Origin: an uncultured Rhodanobacteraceae bacterium
Lineage (GTDB): Bacteria > Pseudomonadota > Gammaproteobacteria > Xanthomonadales > Rhodanobacteraceae
Direction: 5' to 3'
Assembly (NCBI GenBank): GCA_964567365.1
Contig: CAZMMO010000001.1
Location: 4,511 to 47,490 of the forward strand
DNA: 42,980 nucleotides
The notes beneath the pieces are model-generated. The model saw only the letters and a list, made by a program, of their open reading frames with translations, made no database searches and was not told where the DNA came from. Positions 1 to 42,980 of the stretch are shown piece after piece. Made by a program: the position numbers and the translations under genes. Every line of letters starts with the position of its first letter. The stretch's first letter is position 1.

Positions 1-2
1 TG

Positions 3-242
3 CGCCATGCCTTCGAGGCGCTGCATTGCATTCGCGTGGAGTTCTGCACCCACTGGCTCAACCAGCGCAGCCGCGCGGCCATCGAGCGACTGGGGGCGAA
101 ACAGGACGGGGTGTTGCGCAACCATCGCGTCCTGCCGGACGGCAGTTACCGCGATACCGTGATGTATTCCATCGTCGAAGCGGAATGGCTGGCCGTGAAC
201 CATCACCTGACCTTCAAACTGGAGCGGAACGGAAACCCATGA
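3..242 (+). CDS. GNAT (RimJ/RimL-like) N-acetyltransferase, 3' part (start lies before the window)
   Basis: Frame open from the window edge: [41 protein letters not shown]...RDTVMYSI, a typical RimL-type C-terminus; TGA overlaps the argC ATG (ATGA). Confidence 0.8.
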
Positions 243-1228
243 GCGACAAGAAAACCATCGGCATCGTCGGCGCCCGTGGGCACACCGGTGCCGAGCTGAT
301 ACGCATGATCGCGGTGCATCCCGCGCTGGAACTGGCCTTCGTGTCCTCGCGCGAGCTCGACGGTCAGCGCGTGGCCGAACACAACGACGTCTACACCGGC
401 GACTTGCGCTACGAGAAGCTGGACGCGCAGGCGGTGGCGGACAAGCGTGCCGACGTGGTGATCCTGGCCCTGCCCAACGGCAAGTCGGAGCCTTTCGTCG
501 AAGCCATCGAGGCGGCCCGGCCGGACACGCTGGTGTTGGATCTTTCCGCCGACCACCGCTTCGACGAGGCCTGGTATTACGGCCTGCCGGAGCTGACCCG
601 CGAGCGCTGGCGCGGCGAGAAGCGCATCAGCAACCCCGGCTGCTATGCCACCGCCATCCAGTTGGCGGTCAAGCCGCTCAAGGGCGTGCTGGCTGCGCCG
701 CCGGTCTGCTTCGGTGTCTCGGGATATTCCGGCGCCGGCACTACGCCGTCGGACAAGAACGACCCGGACAAATTGCACGACAACATCATGCCCTATGCAC
801 TCATCGGCCACGGCCATGAGCGCGAGGCAGCCTACCGGCTGGGCCTCCCGGTCGAATTCATGCCGCACGTGGCGCCGCATTTCCGCGGCCTGACCGTGAC
901 CGTCAACCTGTATCTTTCGCGCACGTTGGACAAGGCCGACGTGGTGCAGCGGTTCCACCGGGCCTATGATCGCGAGCCGTTGGTCAAGGTGCTCGATGAC
1001 CGGGCGCCCTGGGTCAGCCAGGTCGCGCACCGGCATCACGCCGAGGTGGGCGGATTCACCCTGTCGGCCGACGGCCGGAGACTGGTCGTGGTGGCCACCC
1101 TGGACAACCTGCTCAAGGGCGCGGCCACGCAGGCCATGCAGAATATCAATCGTGCGATCGGAGTGGATGAATTCACGGCGATCGAAGAGGCGAGAGACGA
1201 GGGGCGAGTAGCGAGGGCGCAAGAATGA
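239..1228 (+). CDS. argC: N-acetyl-gamma-glutamyl-phosphate reductase
   Basis: [11 protein letters not shown] nucleotide-binding motif, catalytic [26 protein letters not shown]; start taken at the ATG overlapping the upstream stop. Confidence 0.95.
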
Positions 1229-1290
1229 AATTCTGCGTGGAGTGCCCATCCCTGGCCCCTCGTCCCTAATCCCTCGACCCGGAGAGCATC

Positions 1291-2589
1291 ATGTCCCAAC
1301 CCTTATGGCAAAAAAGCGGCATCCGCATCGACGAACGCATCATGCGCTTCATGGCCGGTGACGACGTCGTGCTCGACCGCGAGTTTTTGCTGCACGACAT
1401 CGCCGCCAGCAAGGCGCACGTCGAGGGTCTGGCGCGCATCGGCGTGGTCGGCCGTGACGAGGAGAAGGACCTGTTGCGCGAACTCGATGCGTTGGCCGAG
1501 GATTTCCGGAACGGTGATTTCGTCCTCGACGAACGTTTCGAGGACGGCCATTCGGCCATCGAGGCACGCCTCACCGAGCGCCTGGGCGACACCGGCCGGC
1601 GCGTGCATACCGGGCGCAGCCGCAATGACCAGATCCTGGTGGCCATGCGCCTGTGGATGAAGGAGCGGCTGGCCGAGCTGGCCGATGTCTGCGTGCGTAT
1701 CGCGGAAGTCTGCCTGCGGCGTGCGCGGGACGAATCGCTGCCCTTGCCCGGCTACACCCACCTGCAACGCGCCGTGGTTTCCTCGACATCGATGTGGTTC
1801 GCCGGTTTTGCCGAAGGCTTCCTCGACGACGCGCGGCGCGCGCGCGACACGCTGGCCTGGATCGATGCCAATCCCCTGGGCACGGCGGCCGGCTACGGCG
1901 TCAACCTGCCGCTGGACCGCGAGTACACCACGCAGGCGCTGGGATTTGCGCGCATGCAGGTGAGCCCCGTCTATGCGCAATTGTCGCGCGGCAAGTTCGA
2001 ACTGGCGGCGCTCGATGCGCTGGCCTCGGCCGTGTTGGACCTGCGCCGCCTGGCCTGGGACCTGTCGCTGTTCACCACGGCCGAATTCAACTTCGTCCGT
2101 CTGCCCGACCAGTACACCACCGGCAGTTCCATCATGCCCAACAAGCGCAATCCGGACGTGGTCGAACTGCTGCGCGCCAGCTATGCCCCGGTGGCCGCGG
2201 CGCGCGTGGAGATCGAGCAGTTGTTGTCGCTGCCCTCGGGCTACCAGCGCGACCTGCAGTCGGGCAAGGGCTCGTTGTGGCATGGCTTCTCGCGCGGCCT
2301 GCCGGCCCTGGATCTGGTACCGGACCTGTTGCGCGACCTGCAGTGGCAGCCCGCATCCATGGAGGCCGCCATCGAGTCGTCCATGTACGCCACCGACGTT
2401 GCCATCGAGCAGGCTGCGGCCGGCGTACCGTTCCGCGACGCCTATCGCGCGGCCGCCGAAGCGGCGGCCGCGGCGGGCGCCGGACGTACGCCGCAACAGA
2501 GCCTGGATGCACGGGTGTCGCCGGGTGGAGCGGCGCAGCCAGGGCTTGAAATCCTCGAGGCGCGCCTCAAGGCCTTAGGGAAGCCCTGA
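1291..2589 (+). CDS. argH: Argininosuccinate lyase
   Basis: [19 protein letters not shown] and fumarase-family signature [12 protein letters not shown]; follows argC. Confidence 0.95.
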
Positions 2590-2752
2590 TTCGATCAGGG
2601 CTTCCTGGAGAACTTGTCCGAAGAGCCGCACGACGCGGGTTTCCCCGGTGTTTCGACTTCGCGAAGCTTCGCTTCGCCACGCTCAACACGAACGGTTTCG
2701 ATATTCATGGGCAGGTTCCTGGGATGAGTGATATTTCATGACCGGAAAGCGA

Positions 2753-3937
2753 ATGACCAATCTACGCAGTTTCAGCGAGCAGGACGTTCCGACCTGGAAG
2801 CGCGCCGTCCTCAAGGTGGGCAGCAGCCTGCTGGCGGGCGAGCGCGGCGAGCTGAGCACGCAACAGGTCCTGGGGCTGGCCCAGTTCATCGCTTCCAGCT
2901 ACGCCGAGGGACGCGAAATCGTGCTGGTCTCTTCCGGTGCGGTCACCGCCGGTCGCATGTTGCTGGCCCAGCATGCCGACGTCGATGCCAGCCATGCCCA
3001 GCGCCAGGCCATGGCGGCGCTCGGGCAGACCCAGACCATCGCCCTGTGGCAGCGCCTGTTCGATCGTCCGCTGGCGCAGGTGCTGTTGACCCATGACGAC
3101 ATGCGCAACCGGCGCCGCTATCTCAATGCGCGCGCCACCCTGCAGGAGCTGCTCGGCCACGGCGTGTTGCCGGTGGTCAACGAAAACGACACGGTGGCCG
3201 TGGACGAGCTGACCCTGGGCGACAACGACAACCTGGCCGCCATCGTGGCCGGGCTGGTCGATGCCGACCTGCTGCTGATCGCGACCGACATCGACGGCCT
3301 GTATTCGGCCAATCCGCGCAGCAACCCGAATGCCGAGCCCATCAACGAGGTCATTGAACTCACGCCCGAGATCATGGCCATGGCCTCCGGCGCCGGCAGC
3401 AGCCACGGTACCGGCGGCATGCGCACCAAGCTGGAGGCGGCGCGCAAGGCCGCCGACGCGGGCATCGACACCATCCTGTTCAACGGTCGCGATGCCGACA
3501 TCGCGCGTCTGCTCTCGCACGGCAAGGTGCGCGGGACGCGTTTGCGCAGCACCCACTCCCGGCTGCAGGCGCGCAAGTACTGGTTGCGGCACACGCCGTC
3601 CATGCCCGGCTGCATCCGCGTCGACGCCGGCGCGGCCCGGGCCCTGTGCAAGGGCGGCGCCTCGCTGCTGCCCACCGGCATCGTCAGCGTGGAGGGCGAG
3701 TTCCAGCGCGGCGACATGGTCGAGATCGTCGACGCCGCCAACGAGCTTTGCATCGCCCGCGGCATCGTCCAGTACGGTGCCGCCGAAATCAAGATCATCC
3801 ACGGTTGTCACAGCAACGAGATCGAGCAGCATCTCGGCTACAGCTACGGCGGCAACGTCATCCACCGCGATGACCTGGTCACTGTCGGCGACAACCTCGA
3901 CCCGACGACCGACAAGGGAGTCCCAACCCATGACTGA
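2753..3937 (+). CDS. proB: Glutamate 5-kinase with PUA domain
   Basis: [42 protein letters not shown]. Start could also be 2738. Confidence 0.95.
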
Positions 3938-5204
3938 GTCCGTGCGCGAGATCGCGCTCCAATGCAAACAGGCCGCCACGGCGGTGGCCGAACTGGACAC
4001 GCGCGAGAAGAACGCGCTGCTCCAATCCATGGCCGATGCCCTCGAGGCCGGCCGCGACCAGGTGTTGGCGGCCAATGCCGAGGACGTCCGGGCCGCGCGC
4101 GAGGCGAAGGTCGAGGAGGCTTTCATCGACCGCCTCGCGCTCGACGAGAAGCGCCTCAAGGGCGTGGCCGACGCCCTGCGTTTCGTCGCCGGCCTGCCCG
4201 ATCCGGTGGGGCAGGTGACGCGCAGCGAAACCTCCGACAAGGGCTTCACCATCGAGCGCGTGCGCGTGCCGTTGGGTGTCATCGCGATGATCTACGAGGC
4301 GCGCCCCAACGTCACCGCGGACGCCGCCGCGTTGTGCCTGAAGGCCGGCAACGGCGTCATCCTGCGCGGCGGCTCCAAGGCCGTGCGCTCCAACCGGGCC
4401 ATTGCCGCCTGCCTGCACAAGGCATTGGCCGATGCGGGCCTGTCCGAGCATGCCGTGGTGTTGCTGGACGACCTCAGCCGCGAGGCGATGCTGGAGCTGA
4501 TGCAGCTTTCGGACATCGTCGACCTGGTCATCCCGCGCGGGGGCGAGGGCCTGATCCGCTTCGTCACCGAGCACGCGCGCGTGCCGGTCATCAAGCACTA
4601 CAAGGGCGTCTGCCACCTGTACGTGGATGCGGCCGCGGACCTGGACAAGGCCGTCGACCTGGCCGTGGACGGCAAGTGCTCGCGCCCGGCGGCCTGCAAC
4701 GCGCTGGAGAACCTGCTGGTGCACGCCGACGTGGCCGAAAGCTTTCTTCCGTGTGTGGCCAAGGCATTGCGGGATCGCGGCGTCGAGCTTCTGGGCGACG
4801 AGCGTTCGCGCGCCATCGTCGCCGACATGGCGCCGGCCACGGAAGAAGATTACGACACCGAGTTCCTGGCCCTGAAGCTGGCCGTGCGCGTGGTCGACGA
4901 TCTCGACCAGGCCATCGCCCATATTCGTCGCTACGGCTCCGACCATACCGAGGTCATCGCCACCGAGGACGCGGCCGTGGCCGACCGCTTCGTGCATGCG
5001 CTGCGCTCGGCCGTGGTCATGGTCAACACTTCCTCGCGTTTCAGCGACGGCGGCGAGCTGGGCCTGGGCGCGGAAATCGGCATCTCGACCACGCGCCTGC
5101 ATTCCTACGGGCCCATGGGGCTGGAGGCGCTCACCATCGAGCGTTTCGTCCTGCGCGGCCACGGCGAGGTCCGCCATCCCGAAAGCCGCACGACCGGCCT
5201 GTAG
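3930..5204 (+). CDS. proA: Gamma-glutamyl phosphate reductase
   Basis: [41 protein letters not shown]; ATG overlaps proB end, AAGGGAG upstream. Confidence 0.95.
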
Positions 5205-5275
5205 GAGCGCACCCGGGCGCGACGGCATTGGCGCTCAATGAGCTTCGAGCCTGTCGCGCCCGGGTGCGCTCCTAC
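5201..5275. repeat. REPIN (inverted pair of GTAG-family REPs), copy 1
   Basis: GTAGGAGCGCACCCGGGCGCGAC (5201-5223) plus its exact reverse complement (5253-5275), 29-nt spacer; supplies the proA TAG. Confidence 0.9.
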
Positions 5276-5293
5276 GGGGATTGTCCGGGATCG

Positions 5294-5316
5294 GGGGCAA
5301 CGTTGTTGCCCCGTTT
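5294..5316. terminator. Small hairpin between convergent proA and ggt1
   Basis: GGGGCAAC-GTT-GTTGCCCC followed by GTTT; short U-tract. Confidence 0.4.
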
Positions 5317-5331
5317 CCCGCTTTGCCGCTG

Positions 5332-7251
5332 TCAATACCCGGCCGCCGCTCCCGCCGGCCGGCGACGGTCGTTGGCGCCTTCGATCAAGCCGGTATTCGG
5401 ATTGAACAGGATGGCCTCGTCGGCGCCGATGGAACGACGCTGCTTGAAGGTGTAGCCCATCGCCTCGAGCTTGGACTTGGTCTGCGCGGTGATGCGGCCC
5501 GGCTCGATGTAGACCACGTCCGGATACCACTGCATGTGCAGGCGCGGAGCGTTGATGGCCTGCTGCAGGTTCATGCCGAAGTCGAGCACGTTGACGATCG
5601 ACTCCATCGTGGTCGAGATGATGGTGGCGCTGCCCGGGCTGCCGGTGAGCATGAACGGCTTGCCGTCCTTCATCACGATGGTCGGCGTCATCGAGCTCAG
5701 CGGACGCTTGCCCGGCTCGACCTGGTCGGCCTTGCCCTGCACCAGGCCGGCCCCGTTGGAGGCGCCCGGCTTGGCGGTGAAGTCGTCCATCTCGTTGTTG
5801 AGGTAGAAGCCGGTGTTGCCGGCCATCTGCTTGATGCCGAACAGGTAGTTGATGGTATAGGTGGTGGCCACCGCGTTGCCGTACTTGTCCACCACCGAGT
5901 AATGCGTGGTGTGGTGTCCTTCCTTGGCCGACAGGAAGCTGTGGATGTCCGAGGACGGCGTGGCCTTGTCCGGCTCGATGGTGGCGCGGCGCTGGTCGGC
6001 GTGCGCGGCCGAGAGCAGCTTGTCCAGCGGATTGTGCACGAAGTCCGGGTCGCCCAGGTAGGTGTTGCGGTCGGCAAAGGCGCGGCGCTCGGCCTCGACG
6101 ATGTAATGCACGGCCTTGACCGAACCGTAGCCCCACTGGCCCAGCGGATAGGGCTTGAGGATGTTCAGGATCATGCACAGCGTGGTGCCGCCGGAACTGG
6201 GGGGCGGCGCGGAGAGGATGGTGTAGCCGTGGTACTGGCACTGGATGGGCTTCATCCACTCCACGTTGTAGTTGGCGAAGTCCTTCATCGACAGGATGCC
6301 GCCGTTGGCGTCGCTGGCCTTGACGATGGCCTTGGCGATCGAACCCTTGTAGAACGCGTCGGTGCCGCCCTTGGCGATCTTCTCCAGCGAGTTGGCCAGG
6401 TCGGTCTGCACCAGGCGTTCGCCGGCCTTCCAGGGTTTGCCGTCGTGGCCGAAGACGGCCGCCGAATGCGGATACTTGTTGAGCGCCTTCAGATCGCGGT
6501 TGATGATGTCGGCGTCACCCTGCTTGAGGATGTAGCCGTCGCGGGCCAGCTTGATGGCCGGAGCGATGACCTGCGCCAGGCTCATGGTGCCGTATTTCTT
6601 CAGGGCCGTGTTCAGGCCCATCACCGTGCCGGGAACCCCCACGCCCAGGTAGGTGCCGGTGCTGCGGCCCTTGACCACGTTGCCGTCCTTGTCCAGGAAC
6701 ATGTCGGTGGTGGCTTTCAGCGGCGCCTTCTCGCGGAAGTTCAGGAACAGGTTCTTGCCGTTGGCCAGGTGGATGGTCATGAAGCCGCCGCCGCCGATGT
6801 TGCCGCAGCACGGTTGCGTCACGGCCAGGGCATAACCCACGGCGACCGCCGCGTCGATGGCGTTGCCGCCGGCCTTGAGAATCTGCAGGCCCGCCTGTGT
6901 GGCCAGGTGCTGGTCTGACACCACCATGGCGTGCTTGGCGGTGACCGGCTGGGCCTGGCGCAGGGCGGCCTGGGTGGCTTCGGGCGCGTGCGCGATGGCG
7001 GGGTTGCCGGCCAGGACGTTGCGGTTGTCGTCCATGCCGGTGGCGGCCACGGTACTGGCCGGGGCGGCCGCGCTGGCCGGAGCGGTCGGGGTCTGTGCCT
7101 TGTCGGTCGGGCTCTGGCCGCTGCAGGCACTGAGACCAAGCATGACCAGGGCCGAGACCAGCAGGGGGCGTTGCCACCAGTGGCTGCCGGGATGCACGAA
7201 GGTCGGCCGGGGCGGGGCGGCGAGGGGCCGCGGATGGAGATTGTCGGTCAT
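5332..7251 (-). CDS. ggt: Gamma-glutamyltransferase 1, predicted lipoprotein
   Basis: GGNAIDAAVA, GNIGGGGFM, FREKAP, autocleavage nucleophile in TTHYSVVD, NNEMDDF, KRPLSSMTP; lipobox LGLSAC then Pro/Ala/Thr-rich linker. Start at ATG 7251 (GGAG upstream) or GTG 7257. Confidence 0.92.
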   Translation of the reverse strand: MTDNLHPRPLAAPPRPTFVHPGSHWWQRPLLVSALVMLGLSACSGQSPTDKAQTPTAPASAAAPASTVAATGMDDNRNVLAGNPAIAHAPEATQAALRQAQPVTAKHAMVVSDQHLATQAGLQILKAGGNAIDAAVAVGYALAVTQPCCGNIGGGGFMTIHLANGKNLFLNFREKAPLKATTDMFLDKDGNVVKGRSTGTYLGVGVPGTVMGLNTALKKYGTMSLAQVIAPAIKLARDGYILKQGDADIINRDLKALNKYPHSAAVFGHDGKPWKAGERLVQTDLANSLEKIAKGGTDAFYKGSIAKAIVKASDANGGILSMKDFANYNVEWMKPIQCQYHGYTILSAPPPSSGGTTLCMILNILKPYPLGQWGYGSVKAVHYIVEAERRAFADRNTYLGDPDFVHNPLDKLLSAAHADQRRATIEPDKATPSSDIHSFLSAKEGHHTTHYSVVDKYGNAVATTYTINYLFGIKQMAGNTGFYLNNEMDDFTAKPGASNGAGLVQGKADQVEPGKRPLSSMTPTIVMKDGKPFMLTGSPGSATIISTTMESIVNVLDFGMNLQQAINAPRLHMQWYPDVVYIEPGRITAQTKSKLEAMGYTFKQRRSIGADEAILFNPNTGLIEGANDRRRPAGAAAGY

Positions 7252-7305
7252 GTTCACTCCGGATTGGGTAATGAGCGTGATTGCGGTCGGTGAGTGTCGT
7301 CCACG

Positions 7306-7354
7306 AAAAAAGGGGGACCGGCATGGCTTCTGTGGATCGATGCCATGCCAGTCC
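7306..7354 (-). terminator. Possible intrinsic terminator/attenuator between dgcA and ggt1
   Basis: Minus strand GGACTGGCATGGC...GCCATGCCGGTCC followed by CCCTTTTTT. Confidence 0.55.
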
Positions 7355-7369
7355 GCCGAGGGGAATGCT

Positions 7370-8359
7370 TCAACCGCCCCAGAATCCCGGGGACGGCGGG
7401 TAGATCAGTCCATCGCGCAGGTGAACCCCGTCGGGATGGTCTTCGCGCATCCAGAACGGGCCGTCGAGGTCGACGAAGGCGGCTTCACGGGCCACTTCCA
7501 TGGCCGGCACGATGCTCAGCGAGGAGCCCAGCATGCAACCGACCATGATCTGGAAACCTTCCGCGCGCGCGGCGTGCAACAGGCGCCAGGCCTCGGTCAG
7601 GCCGCCGGTCTTGTCGAGCTTGATGTTGACGGCCTGGTAGAGGCCGCGCAGCCGGGGCAGGTCGCTGGTCGTGTGGCAGGCCTCGTCAGCGCATATGGGA
7701 ATGGGACCGGAATAATCGGCCAAGTCCCCATCCGCATGGGCGGGCAACGGCTGCTCGACCAGGTCGATGCGGTTTTCCACCAGCACGGGTTCCATCTTGC
7801 GCAGGGTCTCGATATCCCAGGCCTCGTTGGCGTCGACGATGATGCGGGCCTTGGGCGCGGCATTGCGCACGGCCTCGATGCGCTCGACGGCCTGCTCGCC
7901 GTCGATCTTGATCTTGATCAGCTTCTGCTGGTCGCTGATGCGTGCCGTGGCCTTGCCCATCTCTTCCGGAGTGTCGATGCTGATCGTGAACGCGGTGATG
8001 ATGGGCTGGTGGGCCGGGCGCGCCAGCCGCGTCCACACGGGGACGGACGTGAGCCGCGACTCGAGGTCCCACAGGGCGTTGTCCAGGGCGTTGCGCGCGG
8101 CTCCGGCGGGAAGTTGCGTCTGCAGTTCGTCGCGGCCCATGCCGGCACACAGTTTTTCGCGCACCGATTCCATCTGCTCGAGGACGGATTCCACGGATTC
8201 GCCGTAATGCTTGTAGGGAACCGATTCCCCGCGCCCCGTCTTGCCGTCCTGGGACAGGTCGACGGCGATCACTTCCGCGGTATTCCGGGATCCGCGGGAG
8301 ATGCGAAAGGGCGCGTTGAGGGGCAGGGTGAGATGTTGGATGTTCAGTTCGCGAAGCAT
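7370..8359 (-). CDS. dgcA: Enolase-superfamily dipeptide epimerase / N-acetyl-D-glutamate racemase (DgcA-like)
   Basis: PFRISRG, GRGESVPY, KIK catalytic motif, VDANE, EQP, ADE, NIKLDKTGGLT, MVGCM, DLDGP; overlaps the DUF1611 gene by 16 nt. Confidence 0.85.
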   Translation of the reverse strand: MLRELNIQHLTLPLNAPFRISRGSRNTAEVIAVDLSQDGKTGRGESVPYKHYGESVESVLEQMESVREKLCAGMGRDELQTQLPAGAARNALDNALWDLESRLTSVPVWTRLARPAHQPIITAFTISIDTPEEMGKATARISDQQKLIKIKIDGEQAVERIEAVRNAAPKARIIVDANEAWDIETLRKMEPVLVENRIDLVEQPLPAHADGDLADYSGPIPICADEACHTTSDLPRLRGLYQAVNIKLDKTGGLTEAWRLLHAARAEGFQIMVGCMLGSSLSIVPAMEVAREAAFVDLDGPFWMREDHPDGVHLRDGLIYPPSPGFWGG

Positions 8360-9387
8360 GAGATCAGGTTGTCCACAATGGAATCGACGCCCATGGATAC
8401 TGGGTCCTGGCACGGGAGCCCGAGCCTGTCACTGATTTCATCACAAGTTGCCTGCACTTTGTCGGCCGGCACGCTGGAAGTATTGAGTGCGACACCGACG
8501 GCCCGGACTGCGGGATTGGTCAGGCGGGCGTGGGCGAGATTGGCCTCCAGGCAGGTTTTCAGGTCCGGCATGGGACGGCCCGGAAGCCCGCGCATGTGCG
8601 GACGGGTGGGCTCGTGGCAGAACACCAGGGCGTCGGGTTGCGCACCGTGCAGCAGGCCGAGCGAGACTCCGGCGAAGGAGGGATGGAACAGCGAACCCTG
8701 GCCTTCGATGATGTCCCAGCCGCCATCTTCGCGGTCCGGGGAAATGCGTTCGGCTGCGCCGGAGATGAAGTCGGCGATCACCGAATCGATGGGAATGCCG
8801 CCGCCGGCAACGAAGATGCCGGTCTGGCCGGTGGCGCGGAAATCCGCGGCCAGCCCGCGCTCGCGCATGGCGTGTTCGAGCGCGAGCGAGGTGTACATCT
8901 TGCCGACCGAGCAATCGGTCCCCACGGTGAGAATACGCTTGCCGGCACGCTTGTTCCCTTTGCCGACCTTCAGGTCGCGCGGAGGGATGCGGGCGTCGAA
9001 CAGGGTGCGCCCGTTGTATTTGGCAGCCGCCACGATATTGGGGTTTTCACACAATTTCTGGTGCAGGCCCGAAACCACGTTCAAGCCGGCATCGAGCGCG
9101 GCCACGACATCGGCCACGACTTCGGAGGCCATCATGCCCCCGGCGCTCGCGGTACCCAGCATCATGGTGTCGGCGCCGGCGGCCTTGGCCTGCTTCACGT
9201 CCATGTCGGGCAGGTTCAGTGTCAATTTGCACTCGGGATGCCGAAGCTGGCCAAGACACCATTGCGGACGCCAGTAGGCGACGCCCCTGGCCGTCTTGAT
9301 GTCGAGTTGGTCAACGGCCCGGCCCAGATACAGGAGGTAGGGCGGACTCCATTGGCCGTGGACGGATTCTTCGCCAGGGTTTGACAT
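8344..9387 (-). CDS. dgcN: DUF1611-family protein, D-glutamate N-acetyltransferase (DgcN-like)
   Basis: PYLLYLG, KTARGVAYWRP, P-loop-like VGTDCSVGKMYT, ATGQTG, DFISGAAE, EGQGSLFHPSFAGVSLGLLHGAQPD; directly upstream of the epimerase. Confidence 0.85.
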   Translation of the reverse strand: MSNPGEESVHGQWSPPYLLYLGRAVDQLDIKTARGVAYWRPQWCLGQLRHPECKLTLNLPDMDVKQAKAAGADTMMLGTASAGGMMASEVVADVVAALDAGLNVVSGLHQKLCENPNIVAAAKYNGRTLFDARIPPRDLKVGKGNKRAGKRILTVGTDCSVGKMYTSLALEHAMRERGLAADFRATGQTGIFVAGGGIPIDSVIADFISGAAERISPDREDGGWDIIEGQGSLFHPSFAGVSLGLLHGAQPDALVFCHEPTRPHMRGLPGRPMPDLKTCLEANLAHARLTNPAVRAVGVALNTSSVPADKVQATCDEISDRLGLPCQDPVSMGVDSIVDNLISCFAN

Positions 9388-9590
9388 GAAATCGCTACTC
9401 CAATTCTTCTTCGAAGGTCATGTATCAGCAAAGGGGAATGGATGACATCCCGGTCGATCGCCTGGCAGGCGAAGGAAGGTGATTTCGAACAGGGTCGGAC
9501 GCAGACACACGCCGCCCGACCCGGCCCACCAGGGCCCGGTGATCCCCTGAGACGACCCAAGCGAGCATAGTCACTGGCGAGCCCGTATCG

Positions 9591-9630
9591 CCAATGAAAA
9601 GATCGGTACGTGTCATAACTGTGAGTTGTG
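9591..9630 (-). promoter_or_regulatory. LysR-type operator, copy A (upstream of dgcN)
   Basis: Minus strand CACAAC-TCACA-GTTATG-N10-ATCTTTTCATTGG. Confidence 0.75.
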
Positions 9631-9890
9631 GGTGTCCCGGTGGGATTTACACTCGTGGATCTTCCCGTGGTTTTTCCCGTTTTTTCGTGACTTGCGGAAG
9701 GTTCTGCAGGTCTGCCCACGACGGAATTCGTCCGCGCGCATGACGATCCGTCATGCGCGCTCGCGGTTTTCCTTCGAGGAGAGCCGGAGCCTGGAAGGGC
9801 ATCCGGACCGGGTTTGCCTGTGCGACATCAGGCGGCGTGACGCCTGGCCGCAACGTGCGCGGAGGACCGTATCGGCGGAATTCGTGCCCG

Positions 9891-9930
9891 CACAACCCAC
9901 GGTTATGCCTCGTGCCGATCTTTTCATTGG
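9891..9930 (+). promoter_or_regulatory. LysR-type operator, copy B (upstream of APC permease 1)
   Basis: CACAAC-CCACG-GTTATG-N10-ATCTTTTCATTGG. Confidence 0.75.
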
Positions 9931-10027
9931 ATGCTTGCTTCGGGTTGTGGCTACTCTCGACTTCGCTTCGGCCCGGGGGGCAGGTGCCGGGGAGGGCTTC
10001 GATGGAAAGGCGTTGATGCCCCACCGT

Positions 10028-10102
10028 GTAGGAGCGCACCCGGGCGCGACAGGCTTGAAGCGCATGGAACGCTGATGCCGTCGCGCCCGGGTGCGCTCCT
10101 AC
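10028..10102. repeat. REPIN copy 2 (opposite orientation to copy 1)
   Basis: Same 23-nt inverted arms; spacer is the reverse complement of a sequence resembling the copy 1 spacer. Confidence 0.9.
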
Positions 10103-10203
10103 AGCAACGGATTGCGTCGCACGATGAGCCGCTGCCGCTGCCGGCGCGGATGTCGGGATGCCTCGGCCATTCTATCTTTTACTCAAACAGCGTGGATTCG
10201 ATC

Positions 10204-11535
10204 TTGAGCCAACCAGCCCAACCCGCTTCATCGCACGCCTCGACCGTGCAGGCTTCCGACCAGCCCGGCATGGTGCGTGCGGTCGGCCGCTGGCAGCTGG
10301 TCGGCCTGTCCGTCAACGATGTGATCGGCAGCGGTATCTTTCTGCTGCCGGCCGCCGCCGCCGCCCTGCTGGGTCCGGCCAGCCTGTGGGCGGTATTGCT
10401 GGCGGGCCTGGCCGTGAGCCTGCTGGTGATGTGCTACGCCCAGGCCGCAAGTTTCTTCGACCAGCCCGGGGGCAGTTACCTGTACGTGCGCGAGGCATTC
10501 GGCAAGCTTGCCGGTTTCGAAGTGGGCTGGATGCTGCTGCTTACCCGCATCTTCAGCGCGGCGGCACTGAGCAACGGCCTGGCCGAGGCGGTGACGCATT
10601 TCTGGCCGACGGCCGACAGCGGCATCATTCGCGTGGCGATCGTGGTGGTGTCCCTGGTGGTGCTGATCTGGATCAACGTGATCGGCGTGCGCGCGGCCGC
10701 GCGCGCGGGCGTGTTCCTGACCATCGCCAAGTTGTTGCCGTTGGCCATGTTCATCGTCATCGGCGCGTTCTTCGTGGACATGGCCCAGGCCTCGCCGCTG
10801 GCTTCGGGTTCCCTTCCCGTGCAGGACCTGGCCAAGGGCGCCTTGTTGCTGTTGTTTGCCTTTGCCGGTTTCGAGAACATGCCGACGGCCGCGGGCGAGT
10901 ACAACAATCCCCGCCGCGACGTCCCGTTCGCGATGATGATGATGATCATCATCGTCACGGTGACCTACGTGGGCGTGCAGTGGGTGGCCCTGGGCACCTT
11001 GCCGGGGCTGGCCGAATCGAGCACGCCGCTGGCCGATGCCGCGGGACGCTTCGGCGGCACCTGGCTGGCGGCGGTGCTGACCATCGGCGCGGCGGTGTCG
11101 ATGCTGGGCACCAACAGCAATTCGATCATGTTCGGCCCGCGGTACCTGCTGGCGCTGGCCAACGACGGCTACGGCCCGAAGGTCCTGACGCGCATCCACC
11201 CGCGTTACCGCACGCCGGCCGTGGCCATCCTCGTCGTCGGCGCGGTGGCCATTGCCATCGCCTTGTCCGGTTCGTTCGTGCAGTTGGCCCTGCTGTCGGT
11301 GGTGGCCCGTCTGGTTGCCTATGTGGCCGTTTCGGGCTCGGTGCTGGTGTTGCGCAAGCGCCTCGGTGGACGTGAGGACGCGCTGCGACTGGTGGGCGGG
11401 CCGGTAATCCCGATTGCGGCGACGGTCCTCTCCCTGGCCTTGTTGACCAGCGCCGGGGCCAGCAACCTTGTGGCGGCGGCGATTGCGCTGTTCGTCGGGG
11501 CACTGATCTACTTTTTCTGGCGCCGGCCGCGGTAA
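10204..11535 (+). CDS. APC-family amino acid permease 1
   Basis: VIGSGIFLLP (TM1), GGSYLY, FAFAGFE (TM6), IHPRYRTP, about 12 hydrophobic segments. Start uncertain (TTG 10204 or ATG 10270). Confidence 0.9.
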   Translation: MSQPAQPASSHASTVQASDQPGMVRAVGRWQLVGLSVNDVIGSGIFLLPAAAAALLGPASLWAVLLAGLAVSLLVMCYAQAASFFDQPGGSYLYVREAFGKLAGFEVGWMLLLTRIFSAAALSNGLAEAVTHFWPTADSGIIRVAIVVVSLVVLIWINVIGVRAAARAGVFLTIAKLLPLAMFIVIGAFFVDMAQASPLASGSLPVQDLAKGALLLLFAFAGFENMPTAAGEYNNPRRDVPFAMMMMIIIVTVTYVGVQWVALGTLPGLAESSTPLADAAGRFGGTWLAAVLTIGAAVSMLGTNSNSIMFGPRYLLALANDGYGPKVLTRIHPRYRTPAVAILVVGAVAIAIALSGSFVQLALLSVVARLVAYVAVSGSVLVLRKRLGGREDALRLVGGPVIPIAATVLSLALLTSAGASNLVAAAIALFVGALIYFFWRRPR

Positions 11536-11600
11536 TGTCCGCCGGCGCCCGGCTTGCCTCTGGCATGTATCGGGCAGGGACTCGTGGTCCCGCCTCCCCC

Positions 11601-11675
11601 GTAGGAGCGCACCCGGGTGCGACAGCATCCGCATTCAATGAGCCTCGAGGCCGTCGCGCCCGGGTGCGCTCCTAC
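11601..11675. repeat. REPIN copy 3
   Basis: GTAGGAGCGCACCCGGGTGCGAC ... GTCGCGCCCGGGTGCGCTCCTAC, 75 bp. Confidence 0.9.
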
Positions 11676-11753
11676 GAAAAGCGGGTCCGCTCGGGATCTC
11701 CGCATCTGACGCAACCTCGTGATGTGGACGGCCTTGAAGCTGTCATGGACACC

Positions 11754-11793
11754 TACAACCTGAGGTTATGCCATGCCGTCATCTTTTCATTGG
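11754..11793 (+). promoter_or_regulatory. LysR-type operator, copy C (upstream of TBDR1)
   Basis: TACAAC-CTGAG-GTTATG-N10-ATCTTTTCATTGG. Confidence 0.75.
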
Positions 11794-11967
11794 CCTTTTG
11801 CCTCCGATTGTTACTAACTTGTATCTTAAGGTTCCGTAAAATTCCGGGCGCATACCGGTGGGGGCGGAATCCGGATTGAAAGCCATGCGGATCGGGGATT
11901 GCCGAATCGGCGGTTGCCGTAACCAAACGTTGTTTTGTTGCCAACGATGTTTCCAAGGGGATCCAAC

Positions 11968-14445
11968 ATGAACAGAAATTCGCGTCGACTGGCCTTTTCC
12001 TTGCTGGCCATGTCGGTATCACTGGCGCTGGCCGGTACTGCGGTTGCGCAGGATGCCGGCACGACCAGCCAACAGGAAAATACCGGTCAGCAAAAATCCA
12101 CCCAGGCGACCGAGCTGTCCACGATCATCGTGACCGGTACCCGCGTGGGCAATCGCACGCAGGCCGAATCGCTCACGCCGATCGACGTGATTCCAACCAA
12201 GGTGCTGAACCAGTCCGGTGCGGTAACCCTGGGCAAGGCACTGGATCGCACGGTGCCTTCCCTGAATTTCCCGCTGGCGCCGGCCTCGGACACCTTCGCT
12301 TTCGCGCGTCCCTTCGAGATGCGCGGCCTGTCCAGCGACGAGGTGCTGGTGCTGGTAGACGGCAAGCGCTGGCACGCCGGGGCCCTCATGCTGACGCTGG
12401 GCCAGGTGGGCCAGGGTTCGCAGGGCGTGAACCTCAACACCATCCCGATGGGCGCCATCGACCACATCGAGGTGCTGCGTGACGGCGCTTCGGCACAGTA
12501 CGGTTCCGACGCCATCGCCGGCGTCATCAACATCATCCTGAAGAAGGGACCGCATGGCGGCGGCGTGTCGGCCATGGGCGGCAGGTATACGGCCGGCGAC
12601 GGCAACACCTACAAGCTCAACGGCAACTTCGGCATTCCGCTGGGTGGCGACAAGGGCTGGCTGCGCCTGTCCGCGACGCAGCAGAACCAGAGCCCCACCA
12701 ACCGCGCCGGCCTGGACAATCGCCCGGGTTTTGCCAAGCTGGGCAGGAAGTTCCAGTTCGGCATCCCGGCCACCCGCAACCACAACATGTTCCTGGACTG
12801 GCAGTACGACTTCACGCCGAACGTGAGCCTGTACGGGTATGGCCACTACGGCGTGCTGGTGGGTGAACCGCGCGGTTTCTATCGCTACGGGTCCAAGGCC
12901 CCGATACCGAAAAACGACCTGATGCAGTATATCTTCCCGGACGGGGAGGGCTTTCTGCCGAGGGAGCATGGCGTGTCCAGGGACAAGGCCCTGGTCGTCG
13001 GCCTGCAAGGGCATACGGACAATGGCTGGCGTTGGGACGTAAGTGCCAACTGGGGCGCCAACCGGGTGTCCTACGGCACGTTCAATTCCATCAACTTCGC
13101 GTTCTGGAACGATTTTGGCTACAGCCCCAGGGACATGCACGATGGCACCCTGACCAACTCGCAAAGCACGTTGGACATCGATCTTTCCAAGACCCTGGGC
13201 GACAACTGGACGCTGTCCTTCGGCGCGCAGTACCTGCGCCAGGAATACAAGATCGTGGCCGGCGACCTTGCCTCCTGGTACGTTGGCACCTCGGGCATCA
13301 CCGGCGCCGCCCAGGGCTTTGCCGGCTGGGGTCCGGAGGACGCCAGCGACAATGCGCGACATGACGTTGCCGAGTATGTGCAGCTGGAAGGCAACCTCAC
13401 CGACAAGTTCAGTACCTCCCTGGCGGTGCGTCACGAGGACTATTCGGACTTCGGCACCAACACGTCCTACGCCGTGTCCGGCCGCTACCAGTTCACCGAT
13501 GCCTTCGCCTTGCGCGGAACGTATTCGACCGGCTTCCGCGCGCCCGGCCTGGGACAGCAGCATGCCTCGGTGACCACGTCCGTGTCCTATCCCGAAGGCA
13601 ACTCGCTGGGTCTGCCCGAAGGCATCTACCTGCGCGGCCTGGTGCCGGTGAGCAACAATCTTGCCCAGCTGCTGGGCAGCGAGCCGTTGAAGCCGGAAAC
13701 TTCGCGCAGCGCCACCGCGGGCATTGTGTGGAACCCGACCGATTCGTTCACCGGTACCTTCGACGTGTACGACATCACCCTGAACAACCGCATCCTGATG
13801 TCCAGCTCGATGTCCCTGGTGGCGCCTTCGGTCAAGAGCTACCTGGCGGCCAATGGCGTGGTCAATGCCGAATACGTGGCCCTGGCCTACTTCACCAACG
13901 CCACGCAGTTGCGCATCCAGGGCGCCGGCATCGTGGCCAATTACCACAAGGATTTCGACAACGGCGGGTCGCTGCAGTCGACCCTTTCCTACAGCTACCA
14001 CAAGAACAAGGTCACCCGGGTCCGTCCCAATCCGCCGGTGCTCGACGCGCTGGGCGACATCGGCTTCCAGCGCATCACGCGCAGCCAGAAGAAGGGACTG
14101 CTGGCCGACGAGATGCCGCGTTCGAAGGTGATCTGGACCAACACCTACAACCAGGGCCACTGGGGCTTCACCTTCACCGCGACGCGGTACGGGCGGTACA
14201 CCTCCTACAGCTCGACCAGCTATATCTACGACATCGTGTATCCGCACAAGTGGATCTTCAACGGCGCCGTGGATTATTACCATGACCGCTGGACGTTTAC
14301 CCTGGGCATGGACAACCTGTTCGACACGTATCCGATGAAGACGCCGGAGAGTGACAATTTCCACGGCATCTTCCCGTATTCGTCCAGCTCGCCGTTCGGT
14401 TTCGAAGGCGGCTACTACTACGGAAAGGTTGCCTACCGTTGGTAA
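11968..14445 (+). CDS. TonB-dependent receptor 1
   Basis: Sec signal ending AVA, TonB box TIIVTGTR, plug VLVLVDGKR and IEVLRDGASAQYGSDAIAGVINIILK, STGFRAP, C-terminal aromatic (YRW). Confidence 0.93.
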   Translation: MNRNSRRLAFSLLAMSVSLALAGTAVAQDAGTTSQQENTGQQKSTQATELSTIIVTGTRVGNRTQAESLTPIDVIPTKVLNQSGAVTLGKALDRTVPSLNFPLAPASDTFAFARPFEMRGLSSDEVLVLVDGKRWHAGALMLTLGQVGQGSQGVNLNTIPMGAIDHIEVLRDGASAQYGSDAIAGVINIILKKGPHGGGVSAMGGRYTAGDGNTYKLNGNFGIPLGGDKGWLRLSATQQNQSPTNRAGLDNRPGFAKLGRKFQFGIPATRNHNMFLDWQYDFTPNVSLYGYGHYGVLVGEPRGFYRYGSKAPIPKNDLMQYIFPDGEGFLPREHGVSRDKALVVGLQGHTDNGWRWDVSANWGANRVSYGTFNSINFAFWNDFGYSPRDMHDGTLTNSQSTLDIDLSKTLGDNWTLSFGAQYLRQEYKIVAGDLASWYVGTSGITGAAQGFAGWGPEDASDNARHDVAEYVQLEGNLTDKFSTSLAVRHEDYSDFGTNTSYAVSGRYQFTDAFALRGTYSTGFRAPGLGQQHASVTTSVSYPEGNSLGLPEGIYLRGLVPVSNNLAQLLGSEPLKPETSRSATAGIVWNPTDSFTGTFDVYDITLNNRILMSSSMSLVAPSVKSYLAANGVVNAEYVALAYFTNATQLRIQGAGIVANYHKDFDNGGSLQSTLSYSYHKNKVTRVRPNPPVLDALGDIGFQRITRSQKKGLLADEMPRSKVIWTNTYNQGHWGFTFTATRYGRYTSYSSTSYIYDIVYPHKWIFNGAVDYYHDRWTFTLGMDNLFDTYPMKTPESDNFHGIFPYSSSSPFGFEGGYYYGKVAYRW

Positions 14446-14475
14446 ATCATTTGTGCAACACTCCGTGTTGACCCG

Positions 14476-14528
14476 AACCCCGGGTGCAATGGCGTAAGCG
14501 AGTCGACGTCGTTGTTCCCGGGGTTTTT
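14476..14528 (+). terminator. Long hairpin with short U-tract after TBDR1
   Basis: AACCCCGGG...CCCGGGGTT outer stem, G-U-rich inner stem, then TTT. Confidence 0.5.
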
Positions 14529-14644
14529 CATGTGCCGTGTCCGCCGTGGGCGGGCGTCGTTTCCATTCCACCGCCACGGTTTTTATCTTGAGTCGATCCA
14601 GCATTCCGTCCTCGTCCGGTTCTTCTTCCGCGGAGGCCTCGCCC

Positions 14645-15928
14645 ATGTCCGAGCAACCCGGCGTATTGCGTGCGGTCGGACGCTGGCAACTGGTCGGCCT
14701 GTCCGTCAACGATGTCATCGGCAGCGGCATCTTCCTGTTGCCGGCGACGGCGGCGGCACTACTGGGGCCGGCCAGCCTGTGGGCCGTGCTGCTGGCTGGA
14801 ATCGCCGTAAGCCTGCTGGTGCTGTGTTACTCGCAGGCGGCCAGCTTCTACGACAAGCCCGGTGGCAGCTATCTGTATGCCCGCGAGGCTTTCGGCCCCT
14901 TCATCGGTTTCGAGGTCGGCTGGATGCTGCTGCTCACGCGCATCGCCAGCGCGGCGGCACTCAGCAACGGCCTGGCCGAGGCGGTGACGCATTTCTGGCC
15001 GTCGGCGGCCTCCGGAGGCATACGCATACTGATCGTGGCCGGCTCGCTGGCGCTGCTGACCGGGATCAACGTCGTCGGCGTGCGCGCCGCGGCGCGCACC
15101 GCCGTGTTCCTGGCCGTCGCCAAGCTGGTGCCCCTGGCCATGTTCATCGCCATCGGCGCGTTTTTCGTGGACATGTCGCAGGCCTCGCCGCTGGCGGTGG
15201 GCGCTATTCCCATGCATGACCTGGGCAAGGGAGCGTTGCTGCTGCTGTTTGCCTATGCCGGTTTCGAGAACATGCCCACGGCCGCCGGCGAGTATCTCAA
15301 TCCGAAGCGCGACGTGCCGTTCGCGATGATCACCATGATCGTCATCGTCACCCTGGTTTACGTGGGCGTGCAGTGGGTGGCGCTGGGCACCTTGCCGGGG
15401 CTGGCTCATTCGATCACGCCGCTGGCCGACGCCTCGGCGAAATTCGGCGGCACCTGGCTGGCGCTGGTGCTGACCATCGGCGCGTCCGTGTCGATCCTGG
15501 GCACCAACAGCAACACCATCATGTTCGGGCCGCGTTATCTGCTGGCGCTTGCCGACGACGGCTACGGCCCGGCCTTCATGACGCGCATCCACCCGCGCTT
15601 CCGCACGCCGGCCGTGGCCGTGATCTTCGTCGGCGCGGTTTCGTTGGCGCTGGCGTTGACCGGCACCTTCGTGCAGTTGGCCCTGTTGTCCATGATCGCG
15701 CGCCTGGCCGGTTATCTGGGCACCTCCACTTCGGTGCTGGTATTGCGCAAGCGCCACGGCCATCGCAAGGACGCCCTGCACCTGCCCGGCGGCCCGACGA
15801 TCCCGATTGCCGCAACCGTGCTCACCCTTGCCCTGCTGGCCAGCGCCGGACCGGCCAACCTGCTGGCGGGCCTGATCGCCCTGGTCATCGGATGGGTGAT
15901 CTACCGGTTCTGGCGTCGGCCGGTTTGA
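14645..15928 (+). CDS. APC-family amino acid permease 2 (paralogue of permease 1)
   Basis: Long blocks identical to permease 1 (RAVGRWQLVGLSVNDVIGSGIFLLPA, AGFENMPTAAGEY); GGAGG upstream of ATG 14645, alternative TTG 14588. Confidence 0.9.
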   Translation: MSEQPGVLRAVGRWQLVGLSVNDVIGSGIFLLPATAAALLGPASLWAVLLAGIAVSLLVLCYSQAASFYDKPGGSYLYAREAFGPFIGFEVGWMLLLTRIASAAALSNGLAEAVTHFWPSAASGGIRILIVAGSLALLTGINVVGVRAAARTAVFLAVAKLVPLAMFIAIGAFFVDMSQASPLAVGAIPMHDLGKGALLLLFAYAGFENMPTAAGEYLNPKRDVPFAMITMIVIVTLVYVGVQWVALGTLPGLAHSITPLADASAKFGGTWLALVLTIGASVSILGTNSNTIMFGPRYLLALADDGYGPAFMTRIHPRFRTPAVAVIFVGAVSLALALTGTFVQLALLSMIARLAGYLGTSTSVLVLRKRHGHRKDALHLPGGPTIPIAATVLTLALLASAGPANLLAGLIALVIGWVIYRFWRRPV

Positions 15929-16119
15929 TCCCAGGTTACGGGTTTCCGCATGTGTGGGTGGCATCCACTCGCAGAGGGTGTCATTTCGGCACCCCCTGCT
16001 CGGAAATTCCTCTGCTTGCGAGGCCCGTGTAAACCACACCGAAATTCCGATATGGCTCATTCATTTCGGGACGGAATGAATATCATCCTTGTCGGATTTG
16101 CAAATGCCGATGTTCCCTG

Positions 16120-16159
16120 CATAGCTGGTGGTTATGCGGGGTGTCCCTTTTTCTATTGG
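16120..16159 (+). promoter_or_regulatory. LysR-type operator, copy D (upstream of TBDR2)
   Basis: CATAGC-TGGTG-GTTATG-N10-CTTTTTCTATTGG. Confidence 0.7.
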
Positions 16160-16426
16160 CAACGAGTGTGAAACGTCTGTTAGGGTCCACGGTGTGCCTT
16201 GACAACACGTGAGTGCCGGATTGGGACACAAAACCATCTCGTCGATATGACGGGGCTTTTCCAGCCGTGAATATCCATGTCGCTTGCCTTGCGCGGCGAT
16301 ATGTCCTGGCAGCACCCGATACATTCGGGACGAGCGGATTTTGGCTCCATCCGGTCTGGCGGTGAAAGCAGGGCGCTTCCCTGAACTGGAAGTGTAAGGC
16401 GCTTCATTATCCGGAGGATACGCGGC

Positions 16427-19400
16427 ATGAGCAAAACTCTTTTCCCCGTAGTTTCTCGCAAGCGCGGAACAAGGCATACCGCGCTGGCATTGGCTATCAG
16501 CGCATCGATTGCCTTGGCGTGGGGCGGCGTGGTTCATGCGCAGGCAGTCAACGGAACCATTCATGGCAAGGTCCCGGCCGGTCCCGACGAGGCCGTGCGA
16601 ATTACCAATGGTGCGGGTTACGACCGCACGATTCCGGTGGAACCGACCGGTAACTACTCCGTGATTCTGCCGGTGGGAACCTATACGGTCACGCTGTTGC
16701 AGAATGGCGCCGTGGTGCAAAGCCGGGCCGGCGTGGCCACGGTGGCGGGCGGCTCGGTGGCGGTCAACTTCTTTTCGAGCGGGGCGGATGCAACCGAACT
16801 TTCCGGAGTGGTCGTTTCGTCCTCCTCGATACCCGTGATCGACGTGCGGTCCACGCAGCAGGTCACGACGTTCACCGCCGAGCAGATTCATCGCCTGCCG
16901 TTGGGCCGGTCCGCCGAAGGTATTGCCCTGATGTCGCCTGGCGTCAATGCAGGCTCGGATGCATTGATCGGGGGCCCGCTGGGATCGTCCGTGGTCACGT
17001 TCGGCGGCGCCACCACGGCCGAGAACGCGTATTACCTCGATGGCATGAACACCACGTTTGCATTGAACGGGCAGGGCGGCATCAGCCTTCCGTTCGACGC
17101 CATTGCCCAGCAGCAGACTTTCATCAGCGGATACGGCGCCAAGTACGGACGCTCCATCGGCGGCGTCATCAGCCAGATCGGCAAGAGCGGCACGAACGAA
17201 TGGCATTTCGGAGTTCGTGGCGTATGGCAGATGCCGGACTGGAGGAGCAAAAAGAAAAACACGTACTGGGCAAACCCGTACTGGAACAATGCCGGGCAGC
17301 AGGTGGGGGACCTGATGACCTGGAACCAGGATGACCGGTTCATGCGTCATGTCTACGATGCTTACCTGAGCGGTCCACTCATCCGGGACAAGTTGTTCCT
17401 TTACGTCGGGCTGGAGAAGGAAAATACCAGCAACCACGGCGTGGGCTCGAAATCGAGCGCGACCATGAGCAGCACCCAGGCGCATTACCCGAAGACATAC
17501 GTCAAGCTGAACTGGAACATCAACAGCAACAACACGCTCGCGGTGACCGCATTGCAGAGCCAGGAAAAATACTGGACAAAGCGGTACGAGTACGACTACG
17601 ACCGGTTCCAGCCGGGGGACTTCATCGGCATCCCGCGGCTGGAGAAAACCTCTTTCGTGATGTGGGTGGCCAATTACACCTCCTACATCACCGATGACCT
17701 GACCGTGCATGCGATGTTCGGCAAGCAGCGTGGCCGGTTCTATTCCTACCAGCCGCCGTACCCCGGGTTCGATCCGGATCTGGCCTACGTGACCGGATTG
17801 TCCTTGCAGAATCCTGCATACGTACCTCCCGGCGGCGCCCACAGCACGCAGTTGAATTCATCCAAGTCGTTCCCCGGCCACAACACTTCGGTCACGAATT
17901 ACCGTCTGGATTTCGATTACCGCCTGGGAAATCACGACATCAAGTTCGGCATCGACAACATCAATGCGGTCGACCGGGGCGACGGCTCGGTCAACACCGG
18001 GCCCGGGTATTACTGGAGTTATGGCCACATGGATCCGGACAAGCCCATCATGCCGAGCCCGGATCCGAGCATCCCACCGTATGTGGGGCCGCCCAATTCC
18101 AACCCCGATGGCGTGGACGGTTACTACGTGCAGCGGCACGTGAGCCAGAGCATTGCCAATGTGCGGGTTACCCAGCGCGCCCAGTACGTTGTCGACGATT
18201 GGCAGGTTACCCCCAACCTGCTGCTGAATCTGGGTTTGCGCAACGACCAGTTCACCAACTACAACGCCGGTGGTGTTCCGTATATCAGTCTGACGAAGCC
18301 GCAGTGGTCGCCGCGCCTGGGCTTCAGCTGGGATGTGCACGGAGATTCCTCGCTGAAAATCTTCGGCAACGCCGGCCGCTATTACCTGGCATTGCCGCTT
18401 TCGGTTGCCCTGTCCATCGGCAACCCGGTGGTCAATGCGGGCTTGTACGGCACCTACTCGGGCATCGACCAGGAAACCGGCGCGCCGATCGGCTTCCAGC
18501 CGCTTCCCCAGAACCCTTCGACGGGGGTGTCGATCGATAGTGAATACGGGCAACCCAAGGACCCACGTGCATCTACCTCCCAGAACATCAAGGCGGAGTT
18601 CTCCGACAACTACGTGCTTGGATTGCAGAAAGCCTTCCAGATGATGGGGTCGGAATGGGTCTTTTCGGCCACTGCGACTTACCAGAGGCTCAACCGGATC
18701 ATCGACGACTACGCCGACATCCACAGGGAATGCGATGCCGGGCGGCGGCAGGGGCTGGACTGGCTGACCCCGCAGGCGTGCTCGCAGTATGCCCAGAGTC
18801 TCATGCTGATCAACCCGGGTGAGGACCAGGTGATCATGATGAAGGGCCCTGACGGCAAGCTCCACAAAATGAACTTCACGGCTGAGGATCAGGGTTTTCC
18901 GATGCGCCCGAAACGCCGCTACTACGCGCTCGACCTTTCGCTGACCCACGAGTGGGACGGCAAGTGGTACGGCAAGGTCGACTACGTGTTTTCCCGGTTG
19001 TATGGCAACGAGGAAGGACCGGTGTCGGCGGCTTATCATCAGAGCGGATCCTACGAGTCGCTCACCACGGCGTGGGATTTTCCGGAAAGGATGGACAACT
19101 CGAACGGCGTGCTTTCCGGACACCATGCGCATACGCTGAAGGCATTCGGCTCCTATGCAATCACTCCGGAATGGATGGTCGGCGGCAATTTCACGGTCCA
19201 GTCCGGCCGGCCCCTGATGTGTTTCGGGTATTACGGGCCGGACATGGTCGCCTTGCACGGGTCGATGTCTTACCACTGGTGCAATGGCAAGCCGGCTCCG
19301 CCGGGGTCGCAGGGCTATACGCCATGGACACACACGCTTGATCTGAACGTGCGCTACACACCTGCGTGGGCCGATCACAAATTGCGTTTGAAGCTCACGG

Positions 19401-19543
19401 CGTTCAATGTCATGAACAAGCAGACCTGGATCCTGCGCAACGAATATTTCGGCTCGCCCGCTTCGCCGAATTCGACGTGGAAGTACATACAGGCACGGAC
19501 TTCCCCGCGGACGTTCATGTTTACCGCTTCCTACGAGTATTGA
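16427..19543 (+). CDS. Oar-like TonB-dependent receptor 2 with N-terminal carboxypeptidase-regulatory-like domain
   Basis: Signal peptide (VHA-Q), LPVGTYTVTL N-domain, ENAYYLDGMNTT, GYGAKYGRSIGGVISQIGKSGTNEW, SPRLGFSWD, ends YEY; GGAGG upstream. Confidence 0.9.
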   Translation: MSKTLFPVVSRKRGTRHTALALAISASIALAWGGVVHAQAVNGTIHGKVPAGPDEAVRITNGAGYDRTIPVEPTGNYSVILPVGTYTVTLLQNGAVVQSRAGVATVAGGSVAVNFFSSGADATELSGVVVSSSSIPVIDVRSTQQVTTFTAEQIHRLPLGRSAEGIALMSPGVNAGSDALIGGPLGSSVVTFGGATTAENAYYLDGMNTTFALNGQGGISLPFDAIAQQQTFISGYGAKYGRSIGGVISQIGKSGTNEWHFGVRGVWQMPDWRSKKKNTYWANPYWNNAGQQVGDLMTWNQDDRFMRHVYDAYLSGPLIRDKLFLYVGLEKENTSNHGVGSKSSATMSSTQAHYPKTYVKLNWNINSNNTLAVTALQSQEKYWTKRYEYDYDRFQPGDFIGIPRLEKTSFVMWVANYTSYITDDLTVHAMFGKQRGRFYSYQPPYPGFDPDLAYVTGLSLQNPAYVPPGGAHSTQLNSSKSFPGHNTSVTNYRLDFDYRLGNHDIKFGIDNINAVDRGDGSVNTGPGYYWSYGHMDPDKPIMPSPDPSIPPYVGPPNSNPDGVDGYYVQRHVSQSIANVRVTQRAQYVVDDWQVTPNLLLNLGLRNDQFTNYNAGGVPYISLTKPQWSPRLGFSWDVHGDSSLKIFGNAGRYYLALPLSVALSIGNPVVNAGLYGTYSGIDQETGAPIGFQPLPQNPSTGVSIDSEYGQPKDPRASTSQNIKAEFSDNYVLGLQKAFQMMGSEWVFSATATYQRLNRIIDDYADIHRECDAGRRQGLDWLTPQACSQYAQSLMLINPGEDQVIMMKGPDGKLHKMNFTAEDQGFPMRPKRRYYALDLSLTHEWDGKWYGKVDYVFSRLYGNEEGPVSAAYHQSGSYESLTTAWDFPERMDNSNGVLSGHHAHTLKAFGSYAITPEWMVGGNFTVQSGRPLMCFGYYGPDMVALHGSMSYHWCNGKPAPPGSQGYTPWTHTLDLNVRYTPAWADHKLRLKLTAFNVMNKQTWILRNEYFGSPASPNSTWKYIQARTSPRTFMFTASYEY

Positions 19544-19795
19544 GCGGATTGCCAATCGAGAGCTGGCGTCACGAGGGCGGAATCAGGTCGTGCGGCCTGG
19601 TTCCGTCCTGGTGGGTCCCTGGAACTCCCGGTGCGGAAGTGGCAAGCATGTGAGTGCATGTATGACAGGCGGGTTCGGAGCGGCGTCATGCTGTCGCTGC
19701 CATGTTATGGGCTGTCATTTTGTCTTATTTTTATACAAAGGGACTCGCTTGTGACGGATGTGTGAAAACGCAAACGGCATAAGAAGGTTCTTGCG

Positions 19796-19835
19796 CATAG
19801 CTTGCAGTTATGCGAGATGCGGTTTATTTCATTGG
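19796..19835 (+). promoter_or_regulatory. LysR-type operator, copy E (upstream of TBDR3)
   Basis: CATAGC-TTGCA-GTTATG-N10-TTTATTTCATTGG. Confidence 0.75.
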
Positions 19836-19934
19836 AATGCCGTATCAAGAATGCATTACCATGACATAAAGTGTAAGTAAACTTGAATCATTCAGGCTCT
19901 TAATTGTGTGCAATCACAGAGTGGGGAAATGGTA

Positions 19935-22925
19935 ATGAGTGATACGGTTTTTCGGTTTTGTGGAATACGTCGTCTTTTAAGTGGTTCAATCATCATGGCG
20001 CTCGCTTTTCCGGCCTTGGCATTTGGCCAGGCCAATGCGGACAGCCAACAGAACAAGGTTCAGAATCTGTCGGCGGTAACGGTAACGGGATCGCATATTC
20101 CCCGCACCGACCTCGTGACGTCCCAGCCCGTGTTGAACATCTCCCATCAGGAGATCGAAAACAGCGGAATCAAGACCGTCGGCCAGTTTCTCGACAACAT
20201 GACTTCCGTAGGATTCGTGGAAGGATCCGTATCCGGCGCATGGTCCGGTGACGGCTCCGAACGAGTCGATCTGCGCTATCTGGGCGCCAACCGTCTGCTT
20301 GTCCTGCTCAACGGGAAACGCGTGCCGTCGAGCTTCGGCGGCACGGTCGACATGAACCAGATCCCGATTTCCATCGTCGATCGTATCGAGATCCTGAAGG
20401 ATGGGGCCTCGGCGGTTTATGGCGCCGACGCAATAGCCGGCGTCATCAACATCATTACCAAGAAGGACCTCAACGGGTTCAATGTCTCCGCCTACTATGG
20501 CGTTGCCCAGGGACCCAAGAACAATGTATGGGACAGCCATACCACGCACGTCGACCTCTCCTTCGGCCGGTCTGGCGACTGGGGGCACGTGCTTGTCGAT
20601 ACCTCCTTCATGAAGGCCGGCGGCATTTCCGGAACCGGTCGCGACTTTGCCATCTACCCGTCCTCGTTCAACAACACTCGCGGGGATCTGGCGTCGCCGG
20701 AAGGTGATTTCATGTTCTGGGCGCCTACCGAAGGCGATCCGACGAAGCCCGGCACCGTGCCGGCGCCGTATACCGGCCTGACCGCGGCGCAGTGCCCGGA
20801 CCAACAAACCCCGGAGGGGTACTACATTCCGTTCTGCCACCTGGCGAAGACGCCGATGACCTCGGGCAAGAATGCCGCGGATTATCATGTCTGGTCCAAT
20901 ACGGACCGGTGGATGAAGGGGACGCAGACGAACCTGATCACCATTCCGCAAAACATCAAGAATGTTTTCGTGGAGGGAAGCTACAACATCGCCCCGTCGG
21001 TCACGCTCAGCGTCAGTGCGTTGTACAACGACCGGCAGTCGACCCGTCCCCAGAGCCCCGACGTGGACTGGTTCGACAATGTCGGTACGGATATCGGAAT
21101 CGGCAAGAACGGCAACCCGTTCGGCTTCCGGCTGGCCAAGGGCATACCGGTCCAGGTCGCAACGACGCCCGGCGGTGATCCGGTCATCCTGCAGGACGGA
21201 ACCTTGCAGGGCATCTATCGGAACACGCCGGAGCAGGGCATCCGCATCCATTACATGGAAGCCCGGACCATGTTGTTCTCGGGCGGGCTCAAGGGCCATT
21301 TCTCGTCCGGGTCGACCATCTGGCACTGGGACCTCGATTATGTCTACGGCTCCTACAAACTCAGCAACAAGGAGTCGGGCGCATCGGACACCAACGCGCT
21401 CACCATGGCCATCAACCCGAATTGCTCGTCCATCCCCGGCTGTGTACCCCTGGACCTGTTCCGCGGGCAGGGGGCCGATGGAAAGAGTGGTTGGACGCAG
21501 GCCATGGTCGACTATATTTCCCCGGCCATCGTGCTCAACGAGCTGGACCGCAAGAACACCAGGGTCCTGGATGCCGGCCTTTCCACTTCGAACCTCATCG
21601 ACCTGCCTGCGGGCGGCCTGGGCTTCGCGCTCGGCGTCCAGCGCAGGGACATCTCCGGTGCGACGGAGGTGCCCGGACTGAATATCCCGAACCTGTGGAA
21701 CTCGACGCCGTCCCAGGGCCTGTCGGGGGAATACAGCGTGAATTCCGCATATGTGGAGTTCAACGTTCCCGTCTTGAGCAGCCTGCCCGGGGCCCAGTAC
21801 CTGGCCGTGGACGTCGCTGCCCGCCACGAGGATTACAGTACCTTCGGCACCACCAACACGGGGCGCCTGGGAATTTTGTACCAGCCCATCGAGGACGTGG
21901 TGATTCGCGGCAGTTATTCGGAGGGATTCCGGGCGGCGGACCTGGAGGAGCTGTATTCGCCGCTTTCCCGCGGCTATCCGTACGTCGCCGATCCGTGCTC
22001 CAACTACACGGCACCGGGTACCCCGGGTTCCATTGCCAGCAATTGCGCGGCAGCCGGAGTTCCGGCGAGCTATGTCCAGGGCACTCCGCAGATCAATGGC
22101 ATCTACGCCGGAAACCCCGACCTGAAGCCGGAAACCTCCAAGTCCAAGACATTGGGCCTGGTGTACAGTCCCTCCCAGTTGCCGGGCCTCAACATCAGCC
22201 TGGATTACTACCATATCGATCTGAGCCAGGAGATTTCTTCGTTTGGCGGCAAGCAGATCCTCGATTTCTGCTATGAATCGGGGCTTCCACAATTCTGTTC
22301 GCTTGTCGAGCGTGAATCCAACGGGACCATCAAGCAGGTACGCATTACCTCCACCAACGTCGGAAAGACCAAGACGGCGGGCGTCGACCTGGATATGGCC
22401 TATCACTTCCCCCAGACCTCGTTCGGCCAATTCGGGTTGAAGGTGAATGCCACACACGTGAATTATTTCACCGAATACAATCCGCGCCCGGATGGATCCG
22501 TTGCCGTCACGCAGATGGTCGGAAACCTGGATTATCGGATCGTTCCGCAGTTGAAGAGTTATGCCAGCGTCGATTTCAAGCGTGGCCCCTTCTACGCCGC
22601 CTTCATAGGGCATTACTTCAGTGGTTTCACCGGAAGCTGCTCGGATGGCATGGACGGAACGCAGTACAGCCTCACCAATCTCGGGTTCTGCACCCACCCG
22701 AACAAGGAGAACAACGCGCTGTCCACCACCCATCGCGATGCGTTGAGCTGGTTTGACCTGCACCTGAGCTATCGTGCAAGTTCGGACCTCAGCTTCTCGT
22801 TCGGCGTCAACAACATCTTCGGCCAGACGCCCAAGGGCAATCGCGAGGGCTACCGGTTCGTACCCGCACTGGATTACGGCGTATTCAGCCGGTTCTTCTA
22901 CACGCAGGTGGAAGCCAAGTTCTAG
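19935..22925 (+). CDS. TonB-dependent receptor 3
   Basis: Signal peptide, VTVTGSHI, RLLVLLNGKR, IEILKDGASAVYGADAIAGVINIITK, GNPDLKPETS, C-terminal F. Start 19929 or 19935. Confidence 0.93.
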   Translation: MSDTVFRFCGIRRLLSGSIIMALAFPALAFGQANADSQQNKVQNLSAVTVTGSHIPRTDLVTSQPVLNISHQEIENSGIKTVGQFLDNMTSVGFVEGSVSGAWSGDGSERVDLRYLGANRLLVLLNGKRVPSSFGGTVDMNQIPISIVDRIEILKDGASAVYGADAIAGVINIITKKDLNGFNVSAYYGVAQGPKNNVWDSHTTHVDLSFGRSGDWGHVLVDTSFMKAGGISGTGRDFAIYPSSFNNTRGDLASPEGDFMFWAPTEGDPTKPGTVPAPYTGLTAAQCPDQQTPEGYYIPFCHLAKTPMTSGKNAADYHVWSNTDRWMKGTQTNLITIPQNIKNVFVEGSYNIAPSVTLSVSALYNDRQSTRPQSPDVDWFDNVGTDIGIGKNGNPFGFRLAKGIPVQVATTPGGDPVILQDGTLQGIYRNTPEQGIRIHYMEARTMLFSGGLKGHFSSGSTIWHWDLDYVYGSYKLSNKESGASDTNALTMAINPNCSSIPGCVPLDLFRGQGADGKSGWTQAMVDYISPAIVLNELDRKNTRVLDAGLSTSNLIDLPAGGLGFALGVQRRDISGATEVPGLNIPNLWNSTPSQGLSGEYSVNSAYVEFNVPVLSSLPGAQYLAVDVAARHEDYSTFGTTNTGRLGILYQPIEDVVIRGSYSEGFRAADLEELYSPLSRGYPYVADPCSNYTAPGTPGSIASNCAAAGVPASYVQGTPQINGIYAGNPDLKPETSKSKTLGLVYSPSQLPGLNISLDYYHIDLSQEISSFGGKQILDFCYESGLPQFCSLVERESNGTIKQVRITSTNVGKTKTAGVDLDMAYHFPQTSFGQFGLKVNATHVNYFTEYNPRPDGSVAVTQMVGNLDYRIVPQLKSYASVDFKRGPFYAAFIGHYFSGFTGSCSDGMDGTQYSLTNLGFCTHPNKENNALSTTHRDALSWFDLHLSYRASSDLSFSFGVNNIFGQTPKGNREGYRFVPALDYGVFSRFFYTQVEAKF

Positions 22926-22952
22926 GCCGGATATTCAGCAGGATGGAGAAGC

Positions 22953-22989
22953 CGCCCCTGTCCCGTCACTTCGTGGCGGGGCAGGGGCG
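22953..22989. terminator. GC-rich hairpin between convergent TBDR3 and ggt2
   Basis: CGCCCCTGTCCCGTCAC-TTC-GTGGCGGGGCAGGGGCG. Confidence 0.6.
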
Positions 22990-23021
22990 TTGGTTTATGA
23001 GTTCCCTTGCCATCGGCCGGG

Positions 23022-24797
23022 TCAGTAACCGGCGGCCAGGCCGGCAGGACGCCTGCGGTCATTGGCGCCTTCCAACAGGCCGGTTTTCGGGTTGACCACG
23101 ATGGCCTCGTCGGCACCCCACGACTTGACGTGCTTGAAGGTGTAGCCCATCGCCTGGAGTCTGCCTTGCGCCGCATCGGTCAACAGACCCGGCTCGACGA
23201 ACACCTTCTGTGGCCACCATTGCTGGTGCATGCGCGGGGCGTTGACGGCTTGCTGCGCGTTCATGCCGAAGTCGATGACGTTGAGGATGGATTCGAGCGT
23301 GGTCGAGATGATGGTCGAGCCGCCGGGGCTGCCGGTCACCATGAACAGCTTGCCATCCTTGAGCACGATGGTCGGCGACATCGAGCTCAATGGGCGCTTG
23401 CCCGGTTCGATCTGGTTGATCTTGCCTTGCACCAGGCCGAACGAATTGGGCACGCCCGGCTTGGAGGTGAAGTCGTCCATCTCGTTGTTGAGGAAGAAGC
23501 CGGTGTCGCCGGCGATCTGCGCGATGCCGAACAGATAGTTGATGGTGTAGGTGACCGCCACCGCGTTGCCGTGGGCATCGACCACGGAGTAGTGCGTGGT
23601 ATTGGTGCCTTCGGGAGAACCCAGGCTACCCTTGACCTGGATCGATGGCGTGGCCCTGTCGGGCTCGATGGTGGCGCGCATCTTGGCCAGATGCGCGGGT
23701 GAGAGCAGCTTGTCGATGGGGTTGTGCACGAAGGCCGGATCCCCCAGGTAGGTATTGCGGTCGGCAAAGGCGCGACGTTCGGCCTCGGCAAGGTAGTGCA
23801 CGGTCTTGACCGAACCGTAACCCCACTGGTCCAGCGGGTAGGGCTCGAGAATGCCGAGGATCTGGCAGATGGTTACGCCGCCCGAACTCGGCGGTGGCGC
23901 CGAGATGATGGTGTAGCCGCGGTAGTTGCAACGGATCGGCCGGTCCCATTGCGCGGTGTAGCCGGCGAAGTCCTGCATCGACAGGATACCGCCGTGGGCT
24001 TCGCTGGCCTTGACCACGGCCCGGGCGATCGACCCCTCGTAGAAGGCCTTGGTACCACCCTTGGCAATCTTCTCCAGGGTATGGGCCAGATCGGTCTGCA
24101 CCAGCCGTTCGCCAGCCTTCCACGGTTTGCCGTCGTGGAGGAAGATGGCCGCCACGTTGGGATGCTTGGCAAAATCCTTGCTGCGCCGGTCCAGAATGCG
24201 TACGTCGCCGGGCTTGAGCACGTAGCCCTGGCGGGCCAGTTTGATGGCCGGCGCGATCACCTGCGCCAGGCTCATGGTGCCGTATTTCTCCAGCGCGGTA
24301 TCGAGCCCCATCACCGTGCCGGGCACGCCCACGCCAAGGTAGGTCCCGGTCGAGCGGCCCTTGACCACGTGGCCCTCGGCATCCTGGTACATGTCGGTGG
24401 TGGCCTTGAGCGGGGCCTTTTCACGGAAATCCAGGAAGGCGTTCTTGCCGTTGGCCAGATGGATGACCATGAAGCCGCCGCCGCCGATGTTGCCGCAGCA
24501 CGGGTGCACCACAGCCTCCGCATAGCCGACGGCCACCGCGGCGTCGATGGCGTTGCCGCCTTGCTTGAGAATGTCCAGCCCGACCTGGGTGGCCAGGTGC
24601 TGGGCACTGACCACCATGGCATGCCTGGACGTGACCGGCCGGGCCTTGGCCAGCGCCGCACGCGTGGTGGCCGGTGCGGTAGTGTCGACCGCGCGTGTGA
24701 CGCCATGGTTTGCGTATGGTGACTGGATGGCCAGGGCGGCAATGGGAGTGGCTGATAGCAGGGCTGCTGCCACCCATGTAGGAAATGGCTTGTGCAT
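23022..24797 (-). CDS. ggt: Gamma-glutamyltransferase 2, secreted/periplasmic
   Basis: Sec signal (ALA-I), GGNAIDAAVA, TTHYSVVD, NNEMDDF, KRPLSSMSP, canonical GSPGGS; close paralogue of ggt1. Confidence 0.93.
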   Translation of the reverse strand: MHKPFPTWVAAALLSATPIAALAIQSPYANHGVTRAVDTTAPATTRAALAKARPVTSRHAMVVSAQHLATQVGLDILKQGGNAIDAAVAVGYAEAVVHPCCGNIGGGGFMVIHLANGKNAFLDFREKAPLKATTDMYQDAEGHVVKGRSTGTYLGVGVPGTVMGLDTALEKYGTMSLAQVIAPAIKLARQGYVLKPGDVRILDRRSKDFAKHPNVAAIFLHDGKPWKAGERLVQTDLAHTLEKIAKGGTKAFYEGSIARAVVKASEAHGGILSMQDFAGYTAQWDRPIRCNYRGYTIISAPPPSSGGVTICQILGILEPYPLDQWGYGSVKTVHYLAEAERRAFADRNTYLGDPAFVHNPIDKLLSPAHLAKMRATIEPDRATPSIQVKGSLGSPEGTNTTHYSVVDAHGNAVAVTYTINYLFGIAQIAGDTGFFLNNEMDDFTSKPGVPNSFGLVQGKINQIEPGKRPLSSMSPTIVLKDGKLFMVTGSPGGSTIISTTLESILNVIDFGMNAQQAVNAPRMHQQWWPQKVFVEPGLLTDAAQGRLQAMGYTFKHVKSWGADEAIVVNPKTGLLEGANDRRRPAGLAAGY

Positions 24798-24982
24798 GGG
24801 GATTGCTCTCTGGATCGCAAGGAAAGGAAAGTGTGGAAAATGTCACCGCCGGCGGTGGTCCCGTCTCTGGATTTCGGATGCGCCGATCAAATCATGTGGG
24901 CAACTGGATTCGACAAACCGGGCCGTTCGAGATCCCATGCAGGGGCGGATAAACTCAATCAAAATCATTTCATGCGTCATGT

Positions 24983-26596
24983 TCATTGATGGTCAGCAAG
25001 TATCATGTCGGATGCTTTCTCGGCAATCATTATGGTTGGCGCATTCGTATTTCCGGACACAATATAGGGCATTATTGACGCGTCAACGACACGCAGACCT
25101 CTCAAGCCGCGTACACGCAACCGGCTGTCAGCGACCGCCATCGAATCCGTACCCATTTTGCAAGTGCCGACCGGATGATAGATGGACTGGCTGTTCAGCC
25201 GTGCCGCCTGCAGCAACTCGTCATCGCTCTGGTATTGCGAGCCGGGCGCGAATTCCGACACGATTTCTGTCGCAAGCGACGGTGCCTGGGTAATGCGTCG
25301 CGCCACTTTGATTGCGTCGACAGCGACCCTCTGGTCACGCTCGTCGTGCAGATAGTTTGCGCGGATCAACGGATGCCGCGTCGGATCGGATGATTGAATT
25401 GCGATCTCTCCCCGGCTATACGGCCGCAGTTGGCATACCGAGCTGGTGAAGGCAGAAAAGGGGTGTGCTCCCGCACCGGGTTCGTCTGCGCTCAGCGGTT
25501 GCATGTGGAACTGGATATCGGGCCGTACGACCGACGGATTCGACCGCGTGAATATGTACACCTGACTGGCTGCCATGGTGAGCGGCCCTGTACGGCTCAG
25601 CATATATTGAAGCCCCATGCGAACCCTCGAGAACAGGCTGTTGACCTCGTCATTCATGGTTTTGCTGCGCGTTGCGTATACAAGGCGGATTTGCAGATGG
25701 TCCTGAAGATTTTTTCCGACCCCTGGCAGATCTTGTAATACCGGAATCCCGACCTTGTCGAGCAGGGCGCTGGGCCCGATCCCCGACAGCTGAAGGATTT
25801 TTGGGGAGCCAACCGTACCGCCGGACAGGATGACCTCCTTGCCAGCTCGAGCTTGGTGTATTTTGCCTGCATGCCGGTATTCGACCCCAATGGCCCGTTT
25901 GCCCTCAAATAAAATACGCGTGACCATTGCATTCGTGATCGTGGACAGGTTCGTCCGCTTTCTCGCCGGTCGAAGAAAGGCTTTGGCTGTGCTGCAACGA
26001 AATCCCTTGGATGCGGTCTGCTGAAAATAGCCGGCACCTTCCTGTCTGGCACCGTTGCAGTCATCGTTGAAGGGGATTCCGATTTCAGTCGCCGCTGCAA
26101 TGAAACGATCGGCGATCGGGCGACGTATCCTGGGGTCGGATACTTTCAGCGGACCGCCCACGCCATGGAATGCATTGCCGCCATGCGCCTGGTCTTCGGA
26201 TTTCTTGAAGTAGGGCAAGATCTCGGCGAAACTCCAGCCGGTGTTGCCAAGTGCAGCCCAGTGATCGTAATCCTCGGGCTGTCCGCGCACGTACAGCAGG
26301 CCATTGAGTGAGCTGCTTCCGCCCAGTACTTTCCCCCTGGGCCATTGGATCCGGCGCCCGCCCACACTGTCGTCGGCTTCGGTCAGGTAGCACCAGTCGT
26401 ACCTGGGGTTGTGCATCGTCTTGAAGTAACCGACCGGGATATGGATCCAGATGTGGTTGTCCAGTCCACCGGCCTCCAGCAGAAGCACGCGACTTCTTGT
26501 GTCGGCCGACAATCGGTTGGCCAGGACGCAGCCCGCGGATCCCGCTCCGATGATGATGTAGTCGGCCGATTCCGTAATAGCGACGCTTTTTGTCAT
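24983..26596 (-). CDS. GMC oxidoreductase; by context a candidate isethionate dehydrogenase (IseJ-like)
   Basis: DYIIIGAGSAGC, RGKVLGGSSSLNG, VGKNLQDH, YHPVGTCKMG, GNTNAP; lies downstream of xsc and tauY. Family is secure; substrate is inferred. Confidence 0.85.
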   Translation of the reverse strand: MTKSVAITESADYIIIGAGSAGCVLANRLSADTRSRVLLLEAGGLDNHIWIHIPVGYFKTMHNPRYDWCYLTEADDSVGGRRIQWPRGKVLGGSSSLNGLLYVRGQPEDYDHWAALGNTGWSFAEILPYFKKSEDQAHGGNAFHGVGGPLKVSDPRIRRPIADRFIAAATEIGIPFNDDCNGARQEGAGYFQQTASKGFRCSTAKAFLRPARKRTNLSTITNAMVTRILFEGKRAIGVEYRHAGKIHQARAGKEVILSGGTVGSPKILQLSGIGPSALLDKVGIPVLQDLPGVGKNLQDHLQIRLVYATRSKTMNDEVNSLFSRVRMGLQYMLSRTGPLTMAASQVYIFTRSNPSVVRPDIQFHMQPLSADEPGAGAHPFSAFTSSVCQLRPYSRGEIAIQSSDPTRHPLIRANYLHDERDQRVAVDAIKVARRITQAPSLATEIVSEFAPGSQYQSDDELLQAARLNSQSIYHPVGTCKMGTDSMAVADSRLRVRGLRGLRVVDASIMPYIVSGNTNAPTIMIAEKASDMILADHQ

Positions 26597-26756
26597 CGGC
26601 ATGCCTGCTGGCAAGGATGCATGACGCCAAAATTCCTGCACGAATCAGTCGTCTGATACAAATGATCGGCTTCTGATGGGCCAAAGCCGCCGGACTCCCG
26701 GATTGCCCGGATGATGGGAAGATTCCGCCTGTAACAGTCGTCGGTCGAATGGCCGT

Positions 26757-28202
26757 TCAGAACACTTCGTCCTTGAGGTAGTACCAGCCATAAAGGAACC
26801 TTTGCCCAAGTCGACGATAGGGCGCCAAATGTTCCGACACGATCATGTCCCGGATATTTGGGAATGGCAATTTGGACTTGAAGATCGGAAGCGTCAATTC
26901 GCCGCCCTTGCCTGCAATGAGCTGAGCCAGCCGCTTTCCGGCCTGTGCGGAATACATGACGCCGTTGCCACCGTAACCTATCGCGTAATAAGTCGTTTGC
27001 GATGGATCGGGCTGATAGATGCGCGGCATCATGTCGTGACTGACGTCGACCCAGCCCCACCATGAATATTCAAACGGGATGCCGGTCAATGCCGGAAACT
27101 TTCGATACATGTCCCGCAGCAGCATATCCCGGTACTTCTCCTTGGACGCGGCATATCCGGTAATCGCGCTGCGGCTGCCAAATTGCAGCCGGTTGTCGGG
27201 CAGGAGCCGGTAGTAATGGCGCAATATCCGGGTGTCGGTCAGGACCTGTCGCGTCCTGAAATTGCAGGCGTCGATCTCGGCCTGTGTCAATGGACGGGTC
27301 ACCGCGTTGTTGGAGATGATCGGCATCAGGCGGTTCTTCAGCTCCGGATGCAATGTCTGCGAGGTATAGCCGCCCGTGGCGATTCCAACTGCCCGTGCCC
27401 GCACGATGCCGCCCGGAGTTCCCAGGTAGTGCACGCCGCCCCGTGTGTCCCAACTTTGGACCGGACTTGCGGGATGCACTTTTGCCCCCAGCATGCGGGC
27501 CTTCTCCAGATAGTTGAACGCAAGTTTGACGGGATGGATGCCGATGCCTTCCGGTTCGTGCAAGGCCCCGCAGGCCTCCTTGTCATCGACATATTCATGC
27601 CTGACTGTCGCCGCGTCGACGATTTGTGCATCGTAGTGAAAGGTTTCACGCAGCAGTCTGGCCTCTTTCTCAAGCGCGGCCATTCTTTTTTCCCTGTGCG
27701 CGATGAGCAGATGTCCGCCGGGCCGGGCATCACAGTCGACACCCTCGATCAGCTTCTTGAAATTTTCCATCCCCTCGACGCATTCGCGATGCAATGCAAG
27801 CGCAGTCTGCAGCCCATAACGTGCGATCCATTGCGAACGGCTCAGACGTCCCGAAGCGCACTGGGCCTGTCCTCCGTTACGGGTTGTGCACCCCCAGGCG
27901 ACACGATTCGCCTCCAGGACGGTGGCATGGATGCCATGTTCCTTTGCCAGATGGATGGCCGTTGCCAAGCCCGTGAATCCCGACCCGATGATTGCGACAT
28001 CGACGTCGACGTCTCCGGTGATGGGGCCATCGTCGGCGGGCGGGGAGCCTGCAGAAGCAACCCAATATGTCGGTGCGTACTCTTTCCCTTGCCCGGGATT
28101 CCGGTAGATCAACGGGTCGTAGGTCGGGTCATAGCTGTACAGGGCGGGAGTCGCGTTTGATCCTGGTACGAAATTGGATTGGGTTGAAGGGTTGGAAGAC
28201 AT
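26757..28202 (-). CDS. tauY: DAO-family flavoprotein, taurine dehydrogenase large subunit (TauY-like)
   Basis: YDPTYDPL...YAPTYW N-terminus, IIGSGFTG, WGCTTRNGGQAQ, GYGGNGVMYS; adjacent to xsc. Confidence 0.75.
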   Translation of the reverse strand: MSSNPSTQSNFVPGSNATPALYSYDPTYDPLIYRNPGQGKEYAPTYWVASAGSPPADDGPITGDVDVDVAIIGSGFTGLATAIHLAKEHGIHATVLEANRVAWGCTTRNGGQAQCASGRLSRSQWIARYGLQTALALHRECVEGMENFKKLIEGVDCDARPGGHLLIAHREKRMAALEKEARLLRETFHYDAQIVDAATVRHEYVDDKEACGALHEPEGIGIHPVKLAFNYLEKARMLGAKVHPASPVQSWDTRGGVHYLGTPGGIVRARAVGIATGGYTSQTLHPELKNRLMPIISNNAVTRPLTQAEIDACNFRTRQVLTDTRILRHYYRLLPDNRLQFGSRSAITGYAASKEKYRDMLLRDMYRKFPALTGIPFEYSWWGWVDVSHDMMPRIYQPDPSQTTYYAIGYGGNGVMYSAQAGKRLAQLIAGKGGELTLPIFKSKLPFPNIRDMIVSEHLAPYRRLGQRFLYGWYYLKDEVF

Positions 28203-28421
28203 GCTTGGGCAGTTCCTGAGAGGTGCTTCAATGGCAGCCTGCGTTGGACTTTCACAGTTGATGGGCCGGCGCCTGGACGCCATGGTCGGCGTCGTGGATC
28301 GGTATCCGGGTTCGATCGCCACCGGCCGATCCCGTGCCGGGCGTCCTCGACGATGGTCTTGCCATTCCAGAGTCCGGGCATGCCAACCGTGTGCAATCAA
28401 CGACAGAGGCATCGTTCCGGA

Positions 28422-28456
28422 TACTGGCGGACCAATCCGGGGACGACCCGCCAGTA
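28422..28456. other. Hairpin just downstream of xsc
   Basis: TACTGGCGG...CCGCCAGTA inverted repeat; no U-tract. Confidence 0.4.
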
Positions 28457-28484
28457 CGGGCTGATGTCGTCTGCGGCAATTTGC

Positions 28485-30305
28485 TCACACGTAGTCTTTG
28501 TATTTGTCGAGAAGGCGCACGGGTTTCGACAATGCGTCACGGCGGAACGGGTCGCCCAATTCACGGGTACACATGATCTCGAGAACGCAGGTTTTCCCAC
28601 TGCTCATCTGCATGTCGACCGCGCGTTTGAGTGCCGGCCCGACATCTTCAAGCTTGTCGACGACGATGCCCTCGGCCCCCATTGCCCGTGCAACCTGTGC
28701 GAAGCTCGGGTTTTCCAGCTCATCGGCCACGAAACGGCGGTTGTAGAAGTCGACCTGGTTTTTTTTCTCGGCACCCCATTGACGGTTATGAAAGACGACG
28801 GCGGTGACAGGAATGTTGTGGCGCACGCATGTCATCGTCTCCGCCATGCTCATGCCCCAGGCGCCATCTCCCACGTACGCCACGGCGGGCCGATGGGACG
28901 CGGCAACCTTGGCGCCGATGATCGTCGGAAAGGCGTACCCGCAGTTGCCGAAACTCATCGCTGCGAAAAAGCTGCGCGGCTTGTCAAAACGCAGATAGCT
29001 GTTGGCGATCGAATTGATGTTGCCAATGTCGGTGGATACCATGACATCGTCCGGGAGGGCCTTCTCGAGCTCGCGCAGCACCTGGCGCGGGTGCAGATAT
29101 TGCCCATTCGAGAAGGTCTTTTCGGCCGCGTTTTCCGCGATCATGTCCAGGCTGTACGGATCGCGTTCGTGGGTCCACTCGTCGAGCTCTTTTTCCCACG
29201 CGGCTTTCTCCTGCGCAATCTTCGACGCGCGTTCGCTCTTCGTGGCATCGCAGACAAGGGTGCGATCGTAAAGACGCTTGCCGAGCGCACTGGCAGCCGC
29301 CTTGGCGTCACCGCATATTCCCACCGCGATCTTCTTGACCAGTCCCAGCATCTTGTGGTCGGCGTCGATCTGGATGACCTTGGCATCCTTCGGCCAATAA
29401 TCCAGGCCGTGCTGCGGCAGCGTGCCAAACGGGCCCAGCCGCGTGCCGAGTGCGAGTACCACATCGGCTTGCGAAATGAGCTTCATCGCGGCTTTCGAGC
29501 CCTGGTAGCCGAGCGGGCCGCACCACAGTGGATGGCTGGCCGGAAACGAGTCGTTGTGGAGGTAACTGTTGACCACAGGAGCCCCCAGGCGCTCGGCCAG
29601 TGCCTTGCATTCTTCGACGGCGTCACCCATGACCACGCCGCCACCGGAAATGATCACCGGATTCTCCGCTTTGGACAGCAGATCCGCAGCTGCGTCCAGA
29701 CTTGCCTCACCGCCGGGTCCGCGATCCATGTGGAAGGGCTGCGGGATTTCGGTGGAAATCTCCCCGTAAAAGAAATCGCGTGGAATGTTCAGTTGCGTCG
29801 GGCCCATCTCGGACATCGCACGATCGAAGCAGCGTGCGGTGAACTCCGCCATGCGGGGCGGTATCGTCACATGGCCCTGGTATTTGGTGAATTCCTGGAA
29901 CATCGGCAACTGATCGCATTCCTGGAAACCGCCCAGGCCAATCGTGCCTGCACCGGTCTGCGGGGTTACGATGACTACGGGTGTATGTGCCCAGAAGGCC
30001 GCGGCGATTGCGGTCACGCAGTTGCTGATCCCGGGACCGTTCTGGCCGATGACGACACCATGTCGCCCCGACGCCCGTGCGTAGCCGTCGGCCATGTGCC
30101 CCGCGCCTTGCTCGTGTACCACCGGTATGAAACGGATACCGGCAGGCGTGAAGATGTCCATGGCGTCCATGAACGCTGAACCCATGATGCCGAATATTTC
30201 CGTTACCCCGTTGGCGACCAACGTTTCCACGAAGGCTTCGGATGGAGTCATCTTTTGCACTCCGCGAACAGTTGACTGGTTCTTGGCTCCCGATTGGTTA
30301 CTCAT
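28485..30305 (-). CDS. xsc: Sulfoacetaldehyde acetyltransferase (ThDP-dependent)
   Basis: MTPSEAFVETLVANGV, FGIMGSAFMDAMDIF, HEQGAGHMADGYAR, QNGPGISNC, GDGAWGMS...NRQWGAEKKNQVDFY, ELGDPFRRDAL. Confidence 0.93.
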   Translation of the reverse strand: MSNQSGAKNQSTVRGVQKMTPSEAFVETLVANGVTEIFGIMGSAFMDAMDIFTPAGIRFIPVVHEQGAGHMADGYARASGRHGVVIGQNGPGISNCVTAIAAAFWAHTPVVIVTPQTGAGTIGLGGFQECDQLPMFQEFTKYQGHVTIPPRMAEFTARCFDRAMSEMGPTQLNIPRDFFYGEISTEIPQPFHMDRGPGGEASLDAAADLLSKAENPVIISGGGVVMGDAVEECKALAERLGAPVVNSYLHNDSFPASHPLWCGPLGYQGSKAAMKLISQADVVLALGTRLGPFGTLPQHGLDYWPKDAKVIQIDADHKMLGLVKKIAVGICGDAKAAASALGKRLYDRTLVCDATKSERASKIAQEKAAWEKELDEWTHERDPYSLDMIAENAAEKTFSNGQYLHPRQVLRELEKALPDDVMVSTDIGNINSIANSYLRFDKPRSFFAAMSFGNCGYAFPTIIGAKVAASHRPAVAYVGDGAWGMSMAETMTCVRHNIPVTAVVFHNRQWGAEKKNQVDFYNRRFVADELENPSFAQVARAMGAEGIVVDKLEDVGPALKRAVDMQMSSGKTCVLEIMCTRELGDPFRRDALSKPVRLLDKYKDYV

Positions 30306-30800
30306 AGGTCTCTCTCGTTGGTCTGTTTGCGGAAGTAACAGGCTTGGCTTGCTGCATGAATTTCTGGTGGCATTGACGAAACAACGTCAAGACGAGGTCC
30401 ACCCCGATGATGTTGCGCGCCCCGGTCCGGGAAACCACGAAGCAGGTTGTGGATTGCACGGAAAAATTGTGTGGTGCCATGGTTGTGGCCCCGCGTGAAA
30501 ACCGCAGCTGACTGCTGGCACAACCGCCCCCCGGCTGGGTTGGAACTATGCAAATTCAGATGCCAGGGCGAATTTGCGGATGCCGAAGATATTCCGAATA
30601 CTGAACCATGCCGACCATAATCGATGGAAAAATGCTTCAAGCGGAATGGTCCCCAAGGTTCGGGCATTCGATGCTCCGGCTCCTGGCGCCGTTGGACCTC
30701 CAAGCCGCAGGATGAGCAGGAGGTCGTGTGGGCACCGCAGCCTGGATCGCCCAGTTTCCTGTAACACGCAGTACAGGTTCGACTTGTTCATGGTGCCTTT

Positions 30801-30836
30801 CAATAGCCAGAATGGGCCAATAATTGATACCAGATG
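30801..30836 (-). promoter_or_regulatory. MocR/TauR-type direct-repeat operator, copy 1 (upstream of xsc)
   Basis: Plus strand CAATAGCCAGAAT-N13-ATACCAGATG; CCAG repeats 23 nt apart. Confidence 0.8.
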
Positions 30837-30966
30837 GAGCTGCACCGAGAACGCCGGGACCCGTCGGTTTGAGTCGGGCCGGATCGATTGCGATACCATT
30901 GCCTCGTGGCCTGAAATGGCGGTGGGACCCTTGGGCTGACTGGATGGGAGACTGAGGTATCCGGTC

Positions 30967-32430
30967 TTATTGCCCCTTGCCCAGGATCAGATGATCGAGT
31001 TCCTCCTTGGACGCGTGTCGATAGTCGCCTCCGTATATTGCGAATATCACGCATCCAAGTATCAGCCATAACACAAGTGCAATCCATTCGGGTTTATGCA
31101 GCGCACCGGGTGATCCCGGGATTATCAGCAGGCAAATGAATGCGATGCTCACGATGGTGCCGATCAACGCCACCAGTTTCTGGCGTGGGCCCACCTTGCA
31201 CGAGATTTTCGTTGGGGTGCCGTTCTTCCAGGTGAAGGACTTGTAGGCCACCAGACTGTAATAAAGGAAGGCGACCGATACGCCGACGGCGGACATGTTC
31301 ACAACCCACAACAATATGGCGCGACCAAACCATGGTGCCGTCATGCAAACCACGCAACAGAACAGGATGCCTACGTAGGGCGTTCCATGTTTCCGGTGTA
31401 GGCAGGAAAACACGGGGGGGAGCGCCTTGGCTCGACTCATCGCAAACATGAGACGACTGGAAGATACATAAAAGCCGATCAGCCCCGTGAAAATGCCCAT
31501 GCACAGTGCCACGATCAGTACCACAAGGCCGGTACTGCCGAGCACCTGTTCGACCACGAAACCGGTGCCCCAGACCTCGTGCCTGGACACGAGGTGCTGC
31601 CACGGCATCGACGACCAGCCTGTGGCAATTATCATGATGGCGTACTGCAGGGCTGCCACACCCAGGGCTCCAAGGATCAGGGCCGTTGCCTTGCGCGGCG
31701 CAAAATTGAATTCTTCTGCGGTTTGCGGCACCGAATCGAAGCCGATGTAGGCCCAGGGCGATATGGCTACCATCGCGGCAATCGAATTCCAGATGCCGAC
31801 ATGGGGGTGAAAAGCCGGCTGCAGGTTCGAAAATGACGTCGACGGTGATACCGCCATACCGAGAAATACTGCCAGGGTGCCACCCAATAGCACCACGCAG
31901 AGCCAGAACTGGATGCGCCCGGAGGTGGCCGAGCCACGTATGGTCAACAGGGCAAAAACGACCAGGACCACGGTGACAAGGATGACTTCCACGATATAGA
32001 CATTCCAACCTGCGATGGGATAGAGATACCCCTGCTCGATGAGGTCCGGTGCCAGGAACCTGAACAGCAGACCCATCGCCGAGGCATTGAGCGCGATGAT
32101 CGCAATGTAGCCAAGAAGTAGAAACCATCCGCAAAAGAAGGCGTGGTACCTTCCAAAACCCAGATACGAGTAGGTAAACGCGCCCCCGGTAACGGGGTGT
32201 GCGCGAATCAGGTAGCCGGTACTGATGCCAATGGTGCTGAGCAGGATTGCCCCAATGGTGAAGCCAATGATCACTCCGGCAGGGCCGGCGGCCGACATCC
32301 ATGTCGCTGGCAAGACGAAGCTTCCCCATCCTATGGATGCGCCAAACGCAATCGCCCAGATCCAGATCGGCTTGAATGTCTTGTTCAGCTCCTTGCGTGA
32401 TGCATCCAGATGTTGTGCTTGTGCATTCAT
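30967..32430 (-). CDS. APC-family permease, candidate taurine/sulfonate transporter
   Basis: FGASIGWGSFV, TGGAFTY, WAYIGFD, SRLMFAM, about 12 TM segments; GGAGGGG RBS; inside the xsc-pta cluster. Confidence 0.85.
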   Translation of the reverse strand: MNAQAQHLDASRKELNKTFKPIWIWAIAFGASIGWGSFVLPATWMSAAGPAGVIIGFTIGAILLSTIGISTGYLIRAHPVTGGAFTYSYLGFGRYHAFFCGWFLLLGYIAIIALNASAMGLLFRFLAPDLIEQGYLYPIAGWNVYIVEVILVTVVLVVFALLTIRGSATSGRIQFWLCVVLLGGTLAVFLGMAVSPSTSFSNLQPAFHPHVGIWNSIAAMVAISPWAYIGFDSVPQTAEEFNFAPRKATALILGALGVAALQYAIMIIATGWSSMPWQHLVSRHEVWGTGFVVEQVLGSTGLVVLIVALCMGIFTGLIGFYVSSSRLMFAMSRAKALPPVFSCLHRKHGTPYVGILFCCVVCMTAPWFGRAILLWVVNMSAVGVSVAFLYYSLVAYKSFTWKNGTPTKISCKVGPRQKLVALIGTIVSIAFICLLIIPGSPGALHKPEWIALVLWLILGCVIFAIYGGDYRHASKEELDHLILGKGQ

Positions 32431-32563
32431 GCTTGGTCCCCTCCGACCTATGCGATTGATTTCGGTGCACAATTGTAATGTTGAGATAAAGCCTGAGTAT
32501 TTATGGCCGATATTCCCACCATTCGTATATTCACCTTAGCGTCTGTTTACGCAAAGCACTTTT

Positions 32564-32599
32564 CAATAGCCAGAATATACGTTGGATGGATGCCAGACT
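32564..32599 (-). promoter_or_regulatory. MocR/TauR-type operator, copy 2 (upstream of permease 3)
   Basis: CAATAGCCAGAAT-N13-ATGCCAGACT; same 23-nt period. Confidence 0.75.
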
Positions 32600-32600
32600 G

Positions 32601-33638
32601 TCAGAGGGCCACCCCGGTCCGTGGCCGAGATGGCCTCTGATCCCGCGTCTGGCCCTGCACGACGGTGACTGCAATGGCATTGAACACGTCGTCGCTGCTG
32701 CAGCCGCGCGACAAGTCATTGGCCGGAAGTGCCAGTCCCTGCATCAGTGGCCCGACCGCGCTTGCACCCCCGAGCCGCTCGACGAGCTTGTAGCCGATGT
32801 TCCCGGAGTCGAGGTCTGGGAAAATCAGTACATTGGCCTTGCCGGCCACCCGGGGGTCGGAATGTTTGCGCGCGGCGATTGCGGGCACCAGCGCGGCATC
32901 CACCTGGACTCCACCGTCCACCGCCAGGCTCGGACAGCGTTCATGGACCAGCCGCGTGGCCTCGATGACTTTATCAACCCGCGAGTGGCTGGCGCTGCCG
33001 TGGGTGGAGAACGACAACATGGCTACGCGAGGCTCTTCTTCAAGCAATCTGCGTGCGCTGCCCGCCGCGGCCAGGGCAATTTCCGCCAGCTGCCCGGCAT
33101 CGGGTTCGACGACCAGGCCACAGTCGGCAAAGATCAGTGTTCGGCGCAACGGGTGCCAGGGCTGCGAGAAGGTCATCAAGAAGAAGCTTGAGACCAGTTT
33201 GAACGATGGGTCGAGCCCGATGATCCGGATGGCACTACGCACGACCTCCGCGGTAGTTCGCACTGCCCCCGACACTGAGCCATCGGCATACCCCAGACGC
33301 ACCATCAAATTTGCGAAACACAGCGGATCGCATGCCGCAACACGTGCTTCATCACGTGTCAGTCCCTTTTTCCCGCGTAATGCGAAAAGTTCCTCGGTGA
33401 ATTGTTCCATGTATTTCGACTTATCGGGATTGATGATTTCGATACCTGATAGGTGGATCGATTCCCGGTGAGCGGCTGCACCAATGCGTGATCGTGCGCC
33501 GATAAGCGTGATTCGGGCCGTGCCCGTGCGGCAGGCGCGTGCCGCCGCCCGTAGAATACGAGGATCATCACTTTCTGGTAAGACGATACGGCGCGGCGCC
33601 GCGCAAGCCTTATCGACGATACGATCCATGCAAATCAT
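32601..33638 (-). CDS. pta: Phosphate acetyltransferase (short form)
   Basis: [59 protein letters not shown]. Confidence 0.92.
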
Positions 33639-33656
33639 GTCTTCGATTTGTCCATT

Positions 33657-35312
33657 TCAATTCAGGCGAGAGAATTGGATACCGCCACTGCGCCCCTTGA
33701 ACAGCCAGAAATGGTTTGGTCCAAACGCCAGGGTGTATCGGCCTGCCGCATAGATGTTTGCGGCAAGGGGTCGAAGCCTGTAGGTATGGTTCGTATCCAA
33801 GCGATTGGGATTACTGCCAAATTTGTGCAGAACCAGCCGATTGCCTTTGGCCGTGATTGTCCAGGTGACCTGCAGGGCCCTAGAACGGTAGCGACCCACC
33901 CGGCGCCGCGGATTGATGGCCGGTTTCGTAGATACGCGATGTAAAACGCCGCCTTTCTTTCCGATCTTCAACTCGGGTGTGCCACGTGCGTCGGAGAGGT
34001 ACACGGTCGCGATACTCCCCACGAACTCACCGGGCTTGGTACCGCGCGACCAATCCGATACCCGTTGATGGACGGGGCCCATAAAAGCTTTGCCACGCCG
34101 GGTATTGATTCGCCACAGCATGCGGTGATCGGCCGATGCGTAGAAACCCCTGAATGCGAGCAATCGCGATCTCACATCCTTATCTTCGGCTTTGTCTCTG
34201 GGCGCCGGCTTCGGCAGTCTGGTCAAAACGATGCGTGCCATCTTTTTCGTACGCATGGTGGGGCGTGTATGCGCACCGTTGCAGAGAGTGATCAATCCCA
34301 GATGCCGCTGAGGATACAGCTCAAAATAAGACCGGAACCCCCAGCTTGAGCCGACATGGTGGATCCGTTTCAGGCCACGATAGTCGTCCACGATCAATCC
34401 CGCTGCGTAGTGGATTTGCTGACCATCCGTGAGCCGTCCCCGGGTCTCCAAGTCCTTGATGAGGGACGGTCCTCCTACGGCGGGGTGCTCGAAATTGCCA
34501 AGCCATTTCGCGAAGTCACCCAAGGTGGTGTTGACTGCGGTGTTGCCGAATGCCACCCGATTGAACTTGTGTACCCGATATTTTCCTCTCTTTGTTCTCG
34601 AGTAATTGCGTGAGCGATAGGGGATGATTTCCCACGGATTTGTGCGAATAAGGGTATGTGTCATGCCCAGAGGCCGGAAGATCCGCTCTGCCGCGAATCG
34701 GGGGAGTGTCTTGCCCGTCACCCGCTTTACGATTGCGGCGAGAAGCATGTAGTTCGAATTACTGTATTCGTACTCAGTACCGGGAGGAAAATTCAGATGT
34801 CGCTGGCGCTCGAGCATAGCCAGGGCATCTGCCTGGTTGATGCGGTCAACGTTCAGCACTCCGGCCATCGGCAACAGACCAGTTACATCACGGATGCCGC
34901 TGGTGTGGTTGAGTAATTCCCGTATGGTCACTGGTGCCTTGTATTCAGGGATTTTCGGTAGATATTTCTGGATGGGATCATCCAGGGAGAGCTTGCCCTC
35001 CGCTTTTAGCAACAGGATGCTTGCTGCTGTGAACTGCTTCGACAACGAACCGATTTCGAGTACGGTGTGGGTCGTCATCGGAACGCGTTGCCCAAGGTCC
35101 GCCATTCCGAAGGCGTTGGCGTAGACCAGATGGCCCTCCCGCACCACCCCTGCTACGCATCCGGGCGTATGGTTATTCATGTCGGCGAATACGGCGTTCA
35201 GTCGATTCTGCATGGAGGCTGGCATGCTCCCTGTCGTACCGCACAAAGCGGGACTTGCGGCCATTAATAATGCCGAGAACAGCAGGCCGCGTGCCCAAGG
35301 TAATTGATGCAT
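33657..35312 (-). CDS. Secreted serine hydrolase, beta-lactamase/D-aminopeptidase family, with C-terminal extension
   Basis: Signal peptide, SxxK (GSLSKQF), LLNHTSG, FPPGTEYEYSNSNY, HVG at the third motif; Lys/Arg-rich C-terminal half. Confidence 0.88.
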   Translation of the reverse strand: MHQLPWARGLLFSALLMAASPALCGTTGSMPASMQNRLNAVFADMNNHTPGCVAGVVREGHLVYANAFGMADLGQRVPMTTHTVLEIGSLSKQFTAASILLLKAEGKLSLDDPIQKYLPKIPEYKAPVTIRELLNHTSGIRDVTGLLPMAGVLNVDRINQADALAMLERQRHLNFPPGTEYEYSNSNYMLLAAIVKRVTGKTLPRFAAERIFRPLGMTHTLIRTNPWEIIPYRSRNYSRTKRGKYRVHKFNRVAFGNTAVNTTLGDFAKWLGNFEHPAVGGPSLIKDLETRGRLTDGQQIHYAAGLIVDDYRGLKRIHHVGSSWGFRSYFELYPQRHLGLITLCNGAHTRPTMRTKKMARIVLTRLPKPAPRDKAEDKDVRSRLLAFRGFYASADHRMLWRINTRRGKAFMGPVHQRVSDWSRGTKPGEFVGSIATVYLSDARGTPELKIGKKGGVLHRVSTKPAINPRRRVGRYRSRALQVTWTITAKGNRLVLHKFGSNPNRLDTNHTYRLRPLAANIYAAGRYTLAFGPNHFWLFKGRSGGIQFSRLN

Positions 35313-35342
35313 GATCGTGATCCCGTGTAAACGTATGATTGA

Positions 35343-35600
35343 CTATCCAAACCGATCGGCGTACCGCTCCGTGTATTGCGACTGTCTGGGATTGATGATT
35401 TCGATATCTGACAGATCGATCGATTCCCGGTGGGCCATTTTCTCGATATCCAACTGCGTTCCGAGCAGGGTGGTCCGGGTCACGCCCATGCGATGGGCGT
35501 GTGTCGCCGCTTGCAGGATGCGGGGGTCATTGCCCTCGGGCAAAACGATGCGGCGCGGTGCCATGCGCGCTTGATCAACGATACGGACCATACAGCTCAT
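35343..35600 (-). pseudogene. Truncated pta copy (N-terminal 85 codons)
   Basis: 49 of the first 80 residues identical to the full pta by hand alignment, no gaps; stops 30 nt before the hydrolase start. Confidence 0.85.
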
Positions 35601-35956
35601 GTTCCTGCTTTTTTCCATATCGACCTGGATGGCCCGTAGCGATGAATGACAGTAGCTCTGAAATGTCAGCGAACCGGCTTGAATATCCCCCCTTCCGGAT
35701 CAGACCCGTGATTTGCCTTGCATCGGGAATCAAAGTGGATTTTTGAGTACCTGTTGCAATGAGGCGAATCCATGTCATTCGGCAGCTGGTAAATATCATG
35801 GGTGACTAATGCACGTGCTTGAAAAACGGGGTTGCTCGAACTACTATCCAAGTGCCATCCAAGGTGATGCCCGAAAGGCATCCGCAGTTTTTGTCTGCCC
35901 ACGCATGGAGTCTTCTGGTTCACCCTTTAATCAATCGCGGAATCCGGATTGCTGGT

Positions 35957-35992
35957 CAATAGCCAGTATCGGTCCATGCCACATACCAGATG
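35957..35992 (-). promoter_or_regulatory. MocR/TauR-type operator, copy 3 (between pta fragment-hydrolase-pta unit and divergent regulator)
   Basis: CAATAGCCAGTAT-N13-ATACCAGATG. Confidence 0.8.
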
Positions 35993-36161
35993 TGGCCAAT
36001 CCATCAGGGAGCTCTCCCGTGGGTGTGCTCCGCGATGGACGCTGGTGCTGTCAGGGGCCACGCCGCCGAAATGCCGGGACTTGGCTGGAATTGGATCCTC
36101 CACGCAAGTCCCATTGGGTATACGCGATTCAATACACCATCGGCTTGTTCCGCTTTCTGTC

Positions 36162-37670
36162 ATGCGTACCAATCAGACTTACTGCACTCTGACCTTCAAT
36201 ATTCGTCACGATAGTGACGACTCCCTGTGGATCCAGGTATATCGGGGCATCATGCAGTTGATACGCTCCGGCCATCTCGATCACCGGACCCCCATGCCGT
36301 CGACCCGGGCGCTGTCACGTAGCCTTGGGGTTTCCCGGACCACCGTGGTGGCCGCGTACAACAAGCTGGTGGACGATGGCGTGTTGGTGGCCCGCTCCAG
36401 GAGCGCCTATTACGTGGTCGAATCCGGATGCGGAGTCGACCACATGCAGGGTCCGCCAGAGCATGCCGCGACGGAATTGCGCCCTGCGGGTCCGGGTGGC
36501 AGGTCGTGGACCGATCGCATCCGTATCGATGTATTGGGGCAAACGAACATATGCAAGCCGGACAAGTGGTTCCTGTACGACTATCCGTTCGTCTACGGGC
36601 AACCCGACGTTTCGCTGTTTCCTCTGGAAGAATGGCGGCAATGCATGGTCGATGCCCATTCCCGCATGTACCTTGCGGAATGGATGTTCGATACCATCGG
36701 CCGCGACTGCAAGCTTGTCCGCAGTTACATAAGGGACGAGATTCTTCCGCGTCGCGGGGTTTATGTCCGCGACGAAGACATCGTGGTCACGCTTGGGGCG
36801 CAGCAAGCCCTGTATTTGTTGGGGCATCTTCTCGTCAGGCCGGGAACCCGCGTGGGTATCGAGGAGCCGGGGTATCCCGATGCGAGGAACATATTTTCGA
36901 TATTTGGCGCCCTTCTCGAACCGGTGGGAATCGATGGTGAGGGCTTGCGGACCGAGGCTTTGCCGGACGGACTGGAATTCCTGTATGTCACTCCGAGCCA
37001 TCAGGTGCCAACCGGGGTCACCATGTCGGACCATCGGCGTGACGAGCTTATCAAGGCATCTTACGAAAAGGATTTTTTCCTGATCGAGGACGACTATGAC
37101 AGCGAAATGAACTTCGTTGCGCATCGGTCCCCGGCGTTGCGATCGCTGGACTCGAATCGGGTTTTTTATACGGGCAGCCTGTCGAAAACAATGTTTCCGG
37201 GGGTGCGCATCGGCTACGTGATTACGCCGGAGCCCAGCACCAAGGCGGTGATGGCGTTACGCAGGCTCATGATCAGGCAACCGCCCATGATCATGTCATT
37301 GGCGGCGGGCCTGTTTTTCCAGCGGGGGTATTACGACGCGTACATCCGCGCTTTGCACGAGACCCTCAGGAAAAAATGGGTAAGCATGGCCGATGGAGTG
37401 AAACGTTATCTTCCGGGAATGGTCGATACGGTGGCGTCCGGAGGAACATCCTTCTGGCTTCGTCTGCCGCGTGTCCCGAGCCTGGGATCGGCTCTCGATG
37501 ATCTGCGGCGGAAAGGCGTTCTGATCGAGGATGGAGATTCGTTTTTCATGAAAAATCCATCGGAAGAGTACTTCTCCAGACTCGGTTTCATGTCGATCGG
37601 CGAACGCGACATTGTCACGGGGTTGCAGTTGATGAACGAGATGTTCAGAAAGCACGGCCTTTTGTCCTGA
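36162..37670 (+). CDS. tauR: MocR/GabR-subfamily GntR regulator with PLP-binding domain (TauR-like)
   Basis: MPSTRALSRSLGVSRTTVVAAYNKL wHTH, YDYPFVYGQPD, YVTPSHQVPTG, IEDDYD, GSLSKTMFPGVRIGY; divergent from the sulfonate genes. Start approximate. Confidence 0.82.
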   Translation: MRTNQTYCTLTFNIRHDSDDSLWIQVYRGIMQLIRSGHLDHRTPMPSTRALSRSLGVSRTTVVAAYNKLVDDGVLVARSRSAYYVVESGCGVDHMQGPPEHAATELRPAGPGGRSWTDRIRIDVLGQTNICKPDKWFLYDYPFVYGQPDVSLFPLEEWRQCMVDAHSRMYLAEWMFDTIGRDCKLVRSYIRDEILPRRGVYVRDEDIVVTLGAQQALYLLGHLLVRPGTRVGIEEPGYPDARNIFSIFGALLEPVGIDGEGLRTEALPDGLEFLYVTPSHQVPTGVTMSDHRRDELIKASYEKDFFLIEDDYDSEMNFVAHRSPALRSLDSNRVFYTGSLSKTMFPGVRIGYVITPEPSTKAVMALRRLMIRQPPMIMSLAAGLFFQRGYYDAYIRALHETLRKKWVSMADGVKRYLPGMVDTVASGGTSFWLRLPRVPSLGSALDDLRRKGVLIEDGDSFFMKNPSEEYFSRLGFMSIGERDIVTGLQLMNEMFRKHGLLS

Positions 37671-37784
37671 CGGGAGGATCCGCCGTGCATCCCCGTTCGG
37701 GAAGGGAATGGGAACCGGGTTAAACCCGTCTTCGGATCCGTTTTCGTTTTCCCGGCCTGTCGGTCGCGTTCGGCTGGAGTGTGT

Positions 37785-39734
37785 TCATTCCAACGGCACG
37801 GTGATTCGGGTGATGCGGTCCGGCGTGCCCTCGATGCGTTCCAGGTGCGGGTAACGCAGGCCGCCGTGGTAGTCGATCTCCAGCGTTTCGTCGTGGCCGA
37901 AGTTTCTCGTGGACAGGCGCACGGGCGCGCGGGACTGGCGAGCGTTCCGAATCGCTTCGTGGAGGTTCTTGCGTGAAAACTTCTTCCCGTTTACGGCAGT
38001 GATCCGCATTCCGGGACTGAGCCCGGCCTTGAACGCCGGACCATTCCACAGCACGTCCACGACCTTTCCGTTCTTGGCCATGCTGGCTCCGATGGAATAC
38101 ATCTGGTTGGCGTATACCGCATCCCGCGATTCGGCATAGCCGAAGGCGTTCCTGGGCGCCTTGCGCGCCGCTTGCCACCGGGCCGACGGCTTGTTGGTAT
38201 ACACCAGCTTCCAGCCCCCCTGGGTCAAACCGTTCAAGTCGACGTGGTATTGCCTTGCGTCGAGGATATTGCGCAGGTAGGTTTTCCAATCGTAGGGCTG
38301 CACCTTGTCCAGGGCGGCGATGACATCATTGAAGGTGTAGGTGCTGGTGACGTGACTGCCGTTGTCCATGCCGAAGAACAGGCGTGCGAAGTCGTCCAGC
38401 GAATGCTTGCCATGGCTCAGCATCCTGATCCGGGTGTCCACGTCCAGCCACAGCAGGATGCCCTCGGCGTAGACGGCCGCTCCGCGTCGCCAGTTGGACC
38501 ATGCGTTTGGCTCGCGGTATTTGAGCCCGGTCGAGCTCGTCGCGTCCTGCAGGGATTCCCAGGTGCGTCCGGGAACATGATCGAGTCCCGCCGCGAACAT
38601 CGCCAGCGCCTGGCGGAATTCTCCGGATGTCATCAAGCCGCTGCGTGCGGCCATGACCTCCGACCAGTACTGGGTCAATCCTTCGTATACCCACAGCAGG
38701 TCGCCTTTCATGGGCGTCGTATTGAAATCGGGCGTCCACAGATCGGCGGGGCGCCGGAATTTTCCGTTCCATGAGTGCGTGTATTCGTGCGAAATCAGGT
38801 CCGCGCCGATCAGATAGGCATTCGGATCGCGAAAATAATCGGTCGACAGACTGTCATTGCTTGATTGGTGATGCTCGAGTCCCGTACGCCCCTTGTGGTT
38901 GGTGAGAGTCAGCAGTATGTGAAAACTGTCGTAGTGGTGCGACTGGAACATACGCGTTTCCTGCGTGACGAGGGCGCGGAAATTCTTGATTTGTTCCGGT
39001 GTGATATCGAGATCGTCCGCCGCGTCCGCAACCATGTCCAGATAGACGGGAGCGCTGTCGCCATGAGTCAGTTTGATCTGCTTGAAATGTCTCCCTGCAA
39101 TAATCGGGGAATCGACGAGATTGTTGAGTGTGACAGGGGCGAAATCCATCGCCGTTCCCGGACCGCTTCCGGTTCCATGGTGTGGTTGCAACGCGGTGGC
39201 GAAATGCCAGCCGTCAGGCAGCCGGACCGTGGGCTTGATCGTGATGGCGCTGGACGCATACCCTTTCGGATACAGGACCACCCGGTTCCATTCCAGGTTG
39301 AGCCATTCCGGAGTGGCGGCGATGGACCCCACGAGGCGGCGGCCGCGGACCGGTGGGAGGTAGTCGAATGTCACTTCCAGCTTCGATGCGCCGGCGGGCA
39401 CGTCGAGATGGAATGCGTACATGTCGACCCGGTCACGGTGCCAATCGAGGGTCTTCCCGTCAGCAACAAATTTCAACCCTGCAATCGCAAGAATCGTTCC
39501 GCTGGGCGAGTGGCTTCCGGGGATCCATTTCGGGTAATACAGAGTCAATGGGCCCGGTTTCACGGGTATGCTTTCGTGGACCGGGAAAACTCTTTGTTCA
39601 ACCCGCGTAAGGTCGATGCGCAGGTCGATGGTGCCTGGGTAGGATGGCGCGGTTGCCCTGGCCAGACCGGCATGACTCCATGCCAGGCAAACCAATACGA
39701 CGGCGAACGTGCATGCGAAGGATATTTTTTTCAA
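37785..39734 (-). CDS. Secreted M61 glycyl-aminopeptidase-family metallopeptidase with C-terminal PDZ domain
   Basis: Signal peptide, YPKWIPG, GLEH, HEYTHSWNGKFRRP zinc motif, LWVYEGLTQY, PDZ-like VLWNGPAFKAGLSPGMRITAVNG; TTG start. Confidence 0.9.
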   Translation of the reverse strand: MKKISFACTFAVVLVCLAWSHAGLARATAPSYPGTIDLRIDLTRVEQRVFPVHESIPVKPGPLTLYYPKWIPGSHSPSGTILAIAGLKFVADGKTLDWHRDRVDMYAFHLDVPAGASKLEVTFDYLPPVRGRRLVGSIAATPEWLNLEWNRVVLYPKGYASSAITIKPTVRLPDGWHFATALQPHHGTGSGPGTAMDFAPVTLNNLVDSPIIAGRHFKQIKLTHGDSAPVYLDMVADAADDLDITPEQIKNFRALVTQETRMFQSHHYDSFHILLTLTNHKGRTGLEHHQSSNDSLSTDYFRDPNAYLIGADLISHEYTHSWNGKFRRPADLWTPDFNTTPMKGDLLWVYEGLTQYWSEVMAARSGLMTSGEFRQALAMFAAGLDHVPGRTWESLQDATSSTGLKYREPNAWSNWRRGAAVYAEGILLWLDVDTRIRMLSHGKHSLDDFARLFFGMDNGSHVTSTYTFNDVIAALDKVQPYDWKTYLRNILDARQYHVDLNGLTQGGWKLVYTNKPSARWQAARKAPRNAFGYAESRDAVYANQMYSIGASMAKNGKVVDVLWNGPAFKAGLSPGMRITAVNGKKFSRKNLHEAIRNARQSRAPVRLSTRNFGHDETLEIDYHGGLRYPHLERIEGTPDRITRITVPLE

Positions 39735-39862
39735 GGCATCATCTCTTCGAGCGAGTCTTGAAGCAGGCGGGAGACCATGACCGGTCGTGCCTGTCGCGAA
39801 GGCAGATCGTTACGATCAGATTGAAGCGTCTGACGAATGTGGGCGAGATCCCGCATGTTTGG

Positions 39863-39898
39863 CAATAGCCAGAATAGGTTGCGGCGGCATACCAGATG
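39863..39898 (-). promoter_or_regulatory. MocR/TauR-type operator, copy 4 (upstream of M61 peptidase)
   Basis: CAATAGCCAGAAT-N13-ATACCAGATG. Confidence 0.8.
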
Positions 39899-40141
39899 GG
39901 GATGGCCCGGATCTCCGAGCATGCGAAAACATCCGGAACGTGTCTGGAAACGAGGACGTTCGCCTGGGATGCGGAGGGCCGGGGGCATCAGGAAATGCTT
40001 ATTCGACCGCGGCGGGAAGAGGAGGAACCGGCAACACGGTCACACGCAGGATGCCCACCGGCGATCATGCCGGCACTTCGAGCCTTGCGGCCCGGAAGAC
40101 CCTGTCCGGTGTTCCAAAGGATCTGATCTCGAATGGCGTGT

Positions 40142-41419
40142 CTACGGGGACATGCACCAGGTCTTGATGGCGGTTACCAGGTCCAGGCAATCGCGGTAGG
40201 TGTTGTACAGCGGTGCGGGAGCCAGGCGGATGATGTCCGGTTCGCGCCAGTCGCCGATGATGCCGTGGGTAATGAGGTGGTCGAACAGGGCCTTGCCGCG
40301 TTCGCGGCCGCCCAGGACGCGGACCGACAGTTGCGCGCCGCGGCGTTCGGGATCGCGCGGGGTGACGGTTTCCAGCGCGCCGGCCAGTTGCGTGTCGACC
40401 AGCCATTCCAGGTAGCCGGTCAGGTGGACCGATTTGTCGCGCAGACGTGCCATGCCGGCGCGGTGGAACTGCTCCAGCGAAATGCGCAGCGGTGCCAGCG
40501 CCAGGATGGGCGGGTTGGACAGCTGCCAACCGTCGGCGCCGGGCGTGGGCCGGAATTGCGATGGCATCTGGAACCGCGTGTCCTTGTCGTGACCCCACCA
40601 GCCGGCGAACCGGGGCAGGTTGGTGCGGGCATGGCGGGCGTGCACGAAGGCGCCGCCGACGGCGCCAGGTCCGGCGTTGAGGTATTTGTAGCTGCACCAC
40701 ACGGCGAAGTCGGCGCCGCTGTCGTGCAATTCCAGCGGCAGGTTGCCGACCGCATGGGCGAGGTCGAAGCCGACGGCGCAACCATGCCGGTGGGCCAGTG
40801 CCGATACGGCCCGGAGGTCGAAGGCCTGGCCGGTGCGATACTGCACGCCCGGCAGCAGCACCAGGGCGGTGCGCGGGCCGTGTGTCTCCAGGGCCCGCTC
40901 GATGGCGGCGGGTGACAGGCAACCGTCCGCTTCGTCGCCTTCCAGCTCGATCAATGCCTCGGTCGGGTCGAAGCCATGGAAGCGGATCTGCGATTCCAGG
41001 GCGTAGCGGTCGGTGGGAAACGCGCCGGCTTCCATCAGGAGGGCCGGACGTTCGGTGGTGGGGCGGTAGAAGCTGACCAGCATCAGGTGCAGGTTGACGC
41101 CCAGCGTGTTCATGGCCACCACTTCATCGGGCCGCGCCCCGACCACTTCGGCCAGGGGTTCGCGCACGTACTCGTGGTAGCTCATCCAGGGCAGGCGGCC
41201 CTTGAAATGCCCCTCGACGGCCAGGCGCGCCCAGTCGTCCAGCTCTGCCTGGATGGCCTCGCGCACGCCGCGCGGCTGCAGGCCCAGCGAGTTGCCGCAA
41301 AAGTAGCGGGCGTCGCCACCGTCGTGCGGCGGGATCAGGAATTCGTCGCGGAAGGCGCGCAGCGGGTCGGCGGCGTCGTGGTGGCGGGCCCAGTCGACGC
41401 TGGCTTGGTAGTCGGGCAT
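40142..41419 (-). CDS. kynU: Kynureninase
   Basis: YFCGNSLGLQP, AFPTDRY, FDLAHAVGN, WCSYKYLNAGPG, GWWGH, WQLSNPP, IRLAPAPLYN. Confidence 0.95.
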   Translation of the reverse strand: MPDYQASVDWARHHDAADPLRAFRDEFLIPPHDGGDARYFCGNSLGLQPRGVREAIQAELDDWARLAVEGHFKGRLPWMSYHEYVREPLAEVVGARPDEVVAMNTLGVNLHLMLVSFYRPTTERPALLMEAGAFPTDRYALESQIRFHGFDPTEALIELEGDEADGCLSPAAIERALETHGPRTALVLLPGVQYRTGQAFDLRAVSALAHRHGCAVGFDLAHAVGNLPLELHDSGADFAVWCSYKYLNAGPGAVGGAFVHARHARTNLPRFAGWWGHDKDTRFQMPSQFRPTPGADGWQLSNPPILALAPLRISLEQFHRAGMARLRDKSVHLTGYLEWLVDTQLAGALETVTPRDPERRGAQLSVRVLGGRERGKALFDHLITHGIIGDWREPDIIRLAPAPLYNTYRDCLDLVTAIKTWCMSP

Positions 41420-41457
41420 GGCGGGTGGATGATGTGGGGGCAGATGGGCCGCGCCTG

Positions 41458-42009
41458 TCACGAGGACGACGGACGGCCGCCCAGGCTCGCGGTGATGGAT
41501 GCACAGCCCTGGTCGAAGGCCGCCGTCCAGGCGGCTCCGGCCTGGCTGTGGGTGGGGCGCACGCAGCGTATCTGGATGGCGTAGCCGTCGCGGAAGTAGT
41601 AATGCTCCACGTAGGTCTGCTGCACCTTGCCCTCGAGGGCGGTGTAATGCAGCGTGGTCGTGCTTGAGCGTTGCTTGTCGAGCTGGAAGTGCGGCAGCGC
41701 GTGCGCGTGGTTGGTGTCCTCGGCAACCAGGGCTCCGAAACTGACGATGTCCTGCACGTGCTGGCTGGTCACCGACACGCGTGCCAGCGCGTTGCGGCGG
41801 GTGGGCGAGGGGTCGGGTACCTGGAACACGAGGGTCTCGGGGTCACCCTGGGTCTGCATGATGCGTGGCCAGCCGTCGGGCACCTGGAAGCGGAAGCCGC
41901 CGTTGGCCAGGGTGAATTGCGTGGCTCGTGCCGGCGTGGCGATCGCCATGGTCAGCATGCCGGCCAGGGCGAGCAGCGGAAGCGGGCGGTGGGTGTCGGC
42001 CTTGAGCAT
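41458..42009 (-). CDS. Hypothetical secreted protein
   Basis: Signal-peptide-like N-terminus (ARA-T), FQVPDGW, host-like codon usage; co-oriented with kynU. Confidence 0.7.
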   Translation of the reverse strand: MLKADTHRPLPLLALAGMLTMAIATPARATQFTLANGGFRFQVPDGWPRIMQTQGDPETLVFQVPDPSPTRRNALARVSVTSQHVQDIVSFGALVAEDTNHAHALPHFQLDKQRSSTTTLHYTALEGKVQQTYVEHYYFRDGYAIQIRCVRPTHSQAGAAWTAAFDQGCASITASLGGRPSSS

Positions 42010-42136
42010 GTTCTCGAGTGTAGAACATCGTCCGGTGGGCGTCGTGTCGCCGGTCACGACATGAGCGGTGCGCGAAACCCCAGGCCGAACGCCACAACCC
42101 CCAATCGCACTGCGCCACAACCTCCAATCGCGCTGT

Positions 42137-42212
42137 GTAGGAGCGCACCTGGGCGCGACGGCCTCGAGGCCCGTTTGGGTGCTGAGGCCGTCGCGCCCAG
42201 GTGCGCTCCTAC
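42137..42212. repeat. REPIN copy 4
   Basis: Arms GTAGGAGCGCACCTGGGCGCGAC / GTCGCGCCCAGGTGCGCTCCTAC with a matched change in both arms. Confidence 0.9.
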
Positions 42213-42292
42213 GCAGTGGAGCAGCGTCCGTTCGCGGTGGGGTATCGAATCATGGGCGGCGTGCGAAGTTTGAAGCAGGCGACCTCCCACAC

Positions 42293-42793
42293 TCAAGGCG
42301 CCGGCTTCAGCTCGGCGTCCTGGAAGTAGCGTACGCGCAGGTCCAGCCCACGTGCGCTGCGCCCGATGTAGGAGAAGCCTACCCGGCCCCAATAGGCCCG
42401 CCGCAGGCTGCCGGCCAGCGAGGTGTTTTCCAGTTCCAGCAGTACGCCGATGCAGGGAAAGCCGCGTGGCGTGGCCCACTGCTCGAGTGTGTCGAATCCG
42501 TGTCGTAGCATCGTGATGGCCACACCTATGCCGCGCCACTGGGCGCCGACGAAACACCGGTAGTAATACATCGGCTGCAGCAGCCGCGGGATCGTGCATG
42601 GCACGGCAGTGCTGACGGCGATCAGTTGCCCGTCCTGATTGGTCGCACGAGTCAATACTTGTCCGGCGCGTTTGCGCGCGGCTTCCCCTTCGAGGCCGGC
42701 ATGCTCGCGTTGCCAGAACGCGCATACCTGGTCGATCCCATCCGCGTCGAGGCATTGCCAGGATGTTTCCAGGACGAAGGGAGGCTGGGACAT
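42293..42793 (-). CDS. Hypothetical protein, possibly GNAT-like fold
   Basis: 166-aa ORF with GGAG RBS; FVGAQWRGIGVA resembles the acetyl-CoA-binding V..xRgxG motif (weak). Confidence 0.65.
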   Translation of the reverse strand: MSQPPFVLETSWQCLDADGIDQVCAFWQREHAGLEGEAARKRAGQVLTRATNQDGQLIAVSTAVPCTIPRLLQPMYYYRCFVGAQWRGIGVAITMLRHGFDTLEQWATPRGFPCIGVLLELENTSLAGSLRRAYWGRVGFSYIGRSARGLDLRVRYFQDAELKPAP

Positions 42794-42884
42794 GGAAAAC
42801 TCCGGATTGTGATGGCAGGGCGAACTTCGCTACCGCCTGATCGTACCGTACGTGGGATGGGCATGCCCGCCGCAGGGAACCCAG

Positions 42885-42913
42885 GAGCAGGGCGGGCAGT
42901 GCCCGCCCTGCTC
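42885..42913 (-). terminator. Perfect hairpin at the end of the autotransporter-like gene
   Basis: GAGCAGGGCGGGC-AGT-GCCCGCCCTGCTC; no clear U-tract. Confidence 0.5.
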
Positions 42914-42980
42914 AGAAGGCGATCTTCAGGGTCATCCGTGCTCCCTGGTCGCGCAGATCGCCGGCAAACTGGCCGCTGTA
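42912..42980 (-). CDS. 3' end of a probable autotransporter / outer-membrane beta-barrel
   Basis: Translates YSGQFAGDLRDQGARMTLKIAF*, alternating last strand ending in F; only 22 residues visible. Confidence 0.6.
   Translation of the reverse strand, partial: YSGQFAGDLRDQGARMTLKIAF

What the first reader, a model, noticed from the sequence alone, without database searches (positions are those of the whole stretch)
33657..39734. Candidate new enzymes that release taurine or isethionate from conjugates
Seen: a signal-peptide-bearing SxxK/YxN hydrolase 18 nt upstream of pta, with HVG at the third motif and a basic C-terminal half, plus a secreted M61 peptidase. Established: this serine-hydrolase family includes amidases, D-aminopeptidases and esterases; neither family is part of the usual tau/xsc gene set as far as I know. 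Inference: periplasmic cleavage of N-acyl-taurines, taurine-conjugated bile salts, aminoacyl/peptidyl-taurine or acyl-isethionates (including surfactants) feeds sulfoacetaldehyde catabolism.
Basis: inference. Interest (0 to 1): 0.8.

Follow-up and report, generated by a model that had tools for sequence, protein, structure and literature searches.

The report
Taurine switch wired to secreted peptidases
In one soil bacterium, the taurine-breakdown genes and three peptide-cutting enzymes predicted to be secreted share a rare upstream DNA motif, which likely means taurine switches them on together and that the enzymes may free taurine from bound forms; no activity has been tested.

Summary
The window holds an S12 serine hydrolase (SLSK89, YSN183, HVG319, D-aminopeptidase three-domain fold) 18 nt before pta, and an M61 zinc aminopeptidase.

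Xsc-pathway genes were found in 0 of 160 homologue loci, and 0 of 28 xsc loci carry S12 or M61. M61 homologues occur in 18 of 18 genus genomes, none of which has xsc.

A bipartite motif (YTGGYAT-N13-ATWYTGGCTATTG, a 23-nt direct repeat of MocR type) occurs six times in this genome and in 0 of 90 relatives. It lies upstream of xsc, the permease, the pta-stub/S12/pta unit, M61, an S10 carboxypeptidase cassette and a broken S10 gene. The adjacent regulator is TauR-like.

The S12 is under purifying selection, is more basic than all 267 homologues, and has a remodelled substrate pocket.

Best reading: a lineage-specific TauR regulon recruited secreted hydrolases. Co-regulation is likely (about 0.8). 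Release of taurine from amide conjugates is plausible but unshown (about 0.4). The main rival is that taurine acts only as a cue for peptide scavenging. Nothing here supports surfactants, bile salts or isethionate esters specifically.

The parts
39863..39895 (-). Operator-like box 1 (CTGGTAT-N13-ATTCTGGCTATTG), 129 nt upstream of M61
37785..39734 (-). M61 zinc aminopeptidase with predicted signal peptide and C-terminal PDZ-like domain
   Evidence: PF05299/PF17899; PDB 8j9c E 4e-168 over residues 26-644; motifs
36162..37670 (+). TauR-like MocR regulator, divergent from the pta-stub/S12/pta unit
   Evidence: GntR + aminotransferase domains; best plasmid hits 36-40%, several beside xsc, tauXY or tpa; at most 45% to any protein found
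35957..35989 (-). Operator-like box 2, in the tauR / pta-stub intergenic region, 645 nt upstream of the S12 start
35343..35600 (-). Truncated second pta (85 codons), 71% nt identical to the 5' end of the full pta
   Evidence: dN/dS 0.21 against full pta over 78 codons; 2 syn / 3 non-syn variants
33657..35312 (-). S12 serine hydrolase, D-aminopeptidase three-domain fold, predicted signal peptide, extremely basic
32601..33638 (-). Phosphate acetyltransferase Pta
   Evidence: TIGR00651 351.5 bits, cut-off 311.2
32564..32596 (-). Operator-like box 3, 134 nt upstream of the APC permease
30967..32430 (-). APC-family permease, candidate taurine or amino-acid importer; only distantly related to TauP/GabP
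   Evidence: PF13520; 30% over 141 aa to the Caballeronia permease; best plasmid hits 44-46% in Staphylococcus
30801..30833 (-). Operator-like box 4, 496 nt upstream of xsc
28485..30305 (-). Sulfoacetaldehyde acetyltransferase Xsc
   Evidence: TIGR03457 1062 bits, cut-off 676; 82-84% to Burkholderiaceae Xsc
26757..28202 (-). TauY-like taurine dehydrogenase large subunit; no tauX beside it
   Evidence: 56-64% to FAD oxidoreductases adjacent to NTF2-fold (TauX-type) genes; tauX not found
24983..26602 (-). IseJ-like GMC dehydrogenase (candidate isethionate dehydrogenase)
   Evidence: 68% to the GMC gene downstream of xsc-pta-iclR in Caballeronia

Best explanation
This is likely a TauR-controlled regulon, peculiar to one lineage, in which predicted secreted hydrolases (the S12 enzyme, M61 and an S10 carboxypeptidase elsewhere in the genome) would release taurine from amide-linked conjugates in the periplasm to feed the adjacent Xsc pathway. 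Shown: the genes, the shared motif at six upstream positions, its absence from 90 relatives, selection on S12, and S12's unusual charge and pocket. Inferred, in order: (1) the MocR protein binds the motif and activates these genes in response to taurine (about 0.8); (2) S12 acylates Ser89 on a taurine amide, its remodelled basic pocket accepting the sulfonate, while S10 and M61 trim acyl- or peptidyl-taurine from the C- and N-terminal sides (about 0.4-0.5 given step 1); (3) the APC permease imports taurine, TauY (and IseJ for isethionate) gives sulfoacetaldehyde, and Xsc and Pta give acetyl-CoA and sulfite, as established for these enzyme families. S12 appears to have entered the operon by an insertion or recombination that left a stub of a second, formerly functional pta under the promoter.
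For: Motif: 4 matches of ATWCTGGCTATTG in the window against 0.02 expected, found de novo as the top repeat family. All 4 lie on the minus strand upstream of minus-strand genes, one in the tauR divergon and one before xsc. Leave-one-out matrices recover each held-out site and reveal two more, on C38 and C514. With all six, scores are 41-47 bits and the next best in 2.63 Mb is 23.9. The two extra sites precede an S10 carboxypeptidase / CapA-MslH-like / alpha-beta hydrolase cassette and a broken S10 gene. The exact pattern occurs 6 times here and in 0 of 90 relatives, including all 18 genus genomes; xsc is in 1 of 400 other family genomes. The architecture (TGG core, direct repeat two helical turns apart) fits MocR operators, and TauR of R. 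capsulatus binds CTGGACYTAA repeats (PMC5320631, section 14 and passages). CTGG pairs 22-24 nt apart occur in 4 of 6 outside TauR-context promoter regions by script. Precedent: TauR regulons of Comamonadaceae include COG1574/COG523 genes (PMC5320631), and an amidohydrolase lies in tauR/tau clusters of Caballeronia and Novosphingobium. S12: 20 synonymous / 8 non-synonymous among 28 listed variants, and 11/7 using only near-identical contigs (p 0.0025 against an assumed neutral share of 0.27). Net charge +9.1 per 100 aa against a maximum of +2.9 in 267 homologues; the most basic of 185 signal-like ORFs in the genome. Pocket-loop changes W252R, Q254A, D257N, G320V and W323S are kept in a 95%-identical variant. 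No NaaS or Ntn bile-salt-hydrolase homologue was found in the genome (71% complete).
Against: No conserved linkage: 0 of 160 homologue loci (79 of them at least 10 kb) hit xsc, pta, tauR or tauY; 0 of 20 same-family loci have xsc, pta, tauY or iseJ; 0 of 28 xsc loci have S12 or M61. The nearest homologue with context (G994, 54% over 254 aa) sits between Vps10/BNR genes, and no xsc was found in its genome. M61 and S10 homologues are in 18 of 18 genus genomes and are usually multicopy. The S10 N-terminal half keeps the conserved motifs of its genus orthologues. The basic shift in S12 covers the whole protein, not just the pocket; D-aminopeptidase itself has Arg at the position of R252; and M61's charge is matched by an unboxed paralogue on C219. 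A matrix from the six sites does not find the tauR promoters of other species. A matrix from outside sites ranks the six only 11th to 2303rd of 5.3 million positions, about what any CTGG pair would get. The regulator is a long branch (at most 45% to anything), so its effector may have changed. tauX is missing from the island and was not found in the genome. An aminopeptidase, a carboxypeptidase, a D-peptidase fold and a peptide-epimerase-like protein together also fit plain peptide digestion.
Confidence: 0.42

Rival explanations
1. Taurine is a cue, not a product. TauR senses taurine as a sign of animal-derived matter and switches on general exopeptidases (amino-, carboxy- and D-peptidase, plus a peptide-epimerase-like protein) that digest ordinary peptides, while Xsc handles free taurine.
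For: The same motif evidence. Four of six boxes precede peptidase genes of families that every genus genome carries. The S10 N-terminal half looks conventional. The CapA-like gene scores 245 bits on the MslH peptide-epimerase model, far below its 700 cut-off. The genome has many S12 and M61 paralogues.
Against: It does not explain why S12 is more basic than 267 of 267 homologues and has a changed pocket, or why M61 lost near-invariant D420/F421 beside Tyr422 and D293/R295. In the regulon lists I read, TauR targets are sulfonate-pathway, transport or amidohydrolase genes, not general peptidases (PMC5320631, section 14).
Confidence: 0.3
2. S12 is a passenger. It was inserted into the pta gene by recombination and is read through, and the motif is a promoter element or the site of another regulator, so the hydrolases have no tie to sulfonates.
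For: The pta stub marks a rearrangement. There is no synteny in either direction. A 171-bp contig in run X2 carries the pta start with different upstream DNA (43 nt aligned), hinting at a form without S12. The right half of the motif ends in TTGA, like a -35 box. A second MocR exists on C120.
Against: M61, which is not in the operon, has its own box, as do two distant S10 genes. The motif is absent from 90 relatives that keep M61 and S10 but lack xsc. No box lies near the C120 MocR. S12 is under purifying selection. Sequence flanking the four window boxes is mostly unalike, which argues for selection on the box rather than recent duplication.
Confidence: 0.15
3. The regulon is real but S12 acts on a polyanionic polymer (D-Glu-rich peptide, teichoic-acid D-Ala ester, or a sulfonated polymer), and its positive surface serves polymer binding rather than sulfonate recognition in the pocket.
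For: The charge is spread over both halves. FmtA-type S12 enzymes are structural neighbours, and FmtA is a D-amino esterase of teichoic acids (PMC4752606, title and abstract start only). A dgcN-dgcA D-glutamate locus with two GGTs lies 8-28 kb away. A PGA_cap-family gene follows the boxed S10.
Against: The D-Glu/GGT locus has no box. There is no reason for TauR control unless the polymer contains taurine, which merges this with the best explanation.
Confidence: 0.13

Closest known systems
TauR regulons for taurine dissimilation via TauXY/Xsc/Pta (Suvorova and Rodionov 2016, PMC5320631)
   Same: MocR regulator divergent from its targets, direct-repeat TGG motif, xsc, pta, tauY, a permease; regulon content is known to vary widely.
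   Different: Operator sequence differs from CTGGACYTAA; the regulator is at most 45% identical to any protein found; no tauX, tauE or tauZ in the island; predicted targets include S12, M61 and S10 peptidases, none of which appears in the section or the supplement rows I read (32 of 79 TauR places).
N-acetyltaurine amidohydrolase NaaS cluster (annotation table in PMC4334477; COG1574/COG523 in TauR regulons)
   Same: A conjugate hydrolase co-located or co-regulated with taurine catabolism.
   Different: NaaS-type enzymes are metallo-amidohydrolases that come with an importer and a metallochaperone. Here the candidates are a serine hydrolase and peptidases predicted to be secreted, and no NaaS homologue was found.
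D-aminopeptidase of Ochrobactrum anthropi (PDB 1ei5, S12 family)
   Same: Three-domain fold over the whole length (TM 0.68/0.71; Z 27.8, 478 aligned, rmsd 4.6); Ser-Lys-Tyr-Asn-His-Gly catalytic set.
   Different: About 20% identity; 145 bits against the 443 cut-off of PRK13128; predicted signal peptide; D225/A226/G288/A290 replaced by N257/T258/V320/S322; strongly basic.
Bile salt hydrolases (Ntn cysteine type; metal-dependent mBSH, PMC13081988) and PTER (PMC11374699)
   Same: They hydrolyse taurine amides.
   Different: Unrelated folds. mBSH selects the sulfonate mainly through Ser/Gln/Asn hydrogen bonds and one His, so a basic surface is not required for sulfonate recognition.
M61 glycyl aminopeptidase (PDB 8j9c/8j9d)
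   Same: Full-length match, HEXXH+E and catalytic Tyr intact.
   Different: D420A and F421V beside Tyr422, D293N, R295S and Q151R at positions conserved in at least 85% of 119 homologues; carries an upstream box.

Membership tests
S12 serine hydrolase (PF00144) | SxxK, YxN and HxG/KTG motifs on a beta-lactamase-like fold | tested here: met
   213 bits, cut-off 27; motifs; fold
D-aminopeptidase (DAP) | Catalytic domain plus two C-terminal beta-barrels | tested here: met
   1ei5 aligned over model 27-551 and chain 3-519; top Foldseek hit
D-aminopeptidase (DAP) | Score above the equivalog cut-off (PRK13128) | tested here: not met
   144.8 against 443 bits
D-aminopeptidase (DAP) | Domain-C aspartate that binds the substrate amino group | tested here: inconclusive
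   A loop NPNRLD (501-506) is conserved in the nearest clade, but no residue-level alignment to DAP domain C was obtained
D-aminopeptidase (DAP) | D-stereospecific aminopeptidase activity | not testable with these tools
   needs an assay
Class C beta-lactamase | KTG third motif and equivalog score | tested here: not met
   HVG; 88.8 against 415 bits
M61 aminopeptidase | M61 N-terminal and catalytic domains, HEXXH+E, catalytic Tyr | tested here: met
TauR regulon | MocR regulator related to TauR and adjacent to taurine genes | tested here: met
   tree placement unresolved, long branch
TauR regulon | Direct-repeat operator upstream of targets | tested here: met
   six sites, 23-nt period
TauR regulon | Operator sequence matches known TauR consensus (CTGGACYTAA) | tested here: inconclusive
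   shared CTGG core and spacing only; cross-species matrices weak in both directions
TauR regulon | Regulator binds the sites and taurine induces the targets | not testable with these tools
   no RNA holder listed; needs an experiment
Known taurine-conjugate hydrolases (NaaS/amidohydrolase_3, Ntn BSH) | Metallo-amidohydrolase or Ntn fold | tested here: not met
   S12 and M61 are other families
Xsc pathway | Xsc and Pta above equivalog cut-offs | tested here: met
Xsc pathway | Complete taurine entry step (TauX with TauY, or Tpa) | tested here: inconclusive
   TauY-like gene present; tauX absent from the island and not found in a 71%-complete genome; Tpa not searched

The most novel reading that the evidence does not exclude
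The S12 protein is a serine-type taurine-amide hydrolase, a chemistry not found in the papers searched, evolved from a D-aminopeptidase-fold ancestor. It belongs to a taurine-induced kit of secreted hydrolases (S12, M61, S10, an MslH-like epimerase) that dismantles a taurine-capped peptide or lipid in soil.
Probability: 0.3. Interest if true: 0.8.

Novelty: new variant of a known kind. Interest (0 to 1): 0.6.

Why it matters
Much environmental taurine is bound in amides, and the bacterial enzymes described for freeing it in the papers I saw are metallo-amidohydrolases or Ntn cysteine hydrolases. A secreted serine hydrolase with that activity would add a third chemistry and a handle on unknown soil taurine conjugates. 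If the cue reading holds instead, it would be a case of a bacterium using taurine as a signal to switch on protein digestion. Either way the six boxes make the regulon directly testable. The limit is breadth: the arrangement is seen in one genome and one study, so it is not a general pathway branch.

Tried and rejected
Synteny as support: rejected. They returned 31-47% homologues, so the contexts of the nearest proteins (43-53%) stay unseen except for G994.

In those 160 loci, four had 26-30% hits to the NaaS-like amidohydrolase, one a 40% M61, one a GMC at about 30% and two GGTs; I read these as generic. One same-family locus had a partial MocR hit at 27-33% (L218).

An S12 gene about 9 kb from tauR in Novosphingobium is only 26% identical over 193 aa and of another type; not counted as linkage. 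G808, the one other family genome with xsc, has no S12 in its 11-kb xsc contig.

HVG as a diagnostic motif: rejected, since the middle position varies and a paralogue shares it. A sigma-54 reading of the motif: rejected by eye, since GG-N10-GC fits 2 of the 4 window sites. Sigma-70 and terminator scans were at chance level.

One search used a mis-spaced pattern (no hit even in the own genome) and is void; one search replaces it. The pattern found nothing in viral contigs. No RNA holder listed. The single-sequence model of the CapA-like protein failed (pLDDT 33) and was not used. The TauR tree was unresolved. The alternative flank seen upstream of pta in run X2 was not found in the genome. PF00174 sulfite dehydrogenase and PF02275 were not found (71% complete); a TauE-family gene without a box lies on C365. 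Paper searches gave nothing usable, and PMC4254191 passages gave no motif.


Full report
Setting. The window is on the longest contig of a 2.63-Mb, 545-contig genome, 71% complete. Its nearest named M61 relatives are Rhodanobacteraceae, so that family is my inference. The four runs that hold most of the region are soil metagenomes of one study. From about 25 to 40 kb the GC content falls to 54-61% against 66% for the genome. Third-position GC is 0.65-0.75 for tauY, xsc, permease, pta, S12, tauR and M61, against 0.85-0.92 for argH, proB, GGT1 and kynU. No Xsc orthologue was found in 60 relatives (best identity 35%), and only 1 of 400 other family genomes has one. The sulfonate genes are therefore a horizontally gained island.

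Observation. Gene order on the minus strand is M61, then tauR on the plus strand, then a pta stub, S12, pta, APC permease, xsc, tauY-like and iseJ-like. The stub was missed. It is 85 codons, 71% identical in DNA to the 5' end of the full pta, with dN/dS 0.21 between them. Most of that divergence arose under selection, so the stub comes from a second functional pta. Its current variants (2 synonymous, 3 non-synonymous, including L35P) fit decay, on small numbers. Contigs from four runs tile the arrangement; they may include the source sample. One 171-bp contig in run X2 matches the pta start for 43 nt and then diverges, which may be a form without S12; that flank was not found in the genome.

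What the S12 protein is. The best sequence and Foldseek match in the PDB is D-aminopeptidase 1ei5 (E 2e-31; TM 0.68/0.71; model pLDDT 76). VIA-align ranks several single-domain relatives higher by Z (ClbP, 2qmi, about 31), but aligns 1ei5 over residues 27-551. The basic C-terminal half is thus the pair of beta-barrels of that fold. It falls well below the D-aminopeptidase and class C beta-lactamase cut-offs. The nearest proteins are a 95% variant and then 43-53% homologues, the named ones from Acidobacteriota; a profile-free search of 1.84 billion representatives found none closer than 51%. No orthologue was found in 18 genus genomes (at most 36%). The genome has 15 ORFs scoring on the S12 profile. 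This one is an outlier: +9.1 charges per 100 residues against a maximum of +2.9 in 267 homologues, +3.4 in its paralogues, and the highest of 185 signal-like ORFs found by a rough filter. R252, A254, N257, V320 and S323 occur in 1, 0, 3, 0 and 3 of 122 homologues. They map to the DAP loops around W222, D225, A226, G288 and A290; PMC9053604 (passages; its numbering is partly offset) places Trp and Ala residues of these loops in the substrate pocket. Of the 40 variants listed (7 more were not shown), 28 fall in S12: 20 synonymous, 8 non-synonymous. The gene is maintained.

Of 160 homologue loci, none hit xsc, pta, tauR or tauY. None of 20 same-family loci has xsc, pta, tauY or iseJ, nor does the 40 kb around the nearest accessible homologue, whose genome gave no xsc. 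In reverse, none of 28 xsc loci (25 genomes, 3 plasmids; six cut short by contig ends) has S12, M61 or GGT. M61 homologues are in 18 of 18 genus genomes. On synteny alone I would have called both genes bystanders.

The evidence that changed the reading. The top repeat family in the island is a 37-nt element in four copies, against 0.02 expected for its 13-nt core. The copies lie 129 nt before M61, 357 nt before the stub (645 before S12), 134 nt before the permease and 496 nt before xsc, all on the coding strand. The element is a direct repeat, YTGGYAT-N13-ATWYTGGCTATTG, with CTGG cores 23 nt apart. Leave-one-out matrices recover each site and expose two more; nothing else in the genome scores above 23.9 bits against 41-47. 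The C38 site precedes an S10 carboxypeptidase (with an assembly gap), a PGA_cap/MslH-like protein and an alpha/beta hydrolase. The C514 site precedes a broken S10 gene. Four of six sites thus lead to peptidase genes. The pattern was built from these six, so the informative number is the control: 0 of 90 relatives, including all 18 genus genomes that have M61 and S10 but no xsc. The adjacent regulator's best plasmid hits are 36-40% identical; those I opened lie beside xsc, tauXY or tpa. PMC5320631 (passages, section 14, supplement rows for 32 of 79 TauR places) describes MocR operators as TGG-containing repeats two or three helical turns apart, gives CTGGACYTAA for R. capsulatus TauR, notes highly variable regulon content, and lists COG1574/COG523 genes in some TauR regulons. 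Outside TauR-context promoters show CTGG pairs 22-24 nt apart in 4 of 6 regions by script and by eye in a fifth. Cross-species matrices were weak in both directions, so the motif is TauR-like in architecture and position but not proven by sequence.

M61. It matches 8j9c over its whole length with metal ligands and Tyr422 intact. It differs at 27 columns conserved in at least 85% of 119 homologues, including D420A and F421V beside the Tyr, D293N and R295S. Some of these are shared with 8j9c (N146) or a paralogue (R151), and its charge is matched by an unboxed paralogue, so the case for retooling is weaker than for S12.

Mechanism. Most likely a divergent TauR activates six promoters. Secreted S12, with S10 and M61, would free taurine from amide conjugates in the periplasm. 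The permease would import it, and TauY/IseJ, Xsc and Pta would convert it to acetyl-CoA and sulfite. Motif, selection and charge are shown; binding, induction, localisation and every substrate are inferred. The strongest rival keeps the regulon but makes taurine a cue for peptide scavenging. The mBSH preprint (PMC13081988; passages and section 4; supplements not seen) shows that sulfonate selectivity can rest on Ser/Gln/Asn hydrogen bonds, so basicity is neither necessary nor sufficient. The missing tauX is unexplained.

Novelty. A search for TauR + xsc + peptidase found 0 papers. Searches on N-acyltaurine and N-acetyltaurine hydrolases listed NaaS, PTER and mBSH work, none naming an S12 enzyme in title or abstract start (listings only, plus passages of PMC4334477). 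The library lacks most subscription journals. Wiethaus 2008 and Denger 2011 were not read. Verdict: a new variant of a known regulon, real and testable, confined so far to one lineage; interest 0.6.

Noticed in passing
G000:C38:4317-8852 (L241): Boxed cassette of S10 carboxypeptidase, PGA_cap/MslH-like protein (not found in 18 genus genomes) and alpha/beta hydrolase, with low third-position GC, between a GH20 hexosaminidase and a native-looking APC permease. An inverted partial box (GGGCTATTGG) lies between S10 and the CapA-like gene.
   Followed up: partly
G000:C514:300-1111 (L240): Boxed but broken S10 gene, followed by the start of a gene that looks like a class III alcohol dehydrogenase (judged by eye). 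Its promoter region resembles that of C38 beyond the box.
   Followed up: partly
window:5332-24797: Two GGT genes (79% nt identical), dgcN-dgcA (both above NCBIfam cut-offs, D-glutamate catabolism), two APC permeases (80% nt identical) and three TonB-dependent receptors: a likely gamma-glutamyl / D-glutamate scavenging locus. No box. The second GGT follows iseJ on the same strand and could act on gamma-glutamyl-taurine, but its codon usage is host-like.
   Followed up: no
window:26602-26757 and 28202-28485: TauY-like gene has no tauX on either side; tauX was not found in the genome.
   Followed up: partly
window:33619-33661: A 171-bp contig in run X2 carries the pta start but different upstream DNA, possibly a population form without S12.
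   Followed up: partly
window:5199-5279, 10028-10104, 11597-11676, 42133-42216: Four copies of an approximately 78-nt palindromic REP-like element between genes, with very high contig depth at the 42.1-kb copy.
   Followed up: no
L250 / L252 (NZ_CP009292.1:568305-582559): Novosphingobium pentaromativorans plasmid cluster tauR / tpa-like aminotransferase / permease / TonB receptor / NaaS-like amidohydrolase / tauE: a candidate taurine-conjugate uptake locus, with an unrelated S12 esterase-type gene downstream.
   Followed up: partly
window:30967-32430: The permease's best plasmid hits are Staphylococcus APC permeases (44-46%), not TauP/GabP: a possible new taurine transporter type.
   Followed up: no
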